Source of the DNA: an uncultured candidatus Porisulfidus sp.
Lineage (GTDB): Bacteria; Pseudomonadota; Gammaproteobacteria; Poriferisulfidales; Oxydemutatoraceae
DNA: 64,000 bases
Direction of reading: 5' to 3'
Assembly (NCBI GenBank): GCA_965215125.1
Contig: OZ244052.1
Coordinates: 1,792,001-1,856,000 of the forward strand
Shown here: positions 1-64,000 of the stretch, in pieces
Numbering within the stretch: position 1 is the first letter of the stretch
Layout of the letters: every line of letters starts with the position of its first letter
Program-made: the position numbers and the translations under genes
Notes under the pieces: generated by a model
Seen by the model: only the letters and a program-made list of their open reading frames with translations
What the model was told of the DNA's origin: nothing
Database searches by the model: none

Positions 1-1
1 T

Positions 2-493
2 ATATCACCCGAGCTGTTGACGGAGAAAAATGCGATACAGGATTTCTTGAACCCCGATTGCAGGGTGATCGGGGGCGAACCCGAGCATAGTCGTGCATTA
101 CAAAAGTTGTACGAAGATTACAGCGAGTGCCAACCATGTAAGGTGGGATATTGTAGTGCGGTGAATGCGGCTTACATTAAGTATATGCGGAATACTTATT
201 TAGCAATAAAGGTCAGCATGATGAATCAGTTCTACGATTTATTTGAAAAGATGGATAGCACCGACAGTTGGGAAGACATCGCAACGATATTGCATTATGA
301 TTCAAGGTTGGGTGGCAGTCATTATAATGTGCCGGGACACGACGGCGATCGGGGTTGGGGAGGAAAATGTTTGCCTAAGGATTCGGGGGCTTTATATCAT
401 TATGCCGTAGGGCAGGATATTGAGATGACTTTGCTCAAGGCGGCATTGGAATACAATAAAAAGATCAGAAAAAAGATTGATTGGGTTAAGTAG
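2..493 (+). CDS. UDP-glucose/GDP-mannose dehydrogenase family protein, 5'-truncated by window edge
   Basis: Frame open from position 2 (ISPELLTE...); motifs KYMRNTYLAIKVS and PG...GWGGKCLPKD (catalytic Cys of nucleotide-sugar dehydrogenases). Confidence 0.85.
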   Translation: MSPELLTEKNAIQDFLNPDCRVIGGEPEHSRALQKLYEDYSECQPCKVGYCSAVNAAYIKYMRNTYLAIKVSMMNQFYDLFEKMDSTDSWEDIATILHYDSRLGGSHYNVPGHDGDRGWGGKCLPKDSGALYHYAVGQDIEMTLLKAALEYNKKIRKKIDWVK

Positions 494-524
494 TTTGTCG
501 GTGGCACGGTTGTAAATCACCTCT

Positions 525-589
525 TGGAAAGGCTTTACATTTTGTAAGCATTTTAGGGTTCTGCACAATGTCAAGCCTGCCCTCTACAG
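525..589. repeat. Partial copy of modular intergenic repeat family
   Basis: TGGAAAGGCTTTACATTTTG...GGGTTCTGCACAATGTCA also at ~48945-48993 and ~56015-56065; ends in CTGCCCCTAC (REP-like half-site). Confidence 0.75.
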
Positions 590-607
590 GAGGAAAATAA
601 TTTGTTA

Positions 608-976
608 CTACGGTTTGACGACGATGGCTTGAGCGACCGCATAGCTTGCTTCGTCGCTGATGCTCACTAGGATGTTTTGTTCGGTTGTTTGTTTCTCGCT
701 TTGATGTAGTGTGGCATAAGGTTTGCCGGATCGGTTGCGTTTAATCAGTATTGATTTAGGGTACAGATTTTCGGCAAAACCGCTACCGATAGCTTTGCTA
801 ACCGCCTCTTTGGCGGCAAACTGACGGGCAAGAAAAGCCGCCTTGTCTTTGCGCTCGCTATAGTCGGTATATTCTTGCGGGTGAAGGATGCGTTTGGGAA
901 ATCGCTCCGGATATTTTCCCAGTATACGCTTGATTCTATTAATGCTAACGATGTCTATACCGATGCCGTAAATCAT
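608..976 (-). CDS. acpS: Holo-ACP synthase
   Basis: [27 protein letters not shown] motifs; follows pdxJ. Confidence 0.95.
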
Positions 977-1716
977 TTTGACGACTCGTCGGCTTGTGTT
1001 ATGGTTCTTTTGAATGTTCGCACCGCTTCTTTAAGGCCGACAAAAACCGCATCGGCAACAATGGCATGACCGATATTTAATTCTTGGATTTGTGAGATCG
1101 CAGCGATGGCCCCTACATTATCTAATGTTAGTCCGTGTCCGGCATTGACTTGCAATCCGAGTTCTGCTCCTTGACGAGCAGCCTCTACGATACGCCGATG
1201 TGCTTGTTGTTGTATGTCGCCCGTTGTCCCGGCATATTCGCCGGTATGCAGTTCAACGATTTCAGCTCCGCACTGCACCGCCAACTCTAAAACGGACAAA
1301 TCGGGTTCTACAAAGAGTGAAACGGCAATACCTGCGGCACGCAGTGTCTCGCATACACTTGCAATACGCTTGCGATGCTTACGAACATCCAATCCGCCTT
1401 CGGTGGTAAGTTCTTCGCGTCTTTCAGGCACCAAGCAGCAATAGTCGGGCTTGACCCGAAGTGCAATCCCAAGCATCTCGGCCGTCGCTGCCATTTCCAA
1501 GTTTAGGTGCGTGCCGACACATTCACGAGCGAGATAGACATCGGCATCCTGGATATGTCGGCGGTCTTCGCGCAGATGAATCGTAATCCCGTCGGCTCCT
1601 CCTGCTTCGGCTTCGGCAACGGCGCGGCGAAAATCCGGGTAGGGGGTGTAGCGGGCTTGGCGCAAGTTTGCGACATGGTCTATATTAACGCCCAAAGTGG
1701 TTCGAAAATTTTTCAT
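973..1716 (-). CDS. pdxJ: Pyridoxine 5'-phosphate synthase
   Basis: [43 protein letters not shown]. Confidence 0.97.
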
Positions 1717-2666
1717 AGCCTGTTTGTTTGGGATTGATTTCTTAGCATTGCGATATCATCCTCGGCTTGTTCCTGAAGCATACGTTTACCGTGTTGCTTG
1801 CTTTGAGTCTTAACATTCAATTTCAAATAGGTCGGTAAGCTAAGCGTATTCTCGATCGCCTTTCGGGCGGCGGTTCCTATCGCCTTAAGCCGACTGCCTT
1901 GCTTGCCTATTACGATGGCGCGCTGATTGTCTTTCAGAACCCATAAAAAGGCCTCTATACGCAACCGGTTTTCCAGTATTTCAACCGCTGAAACTTCTAC
2001 ATCCATCGTATAGGGAATTTCCTCGTGCAGATAGCGCATGACTTGTTCGTAGACTAGTTCCTGAACGATTACCTTAGGTCTTTGATGGCTGTTCGGGTCT
2101 CCTTTGAAGATAAAATCGGCTTGCGGAAGCAGTGTCTTAACCTCGGCTTTGAGCTTGCCGAAATCTTTATCCCTACGCGCCGAGAGCGGCACGATTGCAG
2201 AGAAACCATGCCCGCGAATTTTATCTATAGTAGTTAGAAGCGATTGTTTCTCTTTGAGTAAGTCCGTTTTGTTAAGTACTAAAACACAGGGTGAGACACC
2301 CGATTGTATAATCTTCAATGCCGAATCGTCGGTCTGTGTCCACATTCTACTATCAACAACCAGCATCACCAGATCGACACCCAGCATAGCTGCCTTGGCA
2401 TTGCGATTTAGCATACGATTCCAGGGATGATGTATGCTCTCGTTCAACCCCGGTGAATCTATAAAGATTATTTGGGCATCGCCTTCGGTCAATACGCCTT
2501 GTATGTTATGACGGGTGGTTTGCGCCTTATGCGTCACCGCAGCCCAATGATGCCCGATCAGGCGGTTGAACAGGGTTGATTTCCCTACGTTCGGTCTGCC
2601 GCACAAAGCGACAAAACCGCAACGGCGTGCGGTCGGTATATTCGGTGTAGCTTGAGTCTCTATCAT
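1713..2666 (-). CDS. era: GTPase Era
   Basis: [23 protein letters not shown]-like [10 protein letters not shown]; in rnc-era operon. Confidence 0.95.
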
Positions 2667-3307
2667 TTACGCTTGAGATTATGCAACATTAAGCGAGCCG
2701 CTTGCTGTTCGGCATCGCGTTTAGTCCTCCCCTTACCTTCGGTTTGTCCTTGCCCAACCTTGCAGATCATACAAAAGCCCTGTTGTGTAGACTCCTTGAG
2801 TTGATATTCAGGGAGGGGAGAACCGCGTGCTTGTAGATACTCCTGCAACCGACTTTTAGCGTCGCTAAAATTGCCTGAACCGGACAATTGCTTGAGGTGT
2901 CCGGCATAAATTTGCCGGATGAACTGCCATGTAGGCTGCAAGCCTTGATATAAATAAAATGCGCCTATGATTGCCTCCACGGTATCCGCCAATATGGCAT
3001 TGCTTAATTGACCGGTTTTTTGTCCACGACCTAACTGGAGCCATTTCCTTAGATGGAGCTTACTCGCTATATCGGATAATGTTTCTTTGCGTACCAAACG
3101 AGCGCGCATTCGGGTAAGTTGTCCCTCCGGCTTATCGGGAAAATTGTTATAAAGATATTCGGAAATTAATAGTTGCAGAACCGCATCGCCGAGAAACTCT
3201 AAACGCTCATTATGTTCCTTAGCATAGCTACGGTGCGTGATTGCTTGTTTGAATAATTGGTGATTTCTAAAATCTTCGCTTAAAAGTTTTTCCAGTTCCA
3301 TATTCAA
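2663..3307 (-). CDS. rnc: Ribonuclease III
   Basis: HNERLEFLGDAVL signature; C-terminal dsRBD (KSRLQEYLQ...AEQQAA). Confidence 0.97.
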   Translation of the reverse strand: MNMELEKLLSEDFRNHQLFKQAITHRSYAKEHNERLEFLGDAVLQLLISEYLYNNFPDKPEGQLTRMRARLVRKETLSDIASKLHLRKWLQLGRGQKTGQLSNAILADTVEAIIGAFYLYQGLQPTWQFIRQIYAGHLKQLSGSGNFSDAKSRLQEYLQARGSPLPEYQLKESTQQGFCMICKVGQGQTEGKGRTKRDAEQQAARLMLHNLKRK

Positions 3308-3314
3308 GTTGTAT

Positions 3315-4100
3315 TTATCGTATGCTGTTGCCTATTCTAGAAAATCCGATTTGCGCATCTTGATGATTCCAGTTCATCCAAATCAAGAATGCCTTTCCTA
3401 CCAGATTTTGTTCTGGAACAAATCCCCACACTCGGCTGTCGTTGCTGTTATCCCTGTTATCTCCCATTACGAAATAATTGGCTTCGGGAATTTGCCATTC
3501 GTTTTCTAATCCTTTCATGGAAATATCGGCAACGAGGATATTGTGTTTAACATCGCCCAGATACTCGGTTCTCTCGAATAAATCGGTACCGTAAATGTTT
3601 GTGTAAGGTTTGTTGCCGTCTTCCACTTGGGTAATCGGGACACCGTTGATATGCAGTTGTTTGTTTTTATAGACAACCTTGTCGCCGGGAATACCGACAA
3701 CGCGTTTAATATAGTCCTTGGTTGAGTCTTTGGGATAGCGAAAAACCACAACATCGCCTCTTTGTGGCACATCCATTTCTATTAGCGTGTTATGTAACAC
3801 CGGTAGCTTGAGTCCATAAGTGAACTTGTTGACCATAATAAAGTCGCCGATTTCCAAAGTCGGTAGCATTGAGCCCGAGGGGATTCTAAACGGTTCTATG
3901 ATGAAACTTCGTATCAATAGAACGATCAATAGAATTGGGAAGAAAGAAGCTGCGTTATCGGCGATGCGAAAGGATAGGCTGGGTGTTTGTTCCGATTTCT
4001 TATCATAGTCGTCGGACCTGTGATAGACCTTGAGAACCAAAGCAAGCAAGCCGGTGATGACAGTGGCAAGCACTAAAAAGAATTCAAGGTCGTAATCCAT
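3315..4100 (-). CDS. lepB: Signal peptidase I
   Basis: EPFRIPSGSMLPTL (catalytic Ser), YIKRVVG (catalytic Lys), GDNRDNSNDSR. Confidence 0.97.
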   Translation of the reverse strand: MDYDLEFFLVLATVITGLLALVLKVYHRSDDYDKKSEQTPSLSFRIADNAASFFPILLIVLLIRSFIIEPFRIPSGSMLPTLEIGDFIMVNKFTYGLKLPVLHNTLIEMDVPQRGDVVVFRYPKDSTKDYIKRVVGIPGDKVVYKNKQLHINGVPITQVEDGNKPYTNIYGTDLFERTEYLGDVKHNILVADISMKGLENEWQIPEANYFVMGDNRDNSNDSRVWGFVPEQNLVGKAFLIWMNWNHQDAQIGFSRIGNSIR

Positions 4101-4161
4101 ATACTCTAGAACAAAGAAGAAAACTCTGCTTATCCATGCGGTAGCAGCGTGTCAAATAAAC

Positions 4162-4278
4162 GCTTGGCGGTGTCCTACTCTCACACAGGGAAGCCCTGTA
4201 CTACCATCGGCGATGCGCCATTTCACTTCCGAGTTCGGGATGGGATCGGGTGGTACTAACGCTCTATGGCCGCCAAGC
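4162..4278 (-). rRNA. rrf: 5S ribosomal RNA (stand-alone)
   Basis: Minus strand reads GCTTGGCGGCCATAGAGCG...CCACCCGATCCCATCCCGAACTCGGAAGTGAAA...GCCGATGGTAGT...GAGAGTAGGACACCGCCAAGC; complementary termini, ~117 nt. Confidence 0.95.
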
Positions 4279-4517
4279 AAATAAGCTGTTTGCAGTCTTT
4301 GCGACAATCTACCGTATCAATAATTGGCTATAAGATATACTAAGACGACAAAAACTGCGATAAAAGAGACTGTAGCAATTAAGTTAGTTATAGCAGGTTT
4401 CATATATTTCACTCCTTAAATATTTTTGCTAATTATAGCATAGTTATCATAAAAAAAGAGGGATGAGTTTGTAGATTATCGCATGTCATTCTGCTTTTTT
4501 CTCTATATGCTCTCGAT

Positions 4518-5456
4518 TTATGATTCCCAATCGTACCCCGAGAAAAAGTCGTATTGCTCTATCAACGATGCAACCTTTTGTTTTTGATCCGATGTCCAGT
4601 CAAAATTAAATCGCCTTCTATTAGGTTTTTCGTCAACGCAAGAAGAACAGTCATCTAGATAATCGGGAGATACGGACACTTGTGCAAACTGGCATAGCTT
4701 AGTCAACTGTAAACTCGGATCTGCAACCATTTCTTCATGTTTAGATACGAATATATCTCGAGGAGCTACTTGCTCGGCAAGTTTTATATTCTCTTTGGAC
4801 AATTTCTCAACAAACGATATAGCCTTTGTGGTTATTGGCTTTTGGGTGGAGTCTTTGTATTTAGTCGTTCTGCTTGTTTTATTGGCGATCATATCGTAAG
4901 GATTGCGAACCGTTAAAATGAATTTCAAGCGAATATCCCTTTCCTCAAGTCTTTTTTTGAAGGTCGTAAATTGACGCTTATCGGATAAACATTTTGTGGT
5001 TTGGCTAGAGCATTTGATTCCTAAAACTTTTAGTGTCTCAAAACGACCTTGATATTGATTAGGTACTAATATGTATCGCCCCTGTCTTGTACCTTCAGGA
5101 AAAAGAATAGTATTATTATCTTTTCTCTCTTTTTTTATTAGCCATCGTATATGATCCACCATTAAAATTACATTAAATATTTTATTTAAGTCTGCCGAGT
5201 ATAGACCATTTATTTTATTTATTCCATTTATATCGTTTATATCCAATGCAACCGGTTCACCGAAAAGAATGGCAGGTTGATCGGCGACGACCATGCCGGG
5301 ATGCGCGGTTAGTAAATAGCCGAGTAGTGATGACCCTGAACCGGAAAAACCTATGGTCAATAACATCACTCGTACGTCTTCAAGAGATTTCTCCCATAAA
5401 TCTTTTTTCGGTTGTATAAGTTCTAAAAGCTCTTTTTTATACGAGGAGCGTGCCAT
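4518..5456 (-). CDS. Sulfotransferase-family protein (paralog 1)
   Basis: IGFSGSGSSLLGYLLTAHP (5'-PSB-like), FILTVRNPYD (3'-PB-like), HEEMVADP...L..LCQF. Confidence 0.7.
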   Translation of the reverse strand: MARSSYKKELLELIQPKKDLWEKSLEDVRVMLLTIGFSGSGSSLLGYLLTAHPGMVVADQPAILFGEPVALDINDINGINKINGLYSADLNKIFNVILMVDHIRWLIKKERKDNNTILFPEGTRQGRYILVPNQYQGRFETLKVLGIKCSSQTTKCLSDKRQFTTFKKRLEERDIRLKFILTVRNPYDMIANKTSRTTKYKDSTQKPITTKAISFVEKLSKENIKLAEQVAPRDIFVSKHEEMVADPSLQLTKLCQFAQVSVSPDYLDDCSSCVDEKPNRRRFNFDWTSDQKQKVASLIEQYDFFSGYDWES

Positions 5457-5484
5457 CTTTCTAACCTACTTTCTGTTGCTTTAT

Positions 5485-6444
5485 TTACGATTCCCAATCG
5501 TATCCCGAGAAAAAGTCGTATTGTTCTATCAACGATGCAACCTTTTCTTTTTGTTCCGATGTCCAATCAAATTCAAATCGTCTTTTATTAGGTTTTTCAT
5601 CAACACAAGAAGCACAGCTGTCTAGATAATCGGGAGATGCCGGCACTTGGGCAATTTCGCATATCTTGGTCAATTGCAGTTTCGGATCTTCGACCATTGC
5701 CTCATGTTTGGATACAAACACATCTTGGGAGTCTACTTGTGTAAGAATTTTTATATTATTTTCAGATAACTGAGCAATATACGATATACTCATGTTTAAT
5801 AATTTTTCTGAATGAAAATCTTTTTTTTCGCGTTTCTTGTAGAACATAGTTTTTTTTGCTCTGAGACTAATCATATCATAAGGGTTGCGGATAGTTAAAA
5901 TGAATTTCAGGTAAACTCCCTTTTCCTCAAGCCTTTCTTTGAAGGTTTTTAATACATCATCTCTAGATAAACATCTCACGTTATTCCGGGAATGTTTGAC
6001 TCCTATGACTTCCAGTGTTTCAAAACGACCTTGATATTGATCGGGCATTAATAGATAACGTTTTGTTTTATTAAATCCGGTTAAGAAAGTAGCCTTATTT
6101 TCTCTGGGAAAGTTTCTCTTTTTTGCTACTAACCATCGCACATAATCTAAACCCAAAGCGACATTAAATATCTTGTTTAAGGCTGCCGAGTATAAACAAT
6201 CTTCACTTTCCAGTTCTATTCCGTTTATATTATTCATGTTTTTCTCAAGCAGGCTTCCTTTATCAAAAACAAAGGGTTCATCGGCAACAACCATGCGGGG
6301 ATGTGCCGTTAGTAAATAACCGGCCAACGATGACCCGGAACCGGGAAAACCTATAGTTAGCAACATTACTCGTATATCCTTAAGAGATTTCTCCCATAAA
6401 TCCTTTTTTGGTCGTATAAGTTCTAAAAGAGTTTGTTTATTCAT
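5485..6444 (-). CDS. Sulfotransferase-family protein (paralog 2)
   Basis: Same motifs (IGFPGSGSSLAGYLLTAHP, FILTIRNPYD); identical C-terminus KVASLIEQYDFFSGYDWES. Confidence 0.7.
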   Translation of the reverse strand: MNKQTLLELIRPKKDLWEKSLKDIRVMLLTIGFPGSGSSLAGYLLTAHPRMVVADEPFVFDKGSLLEKNMNNINGIELESEDCLYSAALNKIFNVALGLDYVRWLVAKKRNFPRENKATFLTGFNKTKRYLLMPDQYQGRFETLEVIGVKHSRNNVRCLSRDDVLKTFKERLEEKGVYLKFILTIRNPYDMISLRAKKTMFYKKREKKDFHSEKLLNMSISYIAQLSENNIKILTQVDSQDVFVSKHEAMVEDPKLQLTKICEIAQVPASPDYLDSCASCVDEKPNKRRFEFDWTSEQKEKVASLIEQYDFFSGYDWES

Positions 6445-6674
6445 CGTATGGCCTTAAGCAGAAAATAACGAGGCTTAATGATATAAATGATTGTAAGTAA
6501 TGTATTTTTGTTGACTGTTATCTACCTGCTCCAATGCGACGAAAGTGCGCTGTGTGAAGTGCATAGTATAACATTCTTTTCCCATTTGTATGTGACATCG
6601 TTCTTTTGAAAAGACTGGAAATTAGACACAAGCCCTTTGCGTGTCCTGATTGGATAAACGACAATATATCAGTA

Positions 6675-8528
6675 CTAAAAGGCATTCGGGTTGCTAACCG
6701 GGTCTACGATTTCTTCCTCTTCGGGTAGATATTCGTCTTCTTTGCGGCCACGGATATAATCGCCGGTAATCATTTGTCTATAGGTTGCCCCCGGACTCAC
6801 CATCGGATAGACACCGGCGTCTTGATCTATGATGACTTCTAAAAATGCAGGTGTCTTTGTCTCTATGAATTCCTTGATATAGGTTCTTAATTTTTCTCGT
6901 TGATCAATGCGTTTAGCGAAGGGAAAACCGTCTGCTTTGGCTGCTTGCACGAAGTCTTTACGAAATAGAGATTTATCGCTTCCCGAAAAGCGGTTTTTGA
7001 AGAAGGTTTTCTGCCATTGCCGCACCATGCCGTCGCCGTAGTTATTGAGCAACAGTATTTTTACCGGCAAGTCATAAGTAATAACTGTTTCCAGCTCGCC
7101 TATATTCATTCTCAAACTGCCGTCGCCGTCTATGTCGCAGACTATTTTATCGGGACAAGCGAATTGTGCGCCTATTGCAGCCGGCAAACCAAAACCCATC
7201 GTTCCCATAGATCCCGAAGTTAGCCAACTTCTAGGATTTTTATAATCCAGATATTGTGCTGCCCACATTTGATGTTGTCCTACACCGGTTGTGATGATAG
7301 CTTCACCGTGGGTTAATTCGTTTAATATCTCCAGTACTTCATAAGGTTGTACCAATTTGCTATTGTGGTCGTAGTCGAGTTTATGCTTTTGTTTTAGGTG
7401 CGCAATATGTCGGTGCCATTCGCTATAATCTTTGGAAAAGCCGTCGTCGTGCTTCATCAAATCGGATAACACGGCGCATGCATCGCCGTTGTGAGACCAA
7501 TCCGCTGCTATGACCTTATTGATTTCGGCGGTGTCAATATCAATGTGGAGTATCGCTTTTGCAGAGGGCGCAAAAGCGTCCGGACGACCGGCAACCCGAT
7601 CGTCAAAACGCGCACCGACTGCAATTAATAGATCGCAGTCTTCAACCGCATAATTTGCATAAGCGGTGCCGTGCATGCCTAGCATGTGCAGACTGAGCTC
7701 GTCGGTGGTATCGACCGACCCGATGCCCATCAGGGTGGTCACTACCGGGATACGATAGCGTTTTACGAAAGCCCGCAAGGCCTCCGATGCATCCGAGTTT
7801 ATAATGCCGCCTCCCACATAAAGTAGGGGGTGCTTCGATGCGTCTAAATAAGAGAAAAATTTCTTGACATGTTGTGGTTGTATGTAGTTCTGCATGACTT
7901 TATCTACTCTTACTTTGTAGCCCGGTAAATTTAACTTCGTATTACCGTCGTAGAACCCTTGCCAATTTTGTATGTCTTTAGGGATATCGACTACCACCGG
8001 ACCGGGACGACCGCTACCGGCAATTTCAAAAGCGGATCTAACGGTTGCCTCTAATTTTTCGGGGTCGGTTACAAGTAATACATGTTTGGCACACGACGAC
8101 ATGATATTGACGATAGGTGCTTCTTGAAAGGCGTCGGTTCCCATCGATGCGGTCGGCACTTGTCCACAGATGAGCACCATAGGCACCGAATCGGCAAAAG
8201 AATCTCGTATCGGAGTCACGCTGTTGGTTGCACCGGGACCCGAGGTTACCAACGCAACACCCGGTCGCCCGCTGGCGCGTGCATAACCCGCCGCCATAAA
8301 ACCCGCGCCTTGCTCATTGGCGGGGACGATGAGGTTGATCGGGTCGCGTCCTTGATTTTTGCGGTGCGCCTCGTTATAGAGAAATATCGCATCGTAAGTC
8401 GGCAATATCGCCCCGCCGCTATACCCAAAAATCGTATCCACACCCATATCCGCAAGTGTTCGAATAATAATTTCGGCACCTGAAAATTTAGTTTCCTCTT
8501 CCATTTGCGTTTCGTTTTTTGAGTCCAT
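6675..8528 (-). CDS. ilvB: Acetolactate synthase large subunit
   Basis: TSGPGATN, GTDAFQE, GMHG, GARFDDR, TGVGQHQMW, GTMGFGLP, TPP-binding GDGS...NN. Confidence 0.93.
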   Translation of the reverse strand: MDSKNETQMEEETKFSGAEIIIRTLADMGVDTIFGYSGGAILPTYDAIFLYNEAHRKNQGRDPINLIVPANEQGAGFMAAGYARASGRPGVALVTSGPGATNSVTPIRDSFADSVPMVLICGQVPTASMGTDAFQEAPIVNIMSSCAKHVLLVTDPEKLEATVRSAFEIAGSGRPGPVVVDIPKDIQNWQGFYDGNTKLNLPGYKVRVDKVMQNYIQPQHVKKFFSYLDASKHPLLYVGGGIINSDASEALRAFVKRYRIPVVTTLMGIGSVDTTDELSLHMLGMHGTAYANYAVEDCDLLIAVGARFDDRVAGRPDAFAPSAKAILHIDIDTAEINKVIAADWSHNGDACAVLSDLMKHDDGFSKDYSEWHRHIAHLKQKHKLDYDHNSKLVQPYEVLEILNELTHGEAIITTGVGQHQMWAAQYLDYKNPRSWLTSGSMGTMGFGLPAAIGAQFACPDKIVCDIDGDGSLRMNIGELETVITYDLPVKILLLNNYGDGMVRQWQKTFFKNRFSGSDKSLFRKDFVQAAKADGFPFAKRIDQREKLRTYIKEFIETKTPAFLEVIIDQDAGVYPMVSPGATYRQMITGDYIRGRKEDEYLPEEEEIVDPVSNPNAF

Positions 8529-8567
8529 ATCGGTTGTTACGTATTTTATAATAATGCCATAATTTAA

Positions 8568-9305
8568 TTATGGCAAGGCTAAGCCCGCCATTTGATAAAG
8601 ATGTTCGAGTTCTTCTTGGGTCATCGGTCTATGCATGCCTCTAGGCAAATTATCAGGCAATTCAAACCGACCGAAGCCGATGCGTATCAGTCTACTTACG
8701 AGTAAGCCTTGACTTGACCATAGTCGTCTAACCAAGCGATTGCGGCCTTCGGCAACGACCACTTTATACCAACATCTCTGTTTGGCATCGTAGTGTGCGC
8801 TTATTCGCTTAAAACAAGCGATGCCGTCCTTCAGTCTCACGCCGTTGCGTAAATTATCTATCGCAACAGCGGAAACCTCTCCTAGCACACGCACCGAGTA
8901 AGTGCGCTCTATTTGACTTGACGGGTGCATTAGGCGATGTGCAAGTTGTCCGTCGGTGCAGAACAAAAGCAAACCGGAGGTATTGATGTCAAGTCTGCCT
9001 ACCGATATCCAACGGCTATTTTTCAGCTGAGGTAAATTTTCAAATACGGTTTTGCGCGACTCGGGGTCGCTACGGCTGACTATGGTACCTAATGGTTTAT
9101 GATAGATAAGTGCTCGGTGATTCGGGTGTGCCGATAAATTGCATTCTTTATCCGAGATTGATATGCGATCGTTGCGGTTCGCTTTACTGCCTAAGTTGGC
9201 AACTTTGCCGTTGACTTTGATTTGTCCGTCTGCAATGAGCCGCTCTATTCGACGTCGCGAACCTACACCTGCATCGGCTAATAGTTTTTGTAATCTTTGC
9301 TGCAA
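8568..9305 (-). CDS. rluB: 23S rRNA pseudouridine synthase B (RsuA family)
   Basis: S4 domain RLQKLLA.AGVGSRR; GRLDINTSGLLL; EGRNR; downstream of scpB. Confidence 0.9.
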   Translation of the reverse strand: MQQRLQKLLADAGVGSRRRIERLIADGQIKVNGKVANLGSKANRNDRISISDKECNLSAHPNHRALIYHKPLGTIVSRSDPESRKTVFENLPQLKNSRWISVGRLDINTSGLLLFCTDGQLAHRLMHPSSQIERTYSVRVLGEVSAVAIDNLRNGVRLKDGIACFKRISAHYDAKQRCWYKVVVAEGRNRLVRRLWSSQGLLVSRLIRIGFGRFELPDNLPRGMHRPMTQEELEHLYQMAGLALP

Positions 9306-9317
9306 AGTGGTGTTTAT

Positions 9318-9980
9318 CTATCCTCTGTCGGTCGGAGTATCAATTTTATCGTTTGATCCCGATAGATGTTCGGCATCTTGAGCGGCGTTCGGCAAAGCAT
9401 CGGCAGTGACGGGTAGCACAAGTTGGGGATTTTTTGCCGTGACTTCTTCCACACTCTCTACTTCCGGCAATTCGGCTATTGAACGCATATTGAAATCATC
9501 TAAAAAGTCTTGTGTTGTGGCATAGAGTGCAGGTCTGCCCGGTACTTCTTTGTGTCCAACTATTTTTATCCAGCCGCGTTCCTCTAAGGTGCGTATCGTG
9601 CTAGTACTAACCGAAACACCGCGCACTTCTTCTATACCGGCACGCGTAATCGGCTGTCGGTAGGCAATGAGTGCCAAAGTTTCAAGGCATGCTTTGGAAT
9701 AGCGCGGTGGTTTATCTTCCCATAATTTTGTCAACCACGGTGCATGCTCGGCGCGTGTTTGATAACGATAGCCCGAGGCTACTTCGGTCAACTCTATGCC
9801 GCGATCCGCACAATCGTCGCTTAGATCTTTCAATACTGTTTTAAGCAGTTCGGTGTCCGGCAATTTGCCGTTTTCGCGCAATAGTTTTCTCATTTCCTTG
9901 AGGTTAATGGGGCGTGCCGATGCCATCAGTAGGGCTTCTACTATTCGTTTTAATCGCTGCTTTTCGGTTATCGGCGTCAT
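9318..9980 (-). CDS. scpB: SMC-Scp complex subunit ScpB
   Basis: LETLALIAYRQPITRA.IEEVRGV, PGRPALYATT; ATG at 9980 overlapping scpA stop chosen as start. Confidence 0.95.
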   Translation of the reverse strand: MTPITEKQRLKRIVEALLMASARPINLKEMRKLLRENGKLPDTELLKTVLKDLSDDCADRGIELTEVASGYRYQTRAEHAPWLTKLWEDKPPRYSKACLETLALIAYRQPITRAGIEEVRGVSVSTSTIRTLEERGWIKIVGHKEVPGRPALYATTQDFLDDFNMRSIAELPEVESVEEVTAKNPQLVLPVTADALPNAAQDAEHLSGSNDKIDTPTDRG

Positions 9981-10768
9981 CGTCTTCGCACATAAATCGG
10001 TGCCCAAAATCCGCTTTGGACGATCGTTATCATGTTAGCCTTCAGTAATTCGAGCAAGGCTAGAAACGCAACTATCACACCGGCTTGTCCTTCCTCGGCA
10101 CTGAAGCAATTTTTGAACTCCACGCGATGTTCGGAATCCAATAGTTTAAGGACTAAGTTTATGCGGTCGCTTACCAGCAAAGGTTCGGTGGTGATTTGGT
10201 GTTGTTGATAGAGTGCTACATTTGCCAGTGCTTCTCTATACGCAGTTGCTAAATCTTCCAGTTCTATTTGTGGTAAGGGCTTGACGATATGTAGTCCTTC
10301 GCAAGGTGTCTCAAATCCATAGTTTTCGCGTCCGCTACGGGGCATCGCGTCGAGGGATTCGGAAACGTTTTTGATGCGCTCGTACTCTATTAATCGGCGT
10401 ACTAAATCGGCACGCGGGTCTTCTTCCTCGTTGTCTTCGTCCTGTTCGTGGCGCGGCAGTAACATTCGCGATTTAATCTCCGCTAAAATTGCTACCATCA
10501 GCAAATACTCGGCAGCGAGCTCTATTTCCAGTTGTTTCATCAGTTCTATATATCGTATATATTGATCGGTAATTTTAGCAATCGGCAAACTCAGAATGTC
10601 GAGATTTTGTCGTCTGATTAAATAAAGTAGCAAATCTAGTGGCCCTTCAAAAGTCTCTAAAAATATTCGTAGCGCATTAGGTGGAATATACAGATCTTGA
10701 GGCAATTCGGTGGTTGACTCATCAGAGATGACTGCAAGTATCGGTTTTGATTGTGATGTTTTGTTCAT
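9977..10768 (-). CDS. scpA: SMC-Scp complex subunit ScpA
   Basis: FEGPLDLLLYLIR, AAEYLLM...IKSRMLLP, FLALLELLK. Confidence 0.95.
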   Translation of the reverse strand: MNKTSQSKPILAVISDESTTELPQDLYIPPNALRIFLETFEGPLDLLLYLIRRQNLDILSLPIAKITDQYIRYIELMKQLEIELAAEYLLMVAILAEIKSRMLLPRHEQDEDNEEEDPRADLVRRLIEYERIKNVSESLDAMPRSGRENYGFETPCEGLHIVKPLPQIELEDLATAYREALANVALYQQHQITTEPLLVSDRINLVLKLLDSEHRVEFKNCFSAEEGQAGVIVAFLALLELLKANMITIVQSGFWAPIYVRRR

Positions 10769-10770
10769 AA

Positions 10771-11988
10771 TTAGCGGTGTAATAGTTTAATCGCGAGCTT
10801 TACCTCTTCCAGAGTGTCGTTTGCAATATCACGGACCGCTTCGTTTTCTTCGGCGATTATTTTCTTGACGGTTGCTTTATCGTCTTCGTATTCCTTGGAA
10901 CGTTTGCGTATGGGTTCGGCTTCGGCTTGCACCGCTTCAATCAGTGGTTTTTTACATTCTAAGCAGCCGATACCGGCACTACGGCAACCGTCTTGTACCC
11001 ATTGTCGGGTTTTTTCATCGGAATATATAGTATGCCATTCCCATACCGGACATTTGGTAGGTTCGCCGGGATCTGTGCGCCGCTTTCTCGCCGGGTCGGT
11101 AGGCATAGTGCGTAATTTTTTTTCTATCATTTCGGGGGCTTCTCTTAATGCGATTGTGTTGCCGTAAGATTTAGACATTTTTTGACCGTCGGTACCGGGA
11201 ATTTTAGTTGCTCGAGTGAGTAAAACTTCCGGTTCCGGTAATATCAATTTTGAATGACCGTCTAAATAGCCGTAAAGCCGTTGGCGATCTCCGTAAGAGA
11301 TATTTTGCTGAGAGTCAACGAGTGCGACCGCGGTATCGTGTGCTTTGTCGTCTCCTTTTTCTTGGTGTTTGCGACGTAATTTGAGATAAAGTTCCGCGTT
11401 TTTTGTGCCTAATCGTTGAATTGCGTTTTCAACTTTCTCTTCAAAGTCGTTTTCGCAACCGTAGATATGATTAAAACGGCGAGCAATCTCGCGGGTTAGC
11501 TCTATATGTGCGACTTGATCTTCTCCGACCGGCACATAATTCGCCTTATATATCAAAATATCTGCAGCTTGTAGCAAAGGGTAGCCTAAGAAACCATGGG
11601 TCATCAAGTCCTTGTCGCCGAGTTTGGCTTGCTGGTCTTTATAGCTAGGCACGCGTTCAAGCCAAGACAGCGGGGTAATCATCGAAAGTAGTAGTTGTAA
11701 TTCGGCGTGTTCGGGGACTTGCGATTGTATAAACAACTTTGCATTGCCGGGGCTGATGCCGCACGCTAACCAATCGATGATCATCTGTAATGCGTATTCT
11801 TCTATGTGTTCGGTTTCGTCGTAATGTGTCGTGAGCGCGTGCCAGTCTGCGACAAAAAATAAGCAATCGTGAGTTAGCTGTAGCTCCAGCCAGTTTTTTA
11901 TAACACCGTGATAATGCCCTAGATGCAATGCACCGGTTGGGCGCATGCCGGATACAACTCGTTTAGCTTGTGTAGTCGAGATATTCAC
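10771..11988 (-). CDS. trpS: Tryptophan--tRNA ligase
   Basis: SGMRPTG.LHLGH, YPLLQAADI, VPVGEDQ, KMSKS. Confidence 0.96.
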   Translation of the reverse strand: MNISTTQAKRVVSGMRPTGALHLGHYHGVIKNWLELQLTHDCLFFVADWHALTTHYDETEHIEEYALQMIIDWLACGISPGNAKLFIQSQVPEHAELQLLLSMITPLSWLERVPSYKDQQAKLGDKDLMTHGFLGYPLLQAADILIYKANYVPVGEDQVAHIELTREIARRFNHIYGCENDFEEKVENAIQRLGTKNAELYLKLRRKHQEKGDDKAHDTAVALVDSQQNISYGDRQRLYGYLDGHSKLILPEPEVLLTRATKIPGTDGQKMSKSYGNTIALREAPEMIEKKLRTMPTDPARKRRTDPGEPTKCPVWEWHTIYSDEKTRQWVQDGCRSAGIGCLECKKPLIEAVQAEAEPIRKRSKEYEDDKATVKKIIAEENEAVRDIANDTLEEVKLAIKLLHR

Positions 11989-12010
11989 GTAGAATTGCCG
12001 CTCGCGTCAA

Positions 12011-12085
12011 TGGAGCGGGTGAAGGGAATCGAACCCTCCTTACCAGCTTGGGAAGCTGGAGTAATAACCACTATACGACACCCGC
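12011..12085 (-). tRNA. tRNA-Gly (anticodon CCC)
   Basis: Minus strand GCGGGTG...CCAGC-TT-CCC-AA-GCTGG...GGTTCGATTCC...CACCCGCTCCA; cloverleaf with encoded CCA. Confidence 0.96.
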
Positions 12086-12097
12086 TTTAATCACCGA

Positions 12098-12442
12098 TTA
12101 GATTTTTTCTTTTAGGCGCGCAGCTTTGCCGCTCAATTTTCGCAAATAATACAACTTGGCGCGTCGCACTTTGCCGTAGCGTTTTACTTTTACACTGCTG
12201 ACAAGCGGGCTGTAGGTTTGGAACACTCTCTCTACGCCTTCGCCGTGCGAGTTTTTTCTAACTGTAAAAGAGGAATTGAGGCCGCGGTTGCGTTTTGCGA
12301 TTACCACGCCTTCAAAAGCCTGTAGCCGTTTGCGATTACCCTCTTTGACTTCAACTTGAACAACGACGGTGTCGCCAGCCTGAAAATCGGGCAATTCCTT
12401 ATTGATTTGCTCTGCTTCTAGTTGCTCAATGATGTTGCTCAT
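12098..12442 (-). CDS. rplS: 50S ribosomal protein L19
   Basis: [31 protein letters not shown]. Confidence 0.98.
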
Positions 12443-13200
12443 TTTTTATTTCCTCCTGTTTCGTTATGGTCTTGTTTTGCTAAATAATCGTCTATTATAG
12501 CCTGTTCTTCGTCGTTTAAGGTATATTGCTTAAATAAATCGGGTCGCCTTTGCAAAGTCCTGATTAGCGATTGTTCTAATCGCCAATGCCTTATCGCTTG
12601 ATGATTGCCGCTCAATAAGACACTCGGCACTTGCAAACCTTCAAAATCGGCAGGACGCGTATAATGCGGATAATCCAGAAGTCCGTGCATAAAAGAATCT
12701 TGCTTTGCCGATTCCTGCTCCCCCAACACGCCTTCGTACTGGCGCGCAATTGCATCGATCAATACCATAATTGCCAATTCGCCTCCGCTGATTACATAAT
12801 CTCCGATAGACCACTCTTCGTCCATCTCCAGTTCTATCAGCCGTTCGTCAACACCTTCATAGCGGCCGGCAAGCAACACCAAACCGTCGCATTGAGCCAA
12901 ACGATTGATAGTTTGTTGATCTAGACAACGGCCTTGGGGACTCATATAGATAGTCTTATACGAACCTTTATGTTGTGCTTTAGCGTCACGCAAAGCACAA
13001 CATAAAGGCCGTGCCATCATCACCATACCGGGACCGCCACCGTACGGACGATCGTCTACCGTTGCATGCGCATCGTCGCTATAATCTCTGGGGTTCCAAT
13101 TTTGCAGTTGCAAAGTGCCGTTTTGAATGGCGCGCCCGACTACACCGCTTCGCAATGCTCCGAACATTTCCGGTAAAATTGAGATCGTATCTATCCTCAC
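12439..13200 (-). CDS. trmD: tRNA (guanine37-N1)-methyltransferase
   Basis: [38 protein letters not shown]. Confidence 0.97.
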
Positions 13201-13289
13201 CGCATTACGTTCTTTTGAGAAGTTTCAAATGGTTTTAGTTTATCGCACCGACACCAAGTATTCGGCATGATAAAGTGGGTAATCTGCTG

Positions 13290-13850
13290 TTACTTGCTGT
13301 CAGCTTTTTTATTTGCTTCAGGTGATTCGGGTGCTTGTGTCGGCGTTTCTGCATTGAGTGCGTCGCCGACATCCTCGGGCTTGGCTTCTGCTTCGGATGA
13401 GGCTGCTTGCTTTTCTTCCTTTGTGTTTTCCGGTTTATCTTCTAATTCCAATTTTGCTTGTGTTTCCGGTTTTGATTCCTCCGAAGGTTGTTCAATCTTT
13501 GCAGTCGCTTCCGTTTCTGGAGACGGTTCGCTTTCGGTCGCAGTAGCTTTAGGACTTTTTGTTGTGTCGGCAGCGGTTTTTTGAGCTTTTTCTTTTATAG
13601 CGAATTTCCCTTTTTCCAACTTTGAGACAATGGAAGAAACACGCAGCGATGATTTGGCACCCTTAGAAATCCAATAATCAAATCGATCTCGGTTCAGTAG
13701 CACCGGGATCTCGTCTTTAACGGCAAAAGGATTGAAATAACCGAGTCTCTCCAGATAGCCGCTATCGCGCCGCCGCCTAGAATCGGTTACTACAATATGA
13801 TAAAAAGGATGCTTTTTTGCACCACCTCTAGCAAGTCTTACAACTATCAT
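13290..13850 (-). CDS. rpsP: 30S ribosomal protein S16 with long acidic C-terminal extension
   Basis: VRLARGGAKKHPFYHIVVTDSR...ERLGYFNP; last ~100 aa rich in E/A/K/T/P. Confidence 0.93.
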   Translation of the reverse strand: MIVVRLARGGAKKHPFYHIVVTDSRRRRDSGYLERLGYFNPFAVKDEIPVLLNRDRFDYWISKGAKSSLRVSSIVSKLEKGKFAIKEKAQKTAADTTKSPKATATESEPSPETEATAKIEQPSEESKPETQAKLELEDKPENTKEEKQAASSEAEAKPEDVGDALNAETPTQAPESPEANKKADSK

Positions 13851-13915
13851 GTACGTTTCATAGAAAATAAAAGAAGGTTATTCTAATCTATTTTGGGATT
13901 ATATCCAAGGTACTA

Positions 13916-14215
13916 CCGCCACTTGTTGCAGTAGCACAAGTGGCGTGACTTTGTGCAGAACCTTAACATTGGAATGTAGGTCGGACAGCTATGGCTTGTC
14001 CTTACAAGTGCAAAGCGGCAAAAGCGTGCAAATCCGATACTTTTTATAACGGGATGTGTTTAATTTCCGGTCTTTTCACGGAACCGACGACCGCCGATTG
14101 AGCTTGTAGGGGCGGACTCATATGTCCGCCCTAAAGTTTAGTACTTGCACGACTCCAATCGCTTTGCGCCATTTGTTTTTGGTTTCCATAAATTGGATGG
14201 ATGAATGTATTAATT
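13916..14215. repeat. Composite copy of intergenic hairpin repeat family
   Basis: 13916-14018 matches 62957-63059; 14106-14210 is the reverse complement of ~55826-55926; contains GTAGGGGCGGAC-N6-GTCCGCCC hairpin. Confidence 0.85.
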
Positions 14216-14280
14216 ATGCGAGAGCAACGCGTTATGGGAAGAACAGAACCGCCGCTTGTGTTGGCGGGAGGCAAACGACA

Positions 14281-15222
14281 TTACTTTGTTTCGGTATCAA
14301 CGGGGTAGGGCATCTCTTCCGTTTGCAATGCGATGGTTTGATCGCCTTGGGTTTTGATATAGAGTCGGGGAGGGGTTAAGGTTTTAACTTGTACGCTGAT
14401 AAGGGCAAGGGAATAGTCGGAGGTTGTCGCGTAACTGTCTACCACCAACCCACAGGCCTCGTCGTAATCGGGATGATAGACGGGGTCTCCGACTTTTATA
14501 GTGTCGCTTGCAACAGAAAATAAATAACAGCGGCGTTTTATCTTTCCTAGATAGTGCGTGCGTGCAATGACTTCTTGCCCGGGATAACATCCTTTGGAGA
14601 AACTCACTGCGTCTATCAGGTCTAGGTTGACCATTTGTGGTGTCAGTTTTTCGATTGTCGGCGTATAGATGTTCGGTATTCCGCAAGCGATACTTGCGTA
14701 GTGCCATGCGTCGTACGAGGCGGGTGCATAGCCGTCATCCAACCCGCGTTGCCATGCCGCTCGTATTCGGTCGGTGCTTGTATAAATGAAATAACGAGGC
14801 AAATGACCCGGTGCTTGCAATATCGTATCGTCGTCCTCTACTCTCGGGGGAATGAAACCGATATAGCCTATGCCGGATAAATCGTTCCCGACATCGGTGA
14901 GTTCAACTTTTGATGTCAATACATACATCTTTAGGCGTTGCATTGTCGGTTCCACCAGCTCGGACGGCATTTGTAGATAGATAGCGTCGTCTCGATAAAA
15001 AACATTAAAACAGGCGAGGATGCGCCCTTTGGGATTACATAGCGAGCACAGCTGAGCGTGTTTCTTGTGCGATTCCAGTTTGCAACTGACTAGTTTGCTT
15101 AAAAATTCCTCTGCTTCCGCTCCGCCGACACGCAACAGACCTAATCGGTCTAAGAGACAAATTGTTTTAGGCAGGTTTTGTAGCCACGAACGGTCGGGTG
15201 TTTTTAATTCGGGATTGTTCAT
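14281..15222 (-). CDS. ygfZ: Folate-binding Fe/S cluster repair protein
   Basis: Signature VSFSKGCYPGQEVIARTHY; N-terminal GcvT-like region. Confidence 0.92.
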   Translation of the reverse strand: MNNPELKTPDRSWLQNLPKTICLLDRLGLLRVGGAEAEEFLSKLVSCKLESHKKHAQLCSLCNPKGRILACFNVFYRDDAIYLQMPSELVEPTMQRLKMYVLTSKVELTDVGNDLSGIGYIGFIPPRVEDDDTILQAPGHLPRYFIYTSTDRIRAAWQRGLDDGYAPASYDAWHYASIACGIPNIYTPTIEKLTPQMVNLDLIDAVSFSKGCYPGQEVIARTHYLGKIKRRCYLFSVASDTIKVGDPVYHPDYDEACGLVVDSYATTSDYSLALISVQVKTLTPPRLYIKTQGDQTIALQTEEMPYPVDTETK

Positions 15223-15239
15223 TGTGTATCATATTGGTG

Positions 15240-18074
15240 CTAGTTATTGTCCTCTAGCGAGGCGAGTTGAGCATTATATTTTCCTAGTTGCACTTTCATT
15301 GTTTGCAAGGTTGCTTTTTGTTTCCCGACAACATCGGGAGGTGCGTTGTTGATAAAATTCTGATCATTAATTCTCGCTTGTAGTTTTGCTATAGACTGAG
15401 AAATTTTGACACTTTCGTTTTTCAATCGCTTTTGTTCCGCTTCAACATCGATTAATCCTTCTATGGGGATTAGCACTTTGACTTCATTGACGAGCATCGT
15501 CGCACTGGGTGGCGGTTGTGCGGTGTCTTCCAGATATTCTACAGCGGTTATTTTTGCTAAAGCGTTGATGATTTCTCCGTATTGTTCAAAAAGCAAACGA
15601 TCGCGTTCGCTATATCCTTGTATTAGAACCGGCACTTTAATCGCCGGTGAGATATTCATCTCGGAGCGTACTTGGCGTATAGAACTTACATAACTCTGTA
15701 GCAAAGTTATGGTTTGCACCGCCGATTTGTCTTGATAATCCGGTAATTCGGGATAGCTTTGCGTTTGTATACTGTCGCCGGTATCGCCGGTCAATGGTTT
15801 AATCTGATGCCATATTTCTTCGGTGATAAAAGGAATAATCGGGTGTAGTGCTTTGAGTATATGGTTGAGCGTCGTAATCAGGCAAGCGAGGTTGCTTTCT
15901 TTGATTTCGAGTTTCGCATCGCTTGCTTGTATCAGTTTGACTATTTCTAAATACCAATCACAAAAATCGTGCCACACAAACTCGTACAGCAGCGAAGCTA
16001 TTAAATCAAAACGGCAAGTTTTATAGTGTTGCTTAATCTTTTGTAGTGTTCGCACTAGGCGTATTTGTATCCATCGATCCGGTTCCGAGTATTGTTCAAA
16101 ACGATAAGCATCGTTTGTGTTCGGATTCGGCGTTGTGTCTTCACAAAGCATGGTTGTAAATCGCGCTGCGTTCCAGAGTTTGTTGCAGAAATTGCGGTAG
16201 CCTTCCAGACGTTGGGTATCAAACCTAATATCGCGCCCGGTCGATGCCATTGCGGTGAACATAAAGCGCAACGCATCGGTGCCGTACGCCTCGATGCCTT
16301 GCGGGTATTGCTTTTTGGTATCCCGTTCTATCTGACCGGCGAGCTTCGGCTGCATCAAGTTGGCAGTGCGCTTGTTAATCAGTTCATCTAATGAAATACC
16401 TGCTATCAGGTCAATGGGATCTAATATATTGCCTTTGGATTTAGACATCTTTTGCCCTTTGGCATCTCTAACCAGGCCGTGAACATACACTTCTTTGAAA
16501 GGCACCTGTTCGGTGAGTTCTATGCTTGCCATAACCATGCGCGCAACCCAAAAGAAAATAATATCAAAGCCGGTGACCAATATATCGGTCGGGAAATAGT
16601 GTTTGAGTTCGGGATTTTTGTGCGGCCACCCTAAGGTGGAGAACGGCCATAGGGCGGATGAGAACCAAGTATCCAATACATCTTCGTCTTGCTTTAGTGT
16701 CAATCCTGCCTTTAAGTTATAGCGTTTGCGTACATCCGCTTCCGAGTGTCCTACATAGATAGTGCCGCAGTCGTCGTACCAAACCGGAATACGGTGCCCC
16801 CACCAGAGTTGGCGACTGATACACCAATCTTGTATTTGTTCCAGCCATGAGAAATAGGTTTGTTGCCATCGCTCGGGGATAAATCGTATCTTCTTTGTTT
16901 GCACCGCCCTAACGGCAGCTTGTGCCATGCTATCGGTGCGCACAAACCATTGTTCGGTCAACAACGGTTCAATGACACTATGGCTACGATCGCCGCGCGG
17001 TATAGGCATACGATAGTGCTTTACTTGCGAAAGCAAGTTTAGTTCGTCAAGGTCGGCAAGGACTCTAGCACGCCCATCGTAGCGTTCTAATCCTTGGTAG
17101 GCCTCGGGCACCTGGTCGTTCAGATAAGCCCGTTTGTCAAAGATGTTGATCGCATCGAAGTTTTGCTCGTCGCCGGTTTCTATGATATTCGGATCCGAAG
17201 ATCTATGCAGCCCATGTCTTTTGCCTATTTCGTAGTCGTTGAAATCGTGCGCCGGAGTGATTTTCACGCAGCCCGACCCGAACTCCGGGTCTACGTGTGT
17301 ATCGGCGATGATCGGAATCTTGCGCGATGTTAACGGTAGGTTGATGAGGTGCCCGATCAGGTGCCGATAACGTGGATCTTCGGGATTAACGGCAACCGCC
17401 ATATCACCCAGCATGGTTTCCGGGCGGGTGGTAGCAACGATAACATGGTCATTTTTATCTACAGGCTCACTTAGCGGGTATTTTAGATACCAGAGCTTTC
17501 CCGCTTCTTCTTCGGTGACAACTTCTAGGTCGGAAACCGCGGTTTGTAGCACCGGATCCCAGTTAACCAGACGTTTTCCTTTGTAAATTAGACCTCTTTT
17601 GTAAAGAATTATAAAGGCTTCGCGAACCGCATGCGATAGGTTTTCGTCCATCGTAAAACATTCTCTCGACCAGTCGGGTGATGCCCCGAGTCTTCTGAGT
17701 TGTTGAGTGATTTGGTTACCGGATTCGCGTTTCCATTCCCACACCTGTGCGATGAATTCTTCGCGTTTTAATTCGTTACGCTTGATGCCTAGGTTTTCCA
17801 GTCTCCGTTCTACGACCATTTGGGTCGCGATACCGGCGTGGTCGGTGCCGACTTGCCACAGTACGTTTTCGCCCAGCATGCGGTGGTAGCGTACAAGGTT
17901 GTCCATCAGGCTGATTTGGAATGCATGCCCCATATGCAACACACCGGTTACATTGGGCGGTGGTATCATGATGCAGTAGGGTTCACCATCGCCTTGCGGT
18001 TCAAAAACACCGGATACTTCCCATTGTCGATACCGGTGTTGTTCAATTTGTTGTGGGTTATATATTTTTTCCAT
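15240..18074 (-). CDS. valS: Valine--tRNA ligase
   Basis: PPPNVTG.LHMGH, DWCISRQLWWGH, KMSKS, C-terminal coiled coil. Confidence 0.98.
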   Translation of the reverse strand: MEKIYNPQQIEQHRYRQWEVSGVFEPQGDGEPYCIMIPPPNVTGVLHMGHAFQISLMDNLVRYHRMLGENVLWQVGTDHAGIATQMVVERRLENLGIKRNELKREEFIAQVWEWKRESGNQITQQLRRLGASPDWSRECFTMDENLSHAVREAFIILYKRGLIYKGKRLVNWDPVLQTAVSDLEVVTEEEAGKLWYLKYPLSEPVDKNDHVIVATTRPETMLGDMAVAVNPEDPRYRHLIGHLINLPLTSRKIPIIADTHVDPEFGSGCVKITPAHDFNDYEIGKRHGLHRSSDPNIIETGDEQNFDAINIFDKRAYLNDQVPEAYQGLERYDGRARVLADLDELNLLSQVKHYRMPIPRGDRSHSVIEPLLTEQWFVRTDSMAQAAVRAVQTKKIRFIPERWQQTYFSWLEQIQDWCISRQLWWGHRIPVWYDDCGTIYVGHSEADVRKRYNLKAGLTLKQDEDVLDTWFSSALWPFSTLGWPHKNPELKHYFPTDILVTGFDIIFFWVARMVMASIELTEQVPFKEVYVHGLVRDAKGQKMSKSKGNILDPIDLIAGISLDELINKRTANLMQPKLAGQIERDTKKQYPQGIEAYGTDALRFMFTAMASTGRDIRFDTQRLEGYRNFCNKLWNAARFTTMLCEDTTPNPNTNDAYRFEQYSEPDRWIQIRLVRTLQKIKQHYKTCRFDLIASLLYEFVWHDFCDWYLEIVKLIQASDAKLEIKESNLACLITTLNHILKALHPIIPFITEEIWHQIKPLTGDTGDSIQTQSYPELPDYQDKSAVQTITLLQSYVSSIRQVRSEMNISPAIKVPVLIQGYSERDRLLFEQYGEIINALAKITAVEYLEDTAQPPPSATMLVNEVKVLIPIEGLIDVEAEQKRLKNESVKISQSIAKLQARINDQNFINNAPPDVVGKQKATLQTMKVQLGKYNAQLASLEDNN

Positions 18075-18088
18075 AGGGTTGTGGATGT

Positions 18089-18222
18089 GGGGCTGTTGAA
18101 AAATAGAACTGTCGATTACTCCGGTAGGTCAATCGGCGTAAAATTGTGCAGAACCACGATGTAAATTACGAAATGTAGGGGCGGACTTATATGTCCGCCC
18201 TACGGTGTATGAAATACTTTTT
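18089..18222. repeat. Intergenic repeat with REP-like hairpin
   Basis: Begins GGGGCTGTTGAAAAA; GTAGGGGCGGAC-TTATAT-GTCCGCCCTAC at 18175-18203; 18198-18221 is the reverse complement of ~55717-55741. Confidence 0.8.
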
Positions 18223-18247
18223 TAATCGTGACATCTAAACCCTGAGA

Positions 18248-19732
18248 CTAACCGGATTTGCTATGGGAAATTAAAAATTGGGTAAGTAGCGGCACCGGAC
18301 GACCGGTTGATCCTTTTTTAGCACCGGTGAACCATGCCACACCGGCAACATCCAAATGTGCCCATCGCTGTTCTTTGGTGAAGCGCGATAAAAAGCACGC
18401 TGCGGTAATCGTCCCTGCCCATCGTCCGCCTATGTTTGCCATATCGGCAAAATTGCTATCGATTTGAGGTTGGTATTCGTCCCACAGCGGTAGTTGCCAA
18501 GTAGAATCTCCCGATTCCTTGCCCGCTTCGATTAATTTATCGGCAAGGGCTTGGTCGTTCGCCATCAGGCCGCTTGTTACTTGTCCCAGAGCAACGACAC
18601 AAGCTCCGGTGAGTGTGGCAATATCTATGATACATTCGGGCTTATAGCGTTGCACATAGGTTAAGGCATCGCATAATACCAATCTGCCTTCGGCGTCGGT
18701 ATTCAAAATCTCTACGGTTTGCCCGGACATCGTTTTGACTATGTCGCCGGGTTTGCTCGCCTTGCCGCCCGGCATATTCTCCGCACATGCGAGTACACCG
18801 ACAACATTGATCGGCAAGCCTAAGCGTACGCAAAAAGCCATCGTACCCAAAACACTGCCGGCACCGCTCATATCAAATTTCATCTCGTCCATCGCCGAAC
18901 TCGGCTTAATAGAGATACCGCCGGTGTCAAAAGTGATCCCTTTGCCTACGATAGCGACAGGTGCCTTGCTTTTGGCAGCACCGCGATACTCTATGCAGAC
19001 GATATAGCCGGGCTCGGCACTTCCCTGACTGACCGATAAAAATGCCCCCATTCCCATACGCGCCATATCTTTTTCCTGTAACACACGCAGATGCAGTTTT
19101 TTTGAACTGCGTACCAGCTTTCTCGCTTGTTGCACTATGTAGGCGGGAGTACAGGTATTCGGTGGTAAATTACCCAGCTCACGAGCGAGGTTCATACCGT
19201 GCGCTATAGCATCGGCTTCTTTGACCGCTCGCCTCGTTTCGGTATTTTCCTCGGAGACTTGAAAAGTACAACGTTCTAGGTTGATTTTTTTATTTTTGTC
19301 GGAACTTCGTGTTGCGGTATAGCGATAGCAAGCTCGATGTAATGCGAGTGCCGACTGGCGCAAGCACCATGCGTGGTTAAGACTGCGGCTAGGTATTTCG
19401 GGTAAGCAATATAAAACCGATTTGAGATTAAGTTTAACGATCTGTTCGGCAATACTCGAGGCGATTTGGTTCAAGCGATTTTGATTGAATTTAGCTTTGG
19501 TTCCCAATCCCACTAAAATAATTGTTTTGTGCCGGGTCTGGGGTGCATGCACGACCAGCTGTTTTTTGAACTTCGGCACAAAAGCCGTATGGGCTACGGT
19601 TTTTTTCAGAAAGCCGTCGCTCACCTCGTCTATTTGGGCGTATACTTTGGATTTACTTTTCTCAAAAAGTGGTATAACAGTACATTGACTATATAATTTG
19701 CTAATATCTTTGGAAGTAGTAATAATTTGCAT
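18248..19732 (-). CDS. pepA: Leucyl aminopeptidase (M17)
   Basis: VGKGITFDTGG, MKFDMSG, NTDAEGRL, IATLTGA; start set at MQIIT (19732), upstream ATGs possible. Confidence 0.95.
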   Translation of the reverse strand: MQIITTSKDISKLYSQCTVIPLFEKSKSKVYAQIDEVSDGFLKKTVAHTAFVPKFKKQLVVHAPQTRHKTIILVGLGTKAKFNQNRLNQIASSIAEQIVKLNLKSVLYCLPEIPSRSLNHAWCLRQSALALHRACYRYTATRSSDKNKKINLERCTFQVSEENTETRRAVKEADAIAHGMNLARELGNLPPNTCTPAYIVQQARKLVRSSKKLHLRVLQEKDMARMGMGAFLSVSQGSAEPGYIVCIEYRGAAKSKAPVAIVGKGITFDTGGISIKPSSAMDEMKFDMSGAGSVLGTMAFCVRLGLPINVVGVLACAENMPGGKASKPGDIVKTMSGQTVEILNTDAEGRLVLCDALTYVQRYKPECIIDIATLTGACVVALGQVTSGLMANDQALADKLIEAGKESGDSTWQLPLWDEYQPQIDSNFADMANIGGRWAGTITAACFLSRFTKEQRWAHLDVAGVAWFTGAKKGSTGRPVPLLTQFLISHSKSG

Positions 19733-19806
19733 TTTTGACCTCTCTATGTTGATGGACATTCCGACTATTTTACCCGATGACTGCATAGGCTTTGTAGTAA
19801 TTTGCG

Positions 19807-20865
19807 ATGAAAGTTTTTGAATATTATCTATTTCGCAATCTGCTCAAAAGCCTATTTTTGGTCATTTTCATTTTGGTATTGATTATCGGGGGGCGTTTGC
19901 TGATTGAATTGTCGTCTAAAGCCGCGCAGGGTTCTTATCCTGCCGACATCGTATCGGTACTTCTAGCCTTAGGGCTTGCCGATACGATGATTCATTTACT
20001 TCCTTTTTGTGCATTGCTCGCAATTATCCTTGCGCTCGGAAATCTATATCAAAATAACGAAATCTATGCAGCTTATACGATTTGTATTAGCAAGTCCGAT
20101 ATCTATCGGGTATTGCTACGGTTCGTAGTGCCGCTGAGCGCATTACTGTTTTATCTGGTACTTGAGATAGTGCCTATTATACAGCAACATATTGATTTCA
20201 TTAAACAGGAGGCTCACCAACGAACCGATTTAAGTGTAGTCAAGGATGGTTCTATAAGCCGTATAGATCAAGGTGTGCTGTTTGTAGAACAAGTACGAAA
20301 TAACGAGCTTAAGGGTGTATTCGTTGCGCTCGAAGACGAGGAACAACTGACTATAACAACGGCGGAGCAGGGAAAGCAGACCCGGGATAAAACGGGGGTT
20401 AAGCAGTTATATTTGGAAAGCGGCGATTTTTATAGGAGCTATGCGAGTACCGCTCATGAAGTTTCTTTTTATACCGTTGATTATAAAAGCCACCGCATAC
20501 AACTGCCCGAGCAAGAAATACGGCCGAGAAATTATAATCCCGAGAGTTTTGATTTTTTGACGCTTTGGCATGCGGATAGTTTGGAAGCACAAGCCGAATT
20601 GCAAATGCGCCTATCAATACCTCTGGTGCTACTGGTGTTGCTACCGTTTGTGGAATGGTTGAGCCGTTCTTCGCCCAAGCGTTATAGACAACAAGCCAAA
20701 CTCGCACTGGGTATCGTCGTGTTCTTGGTTTATTCGAATTTGGCAATATTGATGAGTAGCTTTATAGAAAGCGGACAGTTGCCGACGGCAATCGGCGTTT
20801 GGCCCTTACACCTTATGGTATTTCTTGTTGCCGTTGTCTTGGCAGCGCGGCGAGATGTTTATTGA
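19807..20865 (+). CDS. lptF: LPS export ABC transporter permease LptF
   Basis: 3 TM + periplasmic domain + AELQMRLSIPL + 3 TM; divergent from pepA as in the usual gammaproteobacterial locus. Confidence 0.85.
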   Translation: MKVFEYYLFRNLLKSLFLVIFILVLIIGGRLLIELSSKAAQGSYPADIVSVLLALGLADTMIHLLPFCALLAIILALGNLYQNNEIYAAYTICISKSDIYRVLLRFVVPLSALLFYLVLEIVPIIQQHIDFIKQEAHQRTDLSVVKDGSISRIDQGVLFVEQVRNNELKGVFVALEDEEQLTITTAEQGKQTRDKTGVKQLYLESGDFYRSYASTAHEVSFYTVDYKSHRIQLPEQEIRPRNYNPESFDFLTLWHADSLEAQAELQMRLSIPLVLLVLLPFVEWLSRSSPKRYRQQAKLALGIVVFLVYSNLAILMSSFIESGQLPTAIGVWPLHLMVFLVAVVLAARRDVY

Positions 20866-20878
20866 TGTGATGCATGCC

Positions 20879-21958
20879 ATGAAGTTTTACATCATAGATT
20901 TTTATTTGGCGCGCCAACTACTAACGGGCATCGTGGTGGCTTTGCTCGCGCTGCTTGCCATAGACGGTGTGATAGATTTTCTCGATGAAATAGATAAAGT
21001 CGATGCCGACTATCCTATAGAGACAATGTTGTTTTACAGCCTGCTGGAGATTGCCGTCAGTGCTTACGAATTATTGCCCATTGCCGTTTTATTGGGTTGC
21101 ATGGTGGGCTTGGGAAGCATGGCCGTTAATTTTGAGTTTTTAGCGTTGCGCGCCTGCGGTTATACCCGCATGCGCATTGCCTACTCTATTTTATCGGTCG
21201 GTGCTTTACTGATGATCGGCACTTTTATCTACGGGGAGTTCGTCGTGCCCAAGGCACAATATCGGCAATATGAAATTAAACATTGTTGCGAACAACAGTC
21301 GCATTTCTTCGAGTCGGATACCGGTTATTGGTTACACGAGGGGGATTATTTCATTAACTTCAAAACCTTATTAAGCGACGACAAGTATCTGGATGTCAAT
21401 GTGTTTGAATTGAATCAAAGCTATCGTTTGCTACGGCATATCGAAGCGAAGCGGGCAGTTACATCGGTTGATGAAGGGATATTAATTCTGCACGATGCCG
21501 AACTTTTTCTATTCGGAAACGAGAATCGTATTCAAAAGCGCGTTGCCGAGCAACTGCGAATTCCTTTTACGATATCGGAACTCACTCACACGATGCCCGA
21601 AAGTCTAAGGCAAGAACACATGAACTTTCGTCAGCTGCACGCGTATATCGAATTTTTGAGGCGTTCCGAATTAAATACCGATGCCTACGAACTCGCTCTG
21701 TGGACACGTTTGAGTACGATGTTGTCTATCTTGGTTGTAATATTGCTCGCTATACCGTGGATATTCGGGTCGGTGCAAAGTGCTACAATGGGAAAGCGGT
21801 TTTTCACTGCAGTTTTATTAGGTTTGTCGTATATCATCGTGAGTCAAATTTTCGGGAATTTATCAATTAGCTACCATTTCTCGGCATGGCTGGGAGCGTT
21901 TCTGCCGATTATTCTTTTTTCGCTGTTGGGTTTTTATCTGTTGAGGGTGATACGCTGA
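20879..21958 (+). CDS. lptG: LPS export ABC transporter permease LptG
   Basis: IDFYLARQL, LLPIAVLLG, YELALWTR; follows lptF; start at MKFY (20879). Confidence 0.85.
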   Translation: MKFYIIDFYLARQLLTGIVVALLALLAIDGVIDFLDEIDKVDADYPIETMLFYSLLEIAVSAYELLPIAVLLGCMVGLGSMAVNFEFLALRACGYTRMRIAYSILSVGALLMIGTFIYGEFVVPKAQYRQYEIKHCCEQQSHFFESDTGYWLHEGDYFINFKTLLSDDKYLDVNVFELNQSYRLLRHIEAKRAVTSVDEGILILHDAELFLFGNENRIQKRVAEQLRIPFTISELTHTMPESLRQEHMNFRQLHAYIEFLRRSELNTDAYELALWTRLSTMLSILVVILLAIPWIFGSVQSATMGKRFFTAVLLGLSYIIVSQIFGNLSISYHFSAWLGAFLPIILFSLLGFYLLRVIR

Positions 21959-22364
21959 TCAATCGGCTTTTTGACACGATGTCGTGCCAAGCACGATTTT
22001 GCTTATCAAAGAGCACATGGATAAATCCGAAGCCACATACTACCGACGAGAAAACGGCACAAACGATACGCAACAACGCTTTTTCCCATCCTATCGGGTA
22101 ACCCTCCAGATCTACAACGCGTATTTTCCATGTTTTCATACCGAGTGTTTGACCACCGTATATCCAGAAGCCTATATAGTACAGAGGGATTAGTGCATAG
22201 ATAAAAAACACATAGAACAAATAACCTGCTTGACCTTGTTGTATACCCGAGATTGCCCACGGCAAACTTGTAATGAGCAAGACCGCAAACAATAAAATCA
22301 AGTCATACACTATTGCGGCTAAGCGTCTAGCTAATCCGATGTTATTCGTAGGAGGAATAGGCAT
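21909..22364 (-). CDS. RDD family membrane protein
   Basis: RRLAAIVYD, GQTLGMKTWKIRVV, RAWHD. Confidence 0.9.
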   Translation of the reverse strand: MPIPPTNNIGLARRLAAIVYDLILLFAVLLITSLPWAISGIQQGQAGYLFYVFFIYALIPLYYIGFWIYGGQTLGMKTWKIRVVDLEGYPIGWEKALLRIVCAVFSSVVCGFGFIHVLFDKQNRAWHDIVSKSRLISVSPSTDKNPTAKKE

Positions 22365-22400
22365 GTGGACATTCTGAAGAGGAGGTCAATTTCGGTGCAA

Positions 22401-23252
22401 TTATCCGTATCTAGCAAGATAAGGCTTTACATTTTGGTATTGTTTAGTAGCAAGGAGTGCTTGAAAGATATTTTTTCTGGCTGTCATATCCTGCTTGGTT
22501 AACTTTTTTTGATTTTTCATCCTTTGGACATATTTATCATTATGAAGCCAATCTCTATTTTTTCCTTGTCTAGAGAGCTCTGCATAGTAGTCATAGTTCT
22601 CCATGAAGGCTTTGGAACGTTCATGAGATCCATTCAAAAAACATTTAAGGCGGGATATTTCTCTTTCCGGGTATGTCAGTAAATCTTCATAGTATATAAC
22701 CATTTTATTTCCACTAAAACGATCGTAGACATTTATCAACTCTAAATAAATGATAGCCCCATATAGAAAACGAAGTTTACTGTTCTTTTCACCATGCAAT
22801 AAATATTGAACTGGCCCGCTAAGATGGTCATGATAATTTCTAATCAGTAGTATAATAGCCAGCACGGAAGTCCTTTCATAAGGAACATGAGATTTATAAA
22901 GAATGAAAGGATTTTTTGGGTTTACATGGGTTAAAGGATGTTCTTCACTAGGGAAAGTATTTAGATATATAGGAATATCTTCTGAATTATTTTTGCAACC
23001 ATGAGTAGGGCAATCGGTAAGATACTCGGTTATAAAACGGACCCAGTGATTGCCGCTTCTGGGAAAGGACCATAAGGCATTATGATCAAAAGCATAATGT
23101 TTTCCATACCCTTTAAATGGTTTTTTTAAAATCGCTATATATAAATGAGATAATAAGTCTGCAACTTTTTTTGAGGAAAATAAGCTGTTACTTCTACTTA
23201 ATATACTTAGTAATACTGACATAAAATAATTTTTAAGTAATTTACGAAACAT
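22401..23252 (-). CDS. Putative sulfotransferase-like protein
   Basis: SFPRSGNHW (5'-PSB loop), KSH, LLIRNY.D, IYYEDLL..P..EI..L..FL; AT-rich. Confidence 0.6.
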   Translation of the reverse strand: MFRKLLKNYFMSVLLSILSRSNSLFSSKKVADLLSHLYIAILKKPFKGYGKHYAFDHNALWSFPRSGNHWVRFITEYLTDCPTHGCKNNSEDIPIYLNTFPSEEHPLTHVNPKNPFILYKSHVPYERTSVLAIILLIRNYHDHLSGPVQYLLHGEKNSKLRFLYGAIIYLELINVYDRFSGNKMVIYYEDLLTYPEREISRLKCFLNGSHERSKAFMENYDYYAELSRQGKNRDWLHNDKYVQRMKNQKKLTKQDMTARKNIFQALLATKQYQNVKPYLARYG

Positions 23253-23295
23253 TTATAGTATTTGATGGATAGTATTAAAGTTATTATAGAACATA

Positions 23296-24194
23296 TGACC
23301 TTCCCCCATTTTCAGGACCAAAACTTGAATGAGATATGTATTATAAGTCACTTCTGTGCCTTATGCTAATAAAATATTAAATAAGCTAGATTGCCAAGCT
23401 CACATTCCGATATGGGTTGGTTATTCTCGTTCAGTGGCAATTTAGACAAAATCCTATGTTGTTGCCTAAATTGAAGTCTTGCAACTAAAAAACCAGCCTC
23501 ATAATGCGCCTTTAAGCGACGATCTCTAGTCGAGATGACCTCTACTAGCTGCTGATTTTTAGCTCGTTTCATAACTACTAAACAAGCCTTCCGCTATGCA
23601 ACGCATGTGGCGAATGCTACCGGGTCATATAATCTAATGAGCTATGCGGTCGTTCATGGTTATAGTGGTATCGCCACTGTTCAATAATATGACGCGCTTC
23701 CTGAAGGCTGCGGAATCAGTGCTGGTTAAGGCAATTGTCTCTAAACTTGCCGTTCAGGCTTTCCACCAAAGCATTCTGGGTCGGCTTGCCCGGTTGAATA
23801 AAGTGCAGTTTCACCCTGCTATCCTGCAACAACGCTTCTTTTGCTTGCCGGGGTCACCACTTTTTTGACAGCACATCCTTGAGGGCGGTGATTTCTAGTT
23901 GTTGCTCGCCGACTAGTTTCTTGAGTTGGTTATTCTGCAATTCAAGGCTCTTTAATCGCTTGGCTTCGTTGACTTCTAACCCGGCATATTTGCTACGCCA
24001 GTTGTAAAAGGTGCCATGCGCTATACCGAGTTCTCGGCAAATGTCCTCTGTGCTGCGACCTGCCTCGTGCGATTTGATCGCACCGATAATTTGCTCTTCT
24101 GTATATCGTTTCTTCATTTTGAAATCTCCTGTTGTTTACTAATTTAACTGGAAATCTCATCTTTGTCATGCCCCGGTTTTTTGGGGTAAGGTCA
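23296..24194 (-). mobile_element. Internally deleted IS3-family element (IS407-group-like)
   Basis: Imperfect TIRs TGACCTTCCCCCATTTT (23296) and TGACCTTACCCCAAAAA (24194, minus); intact orfA; orfB N-terminus [10 protein letters not shown] joined directly to C-terminal [21 protein letters not shown] with a stop. Confidence 0.85.
23854..24117 (-). CDS. IS3-family transposase OrfA
   Basis: MKKRYTEEQII...ICRELGI..GTFYNWRSKYAGLEV; close paralog of 38924-39187. Confidence 0.9.
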   Translation of the reverse strand: MKKRYTEEQIIGAIKSHEAGRSTEDICRELGIAHGTFYNWRSKYAGLEVNEAKRLKSLELQNNQLKKLVGEQQLEITALKDVLSKKW

Positions 24195-24597
24195 GCTGAC
24201 CTAGAGGTTATTTTATAAGCCCAATGGGATTTATAAAGAACAAAAGTATTTTCTGGATTCACATGGGCTAAGGAGTGTTCTTTACTAGGGAAAGTATTTA
24301 GATAAATAGGGACATCCCTTTGATTTCCTTTGCCTCCTGCAGAGGGACAACCAGTAAGATATTCAGCTATAAAACGAGTCCAATGATTGCCGCTTCTAGG
24401 AGCCGACCACAGGGCATTGTGATCAAAAGTAAGGTTTTCGCTTAAATAGTTATAATGTTTTTCCTTATTCTCGGTAGTTACAAATAAATGTAATAATAAG
24501 TTTCCGATTTTTCTTGAAAAAAAGAGTTGCTATTAAGTTTATTGGATAATAAACCGGCGAATGCCAGCATCAAACGTTTAAGTAATTTACGAAACAT
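24195..24597 (-). pseudogene. Frameshifted, IS-truncated paralog of the 22401-23252 sulfotransferase-like gene
   Basis: Starts MFRKLLK with the same upstream DNA as 23252; frameshift in A7 tract (24517-24523); resumes FDHNALWSAPRSGNHW...FVLYKSHW and is cut by the IS end at 24194. Confidence 0.8.
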
Positions 24598-24653
24598 TTA
24601 TAGTATTTGATAAATAGCATTAGGCATTATTATAGCACCTAGAGGAACAAGCT

Positions 24654-25616
24654 ATGCGCCATCTTTATTCTGCGATTGAACCATATAAGCAATACACACT
24701 TAGCGTGGATAACGACCATGTATTACATGTAGAAGAGAGTGGTAACCCTAACGGGTTGCCGGTTGTTTTTCTGCATGGTGGACCGGGTGCCGGTTGCGAA
24801 CCGAGTCATCGTTGCTTTTTTAATCCCGAACTCTATCGTATCGTTCTATTTGATCAGCGAGGTTGCGGTCGTTCCACACCACACGCCGAGTTGCGCCACA
24901 ACACCACCTTGCATCTGATAGACGACATGGAGCGGATACGCATAGATTTAGCGATTGAGCAATGGATTGTATTCGGTGGTTCGTGGGGTTCTACTTTAGC
25001 CCTTGCGTATGCTCAAACCTATCCTGCGCGTTGTTTAGGACTTATTTTGCGAGGCATATTTTTGTGTAGGGAAAGAGATATATCGTGGTTTTATCAAGAT
25101 GGTGCAAGCTATATATTTCCGGATCTTTGGAAAGATTATCAAAGGATTATTCCACCCGAAGAGCGAAAGGATATGGTCGGTGCGTATTATCGTCGCCTAA
25201 TTAGTGAAGATATAGATGTACGATTGCAAGCGGCAAGAGCATGGGCGCAATGGGAAGCATGCACATCCAATCTAAATTCCAATGCAGCAGTGATTGACTT
25301 TTTCACTCAAGATAAAGTCGCATTGAGCCTTGCGAGAATAGAGTGCCATTATTTTATCAACCATGTTTTTCTAAAGGATCAACCACTGTTAAACCGCATG
25401 GATCGCCTTTCCGATATACCGGGAATAATCGTTCATGGACGCTACGATGTCGTGTGTCCGATTGAACAAGCATGGTTATTACACCGGCATTGGCAGAAAG
25501 CCGAATTACATATCGTTGCGGAAGCAGGTCATTCGGCTTTTGAACACGGCATTACCGACCGTTTGGTGCAAAGTACCGATGCAATGGCAGGGCGTATCGG
25601 TGGGCGACATTTGTGA
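24654..25616 (+). CDS. pip: Proline iminopeptidase
   Basis: LHGGPGAG, FDQRGCGRS, FGGSWGS nucleophile, HGRYDVVC, AGHS. Confidence 0.95.
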   Translation: MRHLYSAIEPYKQYTLSVDNDHVLHVEESGNPNGLPVVFLHGGPGAGCEPSHRCFFNPELYRIVLFDQRGCGRSTPHAELRHNTTLHLIDDMERIRIDLAIEQWIVFGGSWGSTLALAYAQTYPARCLGLILRGIFLCRERDISWFYQDGASYIFPDLWKDYQRIIPPEERKDMVGAYYRRLISEDIDVRLQAARAWAQWEACTSNLNSNAAVIDFFTQDKVALSLARIECHYFINHVFLKDQPLLNRMDRLSDIPGIIVHGRYDVVCPIEQAWLLHRHWQKAELHIVAEAGHSAFEHGITDRLVQSTDAMAGRIGGRHL

Positions 25617-25623
25617 TACAGAA

Positions 25624-26061
25624 ATGATTGCTTTGCTACAGAGAGTTAGTTATGGTTGCGTACGGATAGAAGGCAATATCGTTGCCGAGATTGGCCGTGG
25701 TGTACTGGTATTAGTTGCGGTACAACCCGACGACGACAAACGATGTGCCATGCGCATGGGAGAACGCATCTTAGGTTATCGTATGTTTTCCGACAACGAA
25801 GGCAGAATGAACCTACCGGTTACGGAAGTAGGCGGTGAAGTATTGCTGGTGCCGCAATTCACCTTAGCTGCGAACACGGACAAAGGTATGCGTCCCAGTT
25901 TCACGAAAGCTGCAAAACCCGAAACCGCTCGTTCGCTGTTTGAACATCTATATATAAACATGCGTAGCGTATACTCCAAACTCAGCCGTGGCAAGTTCGG
26001 TGCGACGATGCAAGTCAAGCTGGTCAACGAGGGGCCGGTTACTTTTATATTGCAAACATGA
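25624..26061 (+). CDS. dtd: D-aminoacyl-tRNA deacylase
   Basis: MIALLQRV, PQFTL, GMRPSF, GKFGATMQVKLVNEGPVTF; start at ATG 25624. Confidence 0.95.
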   Translation: MIALLQRVSYGCVRIEGNIVAEIGRGVLVLVAVQPDDDKRCAMRMGERILGYRMFSDNEGRMNLPVTEVGGEVLLVPQFTLAANTDKGMRPSFTKAAKPETARSLFEHLYINMRSVYSKLSRGKFGATMQVKLVNEGPVTFILQT

Positions 26062-26239
26062 TGGTATTTACCCGTTTCCTCAAACAAGGTTATGCCGGAG
26101 ATGGCTAAATGAAGCTGTGGTTAAACTCTGCCTTGTGTAACCGCCGTATATAACTGCCCTGTATATAATTTCCTACATAATATTTACTGTCGGTAATGCT
26201 TTATAATGCAGAAATAAATTCTCGGTTCAAACAACTATA

Positions 26240-27319
26240 ATGGCAACCCCTCCTCCTATCTATGTTATCAATCTAAAGCGTAACCCCGAGCGTAGACTGC
26301 ATATACAAAGACAGCTGGATGCGCTCAGTTTGGAGTACGAGTTTGTAGATGTGGATGATATTGATAAATATGAACTGGAATCAAAAGCATACCGCACGCG
26401 CATTGCCCAATCGTTAGGCATTGACGAGTCGCTTTTGGAAAACAAATATGCTGCGATCGTTAATCATGCGAAAACTGAGAAAGACAAAAACTGGAAAAAT
26501 GCCAACCTAGGTCAAATTGCTATCATATTAAGCCATATCAAAATTTATGACTTGATGGTCAAAAATGGTATTGACTGGGCATGCATACTAGAAGATGATG
26601 CTACCTTATTGCCGACTTTTCCCGAGGTTCTTAAAATTGCCCCTAAACTGGAATGGGATATACTGCTACTTGCCAGTCAGCCTTCCGGCTTTTGGCCTCT
26701 AATAGATTTAGTACAGACAAAACCTATCAGATATTTATTATTTTTTAGAAAGTTTATTAAATATTTATTCTCTTTGAACCATAGAACTAATAACTCTAAT
26801 AGTGCAAAACAAAGAGCTTATTCGGTAAAACGCTTATTGGAAGTGTACGGTATCAGTCCCTATCTTTATCCTAGGCAGTCGGAAAGAATCGCACAAATTT
26901 ATCAAGAATATGATACAAAGTTTGAAGAGATTATGAGAACAACCATACCGGACAAACTCCGTTTATCTTGGAGCGAGTTTAGATCTTGTAAAAAGAGACA
27001 TAGCGAATTGTACGGGGTCTTAGTGCTTTATACTTCCATTCAGCTCGGTGCATTGCCTGAAAAAAATAGTTTGGAATCGATAAACGAGTATCATCGTATC
27101 ACCGAACCAAAATACTGTCCTCTCGCAGCGACAGGCTATTTAGTAAATCAATCGACAGCAATGAAATGGAAACGCAAAGCCCTTGCTCCCGATATTTTGG
27201 CCATAGACCAGATTCCCTGGAGGTTATACAAAAATGAGCAGGTCAGGCTACGAATAGTTACTCCACCTTGTGCAACGGCTACTTATGACTATCTTAAATA
27301 TAGTGTTCGCCGCCGGTAA
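26240..27319 (+). CDS. Glycosyltransferase family 25 (paralog 1)
   Basis: IYVINLKRNPERR, LSH..IY, ACILEDDA. Confidence 0.85.
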   Translation: MATPPPIYVINLKRNPERRLHIQRQLDALSLEYEFVDVDDIDKYELESKAYRTRIAQSLGIDESLLENKYAAIVNHAKTEKDKNWKNANLGQIAIILSHIKIYDLMVKNGIDWACILEDDATLLPTFPEVLKIAPKLEWDILLLASQPSGFWPLIDLVQTKPIRYLLFFRKFIKYLFSLNHRTNNSNSAKQRAYSVKRLLEVYGISPYLYPRQSERIAQIYQEYDTKFEEIMRTTIPDKLRLSWSEFRSCKKRHSELYGVLVLYTSIQLGALPEKNSLESINEYHRITEPKYCPLAATGYLVNQSTAMKWKRKALAPDILAIDQIPWRLYKNEQVRLRIVTPPCATATYDYLKYSVRRR

Positions 27320-27362
27320 TGCTTTATAATGCAGAAATAAATTCTTGGTTCAAACAACTATA

Positions 27363-28418
27363 ATGGCAACCCTTCCTCGTATTTATGTTATCAATCTAAA
27401 GCGTAACCCCGAGCGTAGGCTACATATACAAAGACAACTGGATGCTTTGGGCATAAACTATCAATTCGTAGACGCGATTGATATGTTTGATCTGAAAAAG
27501 CCCCAATATCTTAGCGATATTAGCTGCATCTTAGGTATTGACAAAGCCGACCTGCAATACAAGTATTCTAAATTTGTCGGCATATCCAAAGCCAATAGGC
27601 AGAAAAACCAAGACATGTTAGGTCGCTTTGCTTGTTTACTGAGCCATGTCAAAACTTACAATTTGATACTTGAGAATGGCGACAATATAGCCTGTGTTAT
27701 AGAAGACGATGCCGTTTTATTACCGACTTTCCTTGAAGTATTGACAATAGCTCCCGAATTTCCATTTGATATATTGATGTTTTCCAGCCATTCTCATACC
27801 GTTCGCAAAGCTTTGGAAAAATTCAACGGTATCTACAGGCGGATTATAAAATCCCACAATTATGTATTACTCATGAAATATCGTATTAGAAAAACATCAT
27901 ATATATATATATATAAACATATAAGTGAATTACTAGGCATCTCGGCTTCTTTATATCCCGAACAATCAAAAGCCGTAATGGAAATATTAGAGAATTTTAT
28001 AGATGAATACAGAGATATAGTCAAGTTACACAACTGCGAACAAAGTTTGGTATGGTCCCTCTCTCCGTCTACATCCGAGGCACTTAAATCGTATAAAGAT
28101 TTGGTAATACATACGGGGTGTCAATTAGGTGGATTACCTGCTAAACAGAGCCGTCAAGCTATAAACGATCATCATTGCATCGCCGAACCTGCCGAGAGGC
28201 CTACTTCGAGCATGGCTTATTTGTTGACTCGGGCAGTGATAAAAGAATGGAAGTCAATGGCTATAGGCGACAATATATTGCCAATAGATAGCATTCCTTG
28301 GCATTTGCATAGGAATCGTCTAGCAAATCTTCGCATCGTATCTCCTCCTTGTGTGGTGGGTTCTTATAACTATCAGAAACACTCTACTCGTCAAAAATAT
28401 AAAGTTTTATACATTTAG
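27363..28418 (+). CDS. Glycosyltransferase family 25 (paralog 2), contains (AT)8 tract
   Basis: IYVINLKRNPERR, FVDAID, ACLLSH, VIEDDA; 5' end and upstream region nearly identical to paralog 1. Confidence 0.85.
   Translation: MATLPRIYVINLKRNPERRLHIQRQLDALGINYQFVDAIDMFDLKKPQYLSDISCILGIDKADLQYKYSKFVGISKANRQKNQDMLGRFACLLSHVKTYNLILENGDNIACVIEDDAVLLPTFLEVLTIAPEFPFDILMFSSHSHTVRKALEKFNGIYRRIIKSHNYVLLMKYRIRKTSYIYIYKHISELLGISASLYPEQSKAVMEILENFIDEYRDIVKLHNCEQSLVWSLSPSTSEALKSYKDLVIHTGCQLGGLPAKQSRQAINDHHCIAEPAERPTSSMAYLLTRAVIKEWKSMAIGDNILPIDSIPWHLHRNRLANLRIVSPPCVVGSYNYQKHSTRQKYKVLYI
27899..27914 (+). repeat. (AT)8 dinucleotide tract inside GT25 coding sequence
   Basis: ATATATATATATATAT within the codons for SYIYIYK. 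Confidence 0.9.
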
Positions 28419-28453
28419 TTCGGTATGACATAGGACTCTATAAAGCCTATCTT

Positions 28454-29458
28454 TTAATCACAATTTAGATATTGGTGAAAATTATCGCTTTGTTTGGTTC
28501 TCAGTGTTTCTAATAACGCTCGTTGTGGAATAGGTAGATAATTCGGAGCACTCCTTCTCTCCCGATTTCTATTTAACGAGATAATTCCGATGTTCGGATT
28601 GAGATATCTGCCGATGTCTATAAACTGGGAACCCGTTGTATAGATGAGCCGAGCTTTAGATGCAATCAAAACATCTATTAAGGCATCACACTTTTGGCGG
28701 TATACCTCTTCATCGCTATAGCGGTTATCGTGCCTCAGATGTAGAGTTTTGGTATCGGTAGATCTTCTGATCTCCCTATAATATACTCTATTCGGAAATA
28801 CGAGTTGCACTTTGTCTATGAACTGTGCTTGATCCGAACACACGAAGATACTGCATCGGTCGTCTAAAACCGCTTTTAGATAGGTGATATATGAATCCAT
28901 TGCTATCAGTCGCTCCACACATCTAAGATGGGTGTATATATCGGTGCCTCGGTAATGCACCGCAACCCAGTCTCCTTTAATATATGTGTTAAGCCATTCA
29001 TCCGCTTGATGCTGTATATCTTGTCTGATGGATAGTTGCGAGATGACACCGTGTCCGTACTCCGCAGAAATATCCTTCCTTGCAGCCCTCCTTCCGGTAC
29101 TTGCCAAGTAGCTACTGATACTGTCTATATAAAATACCTTTTGATTAGAATCGGTTTTGCAAGGAGTGCTTTTGTTTATGTGGATATTTTCAAAAAGCGG
29201 CTTGAGTTCGTCCGGAAATACGAACTTAAGATTTATGTTTTTCTTGTCGCATATCCATGCGATGCCTATGATGCCATAGAGATAATTCGCTAGGGTTGGG
29301 TTCTTTATCCTTGCAACGATGCAATTTTTGGAGGAGATAACGAGGTAAATATGAAAAAATGTCCTAACGATGTTGCGGTAGACGATGCTGAATTTTCTTC
29401 TGAATATGTACATACGCTTGGATAGGGCACTTTTTCCACGATTGTTTGAAAATTTCAT
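28454..29458 (-). CDS. NodZ-like / GDP-fucose-type glycosyltransferase (paralog 1)
   Basis: WVAVHYRGTD, IFVCSD, ALIDVLIASKA...GSQF match fucosyltransferase motifs I-III. Confidence 0.65.
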   Translation of the reverse strand: MKFSNNRGKSALSKRMYIFRRKFSIVYRNIVRTFFHIYLVISSKNCIVARIKNPTLANYLYGIIGIAWICDKKNINLKFVFPDELKPLFENIHINKSTPCKTDSNQKVFYIDSISSYLASTGRRAARKDISAEYGHGVISQLSIRQDIQHQADEWLNTYIKGDWVAVHYRGTDIYTHLRCVERLIAMDSYITYLKAVLDDRCSIFVCSDQAQFIDKVQLVFPNRVYYREIRRSTDTKTLHLRHDNRYSDEEVYRQKCDALIDVLIASKARLIYTTGSQFIDIGRYLNPNIGIISLNRNRERRSAPNYLPIPQRALLETLRTKQSDNFHQYLNCD

Positions 29459-29462
29459 TGAC

Positions 29463-30404
29463 CTATTCGGACCGGCGGTGATTTTTTTGCAAAGACCGCA
29501 ATAACGATTCTTCGGGTATAGGAATATAATTTGAGGTGCTTTGCCTTCCGACTCTCTGGTCCAAAGAGACTATTTTTATTTTGGGGTTGAAATTTTTCAC
29601 CACATCTATAAACCACGACCCTGTCGTATAAATAAGCTTAGCTTTGGCTAATATCAGAATATCTATCAGGGCATTGCGCTTTTGCCGATATAGATCTTTA
29701 TCGCTATATTGGTTATTATCCGACCAGTGTATCGGTTTTTTGTCAACGGAACGTTCGATTTCTCTAAAACAAGTACGATTGGGAAATGCTCGTTGCATTT
29801 CGTCGATAAATTGCGCTTGATCCGAGCAAACGAAAATGCCGCATTGATTATCCAAAACTTCTTTTAACCAAGTAATATATAGATTTATGGACATTTTTCT
29901 TTTTGCGGATCTAGGGTGTGTATGGGCATCGGTGCCGCGGTAGTGCACTGCAACCCAGTCGCCTTTAATATGCGTGTTGAACCACATATCGGCTTGGCGT
30001 TGTATATCTCGGTTGATTGATAGTCGGGAAATAATGCCGTATCCGTATTCGGCAGGCAGATCTTTTCTAGCAGCTTTTCGTGCGATACTTGCGAGATAAT
30101 CGCCGGAACTATTTAGCAAAAAACTTTTGTCGGGGTATGTCTTATTCGGATCGCGTTGATACAAAACGGAATTTTTAAAAAATGACACCTCCTCTTTAGG
30201 GAATACGAATTCAACGGTGATGTTCGTTTTTTCGCATAACCAGGCTATCCCGATTATTCCGTAGAGATAATTTGCCAGCGACGGGCGTTCTATGCTTGCG
30301 ACTATGTGTTGTTTATTCGATATGCCCATATATAAACGGAACAACTGTCGGACAGCTTTTCGGAAGATTGCACTGAGTTTGCTTTTATAAACGAATAGAT
30401 GCAT
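29463..30404 (-). CDS. NodZ-like / GDP-fucose-type glycosyltransferase (paralog 2)
   Basis: WVAVHYRGTD, IFVCSD, ALIDILILAKA...GSWF. Confidence 0.65.
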   Translation of the reverse strand: MHLFVYKSKLSAIFRKAVRQLFRLYMGISNKQHIVASIERPSLANYLYGIIGIAWLCEKTNITVEFVFPKEEVSFFKNSVLYQRDPNKTYPDKSFLLNSSGDYLASIARKAARKDLPAEYGYGIISRLSINRDIQRQADMWFNTHIKGDWVAVHYRGTDAHTHPRSAKRKMSINLYITWLKEVLDNQCGIFVCSDQAQFIDEMQRAFPNRTCFREIERSVDKKPIHWSDNNQYSDKDLYRQKRNALIDILILAKAKLIYTTGSWFIDVVKNFNPKIKIVSLDQRVGRQSTSNYIPIPEESLLRSLQKNHRRSE

Positions 30405-30478
30405 AGAGAACCTTTTTTCTTTCGTTTATTATACAATGAGCTAATGCCGAGGAGACACATTGTCTCGGTACGCACGAT

Positions 30479-31327
30479 ATGCCATACAACGACAAGACAT
30501 CAAATAACCATTTAATAGCGGCATCTAATGTTTTGCCGTCGGCATTAAAGGCATTAGAGAAATGGATTGCCGACGGCTGTTTCGAGCAATACGAATCACC
30601 CGAGTATATATTGTCCGGCCCTAGAAATCGCCCGCATAACCGTCTATATGAATTTATACTACCGGCAGTAGATTATCGGGTCGTCATGAAAGTGACGCAT
30701 ATACACAAACAATACAGCTGGATACGCCGCCTACGAGCATTATTCAGATACTATCGTCGGCGGGATGCCAACTACAGAGCGTTTCAATGTTGTCGACATG
30801 CTTATCAACAGGGTCTCGCCGCCCCTAAACCATTGGCTTATTGGCGCAAACGCGAATCCTTCACTCAAACTAAAAGTTATTTTTTATATCGCTACATTGA
30901 GGGTAGTGTGTCGTTTCTTGAAATTTCCGAGAAATTGAGAAGAGAGAGTGAAGATAAATGGCAACAACAAAGGGATTTGTTGAAAACAAAGATTATAGAT
31001 GCCGTTAAGTGCCTTCATGACTCGGGTATCAGACACGGTGATATGGTTGCGCATAATATATTGATATCCATCCCGAATACAGACTTGTCAAAAGCAAAAG
31101 TTTGTTTTATGGATTACGATAGGAGCACTTTGTCCGGATTGCGAAGAGACACTTTTCTTAAACGATTTTTTGATTTAAGAGACCTACGCAAATTATATAT
31201 AGACGGTGCTTTACCTTACGATTTGCTCGGCATCTATTTGGGAGATGATTATCATCCGCTGTGGCGCATCGTCCTCGCTTTTTGGCGATTGGGGAAGCTT
31301 GATACCTTTACAAATAAAGTAATGTAG
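30479..31327 (+). CDS. LPS kinase (Kdo/WaaP-like) family protein
   Basis: VVMK, APKPLAY, LHDSGIRHGDMVAHNIL, FMDYD: kinase-fold HxDxxxxN and DxD motifs. Confidence 0.7.
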   Translation: MPYNDKTSNNHLIAASNVLPSALKALEKWIADGCFEQYESPEYILSGPRNRPHNRLYEFILPAVDYRVVMKVTHIHKQYSWIRRLRALFRYYRRRDANYRAFQCCRHAYQQGLAAPKPLAYWRKRESFTQTKSYFLYRYIEGSVSFLEISEKLRRESEDKWQQQRDLLKTKIIDAVKCLHDSGIRHGDMVAHNILISIPNTDLSKAKVCFMDYDRSTLSGLRRDTFLKRFFDLRDLRKLYIDGALPYDLLGIYLGDDYHPLWRIVLAFWRLGKLDTFTNKVM

Positions 31328-31393
31328 GGCTGTTTTTGATTAGTCCGGGATATAATATCTTCAATTTGTTTTTACCCGATAGGATTATCCAGT

Positions 31394-32256
31394 ATGCCAA
31401 GGTACAATCATTTAATAGCGGCGAATATCACCTCGCTACAGCAAGCAGAAGCGTTAAGGAATTGGATAAAAAACCGCGAGTTCGAGAAATACGAATCAAC
31501 CGAATATGCGTTTAGTCATAAGGGAGGGCGGCCGAAAAATAAACTTTATAAATTCCTGCTTGCCGATATTAACCGTCAGGTTATTATGAAAGTTTCGTAT
31601 ATAAATAAACGCTATAAGTGGACGCGTCAACTTGAATTGATATTAAAGCATTATTTACAGGATGCCAACTACAAGGCTTTTCGTGGTTGCGAGAAAGCCT
31701 ATTGCCATAATCTGGCAGCACCCGAACCGTTTGCTTATTGGAGAAAGCGCGACAGTTTGACACAGGTTAAGAGTTATTTTTATACCAATATATAGAGGCA
31801 GACGCTTATGTAGAAGAGATATACGGGAAATTAGTAAGGGCAAGCGGTATCGATTCAAAGCAAAAAAGGGCATTGATAAGGCAAAAAATCATCAATGCGC
31901 TTAAATCCCTTCATCGGCAAGGCATACGACACGGAGATGTAGTGCTACATAATATGGTAATGTCTAGCGAAAACACAGATGATTTATCAAGCGCAAGAGT
32001 TTATTTTATAGATTACGACAGAGCTTCTTTTGCTAAAATCAAATACCCGGCTTTTATTAGAAGATTCTTTGATCTGAAGGATTTCCGCAAAATGACAATA
32101 GACGATGTCTCACATTACGATATGCTCAGGCTTTATTTAGGAAGCGAGTACCACGCTTGGTGGAATATAGTATTAGCTTTTTGGCGGTGGGGAGGATTTA
32201 ACCTTTTCCAATGGAGTAATCCCGATACCCGTCAAATTAAAAACCACATGAGATAA
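31394..32256 (+). pseudogene. Frameshifted paralog of the LPS-kinase-like gene (ORFs 31394-31795 + 31873-32256)
   Basis: Adding one T to the T5 run at 31777-31781 (T6 in the paralog) gives KSYFLYQYIE...LHRQGIRHGDVVLHN...FIDYD as one frame. Confidence 0.75.
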
Positions 32257-32282
32257 AAAAACCGCCGCACTAAGGCGGCGGT
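32255..32282 (-). terminator. Intrinsic terminator of porin A
   Basis: Hairpin ACCGCCGC-N6-GCGGCGGT followed on the minus strand by a T-run. Confidence 0.8.
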
Positions 32283-32347
32283 CTCGTGCTATCTCTAGCA
32301 CTTGGTCATTCAATCAAATTTCATCCGTGAAATTTGTGTACGATTTT

Positions 32348-33670
32348 TTAGTCGAACCAGTGCACTATACCGACGGCGAACATTTCTATATTTTCGCCTT
32401 CACCAACACCACCGCTATTAATACCGAAGTCATAACCGGCATTGTCTTCGTTGCTAACCTCGGAATAGGTGGCACGCAATTCGGTACCTGCCGGCATCGT
32501 GTAGAACACACCGAGATTAATTGCGTCTGCATCGGTGTCTCGCTCGGCTGCTGCCGTACAAACATCGGCATCACAATCCCACTCGTCTGCATCCATATAC
32601 GAGAAGCGGAAGTCTATACCGTTGCCGAAAGCATGCTTGCCGGAAATCATATAGGCATCGCGTTCCACACCTGTCCAGATAGGAGCATTTGTGACATCAA
32701 TAGCGGGTGAACCCCCACCAATGCCGATAGTACAACTTGCATTGTACTCCAGTTCTTCATACATCGCTGCAATCCAAGTGGATTGACCGTTGCCCCAATC
32801 AAACTTATAGCGACCGGCGAGGCGATAACCTTCGTCGTCCGAGTCGGTACAACCCAAGTCTGCTCCAATATTAACTGCACTGACATCTTCGTGTTGCTCG
32901 TAAGCGGCAGCAACCCAAATTTGGTTGTTGCCCATATTGTGTTGATAGGCAACACCGGTGGACATGATGCGGGGATCGACATCTGCGCCGTTGAGATTGC
33001 TATCAACACCTTGAGCTTCAATCCCGTCTCCGGAGGTAATAGCAAAGCGAAACTGGAAGCCGTCTCGGGTTTGACTTGCCATCGCCGAAGTATTGGGCCA
33101 TACATATTGTACGATACCCTCTTGACGACGGTTAAACGCTAATGTGCCAAATGCCTTTGAAAAATCACTATCTTTATCAAAGCTACCGTTGTAGAACAAT
33201 GAACTCAGCCCACCACCGGAGCGCGGTGTGTTACCACCGATATTGCCCATAATGCTGGTGTGCGAATCGGCACCGGCATCGTAGAAAGGATCTACCCACT
33301 GGGCAACGATCTCGTTATACGGAAGCAACCATTGACCGACCATGATTTCACCCATTGTTTCATGGCGAAGGCTGAGTTTGGAGTTACGGTTACACCAGTT
33401 AGTGTATTCGTTAAAGCGTCCCCAATAGGTAAATTGTTCGCAACGAAAACCGACTTGCAAACCTTCAATCCCGGTATCCATATGCGCCATGAAACCGATA
33501 TTTGCAGCATTGTTGCTCAAGCGATCGAAATCGCGAGCACCGTTGTCAACGAACTCATACGACCAGTTTTGCCAGCCGTATATGTTAATATTCTCAGCTT
33601 GAGCATTGGCAAACGGTACTGCTGCCATCGCAAAACCTACAAGAGAGATTATCAGTTTGTTACTCTTAAG
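32348..33670 (-). CDS. Gram-negative porin A, apparently the silent cassette (lacks own ATG/RBS)
   Basis: Signal peptide LKSNKLIISLVGFAMAAVPFANA, NIYG N-terminus, RNSKLSL..GEIMVGQW, C-terminal GIVHWFD; only an RBS-less GTG (33703) upstream. Confidence 0.8.
   Translation of the reverse strand, partial: LKSNKLIISLVGFAMAAVPFANAQAENINIYGWQNWSYEFVDNGARDFDRLSNNAANIGFMAHMDTGIEGLQVGFRCEQFTYWGRFNEYTNWCNRNSKLSLRHETMGEIMVGQWLLPYNEIVAQWVDPFYDAGADSHTSIMGNIGGNTPRSGGGLSSLFYNGSFDKDSDFSKAFGTLAFNRRQEGIVQYVWPNTSAMASQTRDGFQFRFAITSGDGIEAQGVDSNLNGADVDPRIMSTGVAYQHNMGNNQIWVAAAYEQHEDVSAVNIGADLGCTDSDDEGYRLAGRYKFDWGNGQSTWIAAMYEELEYNASCTIGIGGGSPAIDVTNAPIWTGVERDAYMISGKHAFGNGIDFRFSYMDADEWDCDADVCTAAAERDTDADAINLGVFYTMPAGTELRATYSEVSNEDNAGYDFGINSGGVGEGENIEMFAVGIVHWFD
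33654..33670 (-). repeat. Left 17-bp inverted repeat (putative crossover site)
   Basis: AGTTTGTTACTCTTAAG is the exact reverse complement of 34995-35011. Confidence 0.9.
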
Positions 33671-33838
33671 CCTTTTAATATGTGGCAAGGTTGAATAAGA
33701 CACTGTGTGCCGCTGACAGAGGCATTATCTTTTTCTTACAAGGCAATAACATAAGTATAATAAGAAAGCATTTGCCTAAGGCGATTTATACAAATGAGGT
33801 TGTTTAGCCTTAAGTTTACTAATAAAAAGGACGATTAT

Positions 33839-34813
33839 ATGAGAGAAAAAACTATAGAGATTATGGAAAGATCCGGGCATACCGTCTCGGAGATGATAGA
33901 CCGCTATATTAAAGAAGTCTCAATCATTCTCCCCAACACCGTAAAAAATCAAGGCAGTCATCTGAAGTGGTGGCAACAAGAAATAGGACATTATCATTTG
34001 AGCAGTGTGAGACCTGCGGTGTTGATTGAATACCGAAAAAAATTATTATGCGAGGTATCCTGCCGAGGGAAACCTCGTTCTACGGCGACGGTTAATCGTT
34101 ATTTTTCTACATTGGGTCGTGTTTTTGCCGTTGCGATAAAAGAATGGGAATGGATGGAAAGTTCGCCGTTGCAGAATATCTCCAAGCTGGAAGAGCCTGT
34201 CGGGCGCACTCGTTTTTTATCCGAGCAAGAAATCAGCCGCTTGTTAGATGCGTGTGCCTCTCTGAACCATCAAGATTTATATACTGCGGTTGTGTTGGCG
34301 TTGAGCACTTGCGCTCGGCGTATGGAGATTATGTCTCTGCATTGGCAACAGGTAGACCTTGAGCTTGGCGTTATCCATTTGCATAAAACTAAAAACAAAA
34401 CCAGCCGCGCTGTTCCTTTGCAAGGTTATGCGCTTGAGTTAATTCGTGCAAGGTATCAGCCGTCGGTCGCTCCGTCGGCATTGGTATTTCCCAGCCGCTT
34501 AAAACCTAATCAGCCGGTTAGTCTCAGAGCATCTTGGGAGAAGGCGTTGTCGTTATCGGGCATAAAAGATTTTCGTTGGCATGACTTAAGGCATACCGGT
34601 GCCTCATACCTCGCAATGCAAGGTGCCTCTTTGGCAGAACTATCCGAAATACTAGGACATAAAACATTGCAAATGGTCAAGCGTTATGCACATCTTTCCT
34701 TACCACATACGATTCAAATCGTCGCCAGAATGAATCAAACCCTTTTTGAAAATTCGGTTAAAAGTAACAAATGGCTTAAAGACCAGCAAAATTCTTATAA
34801 ATCTAGCAAATAA
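33839..34813 (+). CDS. Tyrosine recombinase (integrase/Rci-like), putative invertase
   Basis: Complete catalytic set: TCARRMEI (R), KTKN (K), WHDLRH (H-x-x-R), LGH (H), VKRYAH (Y); SAM-like TVNRY..L..VF..A..EW; AAGGA RBS before ATG 33839. Confidence 0.9.
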   Translation: MREKTIEIMERSGHTVSEMIDRYIKEVSIILPNTVKNQGSHLKWWQQEIGHYHLSSVRPAVLIEYRKKLLCEVSCRGKPRSTATVNRYFSTLGRVFAVAIKEWEWMESSPLQNISKLEEPVGRTRFLSEQEISRLLDACASLNHQDLYTAVVLALSTCARRMEIMSLHWQQVDLELGVIHLHKTKNKTSRAVPLQGYALELIRARYQPSVAPSALVFPSRLKPNQPVSLRASWEKALSLSGIKDFRWHDLRHTGASYLAMQGASLAELSEILGHKTLQMVKRYAHLSLPHTIQIVARMNQTLFENSVKSNKWLKDQQNSYKSSK

Positions 34814-34862
34814 AATGTGTTGCTAAAAAACAACACTATTTGCCAAAATAGTTATTTTTTTA

Positions 34863-34891
34863 TTGAATTATTGATTAGACAAAACTATAAT
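34863..34891 (+). promoter_or_regulatory. Sigma70-type promoter inside the invertible segment, pointing at the porin start
   Basis: TTGAAT (34863-34868), 17-bp spacer, TATAAT (34886-34891); RBS AAAGGAG at 34974-34980. Confidence 0.7.
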
Positions 34892-34988
34892 CTATCCAAA
34901 TTTAAGTAAATCTAGTGTTGTTTATATGGTACTAACTAAGTCATTAGCTATTCTGTTCACAACACATTAACATAAAGGAGAAAATTTT

Positions 34989-36587
34989 ATGAAACTTAAG
35001 AGTAACAAACTTATGCTTTTTCTGGTCGGACTGGCGATGGTAGCAATGCCGTTTACTAATGCTTCCGCCGATGCCCATGGCGAGGCTTTTAACATCTACG
35101 GCTGGCAAAACTATTCGTACGAGTATGTTGAAGCAGATCGGACCTTTGAGAACAATAACTACTTCATTCCTGGTGCAGAAGACGAAAGAGAGTTTGATCG
35201 CATTCAAGGTAATGCGGCAAATATCGGCTTCATGGCGCACATGGATACCGGTATCCCGGGTTTGCAAGTCGGTTTGCGTTGTGAGCAATTTACATTCCAC
35301 AACCGATTTACTTCGTCGGGTTGGTGTAATCGTAACTCTAAAATCAGTCTTCGTCATGATACGATGGGTGAGATTATGCTCGGTCAGTGGCTATTACCGT
35401 ATAACGAGATCGTTGCCCAGTGGGTAGACCCCTTCTATGACGCAGGTGCCGATTCGCATACCAGCATTATGGGTAACATTGGTTTCGGAGGTGTCTTCTA
35501 CAATGGTGGTACTTTCCCGTTGGGTACAGGCACGGACTTTAGTTATGAAGGGCTATACGCGCTGAGCTTCAATCGTCGCCAAGAAGAAATCGTCCAGTAT
35601 GTCTGGCCGAACACTTCGGCAATGGCAAGTCAAACCCGAGACGGCTTCCAGTTCCGCTTTGCGATGACGACAGGTGTCAATGACGATGCGCACCTTGATC
35701 GTGTGAATGCATTCACAGGTGTTGATGGTCCGGATGGTTATAACGATCCTTATTGGAGTATCGGAGGAACGGATGGCTTCAGAGACTCTCCGTACACATT
35801 AGATCCGCGTATTTGGTCAACGGGTGTGTCTTATCAGCATAACATGGGTAGCAACCAAATTTGGGTTGCGCTTGCCTATGAAAAGCACGAAGACATCACC
35901 GCACTGGAACTCTCTCGTCCTATTGACTTCCCAGCTGAATCGTATGGTGCCGCCACTTTCTGCGAAGACTCGGATGACGATGCATACCGCATTGCCGGTC
36001 GTTACAAACACGATTGGGGCAACGGTCAATCTACTTGGATTGCGGCCATGTTTGAACAATTAGAGTATGATGCGAGCAATTGTCAAATTCGTAGAGAGTC
36101 CGATGGGACTTTCCACGATCATCGCACACTTTGGGACGATGTAGAACGGGATTCCTTCATGATTTCCGGCAAACATACCTTCGGCAACGGATTTGATGTC
36201 CGCTTCTCGTATATGGATGCCGATGAATTGGAGTGTCCCGGTGGTGTATGCGGTGAACCAGGATTTTATGGTGAGTATAGTGGTTTTGGCCAGGTAACGC
36301 CAGGTACGCGCAACAGTCCAGCTAATGGTAATACTCAGTTTCAAGCTCGCCAAGCTAACAATACCTTTTCCGACAATAATACCGACGCCCAGGCTTATAA
36401 CGTTGGCGTGTTCTACACAATGCCGGCAGGTACCGAGCTACGGCTAACCTATTCAAAAGTAGACAACGAAGATAATGCAGGCTACGACTTCGGTATCGGT
36501 AGCACCAACCTATGGAATGTAACCGATGACAATCAAGATGAAGATGTAGAGATGTTCGCCATCGGTATAGTCCACTGGTTCGACTAA
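34989..36587 (+). CDS. Gram-negative porin B (cassette currently joined to promoter/RBS/ATG)
   Basis: MKLKSNKLMLFLVGLAMVAMPFTNA signal peptide; colinear with porin A but with longer loops; ends GIVHWFD. Confidence 0.85.
   Translation: MKLKSNKLMLFLVGLAMVAMPFTNASADAHGEAFNIYGWQNYSYEYVEADRTFENNNYFIPGAEDEREFDRIQGNAANIGFMAHMDTGIPGLQVGLRCEQFTFHNRFTSSGWCNRNSKISLRHDTMGEIMLGQWLLPYNEIVAQWVDPFYDAGADSHTSIMGNIGFGGVFYNGGTFPLGTGTDFSYEGLYALSFNRRQEEIVQYVWPNTSAMASQTRDGFQFRFAMTTGVNDDAHLDRVNAFTGVDGPDGYNDPYWSIGGTDGFRDSPYTLDPRIWSTGVSYQHNMGSNQIWVALAYEKHEDITALELSRPIDFPAESYGAATFCEDSDDDAYRIAGRYKHDWGNGQSTWIAAMFEQLEYDASNCQIRRESDGTFHDHRTLWDDVERDSFMISGKHTFGNGFDVRFSYMDADELECPGGVCGEPGFYGEYSGFGQVTPGTRNSPANGNTQFQARQANNTFSDNNTDAQAYNVGVFYTMPAGTELRLTYSKVDNEDNAGYDFGIGSTNLWNVTDDNQDEDVEMFAIGIVHWFD
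34995..35011 (+). repeat. Right 17-bp inverted repeat (putative crossover site)
   Basis: CTTAAGAGTAACAAACT, codons 3-8 of porin B. Confidence 0.9.
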
Positions 36588-36626
36588 ACCGTCCAATTAA
36601 GAAAAACATACAGACACGGATGTCTC

Positions 36627-36670
36627 GGGAGCTTCCCTCCAATCGGAGGGAAGCCCTCCACTAATTTTTT
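36627..36670 (+). terminator. Intrinsic terminator of porin B
   Basis: Hairpin GCTTCCCTCC-AATC-GGAGGGAAGC with a T-run about 11 nt downstream. Confidence 0.65.
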
Positions 36671-36833
36671 CGACCTCTAGTTTATCGAAAAACCCGCTTT
36701 TCAGGTAGCCTTAAAAGTGGGTTAATGTCACTAGACTACCAGAACTAAACCGGTATTAACGAAAAAACAAATTGAAACAATTAACCAAATAAACGAATCC
36801 TCAATGCATACGCCTTGATAGTACTCTACCGCA

Positions 36834-37088
36834 TCATAAAAACTTTATCATCAATCCGACACCGGCAAGGATTATTCCTACAGCCCCATACATCTGTCTC
36901 GTTAGTCTAGTCTCTAGGGTTGCCATTTTTTCTATTACTCTAGCCTCTAGGTTTGCTATCTCTGCTTTTATGTATTCCTTCGTAGCTACTTCCTTTGAAC
37001 TCGCAACATCGGCAACCGCCTCCTTTGCTTCAGCATCGGATACGCCGTTTATCTTTCTCAATGTGTTATACAAGGCAATCTCGGTCAT
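36834..37088 (-). CDS. Small coiled-coil protein with C-terminal TM (DUF1640/CCDC90-like)
   Basis: MTEIALYNTLRKI..VSD.EAKEAVADVASSKEVATK, LETRL, hydrophobic tail. Confidence 0.65.
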   Translation of the reverse strand: MTEIALYNTLRKINGVSDAEAKEAVADVASSKEVATKEYIKAEIANLEARVIEKMATLETRLTRQMYGAVGIILAGVGLMIKFL

Positions 37089-37201
37089 CTCTATTTACTA
37101 CTTTTATTGTTTATCGTAAAACTCTAAATTTATCACATAATTGATAAGGTGGGACATTTATCAAACTACCCTAATCCCGCAATAGGGTATGAAAATCTGT
37201 C

Positions 37202-37237
37202 AGCACCAAAGTATTTCTCAAAGGCCCTCTCCAATGA
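37202..37237 (+). pseudogene. Relic 3' end STKVFLKGPLQ*
   Basis: Near-identical to the 3' end of the minus-strand relic ending at 37832. Confidence 0.5.
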
Positions 37238-37383
37238 ATAATTATGGGGCTGTTGAAAAAGTGCCGTGATTGGTAATTTTCGGTAGGTAGGTCCATCCAA
37301 AAGTTTTTAGGGACTTCTTGTGCGGTTTTGACCGCCTGTTGGGTGCCTTGGCAGATAATCTTGTCTTTACAGGAACCTTATCA

Positions 37384-37641
37384 TCAAAGATACTTTATAA
37401 TTCCGACAATCGCCAAACCAATACCTATCAGCTTCCAAGTCATACGCGTCTCTAAATTCGCTATATCAGCTTTGGTCGCCATATCTTTGATATCTGCTTT
37501 CGTTTCTGCTTTTAGTTCTATTATATCTGCCTTAGTTGCTACTTCCTTTGAACTCGCAACATCGGCAACGGCTTCCTTTGCCTCGTCATCGGACACTTCC
37601 GGTATCTTTCTTAATGTGTTGTATAACGCGATTTCTGACAT
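37384..37641 (-). CDS. Small coiled-coil protein with C-terminal TM (DUF1640/CCDC90-like)
   Basis: Paralog of 36834-37088 with repeated TKADI units; AGGAG RBS. Confidence 0.65.
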   Translation of the reverse strand: MSEIALYNTLRKIPEVSDDEAKEAVADVASSKEVATKADIIELKAETKADIKDMATKADIANLETRMTWKLIGIGLAIVGIIKYL

Positions 37642-37831
37642 CTTTATCTCCTATATTTATAATACCTGTTATTATAGCAATTATAACTGAGAAATTGTAA
37701 CTGTAGAGAGGACACATTTGGTGATTTCTCGTAGGCAGTCTAGGTCATCTAAAAGTTTTTAATGGAAAACAATTCCACATAGCCAGCCACCATGTAGTAA
37801 TGTCGGGCTGTTGAAAAAACGCTATGATCAT

Positions 37832-38067
37832 TCATTGGAGAGGACCTTCGAGAAATACTTTGGCGCGTATCATCAAAGCCGGGCGAGTAGTATAAATTCG
37901 TCTTGGCGAGTTAACTTATTCGTCATATCCCCGCCTATCCGTATAGGTTCCTCTCACACGAAATATACTACTCTCTTCTACTAAAGGAAATGTTTCACCT
38001 CCTACCGATACGCTAGAACCCGATATTACATGCGGCGTTTCGATAGCTCCGTCAATATTCATCCAGT
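37832..38067 (-). pseudogene. IS-truncated 3' relic of a probable surface-protein gene ending IRAKVFLEGPLQ*
   Basis: Single frame WMNIDGA...FRVRGTYTDRRGYDE*VNS...IRAKVFLEGPLQ* with one internal TAA (37916-37918); starts at the IS boundary. Confidence 0.6.
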
Positions 38068-38108
38068 TGACGTTACCCCATTTTTAGGACCACTTGCAAA
38101 GTCAGTTT

Positions 38109-38930
38109 TCATACTATTGCCTCCGCAAATACACTCGGAGGTTGATAACCCAATGCACTGTGCGGACGGACTTCATTATAATCTATGCGCCAGTCTTCTA
38201 TAATCTCTCTTGCTTCTTTTATTGAACGAAACCAGAATTGGTTCAGGCAACCATCTCGGAACTTACCGTTAAAACTTTCTACAAAGGCATTCCGGGTCGG
38301 TTTGCCGGGTTGAATAAAGTCCAATTCCACCTGCCGGTCTCGGCTCCAGTGGAACATCGCCTTGCATCTAAACTCGGTGCCATTGTCGCAGACGATGCGT
38401 ACCGGCTTTACGCCGAGCCATTCTATCAATTCGGATAGATAGTTTGCTACGCGTTGGCCGGTAATTGAAACATCAACAATCTGCCCGACACATTGACGGC
38501 TGGAGTTATCTACTATGTTCAATACCCGAAAGTATCTGCCGTCGCTGAGCTGGTCATGCACAAAGTCCATTGACCAGCACTCATTCACCCTAGCCGGTGT
38601 TGTCGGCACGCAACGCGGATGACATAGCTTATTGCGCTTTCTCTTCGGCACTTGCAGTCCTGCTTCTTTGTAGATGCGGTGAACCCGTTTTTTATTCACC
38701 ACAAAGCCTGCCTCTCGTAGCAAACGGTAGAGTAGCAAATAGCCATAGCGTGGATACTTGCTTGCCAACTCGCACAAGCGACTTCTAATCTCCGCATCAC
38801 AACGCGGCTGTGTTCGATAGTGATAACTACTACGGCTTATCCCGACCAGCTCGCAACTACGCCTCTCACTCAAACTCCAGTGAGTATTCAGCTCTGCAAC
38901 AACGCTTCTTTTGCTTGCCGGGGTCACCAC
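38109..38930 (-). CDS. IS3 transposase OrfB (DDE/rve domain)
   Basis: WSMDF, CDNGTEF, PGKPTRNAFVESFNGKFRD, YNEVRPHSALGY. Confidence 0.93.
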   Translation of the reverse strand: MVTPASKRSVVAELNTHWSLSERRSCELVGISRSSYHYRTQPRCDAEIRSRLCELASKYPRYGYLLLYRLLREAGFVVNKKRVHRIYKEAGLQVPKRKRNKLCHPRCVPTTPARVNECWSMDFVHDQLSDGRYFRVLNIVDNSSRQCVGQIVDVSITGQRVANYLSELIEWLGVKPVRIVCDNGTEFRCKAMFHWSRDRQVELDFIQPGKPTRNAFVESFNGKFRDGCLNQFWFRSIKEAREIIEDWRIDYNEVRPHSALGYQPPSVFAEAIV

Positions 38931-39187
38931 TTTTTTGATAGCACATCCTTGAGGGCGGTGATTTCTAGTAATTGCTCGCCGAGTAGTTTCTTGAGTCGGT
39001 TATTCTCCGATACAAGGTTCTTTAATCGCTTGGCGTCATTGACTTCTAACCCGGCATATTTGCTACGCCAGTTGTAAAAGGTGCCATGCGCTATACCGAG
39101 TTCTCGGCAAATATCCTCTATCGTGCGACCTGCCTCATGTGATTTGACCGCACCGATAATTTGCTCTTCTGTATATCGTTTCTTCAT
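38924..39187 (-). CDS. IS3 transposase OrfA
   Basis: HTH ICRELGIAHGTFYNWRSKY; ends LSKKW at the slippery site. Confidence 0.93.
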   Translation of the reverse strand: MKKRYTEEQIIGAVKSHEAGRTIEDICRELGIAHGTFYNWRSKYAGLEVNDAKRLKNLVSENNRLKKLLGEQLLEITALKDVLSKKW

Positions 39188-39304
39188 TTTGAAACCTCCT
39201 GTTGTTTACTAATTTAACTGGAAATCTCATCTTTGTCATGGCCCAGTTTTGGGGAGAATGTCAGATTTTTATACTTTATTGCGGAATTAGAGATCCCCAA
39301 TAGC

Positions 39305-39333
39305 TTTACATTTTTTTTTTTCTCTGATAAACT
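39305..39333 (+). promoter_or_regulatory. Putative sigma70 promoter with T11 tract in the spacer
   Basis: TTTACA (39305-39310), 17-bp spacer T11-CTCTGA, TAAACT (39328-39333) with TGn extension; AAGGAG RBS before ATG 39429. Confidence 0.6.
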
Positions 39334-39428
39334 TGAAGAAAGATAAAAATTTAAACAATTGACTGATCTCTTGTTGTATTAATTTTTAACCTTATTTTGA
39401 TTATCTAAATTTATAAGGAGACCCTCTA

Positions 39429-42400
39429 ATGAAAAATTTTCTAAAACCAGCTTTGATTACAGCATTAATTTTCTTATCTCATATCGTGTTTGTTAATACC
39501 GCAAGCGCACAAACAGCACTTCCTGAGGCATGCAATACCCTTGATGTTGACGATGATAGCGACGGACTTATAGAAATATGTTATTTGGAAGACTTAAATG
39601 CAATCCGCTTCGTGCTTGATGGTTCCGGCTATAAAGCAGACAGCATGGCAACCACGAGTACTCTGGGTTGCCCATCTGATGGTTGTGTAGGTTACGAACT
39701 AGTCAGAGATTTAGACTTTAACGACGATGACAGCTATAGTTCAACGGCCAGCAGGATTACATGGACTACGGGACAAGGCTGGGAGCCGATTGGGGAGTTT
39801 TCTGATGCTTTCAGGGGCGAGTTTGAAGGCAACGATTTTACGATTTCTAATCTGACGATTGACAGAAGTGGCACAAGTAACATAGGTTTGTTCGGTGTTA
39901 CGGGAATTGATGCTGAAATCGCTAATGTTGGTTTGCTAAATGTAAGTATTATAGGAGATGATAGTTTTATAGGCGGTTTAGTCGGTGGGAATACTGGTTC
40001 TATCACGAACAGCTATGCGACGGGTTCTGTCTCGGGAGATGAAGGTATAGGCGGTTTAGTCGGTGGGAATACTGGTTCTATCACGAACAGCTATGCGACG
40101 GGTTCTGTTTCAGGAGATGATAGTAGTGTAGGCGGTTTAGTCGGTGATAATGAAGACGGCACCATCACGAACAGCTATGCGACGGGTTCTGTTTCAGGAG
40201 ATGATAGTTTTATAGGCGGTTTAGTCGGTGATAATGAAGACGGCACCATCACGAACAGCTATGCGACGGGTTCTGTTTCAGGAGATGATAGTAGTGTAGG
40301 CGGTTTAGTCGGTGATAATGAAGACGGCACCATCACGAACAGCTATGCGACGGGTTCTGTTTCAGGAGATGATAGTAGTGTAGGCGGTTTAGTCGGTGAT
40401 AATGAAGACGGCACCATCACGAACAGCTATGCGACGGGTTCTGTTTCAGGAGATGATGATGTAGGCGGTTTAGTCGGTTTTAATGATGGCACGATCACGA
40501 ACAGCTATTGGGATATAAGTACCAGTGGAATAGCAGAAGGTTTCAATGGCATGGGTAAAACTACAAAGGAACTGCAATCACCAACAACGGCAACCGGAAT
40601 ATATAGTAGCTGGAGTCCTGATGTTTGGGATTTCGGCACATCCGAGCAATACCCGGTCGGTATCAGACACACAAACGCACCGAGATTTCAGCCGCTTGCG
40701 TGTGCAGCATTCTTTCCGAATATAGGTCAAACAGAACTGTTCTTTAGGACACAGGGCACTGCCGTTAATGAAAATGGCTTTACTATAGACCTTCCTAGGA
40801 TAAGTCCTAGGTCTGTTGAACAAATCGGAGAGACCATCGGTACCATTTCGGTGATCAAAGTAACATTGAATGAAGAAATTGTAGCCGATGATTCAATTTC
40901 GGTAAGTTACAAGCCAACTTCGGAAACACCCGATGACGAAGCAATTAGTGCTTCTTGTAGTTCTGCTTTGGGCCTAGATTCCGATGGCGACGGTATCATT
41001 GATGTAGCAGACAACAATCCTTTTGATGAAGATGATAGGTCTATCAACACCAATGTTGCCTCGGAAACACGAATAGCCCCGGCACCCACCACTTCTAGCG
41101 TTTTTTATAGTCGCGGCACGGTCATAAGAAGCCTTTTAAGAGGTGAAGAATTCACTTACATAAGCGGGAACGATCAAGGTGAGTTTGTTAGAGAAACATT
41201 TACCGAAAATATGGCGATGACCCCGGCGCGGTACTTCGGCATCAATGGTGGTTCTGCCGTTAGGATATTCCGAGACGAAGAGACGGATGGGATATTCCGG
41301 GATGAGTCGGATTCGTCAAGAGAAACATGCGGTGAGATCCGTGGAATCATTGAAAGGGAGTACCATTTGAATAAGATAAGAATAAACCAACATTGTACGG
41401 ATGTAACCGATAACTTTGGTGATGAACCTGAGGGCGAGAGACGGTATTGGTGGGCGGCAGTTGACAACAACGGCTATTTAACCAGCGAATTTTTGAGCTT
41501 CGAGGTTCGCGTATTGCCGGAGATAAATTTGCTAAGCCAATCCTCTTATCTACATGCCGTTGCAACTACTAAAACTATTTATACGGCTGTTTTATACCAA
41601 GGTATTGAAATGAACTCTTTCTCGGTGGGTTCCGACACAACACCGTCAGCTCTACAATCTACGGATTATAGTATAGTTACCGCTTATGGAACATTTGTAG
41701 GCAATAGTTTTTCTTTAAGACAACCGCAACCGGGGGAGACCATTCGCCATTGGATAGGCGGTTCATCAACTTGGTATCCTAATGCCGGCACTATAGGTCC
41801 TATAGAGGGTGGTCATAATTTTAATGACGCTATTATTTATGCAGCAGGTGCAAATAACTCTGTTGACATTAAAGTAGCAGAGGCTGACGAACCTGTAACT
41901 CAAATAAGTTATGTAGTCCTATATGACCCTAACGAAGCAAGAACGGTCACATCTATGGTTGCGGGAAGAACTTACTTGGTGGAAACAGGCTTCTCGACAA
42001 ATATTGCGGATATAACGAACCAAATTGAAATAATGGCACTTGATGGATATACGGTAATGACGACTACAACCGGTGTTTCCACGAGAATCAATGCCGAAGG
42101 GAATAGTGTCACAGAGAACATTCATAGGATTGTGCTTCGCGTCAATGATATTAGTACTACGAGAACGATTACGGTCGGTTGGAATAGGATCGGCACCCTA
42201 GAAGATTTAAGATATACATATCTTGCAACACCCACAGAACCTGAAAACTATACTGATTTAGACTTCGATGTTGACCGTATTCCGGATAGCGTGGATTTTG
42301 CCCCTAATTATCCTCGTATTCTTCAAGTTGCCGTTGAAAATACGGTGACAGCGGTAAATTTCTTGGCAACGGATAGTTTTCAGCCATTATTTGTTACTGA

Positions 42401-45400
42401 TTTGGGTTTAATCATAGCTAAAAACCAAGGCGAGAGTGAAGTTACCTATTCCGTAGCGAATATCCCATACGATCAATTAAGTGAAGAAACAAAAGACTTT
42501 CTTGCATTCACTGATGATGGGTTAGATAGGAGTTTTGTTTCGGCAATAGAAGATGTCTCTTACACAATAGATACCATAGGAACATACGGGATTGTGGTAG
42601 ATTACGCTATCAATAGCGAAGGCAAAGCAACAGGAAGTATCACCTATACTTCTTTCCCGATATCAACCCCCGAATTTGAGACTTTATCGGTTCTGCAATA
42701 CGACTATGACTCTAATCGTTGGAAAGATTTTAAGCGGGATAACACACAGGACGGGTATGCCGATACTTGGTATGCAATAAGGCATCCGAACCCGGGCTCC
42801 GAGATATGTCCGACTGATATTAGACCATATAGGGAGGGAAATATTGGACAGTCAGACCACATTGGCGACTATTTTTTGTCGGGTATGCATGAAGAACATT
42901 GTATCATGCTGGTTGTTACCGACGGTGGTCCTTATGATTCTACCGGCTTAGACGGAATTGTTGGAAGCGGCGCAGGTATAGCAAGGGACGACATTTCCGT
43001 TTCTGATCGTGGGCCTGGACTTGTCTGTTCAGCATTCTTTCCGAATATAGGTCAAACAGAACTATTCTTTAGGACACAGGGCACTGCCGTTAATGAAAAT
43101 GGCTTTACCATAGACGGTCGTACGATAAGTCCTAGGTCTGTTGAACAAATCGGAGAGACCATCGGTACCGTTTCGGTGCTCAAAGTAACATTGAATGAAG
43201 AAATTGTAGCCGATGATTCAATTTCGGTAAGTTACAAGCCAACTTCGGAAACACCCGACGACGAAGCAATTAGTGCTTCTTGTAGTTCTGATTCGCGCCT
43301 AGACTCCGACTCCGATGGCGACGGTATCATTGATGTGGCAGACAACAATCCTTTTGATGAAGATGATAGTTCTATCAATACCAATGTTGCCTCGGCAACA
43401 CCGATAGCCCCGGCACCCACCACTTCTAGCGTTTTTTATAGTCGCGGCACGGTCATAAGAAGCCTTTTAAGAGGCGACGAGTTCACTTATATAGATAGTG
43501 AACAGGGTGAGTTTGTTAGAGAAACATTTACCGCAGCTATGACCCCAGCACAGTATTTCGGCATAGCCGATCCTGATGCTAGGATATTCCGAGATGATGG
43601 TGAGCAGTGCGCTAGAATACTAGAAACTTATAGTTCTGACAGTTACCACTTTAATAAAATAAACATAGCCGAACATTGTACGGATATAACCGATAGCTTG
43701 GGCGATGAACCTGCGGGTGAGCGTCCTTATGTGTGGGTGACAGTTAACAACAACGGCCATATAACTAGCGAATTTTTGACTTTCAATGTTGAAGTGTTGC
43801 CGGAAATAAATTTCTCCGGTCAGGCTTCGTATTTATACACTAATTCTCCTTCTACTCGCCAAACCGTTGTTATTTCAACGTATAACAGTGATTCTGATTC
43901 GCCTTCATTTATTGATGTGACAGTACGAAGTGGCAATATAGCTACGACACCTTCGTCTGTCACAGAGACACAGGAGAGCCTGAGGGTAAGAGTTCTTCCC
44001 GACTTAGAATTTATAGCAGAGGGAGAATATACCATCGCAACTTCAGCATCTCCGATGCCGGGTCAAACCATTACTCATTGGTTGGGTACATCGGTAGTAG
44101 ATGATGAAGAGGGAGAGACTATGGCATGGCATCCTGCCACCACATCGCTACGACCTAGAGAAGGAGGTGTTATACAAGATGAAGATGATTTTGCTGATTC
44201 TGATGATGATGGTGTTAGTGAATACGAGTATGCAATAGGTCCTAACAACAACATTGATGTCAGACTAGTAGCAGCAGACGAAGACATCACTCGAATTCGT
44301 CAAGTGTGGTTGTATGAAGTTGAAAATCCGGAGACGACCACAAACCAAGTATTCCAAGTCTCCTCTGTGGTAGCAGGGAGAACCTATTATGCCATAGCGG
44401 ACTTTGAGGCAAGTACTGACACCATAACAATCGAAAGGTCGCCAACGGTGGTGGAAGGCTATACAATTACGGAAACCACACCTACCGCTATAGAGGCTAT
44501 TCGTAGTGACATCGGTCGCGATGAAGTGGGTTTAGTATCTGACGCTATTATTCAGTTCACGGTGAGCGATGATTTTACACCACCTACCGAAATCACCGTA
44601 GGCTGGGATAGCATCGGCAGTGCTGAAAGAGTAATAGAAACATATCTTGTAAACACCGAACAACCTCCATATTATGACCAAACCGATACGAACAGGAACA
44701 ACATTCCCGACAATGCCGACTTAAACCTTAACGATAATAGACTACAGGTTGGCACGGGTGACAATAACACTGTTGATTATCTATCAACACAGGGAGATCA
44801 GCCGGTATTCTTAACCTACGAAGCACTTGTTATAGCAAACGATATTGTTATGGAAGCTATAAACCCTATGGACGACCCGAACCCGAGTCGTTTTTATTCT
44901 GCGGCAGATATTGACTATGGTGGCTTAAGTGAGGGAGTGAGAGCAACACTTGGTTTTGATGAAGCAGACAGAGCCTTTGAAGAAGAAGACGAAGACGGCA
45001 TACCGATAATGCCGGTAGATGTGCCGATAGAAAGACTAGCTGCCTTCGGGGTTCGAGAAGTAGATTATCAAATAGATGATAACAATCGAGTAGTAGGAGG
45101 TATTACTCATACGGTTTTCCCGATTTCATCTAATGAGCCTGGAGAAATTTTATATGTAGGAAAATACAACAGGTTGGCCGAGCGTTGGGAACGTTTTGAG
45201 AGAGGCACCTTTGTAGGTGGATATAGTCAAGCTAATGAGCGTTGGGAGCTTTTTGAAGGTGGCACTAGCTATCCTGACACTTGGTATGGAATTGTGCGGC
45301 CGAATAATAGCGGACCCTGTCCGACCAGTATAGAAGAATACAAAAATAGACATCAAGCAGCCGGTGAAGACGGTCAAGGTTTTGTTTCGGGTGCTCAAAA

Positions 45401-45641
45401 CTGTATCATGCTGGCGATCACCGATGGGGGTCCTTATGATAGTAGTGGCTTAGACGGCAGAGTGGTTGATGACACTGCAGCTACGGTTAGAAGGCTTTTG
45501 GTTCGAGCGGCTATTCGTGCCATTCTTACCGGTGGATTTGGGAGCGGTGCTGTTGATATGGGTGATGTAATATTGCTTTTGATGGCTTTGCTATCGTTAG
45601 TGGCAATAACGATGAGACGAATAAGGAAAAAACATTATTGA
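39429..45641 (+). CDS. Large secreted/surface protein: GLUG repeats, two ~775-aa tandem modules, GlyGly-CTERM-like anchor
   Basis: Signal peptide ending TASA; 7 GGLVG..N.G.ITNSYATG repeats; DSDGDG Ca-binding-like motifs; C-terminal GGFGSGAV + TM + RRIRKK. Confidence 0.8.
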   Translation: MKNFLKPALITALIFLSHIVFVNTASAQTALPEACNTLDVDDDSDGLIEICYLEDLNAIRFVLDGSGYKADSMATTSTLGCPSDGCVGYELVRDLDFNDDDSYSSTASRITWTTGQGWEPIGEFSDAFRGEFEGNDFTISNLTIDRSGTSNIGLFGVTGIDAEIANVGLLNVSIIGDDSFIGGLVGGNTGSITNSYATGSVSGDEGIGGLVGGNTGSITNSYATGSVSGDDSSVGGLVGDNEDGTITNSYATGSVSGDDSFIGGLVGDNEDGTITNSYATGSVSGDDSSVGGLVGDNEDGTITNSYATGSVSGDDSSVGGLVGDNEDGTITNSYATGSVSGDDDVGGLVGFNDGTITNSYWDISTSGIAEGFNGMGKTTKELQSPTTATGIYSSWSPDVWDFGTSEQYPVGIRHTNAPRFQPLACAAFFPNIGQTELFFRTQGTAVNENGFTIDLPRISPRSVEQIGETIGTISVIKVTLNEEIVADDSISVSYKPTSETPDDEAISASCSSALGLDSDGDGIIDVADNNPFDEDDRSINTNVASETRIAPAPTTSSVFYSRGTVIRSLLRGEEFTYISGNDQGEFVRETFTENMAMTPARYFGINGGSAVRIFRDEETDGIFRDESDSSRETCGEIRGIIEREYHLNKIRINQHCTDVTDNFGDEPEGERRYWWAAVDNNGYLTSEFLSFEVRVLPEINLLSQSSYLHAVATTKTIYTAVLYQGIEMNSFSVGSDTTPSALQSTDYSIVTAYGTFVGNSFSLRQPQPGETIRHWIGGSSTWYPNAGTIGPIEGGHNFNDAIIYAAGANNSVDIKVAEADEPVTQISYVVLYDPNEARTVTSMVAGRTYLVETGFSTNIADITNQIEIMALDGYTVMTTTTGVSTRINAEGNSVTENIHRIVLRVNDISTTRTITVGWNRIGTLEDLRYTYLATPTEPENYTDLDFDVDRIPDSVDFAPNYPRILQVAVENTVTAVNFLATDSFQPLFVTDLGLIIAKNQGESEVTYSVANIPYDQLSEETKDFLAFTDDGLDRSFVSAIEDVSYTIDTIGTYGIVVDYAINSEGKATGSITYTSFPISTPEFETLSVLQYDYDSNRWKDFKRDNTQDGYADTWYAIRHPNPGSEICPTDIRPYREGNIGQSDHIGDYFLSGMHEEHCIMLVVTDGGPYDSTGLDGIVGSGAGIARDDISVSDRGPGLVCSAFFPNIGQTELFFRTQGTAVNENGFTIDGRTISPRSVEQIGETIGTVSVLKVTLNEEIVADDSISVSYKPTSETPDDEAISASCSSDSRLDSDSDGDGIIDVADNNPFDEDDSSINTNVASATPIAPAPTTSSVFYSRGTVIRSLLRGDEFTYIDSEQGEFVRETFTAAMTPAQYFGIADPDARIFRDDGEQCARILETYSSDSYHFNKINIAEHCTDITDSLGDEPAGERPYVWVTVNNNGHITSEFLTFNVEVLPEINFSGQASYLYTNSPSTRQTVVISTYNSDSDSPSFIDVTVRSGNIATTPSSVTETQESLRVRVLPDLEFIAEGEYTIATSASPMPGQTITHWLGTSVVDDEEGETMAWHPATTSLRPREGGVIQDEDDFADSDDDGVSEYEYAIGPNNNIDVRLVAADEDITRIRQVWLYEVENPETTTNQVFQVSSVVAGRTYYAIADFEASTDTITIERSPTVVEGYTITETTPTAIEAIRSDIGRDEVGLVSDAIIQFTVSDDFTPPTEITVGWDSIGSAERVIETYLVNTEQPPYYDQTDTNRNNIPDNADLNLNDNRLQVGTGDNNTVDYLSTQGDQPVFLTYEALVIANDIVMEAINPMDDPNPSRFYSAADIDYGGLSEGVRATLGFDEADRAFEEEDEDGIPIMPVDVPIERLAAFGVREVDYQIDDNNRVVGGITHTVFPISSNEPGEILYVGKYNRLAERWERFERGTFVGGYSQANERWELFEGGTSYPDTWYGIVRPNNSGPCPTSIEEYKNRHQAAGEDGQGFVSGAQNCIMLAITDGGPYDSSGLDGRVVDDTAATVRRLLVRAAIRAILTGGFGSGAVDMGDVILLLMALLSLVAITMRRIRKKHY
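39955..40510 (+). repeat. Intragenic tandem repeat, 7 units of ~78-84 bp (GLUG motif)
   Basis: GGCGGTTTAGTCGGT...ATCACGAACAGCTATGCGACGGGTTCTGT recurs; 84-bp period (e.g. 40131, 40215). Confidence 0.95.
40705..43493 (+). repeat. Intragenic direct repeat: ~40705-41162 and ~43030-43493 nearly identical
   Basis: Both encode AFFPNIGQTELFFRTQG...SRGTVIRSLLRG; offset 2325 bp. Confidence 0.9.
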
Positions 45642-45693
45642 ACCTAATTAGCAAGTAATGTCTATGCGCTTATAAATATCCGTTGATGTAGAG

Positions 45694-48600
45694 GTGGCTA
45701 AAAGCATGCGTCCCACTTTGAACCGGGTTTCGCTTGCTTTAGCCGTCTTCATTGGTGCGATTTTGCTGATCGGCATAACCGTGCGGGGGTTTATATATGA
45801 TATAGAGCGGTATCGCGAGGTTATTAGCTCACAAATTGCCGAAACACTCAAACTCAATGTCTCTGTCGGCAAACTGGAGAGAGGCGTGGGTTTGCTTAAT
45901 CCGGTCATTTATGCAGAGCAAGCAAAATTTTCAATATCCGATGATTTTGACCGGCCATTGTTGGTTAAGCAAACCGAAATAGTTCTGAAATTGCTTGGCT
46001 CTGTATTGAGTATAGAACCACGCGTTCAATCGATTAAAATGCGAGGTGTAGAATCTGCGTTATCCACCGACATGGGAAATAGCGCATTATACCTGCCTCG
46101 GATTGGTCGGGAATTTCATCGGTCGGAACAATGGTTTGATATAAACCGGCTGCTCACCGATACCGTAGCCATTGCTCACTACGACTTAAACTTCCACGAT
46201 GTATTGCTGTATTGGGATGATAAAAACATGGAGGACATTAAGACTTTCCATTTAGAACATTTGATCGTAAACTCTCAACACCATCAAACCCGACTTAGTG
46301 CGGCAACACGGCTACCTGAACCATTGGGAGAAAATCTAACTTTAACTGCCACACTTAAGCACGACCCGTCTAATCTCGCCGGCGATTTCTATATCAATGT
46401 AAAAAACTTGGATATAACTAGACTTTACCAACTGGCAAATACACAATCTATCAATGAAGGCATATTGCAAACCGAACTACACGGGCGGATTTCATACCAA
46501 CGGGGCATGGAAAAGCTAAGCGGTACCTTAGCACTAAAAGATGGGCAAATCCACGGATTGAATCTAGACAATACGGTGCCTGATGTTGAAACCGAACTCA
46601 GCCGGCAAGCACAAAAGCATAACAGGGAATTAAACCTTAACGGCTTATTTGTTCAAGATGAGAACACGATTATTCAAAATGCCGATTTTATGGTTATCCA
46701 AACAAGGAATGAAGAGGACTACCACGGTAAACTTCAGTTCCGCTCGGATAACATGTCTCCTGTCGTATATAATGAAATTCTTGCTTATGCTAAAACCAAT
46801 TTTAGTATTGAACAAAGTTATACTGCAGCTTCGGTTGATAAGCAGGTCATAGATTTGACATTACACGCCGGTCATTCCTCGGATTGGTTTGCATCACCAC
46901 ATGACTGGTCGCCTATGCAGCCGGCATCGGATGCCGATATGCCGAAATTGTTGAGTGGGGATTTTGAGTTGGTATTGAACGATGTTGGTTTTAAGTGGAA
47001 TCAATGGCATACACCGCAAAATTTAAAGCATGTCAAATTAAAAGGAAATTATAAACGCAGTGCCGGACACAACGAATGGAATCCTGAGCAACTATATATT
47101 AAGGATATCAATGTAAACCTTAAAGAACCACAATTGAATTTAAGCCAAGTAGAAGGACATCTATATTTTAATAAATCCGGTGTGCGGTCGGACAACAATG
47201 GTGCGCTATTGAACGAAACCTATGCACTGACTGCAATCATTGAGCCCCAAAGGGAATTGACCTTATTAAAAATGCAATCCGATATGCCCTTTCCATCCGA
47301 CTATATGGGGAATTTCTCGTTGCCGGCAAACGCTATTGATATTGCTACCGATATTTGGTACGGGGAGTTTCTATTGCCTTCATTGTATGCAGAGGCGCAA
47401 CACACATTACAGCTAAAGTTAAATTCGGACCTGAAAAGTTTAACGGTTAACATGCCTGTCCCGCTAAATAAACGCGCAAGTGAAGTGGAGAATTCCACAC
47501 GGATTGAGCAAATTACGACCGCCGATAGCAATCAATTTAACTACGGCAACCGCTTTCGTTCAACACTAAAAGTTGCCCAAGCCGGGGATGTAACAGGTTC
47601 ACCTGAACTATCACCCCCAATTGACTATGATCTGCACGAAATTCAGCACGATGATTGGTTTACGGGGCGTGGTGTAATTCCTCGCCTTTCTATTAATCAA
47701 TGGCTTGATTGGCTGTCAAATTATTCGGACATAACAACACACTCTGCGCCTTATACACAAGATGTAGATGTGTTAATAGAAGAGCTTGTTTGGGGCACTT
47801 CAACTATGCACCAAGTTCATTTAACCGTCAAACGGCAACAAAACAAAACATTACTATCATTTGATTCGGAAGAAATCAAAGGGCTTGCTACTATTCCTGT
47901 CAACAGAGACGAGCGCATAGATATAGATTTAGATCACCTTGTACTAAAAGGTGCCTCCGCTTTTGATTTTCCCCAACTAGAACTCACCGCCTTCTCACCT
48001 ATGACCATCAATGTAAGCCGGCTTAAGAAAGATCATTTTGATATAGAAAACCTTGAAGTAGTACTGTCACCTGCAAGCAATGGATTACGCATAGAAAAAA
48101 TAAGTTTCAATAAAAAAGAAGGGGACAAGACACTGATACAAGCACATTTAGAGGGCAACTGGACAAAAATAATCGATAGGGATTATAGCGACTTTAGTTT
48201 TCTGTTAGAAAGCGACGACTACGGCCAATTGTTACAAAACTGGGGATTTTATGACGAAATGAAAGGAGGGCAAGGACAAATTAATGGTCAATTACACTGG
48301 AACAATAGCCCGATGGATTTTAAGCAACATCAATTACAAGGGCTAGTCCGATTAGAAATTAGTGATGGAGTTCTTGAAGCTGTTAATCCAAGAATGTCTA
48401 AGATATTGAGTTTGTTAAATATTGATGCATTCTTAAAACGTTTAACCGATAATTTCAAAAATACTTCCGAAAATGTCTCTCAAAAGGGGCTTGCGTTTGA
48501 TAGCATGCAAGGCTATTTAGAATTCCAAAAAGCGGACTTGATAATTAAAAATCTCGATATCAATACTACTACTTTTGATATGAAAATCGTAGGGCGTACC

Positions 48601-48846
48601 GACATCGTTCAGGAGCATTACGACCAAAAAATCACGATAACCCCTAAGATGGGCAGTAACATTAAGCATTTAGCCTCTTTTTTGAGTAGTGACATAGTGT
48701 ATACTGCTTCACTATTATTCAACAAGTTCGCCAAACTAGATAAAGCGATTGATAAATCTGCCACTTTAGAATATACCCTAAAAGGAAGCTGGGACAACCC
48801 TGAGGTAGAAGCTGTTAATACCTCTCTGACCCCGGAACCCGACTAA
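45694..48846 (+). CDS. YhdP-like AsmA-superfamily (DUF3971/AsmA2) envelope protein
   Basis: N-terminal TM; C-terminal KGLAFDSMQG...G.TD.V...YDQ.I.I.P...EYTLKGSWDNPEV typical of YhdP. Confidence 0.7.
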   Translation: MAKSMRPTLNRVSLALAVFIGAILLIGITVRGFIYDIERYREVISSQIAETLKLNVSVGKLERGVGLLNPVIYAEQAKFSISDDFDRPLLVKQTEIVLKLLGSVLSIEPRVQSIKMRGVESALSTDMGNSALYLPRIGREFHRSEQWFDINRLLTDTVAIAHYDLNFHDVLLYWDDKNMEDIKTFHLEHLIVNSQHHQTRLSAATRLPEPLGENLTLTATLKHDPSNLAGDFYINVKNLDITRLYQLANTQSINEGILQTELHGRISYQRGMEKLSGTLALKDGQIHGLNLDNTVPDVETELSRQAQKHNRELNLNGLFVQDENTIIQNADFMVIQTRNEEDYHGKLQFRSDNMSPVVYNEILAYAKTNFSIEQSYTAASVDKQVIDLTLHAGHSSDWFASPHDWSPMQPASDADMPKLLSGDFELVLNDVGFKWNQWHTPQNLKHVKLKGNYKRSAGHNEWNPEQLYIKDINVNLKEPQLNLSQVEGHLYFNKSGVRSDNNGALLNETYALTAIIEPQRELTLLKMQSDMPFPSDYMGNFSLPANAIDIATDIWYGEFLLPSLYAEAQHTLQLKLNSDLKSLTVNMPVPLNKRASEVENSTRIEQITTADSNQFNYGNRFRSTLKVAQAGDVTGSPELSPPIDYDLHEIQHDDWFTGRGVIPRLSINQWLDWLSNYSDITTHSAPYTQDVDVLIEELVWGTSTMHQVHLTVKRQQNKTLLSFDSEEIKGLATIPVNRDERIDIDLDHLVLKGASAFDFPQLELTAFSPMTINVSRLKKDHFDIENLEVVLSPASNGLRIEKISFNKKEGDKTLIQAHLEGNWTKIIDRDYSDFSFLLESDDYGQLLQNWGFYDEMKGGQGQINGQLHWNNSPMDFKQHQLQGLVRLEISDGVLEAVNPRMSKILSLLNIDAFLKRLTDNFKNTSENVSQKGLAFDSMQGYLEFQKADLIIKNLDINTTTFDMKIVGRTDIVQEHYDQKITITPKMGSNIKHLASFLSSDIVYTASLLFNKFAKLDKAIDKSATLEYTLKGSWDNPEVEAVNTSLTPEPD

Positions 48847-48907
48847 CCCATCTACCTCCGCAACCGCTCCACGTCACATAATTCTGCCAACCACGCTACG
48901 ACTCATT

Positions 48908-49028
48908 GAATACTTTTCAACAGCTCCACTGCACAACCACCCCATGGAAAGGTTTTACATTTTGCATATATGCTAGGGTTCTGCACAATGTCACGCCGTT
49001 TGTGCTACTGCAACAAATGGCGGTTCTA
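48908..49028. repeat. Intergenic repeat family copy
   Basis: Colinear with 55981-56099 (CTTTTCAACA...CCACCCCATGGAAAGG...TGCACAATGT...GGCGGTTCTA); its last ~55 bp are the reverse complement of the 62954-63005 module. Confidence 0.85.
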
Positions 49029-49069
49029 TTACGCCTGCCACCCCTCTGAAGGGGGGGAATGTGCTGCCG

Positions 49070-50827
49070 CTACGACAGCGGCTGGCTTTTTAATTTGTGT
49101 AGGTGCTTGAGTAAATCGTGCATTTTTATTTGTCCGGAGCCGTCGGTTGATAATTCTTTTTGCAGTTGTTCAATTTTTTGTTCGGTTATCTCTATTTCCA
49201 GTTGGCGCATTGCATCCTTGAATTCTATTTCGGTATCGGCTTCGGGTGCGGTGGATGTCGTCAGCAGGCGAGCGAGGTTTTCTTGATGCAAACTTTCCCT
49301 AAAGGATTCAACGATGCTTGCAGTGCTGGATAGTTTTTTATGTTTTATGCAGTCAATCACATCGGCAAGTAGTTCTGCGCCGGGTTTTTGCAGTCCGCGT
49401 ATTTTATCAGCGGCAAGTGCCTGATCCGCCAGCGAGGGTTTTGCCAATAATGCGCGCAGTGCGACCGTAACCGTTGAATACAAAATCTTTTTTTTCGCCT
49501 CATCGCTTCCTCCGGTTTTGGTGAAAGATTTTTTAGCCCCGTAGTCGGTCTTTAATTTATCTACATCTATATTGATTTGTTCTGCCAGACGTTTGAACAT
49601 TAATTCTCTGAACATGCCTTGGGGCAGCTGCATTATCAAGGATCTAAGTGATTTGGCATAGCGGGTTGCATGGGCAGGATTATTCAAGTCTAGTCCTTGC
49701 GAGTGATGTGTGAACAAGAAGTCCGCCAGGGGCACTGCTTCTGCAAGTTGTTTATTAAATACTTCGTAGCCGTGTTGTGTGATATAGCTGTCGGGGTCTT
49801 CGCCGGAGGGTAAGAACATAAAGTTAATGCTACAGCCGTCGGTGAATACCGAGAGTGCTTGTTTTGCAGCTTCAATCGCTGCTCGTCGTCCTGCGCTGTC
49901 GCCGTCAAAGCAGAATATCAGATTGGAACTAAAGCGCAGTGCGATGCGAATATGGGTTTGAGTCGTTGCGGTGCCTAAAGTTGCTACCACGTTGCGTACA
50001 CCGTGCTGGGATAAGGATACTGCATCCATATAGCCCTCTACGAATAATAAGCAGCGTAGATCGCGCACTTTTTTCAGTTCGTGCAAGCCGTACAGCGTGT
50101 TTCTTTTTTTGAATAGAGGTGTTTCCGGAGAATTCATATATTTCGGCAGTCTATCTTGTTTTTGCTTTTTGTTTTCCAAGAGGCGACCGCCGAATGCAAT
50201 CACATTACCGCGTCGGTCGCGTATCGGGAACATCAAACGGTCTCTAAACTTTTCGTACGGTCGATTGCCACTTTGAGCGAGCAAACCGACGGTAATCAGC
50301 GTTTTCTCGTCGTAGGCGGAACCTAGGCATTGTTTCAGATAAGGTTTGTCGGGTGCGTATCCGATTGCAAAATCGGCAGCAGTTTCCGGTGTAATGCCTC
50401 GCCCTCGCAAATAACCGCTCGCTTGTGCGTTTTGTTTCAGTTGTGCTCTATAAAACTCGGATACTTTATTCATTATCGTGTGCATCTTTTCAAAACGTTT
50501 TTGGTCTTCGGTTGATACACGAGTATTTAGGCGAGGCACTTCCATGCCTGCATGACGCGCCAGCTCTTCCACCGCCTCTTGAAAAGTCATACGCTGGTGT
50601 TCCATTAAAAATTTTATAGCACCGCCCGAGGCATGACAGCCGAAGCAATAGTAGAGACCTTTATCGCGGCTAACCGAAAAAGATGGGGTTTTTTCATCGT
50701 GAAAAGGGCAGCACGCCATATAAGAGCGTCCCGATTTTTTCAGCGGGGTCGGTATATAGCGGTTGATTAACGCAACGATGTCGGTGCGCGTAAGCAATTC
50801 GTCTATAAAAGTAGAAGGAATACTCAT
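49070..50827 (-). CDS. dnaG: DNA primase
   Basis: CCPFHDEKTPSF...CFGC zinc finger, FRDRLMFPI, KYMNSPET, VEGYMD, FDGDSAG (TOPRIM). Confidence 0.97.
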   Translation of the reverse strand: MSIPSTFIDELLTRTDIVALINRYIPTPLKKSGRSYMACCPFHDEKTPSFSVSRDKGLYYCFGCHASGGAIKFLMEHQRMTFQEAVEELARHAGMEVPRLNTRVSTEDQKRFEKMHTIMNKVSEFYRAQLKQNAQASGYLRGRGITPETAADFAIGYAPDKPYLKQCLGSAYDEKTLITVGLLAQSGNRPYEKFRDRLMFPIRDRRGNVIAFGGRLLENKKQKQDRLPKYMNSPETPLFKKRNTLYGLHELKKVRDLRCLLFVEGYMDAVSLSQHGVRNVVATLGTATTQTHIRIALRFSSNLIFCFDGDSAGRRAAIEAAKQALSVFTDGCSINFMFLPSGEDPDSYITQHGYEVFNKQLAEAVPLADFLFTHHSQGLDLNNPAHATRYAKSLRSLIMQLPQGMFRELMFKRLAEQINIDVDKLKTDYGAKKSFTKTGGSDEAKKKILYSTVTVALRALLAKPSLADQALAADKIRGLQKPGAELLADVIDCIKHKKLSSTASIVESFRESLHQENLARLLTTSTAPEADTEIEFKDAMRQLEIEITEQKIEQLQKELSTDGSGQIKMHDLLKHLHKLKSQPLS

Positions 50828-50857
50828 TTCGTCCAACGATAACGGACAAGCAAGTAT

Positions 50858-53800
50858 TTAAGCTGCTTTCAATAGGCTTGCCATCAGCATATCGAGTTCC
50901 GCCGCTTTGGGTTTGACCAACCAGAATTTAGGCAAATAGGTAGAGAAATCGTCAAGCATAGACTGTGCAAATAGGCTACCTGTTTTTCGGTGGTGTTCGG
51001 TCAATAGGATATATAAATAATCTCGTTGTTGATCCATCTCTTCGATATCTATGCGATAGATATCAATCATCTCGTGGTTGTACAGGTCGCTAAAGTTGGT
51101 TTGTTGGTCAAAGACCATTGCTAATCCGCCGGTCATTCCGGCACCGAAATTAAGGCCGGTTTTACCCAGCACCACAACAAAGCCGCCGGTCATATATTCG
51201 CATCCGTGGTCGCCCACACCTTCCACGACTGCGATTGTGCCGGAGTTCCTCACTGCAAAACGCTCGCCTGCTTTGCCGGCAGCAAAAAACTTTCCACCGG
51301 TAGCACCGTAAAGGCAAGTGTTTCCGACAATCGGCATTTTTTGCGATTGTTCCGCTATTTGCGGTGGCGGATAAATGGCAATTTCTCCGGCTGCCATCCC
51401 TTTGCCTACATAATCGTTTGCATCGCCTTCCAGGTGTAGATGCAAGCCACCGGCATTCCAAACCCCGAAGCTCTGCCCGGCAGTACCTTTGAAATAAACA
51501 TCCAACGGTGTATCCGACATGTCATAATTTCCGTATCGCTTGGCAATTTCGCCGGAGACCCGTGCACCGATAGAACGATCCACATTGCGGATATTGTAGT
51601 GAAATTCGCCGCCTGTTTTATTTTTTACGGCATCCTTCATATCCGCAACCATGCGCTCTGCGAGGATGCCTCGGTCAAACGGCTTATTACGTTCGTAGGT
51701 GCAAAACTGAGGCTTGTCGGCGGCAACACCCCCATCGGATAAAATAGCATTCAAGTCTAATCCGCTTTGCCGATGCGGTAATTCCTCTACAAGTTCCAAT
51801 AAATCAAGTTGTCCGATCAAGTCTTCAAATTTTCTAACGCCTAAGTACGCCATCCATTCGCGTGTCTCTTTGGCAATAAAGAGAAAATAATTTCTAACCA
51901 TCTGCATTTTGCCGATGAAGTGTTTCAGACGCAACACTTTGTTTTGGGTGGCAACTCCGGTTGCACAGTTGTTGAGATGACATATTCTCAGATATTTGCA
52001 GCCCATGGCAATCATCGGGGCGGTACCGAAGCCGAAGCTCTCGGCACCTAGAATCGCCGCTTTGACTACGTCTAAACCGGTTTTTAAGCCGCCGTCGGTT
52101 TGCAATCTTACTTTGTCGCGTAGGTCGTTGTTGCGTAATGCCAAATGCGTCTCGGGTAGACCGAGCTCCCAGGGTGCACCGGCGTATTTAATGCTGGTGA
52201 GGGGACTTGCACCGGTGCCGCCGTCGTAGCCCGATATCGTAATCAGGTCGGCATAGGCTTTGGCAACGCCGACTGCGATCGTGCCGACACCGGCTTCGGC
52301 AACCAATTTCACCGAGACTAAAACTTTAGGATTGACTTGCTTCAAATCAAAGATTAATTGCGCAAGGTCTTCTATCGAATATATATCGTGGTGCGGAGGT
52401 GGAGAAATCAGTGCGATGCCTTCGCTAGAATGTCTCAGTTTTGCAATCATTTTGTTGACTTTGGTTCCCGGTAGTTGGCCGCCCTCACCGGGTTTTGCAC
52501 CTTGTGCAATTTTGATCTGCATGACTTCCGCGTCGCTAAGATAATGCGGGGTTACACCGAAACGTCCCGATGCGACTTGCTTGATTTTGGATGACTTATC
52601 GGTACCGAATCTCTTCGGGTCTTCGCCGCCTTCGCCGGAGTTTGAACGCCCGCCCAAGCTGTTCATCGCTTCCGCCAATGTTTCGTGTGCTTCGGGGGAT
52701 AGTGCCCCTAAGGACATACCTGCAGAGTCAAAGCGTTTGACGATGTGTTCCTCTACTTCTACCTCGTCTAGCGGCACCGGAGTTTTGGGCTTTAGCTTCA
52801 GCAAATCCCTGAATACCGCCGGTTGACGGTGGTTGACATGATCGGCGAAGACTTTGTATTCGTTGTAATCCGAGTCTTGTACGGCTTTTTGCAGACTTTG
52901 CACGACATCGGGGTTGAATGCATGGTATTCCCCGTCGTGTATGTATTTTAATAACCCGCCTTGTTGCAACGGTTCGGAGCGGTTCCGAGCGAGCTTTGCC
53001 AATTTCTTTTGATCATCCTCTAGATCCGAGAAGCGCAAGCCTTGTAGCCTGCTGGTAGTACCTGTGAAACACAGTGCGACAACCTCGTCGTGCAAGCCGA
53101 CTATTTCAAATAATTGTGCGCCTCTGTAACTTGTAATCGTAGAGATGCCCATCTTGGATATGATTTTCAAAAGACCTTTGTTGATGGCTTGGCGGTACAC
53201 AGAACAAATAGTCACCAGCGGTTTAGCATTGTCAATTTCCTGCTTGCGGTACATGCCGGCGAGACATTGATAACTGAGATAAGGGAATATGGCACTTGCG
53301 CCGTAGCCAATCAGAGTCGCAAAATGATGCGGGTCCCGCGCAGTCGCAGTTTCTATGAGGATATTGCATTGACACCGCAATCCTTCTTTGATTAGGCGGT
53401 GGTGCACCGCACCGCAGGCGAGCAGGGCGTGTATGTTGAGACGATCCGAAGCTATTTGTCTGTCGGATAGTACGATTATTAGAAAGTCTTTCTTACGTGA
53501 AGCTTCTACAACTTGGTCGCAAAGTTGTATTATTGCAGAATGTAGGTTGTGTTCGCTCGAATAACTAAGGTTGAAAATTTGATGGGGAAATTTCTCAAGT
53601 TCCAGGATAGTGCGAAACTTGTATTCGGATAGTACCGGTGATCTCAATAACAGGCGATCTACCTCCGGCAATTCATCAAAAGGATTCATCTCGCAGCCCA
53701 ATGCCGTTTCCAATCCCATCACAATACGCTCTCGTAAGGGGTCTATAGGTGGGTTGGTGACCTGTGCGAATTGTTGGCGGAAATTATCAAACAACGAGCG

Positions 53801-55303
53801 TACTTGAGAGGACAACACCGGCAGTGGGGTATCGTCGCCCATAGAACCAACCGCTTCCTGTCCGACCTGCGCTAACACTTTGAGTACTTGTTCTCTCTCC
53901 TCATACGATAGATTGAACATTTTCTGGTAATTGCGTAATTGTTCGTCATCTAATGGTTCGTAGACACCCAGAGCTTCATTAGAAGGGGTGGGTACATAGT
54001 GTGCGTGTTTTTTTAACCATTGACGATAAGGGTATCTGGATTTTAACTCTTCGTTAATCATTTCAGGCAACATCAAGGTGCCTGTTTGAGTGTCAACCGC
54101 GATCATCTGTCCGGGCTTTAGTCTGCCTTTGGTTTCTACTTCGTCGGCACTATAATCGTAGACCCCAATCTCTGATGCAAGTGTGATAAAACGATCTTTG
54201 GTAATAATATAGCGCGCCGGCCGCAAACCATTTCTATCCATAGAACATGCTGCATAACGACCATCGGTTAAGACGATGCCGGCGGGACCGTCCCAAGGTT
54301 CCATGTGGAAGGAATTATAGCCGTAGTAGGCGCGTAGGTCGGGATCTATGTGGCTGACATTCTGCCACGCCGGTGGTATCAACAAGCGTATCGCACTACA
54401 TAGGTCCATACCCCCCATCATAAGGATTTCGAGCATATTATCTAAACTGCACGAATCCGACCCTCTCATAGAAACCAACGGCATCAATTCGGTCAGATCA
54501 GGCAGCTGAGAGCTCTTTAATATATGTGCCCGTGCAGCAGCCCAATTACGGTTACCGCAAATAGTGTTGATTTCGCCGTTATGTGCCAGAAAACGGAACG
54601 GTTGGGCCAAATACCATTGCGGGTGTGTATTGGTTGAGAAACGCTGATGGAAAACACACAAAGACGATTCTAACGACTCTTCGGCAAGGTCGGGATAAAA
54701 AACCGGCAGATTATCGGGCATTATTAAGCCTTTATAAGAAAGTGTTCGCGAAGACAAACTCGCAATATAGAAAGCGGTGCCGGTTAATGCAATCTCCGCT
54801 TTACGGCGCGCAACAAACAAGGCTTGCTCGGTGTTTTTCATCGATTCTTTTATGTTGACAAACACCTGTGCTATATTCGGTAAAGTTTTAAGTGCTTCTG
54901 CACCGCACGCCTTGGGGTTGATAGGCACCGTACGCCAACCGGCAATTTCAAAGCCTTGTTCAATGAGTTGTAGATTCAATATCTCCTGCCATTGTTTTGC
55001 TATTTTTTTATCTTTTGATAGAAATACTACGCCGACAGCGAAATTTTCGGCTAAATTGATATCGGCTACATCGGCTTTTGCCCGCATATAGTCCAGCGGC
55101 ATTTTCATCAAAAGCCCGCAACCATCGCCGGTTTTCCCGTCCGCCGATATAGCACCGCGATGTGTCAAACGTCCTAGCGACTGTATTGCGGTTTTGACCA
55201 ACCAGTGACTTGCCTGTCCGTCCATCTGGGTGATTAAACCGAAACCGCAACTGTCTTTTTCAAATTCGGGACGATAGAGCCCTTTGGTTAATAATTTAGA
55301 CAC
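50858..55303 (-). CDS. gltB: Glutamate synthase large subunit
   Basis: KDSCGFG N-terminal Cys, HQRFSTNT, HNGEIN, EPWDGPA, QGAKPGEGGQLPG, CKYLRICHLNNC. Confidence 0.97.
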   Translation of the reverse strand: MSKLLTKGLYRPEFEKDSCGFGLITQMDGQASHWLVKTAIQSLGRLTHRGAISADGKTGDGCGLLMKMPLDYMRAKADVADINLAENFAVGVVFLSKDKKIAKQWQEILNLQLIEQGFEIAGWRTVPINPKACGAEALKTLPNIAQVFVNIKESMKNTEQALFVARRKAEIALTGTAFYIASLSSRTLSYKGLIMPDNLPVFYPDLAEESLESSLCVFHQRFSTNTHPQWYLAQPFRFLAHNGEINTICGNRNWAAARAHILKSSQLPDLTELMPLVSMRGSDSCSLDNMLEILMMGGMDLCSAIRLLIPPAWQNVSHIDPDLRAYYGYNSFHMEPWDGPAGIVLTDGRYAACSMDRNGLRPARYIITKDRFITLASEIGVYDYSADEVETKGRLKPGQMIAVDTQTGTLMLPEMINEELKSRYPYRQWLKKHAHYVPTPSNEALGVYEPLDDEQLRNYQKMFNLSYEEREQVLKVLAQVGQEAVGSMGDDTPLPVLSSQVRSLFDNFRQQFAQVTNPPIDPLRERIVMGLETALGCEMNPFDELPEVDRLLLRSPVLSEYKFRTILELEKFPHQIFNLSYSSEHNLHSAIIQLCDQVVEASRKKDFLIIVLSDRQIASDRLNIHALLACGAVHHRLIKEGLRCQCNILIETATARDPHHFATLIGYGASAIFPYLSYQCLAGMYRKQEIDNAKPLVTICSVYRQAINKGLLKIISKMGISTITSYRGAQLFEIVGLHDEVVALCFTGTTSRLQGLRFSDLEDDQKKLAKLARNRSEPLQQGGLLKYIHDGEYHAFNPDVVQSLQKAVQDSDYNEYKVFADHVNHRQPAVFRDLLKLKPKTPVPLDEVEVEEHIVKRFDSAGMSLGALSPEAHETLAEAMNSLGGRSNSGEGGEDPKRFGTDKSSKIKQVASGRFGVTPHYLSDAEVMQIKIAQGAKPGEGGQLPGTKVNKMIAKLRHSSEGIALISPPPHHDIYSIEDLAQLIFDLKQVNPKVLVSVKLVAEAGVGTIAVGVAKAYADLITISGYDGGTGASPLTSIKYAGAPWELGLPETHLALRNNDLRDKVRLQTDGGLKTGLDVVKAAILGAESFGFGTAPMIAMGCKYLRICHLNNCATGVATQNKVLRLKHFIGKMQMVRNYFLFIAKETREWMAYLGVRKFEDLIGQLDLLELVEELPHRQSGLDLNAILSDGGVAADKPQFCTYERNKPFDRGILAERMVADMKDAVKNKTGGEFHYNIRNVDRSIGARVSGEIAKRYGNYDMSDTPLDVYFKGTAGQSFGVWNAGGLHLHLEGDANDYVGKGMAAGEIAIYPPPQIAEQSQKMPIVGNTCLYGATGGKFFAAGKAGERFAVRNSGTIAVVEGVGDHGCEYMTGGFVVVLGKTGLNFGAGMTGGLAMVFDQQTNFSDLYNHEMIDIYRIDIEEMDQQRDYLYILLTEHHRKTGSLFAQSMLDDFSTYLPKFWLVKPKAAELDMLMASLLKAA

Positions 55304-55454
55304 CTTTTACACTCAAGATTAATTAATAAGATGTAATTATACTATGCTCTCCTTAAATTTTAGTAATAGCATCAGTAGAACCGCCTAGCTTGGTGGAGCT
55401 GTGTTATACTTATGAGAAAATATCATGAATTACTAACACAAGGAGTAAATATTA

Positions 55455-55685
55455 ATGTCTGAGATAGCATTATATAACACATTGAGAAAGATACCCGATG
55501 TGTCCGATGATGAAGCAAAGGAAGCAATAGCCGATATTGCGAGTTTGAAGGAAGTAGCGACTAAGGCAGACATAAAAGATATGGCGACTAAAGCCGATGT
55601 AGAAAGGATGGGGCGGATAATGATTATGTGGATGGTCGGTGTAGGTGTGGCGGTTGCCGGAATAGTAATTGCGGTAGTAGGGTAG
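55455..55685 (+). CDS. Third DUF1640/CCDC90-like small membrane-anchored protein
   Basis: MSEIALYNTLRKIPDVSDDEAKEA...ATKADIKDMATKAD + TM; AAGGAG RBS. Confidence 0.65.
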   Translation: MSEIALYNTLRKIPDVSDDEAKEAIADIASLKEVATKADIKDMATKADVERMGRIMIMWMVGVGVAVAGIVIAVVG

Positions 55686-55706
55686 CTGATATTGTGCAGA
55701 CACGCA

Positions 55707-55997
55707 GGGGCTGTTGAAAAAGTATTTCATACACCGTAGGGGCGGACTTCAAAATTGCCGATTGACCTACCGGCTCAATCGGCGGCTCTATTCTGCCCGT
55801 AACGCGTTGCGCCTGCACGATTTATAAATTCATTCATCCAATTTATGGAAACCAAAACCAAATGGCGCGAGCGGTTGCAGTTATTCCAAACGGTACTTTA
55901 GGGCAGACATATCAGTCTGCCCCTACAGGTGGTTTGGGTAATTATGTGACGCAAAGCGGTTGGATTTGTGCGATGTCTGCACTTTTTCAACAACCCC
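55707..55997. mobile_element. MITE-like non-coding element (291 bp)
   Basis: TIRs GGGGCTGTTGAAAAAGT / ACTTTTTCAACAACCCC (1 mismatch); ACGCA on both flanks; internal GTAG-REP-like hairpins. Confidence 0.55.
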
Positions 55998-56096
55998 ACG
56001 CAGCAACCACCCCATGGAAAGGCTTTACATTTTGTACTATGTACTAAGATTTTGCACAATGTGACGCCGATTGCCCAACTGGAGCAAACGGCGGTT

Positions 56097-57551
56097 CTAT
56101 TTGCGCCAAAATATCGGTGTGAATAATACCAATAATGCAAAAATTTCAAGCCGTCCTAAAATCATGGCAAAGCACAGGATCCATTTGTTGGCATCGCCGA
56201 GTGTGGCGTAGTGTTCACCGACGATACCGAGCCCGGGGCCCAGATTATTAATTGTTGCCATCGTTGCGGAAAATGCGGTTTCTTGATCCAGTCCGGTTGC
56301 CATCAGCAATAACAAAATGACGATAATACTTCCTATATACGCAGAAAAGAAACCCCATACCGATTGTATTACCCGGTCGCTCAATGCCATATCGTCTATT
56401 TTTAGCAACACACATGCGCTGGGATGGACTAGTTGTTTCATCTCTCTAATACCTTGGCGCAACAGGAGCCAAAAGCGAATTACTTTCATGCCGCCGCCGG
56501 TAGAACCGCTACACCCCCCTATGGAACTTGCGAATAGTAGTAGTAGGGGCACGAATCCCATCCACATATAGTGCGGTGCTACGGTGTATCCGGTGGTTGT
56601 TGCAAAAGAGACGGCACTGAAAGCACCTATCAAAACAGATTCTTTTAGTGTACTCGCATGTGCGGTGTACAAAAACGATACCGCGAGTATCGCAACGATT
56701 AAAATGACGGATAGAAACACCTTAAACTCGGTGTCTCGCCAATAGCCGGTTAAAGCGCGGCGATGCCAAGCCAAGAAATGCAAACTAAAGTTAATGCCGG
56801 CAATCAACATAAAGGTCATCGCGATAATCAATATTGCCGGGTTGTCCGAGAAATATGCGAAGTTTTCATTGTGTGTCGAGAAACCGCCGATTGAGACGGT
56901 AGAAAAGCTATGGCACAAGGCATCGAATTTTGACATGCCCGCTGCCCAATAGGCGACTGCGCACAGTGCGGTTAGAGATAAATAGATATAGCCCAACATT
57001 CTGGAAATCTCGCTGACCCTAGGCAATGGTTTTGTTTTACGCACCGAGGATAGCATTTCGGTACGGTACAACTGCATGCTACCGACACCGAGCATCGGGG
57101 CAATAATAATTGCAATGACGATGATGCCGATTCCGCCTATCCATTGTAGGAATTGGCGGTAGAACAAAATAGCGTGAGGGACGGTATCTAAGGCGGGAAG
57201 TACACTTGCACCGGTGGTAGTTAAACCGGAGATCGATTCAAACACCGCATCGTGCAACGTTATTTGTGGATTGTCGCCGAGATAAAGCGGTAATGCTGCC
57301 GCCATTCCCAGTACTACCCACGCCAGCACGACCATTAAAAATGCCTCTTTTAGGTGTGTTTCGCCACGGCTATTGCGGTTCGGAAACCATAATAGCAAGC
57401 CTGAAGAGAGAACAACGGTAAAGGATAAGATAAAGGGACGGCTACTCTGCTCTCCGTACCAAGCGTCTATGGGCAACGGCACCAGCATAACGATGCTGAA
57501 CAACATCAGCAAAAGGCCTAATGCGCGTTGTATAGACGGAAGGTGTATCAT
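56097..57551 (-). CDS. trkH: Trk potassium uptake membrane protein
   Basis: FESISGLTTTGA, STVSIGGFS, TTTGY, GSTGGGMK, NNLGPG, GRLEIF. Confidence 0.95.
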   Translation of the reverse strand: MIHLPSIQRALGLLLMLFSIVMLVPLPIDAWYGEQSSRPFILSFTVVLSSGLLLWFPNRNSRGETHLKEAFLMVVLAWVVLGMAAALPLYLGDNPQITLHDAVFESISGLTTTGASVLPALDTVPHAILFYRQFLQWIGGIGIIVIAIIIAPMLGVGSMQLYRTEMLSSVRKTKPLPRVSEISRMLGYIYLSLTALCAVAYWAAGMSKFDALCHSFSTVSIGGFSTHNENFAYFSDNPAILIIAMTFMLIAGINFSLHFLAWHRRALTGYWRDTEFKVFLSVILIVAILAVSFLYTAHASTLKESVLIGAFSAVSFATTTGYTVAPHYMWMGFVPLLLLFASSIGGCSGSTGGGMKVIRFWLLLRQGIREMKQLVHPSACVLLKIDDMALSDRVIQSVWGFFSAYIGSIIVILLLLMATGLDQETAFSATMATINNLGPGLGIVGEHYATLGDANKWILCFAMILGRLEIFALLVLFTPIFWRK

Positions 57552-58933
57552 CAGTAAATGGCTGTGACCATAAAAAGTTTTTCCACACTAGGGATGTGCT
57601 TTTTACTTTTGACGAATACGATTACATGATCCTCGGGTTCAATAATCACATCATGAGTCGCCGGCAATATATGCTCGTTTCTTAGAATCATGCTGACCAT
57701 AACGCCGGGCGGCAAACGGACTTGACTTAAGGGTCGTCCCACAACTTTGGATGAACGAGCATCACCGTGTACTACGAGTTCTATCACTTCTGCATCACTG
57801 TGCTTTAGGGTATGCGTAGCAACCGTATCTCCTTTTCTAACATGGCAAAGCAACGAACCGAAAGAGGCTTGTTGGGGCGATAAGGTTATATCTATATTGA
57901 CATGATTCAAATGCACCAATTCTAAATAGCTTTGGCGATTTATCAATGCCAACACATGGCTGGCACCCAGGTGTTTGCAAAGCAGAGCCGATAAGATATT
58001 GTCTTCTTCCCTATTGGTTACCGCACACATCATATCGGTACGTTTAATATTCTCGTCTATTAGGATATTTTCGTTGGTTGCATCGCCGTGCAGTACTACC
58101 ACTTTATTGCCCAGACGCTCGGCAAGCATCTTCGCTCGTGCGATATCGGGTTCGAGTAGTTTGATTTTGTAGTCGTTTTGCAAAAGCTCGGCAAGGCTCA
58201 TACCGATTTGTCCGCCGCCGGCAATCATAATTGTTTTAAGGGGGCGATAATCGCAGCCTAGTGCTTTCATGATTTGCGAGACTTGTGTTTTAGGGGCTAC
58301 GAAAAAGACTTCATCGTCGGTTTGTATCACGGTTTGTTCGTCTACAAAATGAATTTCTTCGTCTCGGAAGATAGCCGAAAGATGCATCGGAATTTCGGAT
58401 GACGATTGTATGATTTGCGATACCGAGCGACCGATCCACGAACCGTCTTGTCGTGCCTTGCCGCAAACCATCAACAAGTGTCCACTACCCAATTCGGCAA
58501 TTTGTATGGCACCCGGGTTTTCTATGAGCAGTTTGATGTTATGTGCAACCGAAAGTTCCGGGCTGACGAGTACATCTATGGGAACAACGTCTTTACCGAA
58601 TAGTCTACTTTTCTCTTCTAGATATCCTCGTGTGGTAACTTTTGCGATTTTAGTGGGAATATCAAAAATAGTATGCGCAATTCTACAGGCGATGATGTTC
58701 TCTTCGTCGCGATCGTTTAATGCAATCAACATATCCGCATCTTCGGCATCGGCTTGTGCCAAGACTTCCGGGTGCGATCCTTGTCCGACGATTGTTCTCA
58801 GATCGAATATGCTTTGTATGTCTTGGAATAGTCGGAAATCTTTATCAACCAAGGTGACATCGTTGTTCTCCTCCGCCAAATTGAGTGCCAGCGCAATACC
58901 CAAGTGATTAGCACCTAGAACGATAACTTTCAT
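57551..58933 (-). CDS. trkA: Trk potassium uptake NAD-binding subunit
   Basis: Two RCK pairs; IMIAGGGQIG, HGDAT, IELVVHGD. Confidence 0.93.
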   Translation of the reverse strand: MKVIVLGANHLGIALALNLAEENNDVTLVDKDFRLFQDIQSIFDLRTIVGQGSHPEVLAQADAEDADMLIALNDRDEENIIACRIAHTIFDIPTKIAKVTTRGYLEEKSRLFGKDVVPIDVLVSPELSVAHNIKLLIENPGAIQIAELGSGHLLMVCGKARQDGSWIGRSVSQIIQSSSEIPMHLSAIFRDEEIHFVDEQTVIQTDDEVFFVAPKTQVSQIMKALGCDYRPLKTIMIAGGGQIGMSLAELLQNDYKIKLLEPDIARAKMLAERLGNKVVVLHGDATNENILIDENIKRTDMMCAVTNREEDNILSALLCKHLGASHVLALINRQSYLELVHLNHVNIDITLSPQQASFGSLLCHVRKGDTVATHTLKHSDAEVIELVVHGDARSSKVVGRPLSQVRLPPGVMVSMILRNEHILPATHDVIIEPEDHVIVFVKSKKHIPSVEKLFMVTAIY

Positions 58934-60201
58934 TATGCTTTTTTCCTCACGGTCGGGCTTATGCCCAAAGATTTTAATTTACGATACAAATGCGTTCGTT
59001 CCATGCCGGCGCGTGTCGCCAATTTTGATATATTTCCGTCTACTATACGCAATAACTGCTCAAAGTAAATACGCTCAAACGCTTCTCGCGCTTCTCGCAA
59101 CGGTTTCTGCAACAGTAAATCCATGTGCGTATCGCTACTGCGTATTTTTTTTAGTGCGAGACGTGTCTCGCTGGTTGAGATCGCCTCGTCTTTATTTTGT
59201 TGTAATAGATAAATTACTAAGTCGTCAAGTTCCTTCATATTGCTCGGCCAGGTGTGCTGACGCAGATAATTTTGTGCGGCAATAGAGAAACTTCTGTGGT
59301 TGAGCATTTTATCTGCACAATTGTAGTCTATACACGCATTGAGTATTTCCGGGATATCTTCTACATGCCCTCTAATCGGCGGGAGATATAAAACTTCTTG
59401 ATTAAATAGCTTGACCAGCGGTTTGATTAAAGTGCCGTCGTGCCCTAGTTCGTCGGGTTTTCTATCGCCGGTTGCGATAATACGTCCGACCGTATTTTGG
59501 GACAGTATTTCGGCTAAGGCTTTTTGCACTTGCGTGCTCATCGCTACAATGTCTCGGATGAGCAGGGTACTATTTGCGTCGCGTGTAATATCGCCGAGCG
59601 AATCGGCATGGATATCGGAAAGCATACAAGGCGGTGCCAATATCGTGATAGCATGGTTTGCCCGTTCCCCTAGAGAGTGTATATATTTGGCAAAACTCAC
59701 TTTGCCGGTTCCTACCTCTCCGTAAATGAACAGAGGCATATCCGATTGGGCTAGGCTTTGGGCTTGTTTGCGTAGCCGCAAAGCGGTTGCACTCGAACCT
59801 GCGAAAGTGCGTACGGTTGATATACGATTATCGGTATCGGGCAATGCGTGCTTGACGGCTTTTAATAATTTAGCCATCGTCAAAGGTTTCTCTAGAAAGG
59901 CTGTAGCTCCCAGGCGGGTAGACTCTACTGCGGTTTCTATCGTGCCGTGTCCCGACATCATAACGATAGGAAATTTATTTTCATAATGGCGCCTACATTC
60001 TTTTAATAAACTAATCCCGTCTTCTTTAGGCATCCAAATGTCCAGCAAAACGAGATCTGGCAGTTCAAGTTTCAGTCGCTTGCGTGCTTCGTCCGCATCT
60101 TTTGCGGTACTCACTCGGTAGCCTTCGTCTTCCAATATCTCCTTGACTAGCATGCGGATATCGGGTTCGTCGTCTATGACTAAAATATGATTTTCTCTCA
60201 T
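58933..60201 (-). CDS. ntrX: NtrX-like response regulator (REC + degenerate AAA+ + Fis HTH)
   Basis: LLDIWMP, MMSGHGTIETAV, GEVGTGK, LREAREAFER, GMERTHLYRKLK. Confidence 0.8.
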   Translation of the reverse strand: MRENHILVIDDEPDIRMLVKEILEDEGYRVSTAKDADEARKRLKLELPDLVLLDIWMPKEDGISLLKECRRHYENKFPIVMMSGHGTIETAVESTRLGATAFLEKPLTMAKLLKAVKHALPDTDNRISTVRTFAGSSATALRLRKQAQSLAQSDMPLFIYGEVGTGKVSFAKYIHSLGERANHAITILAPPCMLSDIHADSLGDITRDANSTLLIRDIVAMSTQVQKALAEILSQNTVGRIIATGDRKPDELGHDGTLIKPLVKLFNQEVLYLPPIRGHVEDIPEILNACIDYNCADKMLNHRSFSIAAQNYLRQHTWPSNMKELDDLVIYLLQQNKDEAISTSETRLALKKIRSSDTHMDLLLQKPLREAREAFERIYFEQLLRIVDGNISKLATRAGMERTHLYRKLKSLGISPTVRKKA

Positions 60202-62375
60202 TCTCTCCTCGTCGGTGTATCATTCAAAGATAGGGTCGTACGCAAAGTTATAAGGATAATACTACCTTTATTATTGTTTGTGTTAGTAATATAAATTTCA
60301 CCTCGATGCTCTTCCACGATTTTTTTGACGATAGCAAGCCCCAAACCCTGTCCTTTTTCCTTTGTGGTTACATAAGGTTCAAAAGCATTTGCAATAACGT
60401 CGCGACTAAAACCGGGACCGTTATCCTGCAAAGTGATTTGTATCGTATCGGGTTTGGGCATCGTCGTTGAAATGCGGACTTGCGGGTCGGGTGTTTGTTC
60501 TAAGGCCTCCAGTGCATTCGTTAACAGGTTATGTAGAAGTTGCCGTAATCGGGTTTCGTCGCCGTTGATCGTTGCCGAGGGTTCGAACGGTTGCCATTTG
60601 ATATTTATTTTGCCGGAATAACCGTAGAAATCGACGAGCTCGCTGATCAGTGCATGAAGATCAATCTCTTTTAGTTCCAAGGGCGCGTCGCCTTGGGAGA
60701 ATTGTCTGAATTCATTGACGATTTTACCCATCGCATCCACTTGATGAATGATGGTGTCCGCCGAGCGCTTGAGAAAAGCCGAGTCCGATTCGTCAAGCCG
60801 AGTGTTCAGTTTGTTTTTTAGACGCTCGGCGGATAGTCGTATCGGTGTTAAGGGGTTCTTAAACTCGTGTGCCATACGGCGCGCCACATCTTTCCATGCC
60901 CGATCTCGTTGCGCTTGCACTAAATCGCTGATGTCGTTGACGACCACCACATAGCCGCCGTCGGGCAGTTGTGCACCCCTACAAAATAGGGTTTTATTCT
61001 TTTCTGCGACACATAGATCAATTTCCCAATGTTGTTGCTGTTCGGTTTCGGCTAAATTCTCTTTTAGGGTCATATAGAATTTCTCCAGCCATTCGGCAGC
61101 GGTTGTATGTTGCAGTGATTGGTTTATCAAAGTGTCCAAAGAGACCGACAATATCTCGGATGCTGCAACATTAGCGGTCTTCAATTTCAAATCTTTGTCC
61201 AAGCTCAAAACACCGGAGGAAAGATGCTTTAGTATAGTTTCCAAATAAGCGCGTTGTTTTTCTAGCTGCATCCTGTTCGTGTCGGCAATCTCTTTCGCTT
61301 CACTTAATTTACGCGCCATGCTGTTAAACGACATTGCCAATTCACCGAGTTCGTCTTTTACGGGAACTTTAATACGCGTGTTGAGTTTACCCGCCGAGAT
61401 ATCTCTGGTGCCTTTGGCAAGTTGCAAGATAGGTGCAATAAGCCGGTGCGTATAGAAAAATGCCACCCATATCGCAAAAAGTATTGAGAATAACAAGACT
61501 AAAATTAAAGTGAGTCTAAAACTTTGTTTGAGTGCGTCGCGTAAAAAAATCAGGTTATTGTATTCGTCGTAAGCCTCTTCAACATTCCTGGTTAATCGGT
61601 TGATGCGCTCGGGCATAGGATAGAGTACCTGCAATAACCGCTTGGATCCGAGTATCTCTTCGGGTTCTACGGGTAATATCAAGCGCGCATAAAAGTTATT
61701 CCTTATTAGATCTAAACTAACATGGGGATCGCCTTGCAATACTCTGTGTACTACGGCTTCGGGCAATAAAACCGGTAGTATGTTTTCCATGTCCCCACCG
61801 TAAGAAGCTATGATCTCACGGTTGGTGTTCAGTAGAGTAATTTCGCTCAGACCGCGTTCATCGGATAGAGAGCGCAAAACAAAAGACGATAATTCGGCAG
61901 GCGTGTCGGATATTTCTTCCGCCATCGCCGCTACATCTTGTTTCATTCTTTGCAACTGCATGTTCAGCGACCAATTTCCCAGTTCCAAAGAGTTATTCAA
62001 TGCGTTCTCTACATCCACATTAAACCAGCTGTCTATGCCGTCTTCCAGCATTTGGTCGGAAAACATATAAACGATGATTGCCGGTGCCAATATGGATAAA
62101 GCCAGTATAAAACTTAAACGCAAGCGAAGTTTTGCTCCGAGTTTATGGTTATATAAATCTCGGATCAATTTTACTAGATTAACTATAACCAAACTGCCGA
62201 GTACAATCAGCATCAGTATATTAAAGGCTAGGAACCAGCCGTGATATTGATCGAAGAGTCTAGAATTTTGAGCCAAACCGCCAAGAGAGAACAAAGAAAT
62301 TAGCAGTAGTAAAAAGAGGCCTAGGATAGGCAAAAGCGGTTTTGAAAATTTATTTAGAGCGACCATTGATGCCAA
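60198..62375 (-). CDS. ntrY: NtrY-like sensor histidine kinase (HAMP, PAS, HisKA, HATPase)
   Basis: AWKDVARRMAHEFKNPLTPIRLSAERL, DNGPG, GQGLGLAIVKKI. Confidence 0.85.
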   Translation of the reverse strand: MASMVALNKFSKPLLPILGLFLLLLISLFSLGGLAQNSRLFDQYHGWFLAFNILMLIVLGSLVIVNLVKLIRDLYNHKLGAKLRLRLSFILALSILAPAIIVYMFSDQMLEDGIDSWFNVDVENALNNSLELGNWSLNMQLQRMKQDVAAMAEEISDTPAELSSFVLRSLSDERGLSEITLLNTNREIIASYGGDMENILPVLLPEAVVHRVLQGDPHVSLDLIRNNFYARLILPVEPEEILGSKRLLQVLYPMPERINRLTRNVEEAYDEYNNLIFLRDALKQSFRLTLILVLLFSILFAIWVAFFYTHRLIAPILQLAKGTRDISAGKLNTRIKVPVKDELGELAMSFNSMARKLSEAKEIADTNRMQLEKQRAYLETILKHLSSGVLSLDKDLKLKTANVAASEILSVSLDTLINQSLQHTTAAEWLEKFYMTLKENLAETEQQQHWEIDLCVAEKNKTLFCRGAQLPDGGYVVVVNDISDLVQAQRDRAWKDVARRMAHEFKNPLTPIRLSAERLKNKLNTRLDESDSAFLKRSADTIIHQVDAMGKIVNEFRQFSQGDAPLELKEIDLHALISELVDFYGYSGKINIKWQPFEPSATINGDETRLRQLLHNLLTNALEALEQTPDPQVRISTTMPKPDTIQITLQDNGPGFSRDVIANAFEPYVTTKEKGQGLGLAIVKKIVEEHRGEIYITNTNNNKGSIILITLRTTLSLNDTPTRRE

Positions 62376-62932
62376 TCCGAAGACAAAGGCTCGGGGTACG
62401 ATAGATAACTTTTAAGCCGTAGCAATAGCGGCAGGTCTGCTCTGGATAGTTTGACGCGAACCCGCATATGCGTTGCCTGAGCTAAAGCCGGCGACGACTT
62501 TTCGGTGACAGCTATGCCGTCATAACGTCCTAAGAATACCAAAGCACTTCCTAGAGAGTTAAAATTTGCCTGTTGATTTAAGTTTAGATCTTCGACTACA
62601 TAGTGCCGAGTTAAAGCGTGAAAATGCAGCTGTTTATGCCATGCCGCACTTAATAATTTTTTATTCGGCAATAATGTCCTTTTTTCAAAGATTTCAACAT
62701 CGGCAATAAAATTTAACTGGATACCGGTGTTAACCGCGGTAATCAGAAAATCGGGTAAATCAAAACTCGCCTGCATACTTAGGTATATTAGGTCGTCCTT
62801 GATGTTCGGCGACAAGTAGCTAATCGTAATAGGTGTTGTCGGATCTTTAGGCGAGACCTGTGCTTCAATAATGCCGGAGAGCGGCACAACCGACAAAGCG
62901 AAAAACCCTACATATAAGAAATGCCTGTTCAT
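62354..62932 (-). CDS. DUF4390-like exported protein upstream of ntrY
   Basis: Hydrophobic N-terminus; A..G..L.F, L.FHALTRHY.V, LSSDW; usual position before ntrYX; start moved to 62932 because the upstream part is repeat DNA. Confidence 0.65.
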   Translation of the reverse strand: MNRHFLYVGFFALSVVPLSGIIEAQVSPKDPTTPITISYLSPNIKDDLIYLSMQASFDLPDFLITAVNTGIQLNFIADVEIFEKRTLLPNKKLLSAAWHKQLHFHALTRHYVVEDLNLNQQANFNSLGSALVFLGRYDGIAVTEKSSPALAQATHMRVRVKLSRADLPLLLRLKSYLSYPEPLSSDWHQWSL

Positions 62933-62953
62933 GACTGATAAGTATAACAAATG

Positions 62954-63194
62954 GAACCGCCGTTTGTTGCAGTAGCACAAACGGCGTGACATTGTGCTGA
63001 ACCTGAGCATTGGAATGTAGGTCGGACAAACTAGGGTTTGTCCTCATAAATGCAAAGCGTTAGAGTGGGAAAATTAGTCGCTTTACATAACCCAATGATT
63101 ATTTAATTTACAGTCTTTGCACATGAACACCGACCGCCGTTTGTTGCAGTAGCACAAACGGCGTGACATTGTGCAGAACCTGAGCATTGGAATG
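62954..63194. repeat. Two copies of the intergenic hairpin repeat (62954-63059, 63133-63194)
   Basis: CCGCCGTTTGTTGCAGTAGCACAAACGGCGTGACATTGTGC.GAACCTGAGCATTGGAATG occurs twice. Confidence 0.9.
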
Positions 63195-63278
63195 ATTAGG
63201 TATTCGTTATAATGCTATATCACGATGTTTATATCAAAGTAGTAGAATCTGTATTCTTAAGTATTTACTGTCAACATA

Positions 63279-64000
63279 ATGATTAGAATTATATGTAATC
63301 TTTGGCGTGGCTTTAGGGCCTTAATACTTGCTATTTATATATTTCACATCGCACTCCGAGAATTTTATAACTATAGAAATTCGTATATAGGTGCCATTTT
63401 ATCTCGGTTCAAGGAACCGGATGAACGATTTTCTTTCTTTCTTTTTATACGAGCCGTTATACCTTCTGCAATAGCAGCTTACCAAGGGTCTCTTAAAGTA
63501 TTATCTGATAACCCGTCTCTATCGGTTCGATTTTATACGATAATCGGAGTGGCATGGTTTAGCGAAAAAATAGGTATCAATATCAAGGTGAGTTCTCCCG
63601 GTTTGGATCATCTCTTTGAAAACCTTGTATTGACACATTCACAGAAGTATCAATTTAGAGATAACAAACAATTTAGGTCTAATGCTAAGATGCTATTGGA
63701 AATTTATGCAAAAACTGTGATTCCATCCGAATACGGTTACAAAGTGATCTCAAAGTTGGCAATTAAGGGGGAATTTTCTAGCCAAGCCGACGAGTGGGCT
63801 GGTAGCAATCTGCAAGGGGATTGGATAGCTGTTCACTACAGAGGATCCGATCGTAAAGTAGTAGTTAAACATAGATTGATAGAGAAAGAATCTTATATCG
63901 CTTATCTAAAAGAGGTTTTGGATGATCATTGTAATATCTTTGCTTGTTCCGATCAGGCGCAATTCATTGATCAAATAAAAGGGGCATTCCCCGGTAGAGT
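63279..64000 (+). CDS. Third NodZ-like fucosyltransferase paralog, 3'-truncated by window edge (not in ORF track)
   Basis: My translation from ATG 63279: IIGVAWF.EK, EYGYKVISKL, GDWIAVHYRGSD, YLKEVLDDHCNIFACSDQAQFID. Confidence 0.8.
   Translation, partial: MIRIICNLWRGFRALILAIYIFHIALREFYNYRNSYIGAILSRFKEPDERFSFFLFIRAVIPSAIAAYQGSLKVLSDNPSLSVRFYTIIGVAWFSEKIGINIKVSSPGLDHLFENLVLTHSQKYQFRDNKQFRSNAKMLLEIYAKTVIPSEYGYKVISKLAIKGEFSSQADEWAGSNLQGDWIAVHYRGSDRKVVVKHRLIEKESYIAYLKEVLDDHCNIFACSDQAQFIDQIKGAFPGR

What the first reader, a model, noticed from the sequence alone, without database searches (positions are those of the whole stretch)
32348..36587. Recombinase-driven either/or porin switch: one invertible promoter+RBS+ATG shared by two porin cassettes
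Seen: two paralogous porin genes point away from a tyrosine recombinase with an intact R-K-H-R-H-Y set. A perfect 17-bp inverted repeat CTTAAGAGTAACAAACT (33654-33670 / 34995-35011) encodes LKSNK(L) in frame in both signal peptides, while neighbouring codons have diverged. Only porin B has a promoter (TTGAAT-17-TATAAT), an AAAGGAG RBS and ATG-AAA. Porin A has only an RBS-less GTG, yet its frame is intact and it has its own terminator. Flipping 33654-35011 would give MKLKSNKLIISLVGFAMAAVPFANA... (complete porin A) and strip porin B. Known: promoter inversion drives phase variation in Salmonella hin (serine invertase inside the segment), E. coli fimS, Campylobacter fetus sap and Dichelobacter nodosus omp1; Rci shufflons cross over inside coding sequence. 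Inference: a compact self-contained tyrosine-invertase switch for mutually exclusive porin expression, possibly for phage-receptor, host or permeability variation. I do not recognise this exact architecture.
Basis: partly seen in the sequence, partly recalled or inferred. Interest (0 to 1): 0.93.

Follow-up and report, generated by a model that had tools for sequence, protein, structure and literature searches.

The report
Invertible promoter switch between two porins
A 1.36-kb DNA segment carrying a recombinase gene, one promoter and one start codon sits between two different outer-membrane porin genes of an uncultured marine sulfur bacterium, and public sequence data show it in both orientations, so cells most likely make one porin or the other.

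Summary
Window 33654-35011 is bounded by a perfect 17-bp inverted repeat lying in frame in the signal-peptide codons of two divergent Porin_4 paralogs that are 55% identical. The segment holds a Xer-like tyrosine recombinase with an intact catalytic set. It also holds the locus's only good promoter, ribosome-binding site and ATG-AAA.

Public contigs give direct evidence. In three runs the assembly graph breaks exactly at the outer edges of both repeats, and both flipped junctions are present alongside the native ones. In a fourth run, from another study, the flipped form is the main contig, with a 17-letter ambiguity at the joint.

In four congeneric genomes the promoter-ATG unit is identical up to the core and is then joined to either of two signal-peptide classes. 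One genome has three cassettes. Another is frozen in the flipped state with a truncated recombinase.

Not shown: that this recombinase does the flipping, and that expression is exclusive. The 17-mer is not unusual by sequence alone, because the paralogs share exact runs of up to 32 bp.

It is a new variant of a known kind, comparable to Dichelobacter omp1, Mycoplasma vpma/vsa and Campylobacter fetus sap. A sister family carries up to ten such porin cassettes.

The parts
32258..32285 (-). Terminator-like hairpin plus T-run after porin A
   Evidence: 11-pair stem, 7 GC pairs, followed by a T-run.
32348..33703 (-). Porin A cassette, silent in the assembled orientation. Frame is open for 451 aa from an RBS-less GTG; the body outside the repeat is 32348-33653.
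   Evidence: ORF. (Porin_4, 4.5e-19). (16-strand porin-like model matching Omp32, PorB and OmpF, TMt up to 0.75). One search found no promoter-like site upstream on the - strand.
33654..33670 (-). Left copy of the 17-bp inverted repeat (crossover site), inside the porin A signal-peptide codons
   Evidence: Contigs of X1-X3 break here, and the X5 joint is here.
33654..35011 (.). Invertible segment of 1358 bp including both repeats
   Evidence: a contig of exactly 1358 nt covers 33654-35011 in X1, X2 and X3. The flipped junctions are present. X5 has a 1503-nt contig in the flipped arrangement.
33756..33761 (+). Conserved TATAAT upstream of the recombinase gene (putative recombinase promoter -10)
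   Evidence: the block GTATAATA is invariant in G000, G001 and G003. A promoter role is inferred.
33839..34813 (+). Xer-like tyrosine recombinase, 324 aa from ATG 33839. An upstream in-frame ATG at 33794 is not supported by the relatives.
   Evidence: PF00589, 1.5e-32. (start and catalytic residues conserved). (nearest NCBIfam models are XerA, XerC and XerD, all far below their cut-offs).
34758..34771 (+). 13-of-14 near-copy of the core inside the recombinase 3' tail (V-K-S-N-K-W). Function unknown, possibly a relic.
   Evidence: D14 and I22. The tail is present only in the window's genus. No joint was seen here.
34817..34836 (.). Conserved palindromic hairpin between the recombinase stop and the porin promoter
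   Evidence: 8-pair stem. (nearly invariant in four species). An insulating or terminator role is inferred.
34863..34891 (+). Porin promoter, TTGAAT-17-TATAAT
   Evidence: 10 of 12, the best match in the region. (both hexamers invariant in G000, G001, G003 and G004).
34974..34994 (+). Ribosome-binding site AAAGGAG, spacer, and ATG-AAA. This is the translational start that the segment carries.
   Evidence: (invariant in four species).
34995..35011 (+). Right copy of the 17-bp inverted repeat, inside the porin B signal-peptide codons
34989..36587 (+). Porin B, 532 aa, joined to the expression unit in the assembled orientation
   Evidence: 55% identical to porin A, with 21% gaps falling in blocks.
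36645..36659 (+). Terminator-like hairpin after porin B

Best explanation
This is a site-specific DNA inversion switch of the 'movable expression site' type. The 1358-bp segment 33654-35011 carries a tyrosine recombinase gene and, downstream of it, the locus's only promoter, ribosome-binding site and Met-Lys start. Its two ends are identical 17-bp sites in inverted orientation, each lying in the first codons of a porin gene. Recombination between the sites flips the segment. The promoter and start are then fused in frame either to porin B (the assembled state) or to porin A. The other gene is left with no promoter, no ribosome-binding site and no ATG. The two porins keep the barrel and the inner constriction loop but differ by large insertions in the long loops. 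A cell lineage therefore alternates between two outer-membrane surfaces. Shown here: the anatomy, that both orientations exist in nature with the crossover inside the 17-mer, and that the arrangement is conserved in relatives. Inferred: that the encoded recombinase is the catalyst, that expression is exclusive, and that the benefit is escape from phage or host recognition.
For: Direct evidence. In X1, X2 and X3 a contig spans exactly 33654-35011, and the flanking contigs start or end at the repeat edges. A 17-bp repeat cannot break a 31-mer graph unless both continuations exist. Six 13-letter loose ends, two per run, match the other arm's flank: start unit plus site plus porin A, and silent upstream plus site plus porin B. 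In X5 (second study, organism B) a 1503-nt contig at depth 166.8 joins the reverse of 35426-34995 to 33671-34741, with 17 letters fitting both sides.

Comparative evidence. The expression unit is 90-100% conserved up to the core in four species, then falls into two classes, G000 = G001 and G003 = G004, with the silent sites reciprocal. In G004 the segment is inverted relative to the LPS-kinase flank and the porin A ortholog, with the breakpoint at the core. G003 has three cassettes with three identical 17-mers. G001 carries the same C-to-T change in both of its sites.

The recombinase lies between divergent porins in two genera at 58% identity (G000, G001, G003, G007). The 17-mer is unique to this locus. 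Variation falls in alternate long loops, while short turns and the constriction-loop region are conserved.
Against: No experiment or mutant links the recombinase to the inversion. There are no RNA or protein data, so silence of the unlinked porin rests on missing signals only. The runs are contigs, not reads, so the share of each orientation is unknown. X1-X3 belong to one study and may include the window's own source sample. X2 and X3 hold extra contigs only 90-95% alike; these may be the two paralogs laid on each other or other strains, so the two orientations could belong to co-existing strains. The paralogs share longer exact repeats (32 bp), and the relatives' cassette orders need further exchanges that a simple flip does not explain (the G004 porin body is 97% identical to the G001 right-hand body but carries the other signal-peptide class). 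Homologous recombination therefore also shapes the locus. In G017 the porin with the start-type 5' end is not next to the recombinase. Recombinase homologs at 33-53% identity elsewhere are not porin-linked: porins were found in 2 of 159 loci, and both are close kin.
Confidence: 0.85

Rival explanations
1. The inversion is real but rare. The two orientations belong to different co-existing strains fixed in one state each, so this is an evolutionary rearrangement and not an ongoing phase switch.
For:: the runs behave like mixed samples. X2 and X3 have 12 and 17 contigs only 90-95% alike, and X5 is a different organism code with 0.84 of the words. Contigs give no per-cell information. Relatives are assembled in one state each.
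Against: Both junction types occur in each of three runs, on a 1358-nt segment without a single variant letter (tables 3 and 8). The recombinase, the sites and the start-less cassette are kept intact across two genera, which is hard to explain without continued use. G001's two sites carry the same substitution.
Confidence: 0.1
2. The flip is made by general homologous recombination between the inverted porin paralogs (as is recalled for the Campylobacter fetus sap locus) or by another enzyme. On this reading the tyrosine recombinase is a passenger, such as a remnant integrase.
For: The paralogs share many conserved tracts, including two exact 32-mers. Cassette mosaics in relatives need exchanges away from the core. 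The recombinase's wider family is not porin-linked. IS110-family genes lie near the locus in G001 and G003.
Against: The observed crossover is in a 17-bp identity although longer identities are available. The gene has a full catalytic set and keeps its position inside the segment at 58% identity across genera. No IS110 gene lies within 7 kb of the locus in G000. The one genome with a truncated recombinase, G004, has also lost the second site and cassette.
Confidence: 0.05

Closest known systems
Dichelobacter nodosus omp1A-D outer-membrane protein inversion system (Moses et al. 1995)
   Same: Several variant genes for the major outer-membrane protein of a gammaproteobacterium, proposed to be switched by site-specific inversion (passages in PMC4196234). 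From recall only: a single promoter-bearing invertible piece and crossover sites at the 5' ends of the genes.
   Different: The D. nodosus sites are listed among Din-family serine-invertase target sites (passage in PMC3241671). Here the enzyme is a tyrosine recombinase encoded inside the segment, and the 17-bp site is unrelated in kind. The 1995 paper itself is not held, so I could not compare sequences or test whether Omp1 is homologous to these porins.
Mycoplasma agalactiae vpma / M. bovis vsp / M. pulmonis vsa loci with Xer1, Mbr and HvsR tyrosine recombinases
   Same: One unique promoter is moved by a locus-encoded Xer-like tyrosine recombinase among several surface-protein genes. Disrupting the recombinase locks the phase (passages of PMC2268961). 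From recall: in M. pulmonis vsa the site lies inside the 5' coding region, so the start is shared, as here.
   Different: Those are lipoproteins of wall-less bacteria. The vpma sites lie in the 5' untranslated region (-1 to -72), so each gene keeps its own start. The recombinase sits beside the locus and not inside the invertible piece. Here the cargo is a general-diffusion porin of a Gram-negative bacterium with only two cassettes (three in G003).
Campylobacter fetus sap S-layer promoter inversion
   Same: From recall: a single promoter on an invertible element flanked by oppositely oriented homologous surface-protein genes, giving either/or expression.
   Different: From recall: that inversion uses long conserved 5' homology and RecA, with no dedicated recombinase. 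Here the crossover is in a 17-bp site next to a dedicated tyrosine recombinase, and the start codon travels with the promoter.
Salmonella Hin / fljBA switch
   Same: From recall: the recombinase gene and an outward promoter lie together inside the invertible segment.
   Different: From recall: Hin is a serine invertase with a Fis enhancer. The promoter drives a gene on one side only (on/off, with a repressor giving the either/or), and the sites are not inside coding sequence.
Bacteroides fragilis outer-membrane protein (SusC/SusD-family) inversions and the Rci shufflon of plasmid R64
   Same: Tyrosine recombinases that invert DNA to vary surface proteins (listings and abstracts of PMC4747536, PMC5729914 and PMC11852207). 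From recall: Rci crosses over inside coding sequence at short asymmetric sites.
   Different: Rci swaps C-terminal segments of a pilus adhesin behind a fixed promoter. Here the 5' end and the promoter move while whole gene bodies stay in place. No sequence relationship to these enzymes was tested.

Membership tests
Tyrosine recombinase (Phage_integrase, PF00589) | Catalytic domain with R..K..HxxR..H/W..Y | tested here: met
   PF00589 at 1.5e-32 (113 bits, cut-off 27.1). R160, K185, H248, R251, H274 and Y283 are invariant in 6 of 6 aligned relatives. Residue roles are assigned from knowledge of the family.
Site-specific DNA inversion switch (invertible element) | Short inverted repeats bounding the segment | tested here: met
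   a perfect 17-bp inverted repeat, with only two copies in the genome.
Site-specific DNA inversion switch (invertible element) | Both orientations exist, with the crossover inside the repeats | tested here: met
   flipped junctions in X1-X3 beside native ones. In X5 the flipped form is the main contig, with 17 letters shared at the joint.
Site-specific DNA inversion switch (invertible element) | Inversion depends on the linked recombinase | not testable with these tools
   Supported only by position and co-conservation.
Site-specific DNA inversion switch (invertible element) | Orientation decides expression of the flanking genes | tested here: inconclusive
   Promoter, RBS and ATG are found only inside the segment. 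No RNA run holds the stretch (0 rows on record as RNA).
Din-family serine invertase systems (Hin, Gin, Cin, Pin; D. nodosus omp1 sites) | Serine recombinase (resolvase/invertase domain) as the enzyme | tested here: not met
   the only recombinase in the locus is a tyrosine recombinase. The ORF list of 31000-38000 has no other candidate of 50 aa or more.
FimB/FimE-type tyrosine DNA invertases | Membership of the NCBIfam tyrosine-type DNA invertase models | tested here: not met
   NF007371 scores 33.6 bits against a cut-off of 222, and NF007370 scores 23.4 against 221.
XerC/XerD/XerA chromosome-dimer resolvases | Score above the equivalog cut-offs | tested here: not met
   XerA 79.6 bits against 220, XerC 65.6 against 335, XerD 57.8 against 330. 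The protein is Xer-like in sequence only.
General diffusion porin (Porin_4; 16-strand trimeric porins) | Family profile match and 16-strand barrel fold | tested here: met
   porin A matches PF13609 at 4.5e-19. Porin B has no Pfam hit at 0.01 but is 55% identical to A; the model (mean pLDDT 63.5, pTM 0.65) matches Omp32, PorB, OmpF and OmpC at E down to 1e-15. There is no sequence-level PDB relative.

The most novel reading that the evidence does not exclude
Porin 'expression-site' switching may be an old, lineage-wide trait of the sponge-symbiont and SUP05-related sulfur oxidizers. The same porin family is recombined at a short site in the signal-peptide codons throughout the group. In the window's family this involves two or three cassettes and a Xer-like tyrosine recombinase riding inside the element. 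In the sister family there are up to ten cassettes scattered over 70 kb, with two start-bearing sites, eight start-less ones and no homolog of this recombinase (an IS110/Piv-like gene is the only candidate seen). That would be a convergent recruitment of different recombinases to one programmed surface-variation scheme in uncultured symbionts, and possibly a main determinant of their phage or host interactions.
Probability: 0.35. Interest if true: 0.8.

Novelty: new variant of a known kind. Interest (0 to 1): 0.6.

Why it matters
Programmed variation of surface proteins by DNA inversion is known mainly from pathogens and gut commensals. Here it controls a general-diffusion porin, the main gate and a typical phage receptor of the outer membrane. 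The host is an uncultured marine sulfur-oxidizing lineage whose close relatives are described as sponge symbionts. The unit is unusually compact and self-contained: recombinase, promoter, ribosome-binding site, start codon and two 17-bp sites in 1.36 kb. That makes it easy to test, and it may be useful as a two-state genetic device. It also means that assemblies of such genomes report only one of two (or more) porin states. The much larger cassette arrays in the sister family deserve their own study.

Tried and rejected
1. The 17-mer as statistically exceptional: rejected. Shuffles of the window give 0.17 expected matches, but that is the wrong null for paralogs. The two genes share exact runs of 32, 32, 22, 20 and 18 bp and three 17-mers.

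2. A general 'invertase clade'. I asked whether the recombinase's wider family is usually flanked by inverted paralogs. Of 79 genome loci, 69 had flanks on both sides, and only 1 (G003 itself) had paralogs on both sides. Porin homologs were found in 2 of 159 genome plus metagenome loci, G003 and G004 only. The metagenome scan gave no relative above 52% identity, so it added no further examples or orientations.

3. A single-inversion history linking G000, G001, G003 and G004: rejected. Bodies, signal-peptide classes and flanks do not all agree, so extra exchanges are needed and I did not reconstruct an order of events.

4. A dyad-symmetric core typical of tyrosine-recombinase sites. By eye there is only weak symmetry, partly in the downstream signal-peptide codons. 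No conclusion was drawn.

5. Recombinase candidates in the sister family. Pfam scans of ORFs beside the start-bearing sites gave an IS110/DEDD transposase in G022 and G024. Beside the second G022 site there was only a CbbQ ATPase, and 3 G019 ORFs gave nothing. This remains unresolved.

6. RNA evidence: no run on record as RNA holds the stretch.

7. Sequence-level PDB relatives of the porin: none at E up to 1.

8. Prior description. Searches found no paper describing a porin inversion in this lineage. This covers only the held library. Moses et al. 1995 is not held, so statements about it beyond the cited passages are recall.

Full report
**What is there.** Window 32348-36587 holds two divergent porin genes with a recombinase gene between them.
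- Porin A (32348-33703, - strand) matches Pfam Porin_4 at 4.5e-19.
- Porin B (34989-36587, + strand) has no Pfam hit of its own. It is 55% identical to A over its whole length, with 21% gaps that fall in blocks.
- The middle ORF matches Phage_integrase at 1.5e-32. Aligned with five relatives it starts at ATG 33839 and keeps R160, K185, H248, R251, H274 and Y283. The catalytic roles are assigned from knowledge of the family.
- Its nearest curated models are XerA, XerC and XerD, all far below cut-off. The FimB/FimE-type invertase models score 33.6 and 23.4 bits against cut-offs of 222 and 221.

**The repeat.** The 17-mer sits at 33654-33670 (-) and 34995-35011 (+), in frame in both signal peptides.
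- It has no other copy in the window with up to 3 mismatches, or in the 2.22-Mb single-contig genome with up to 2 mismatches.
- By sequence alone it is not remarkable. The paralogs share exact runs of 32, 32, 22, 20 and 18 bp and two other 17-mers.

**Expression signals.**
- The best sigma-70-like match in 32000-37000 is TTGAAT-17-TATAAT at 34863-34891. It is followed by AAAGGAG and ATG-AAA immediately before the right repeat.
- All of these are invariant in four species of the genus.
- Porin A has only a GTG without a Shine-Dalgarno sequence, and no promoter-like site upstream.
- Each porin has its own terminator-like hairpin.
- A conserved palindrome at 34817-34836 lies between the recombinase stop and the porin promoter, and a conserved TATAAT at 33756-33761 precedes the recombinase gene.

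**Direct evidence for inversion.** Five public runs hold the stretch, and four were laid as Logan contigs.
- In X1, X2 and X3 (one study, three samples; possibly including the window's source) one contig covers exactly 33654-35011. The neighbouring contigs begin or end at the repeat edges.
- These contigs come from a 31-mer graph. A 17-bp repeat cannot cause such breaks unless two continuations exist at each edge.
- Both continuations are seen. Native 43-nt junction contigs are present (for example X1 record 4, 33641-33683). So are contigs whose 13 loose letters match the other arm's flank.
- Those loose ends are, at 35011, the porin A codons that follow the site. At 33654 they are the reverse complement of the porin B codons. 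At 33670 they are the reverse complement of the ATG-AAA unit. At 34995 they are the silent upstream sequence of porin A. There are two per run, six in all.
- In X5 (second study, a different organism code, 0.84 of the words) a 1503-nt contig at depth 166.8 joins the reverse of 35426-34995 to 33671-34741. Seventeen letters fit either side, so there the flipped form is the assembled one.
- Limits: contigs give no proportions, the runs look like mixed samples, and no RNA run was found.

**Comparative evidence.** The recombinase has homologs at E <= 1e-20 in 6 of 41 related genomes, counting G000. These are 4 of 5 genomes of the window's genus and 2 of 5 of a second genus of the family. None of the 22 genomes of the other three families has one. 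Porin homologs occur in 32 of 41.
- G001 and G003 (same genus) and G007 (second genus, recombinase 58% identical) show the same order: porin (-), recombinase (+), porin (+) with the start-bearing 5' end. The left porin lacks a start.
- Within the genus the expression unit is 90-100% identical up to the core. It then continues with one of two clearly different signal-peptide sequences: the 'B type' in G000 and G001, and the 'A type' in G003 and G004. The silent sites carry the reciprocal type.
- G003 has a third, start-less cassette with the identical 17-mer, so it is a three-cassette system.
- In G004 the LPS-kinase flank and the porin A ortholog are collinear with G000 up to the core. The recombinase-promoter segment is inverted relative to them. 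The recombinase lacks its first 79 codons and there is no second cassette, so this is a frozen flipped state.
- G001 carries the same C-to-T change in both sites, as expected for sites that recombine with each other.

**Complications.** Cassette bodies, signal-peptide classes and flanks do not fit a single flip between species.
- The G004 porin body is 97% identical to the right-hand G001 body but carries the other signal-peptide class. The G000 A and B bodies correspond to the right and left cassettes of G003 respectively.
- Exchanges at other conserved tracts, probably homologous, must also have occurred. I did not reconstruct the history.
- In G017 the porin with the start-type 5' end is not adjacent to the recombinase.

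**What varies.** A model of porin A built from a 20-sequence alignment has mean pLDDT 63.5 and pTM 0.65.
- It matches 16-strand general porins (Omp32, PorB, chitoporin, OmpF/OmpC) at E down to 1e-15 and TMt up to 0.75.
- Among the eight cassettes of the genus, insertions and low identity fall in residues 43-46, 144-174, 216-233, 262-271, 316-334, 362-377 and 413-427.
- The short turns (66-70, 104-106, 247-248, 294-295, 348-351, 392-395) and residues 115-142 are 93-100% conserved with no insertions.
- This is the pattern of variable long loops on one face of the barrel and a conserved constriction loop. That this face is extracellular follows from solved porins and not from a test here.

**Mechanism proposed.** The recombinase, expressed from inside the segment in either orientation, synapses the two 17-bp sites and inverts the DNA between them. 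The promoter, ribosome-binding site and Met-Lys codons are thereby joined in frame to porin B or to porin A. The other gene is left without any start signals. The anatomy and the existence of both forms are shown. The enzyme's role, exclusivity of expression and the selective benefit (phage receptor or host recognition, permeability) are inferred.

**Lineage and wider family.**
- Record titles of two congeners read 'Candidatus Oxydemutatoraceae bacterium' and 'uncultured candidatus Porisulfidus sp.'.
- Porisulfidus is named as a known sponge symbiont (abstract passage of PMC12988363) and was used as outgroup to SUP05 (figure-legend passage of PMC9123188).
- Recombinase homologs at 33-53% identity are widespread (Legionella, Chlamydiae, alphaproteobacteria, methanotrophs). 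They are not porin-linked: 1 of 69 evaluable genome loci has flanking paralogs, and 2 of 159 loci hold a porin homolog, both close kin.

**Comparison with known systems.** The logic is known.
- D. nodosus omp1: four linked genes, with inversion suggested (passage of PMC4196234). Its sites are listed with Din-family serine invertases (passage of PMC3241671).
- Mycoplasma vpma, vsp and vsa: a unique promoter is moved by the Xer-like tyrosine recombinases Xer1, Mbr and HvsR. The vpma sites lie in the 5' UTR, and disrupting xer1 locks the phase (passages of PMC2268961).
- From recall: C. fetus sap, Salmonella Hin and the Rci shufflon.
- What is different here is the combination. A tyrosine recombinase rides inside the invertible piece, the start codon travels with the promoter, and the crossover lies in the signal-peptide codons. 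The cargo is a general porin, there is a minimal two-cassette form, and the host is an uncultured marine symbiont lineage.
- Six literature searches found no description of it in the held library. Supplements were closed.

**Side lead.** In the sister family (G019, G022, G024) porin cassettes share an exact 12-bp site in the signal-peptide codons.
- G022 has ten cassettes in five convergent pairs over about 70 kb. Two have a ribosome-binding site and an ATG, and eight have none.
- No homolog of this recombinase was found there at E <= 1e-20.
- An IS110/DEDD-family gene lies beside one start-bearing site in G022 and in G024.

**Verdict.** This is a real invertible element, with the crossover shown to lie in the 17-mer. 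It is very probably a recombinase-driven either/or porin switch. It is a new variant of a known kind and of moderate to high interest.

Noticed in passing
G022:C1:195000-264000 (L206-L209); also L119 (G024) and L120 (G019): The sister family has arrays of the same porin family. G022 has ten cassettes in five convergent pairs scattered among housekeeping genes. All share an exact 12-bp site in the signal-peptide codons. Two have an RBS and ATG, and eight are start-less. Some silent upstream sequences recur at different cassettes. An IS110/DEDD transposase gene lies next to one start-bearing site in G022 and G024. No homolog of the window's recombinase was found there.
   Followed up: partly
window 34758-34771: A 13-of-14 near-copy of the recombination core lies in the recombinase's C-terminal tail (V-K-S-N-K-W). 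It is direct relative to the right site and inverted relative to the left one. The tail exists only in this genus and is not conserved at this motif in G001 or G003. No joint was seen there in the contigs. It may be a relic of an older site.
   Followed up: partly
L038 (G017:C28:1-9000): In this draft genome of the second genus, the porin with the start-type 5' end (588-1892, +) is separated from the recombinase (4397-5329, +) by a second, convergent porin. No porin follows the recombinase. This arrangement cannot be reached by flips of a contiguous recombinase-promoter unit.
   Followed up: no
window 36834-37088 and 37384-37641 (- strand); contig joints at 36860 to 36952 and 36956: Two paralogous 84-85-aa ORFs with similar N-termini lie downstream of porin B. 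They have no Pfam hit. Public contigs show alternative forms here: skips of 91 and 95 nt, and a divergent contig at depth 388 in X2. This suggests a repeated or variable small-gene family.
   Followed up: no
window 30479-32256: An LPS kinase (Kdo/WaaP family) gene at 30479-31327 is followed by a second copy split into two ORFs (31394-31795 and 31873-32256). The second copy is probably a frameshifted or decaying paralog. These genes form the conserved left flank of the porin locus in G000, G001 and G004.
   Followed up: partly
L036 (G004:C2:1082000-1094000), 5638-6552 (-): A second paralog of the recombinase (61% identical) lies not by porins but among ORFs that look like DNA methyltransferases. 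That reading is from N-terminal motifs by eye and was not scanned.
   Followed up: no
L034 12304-13278 (G003) and L033 12455-13003 (G001): IS110-family transposase genes lie a few kb right of the porin locus in two congeners. The G003 copy matches DEDD_Tnp_IS110 and Transposase_20; the G001 copy was recognised only by its similar N-terminus. There is none within 7 kb in G000.
   Followed up: partly
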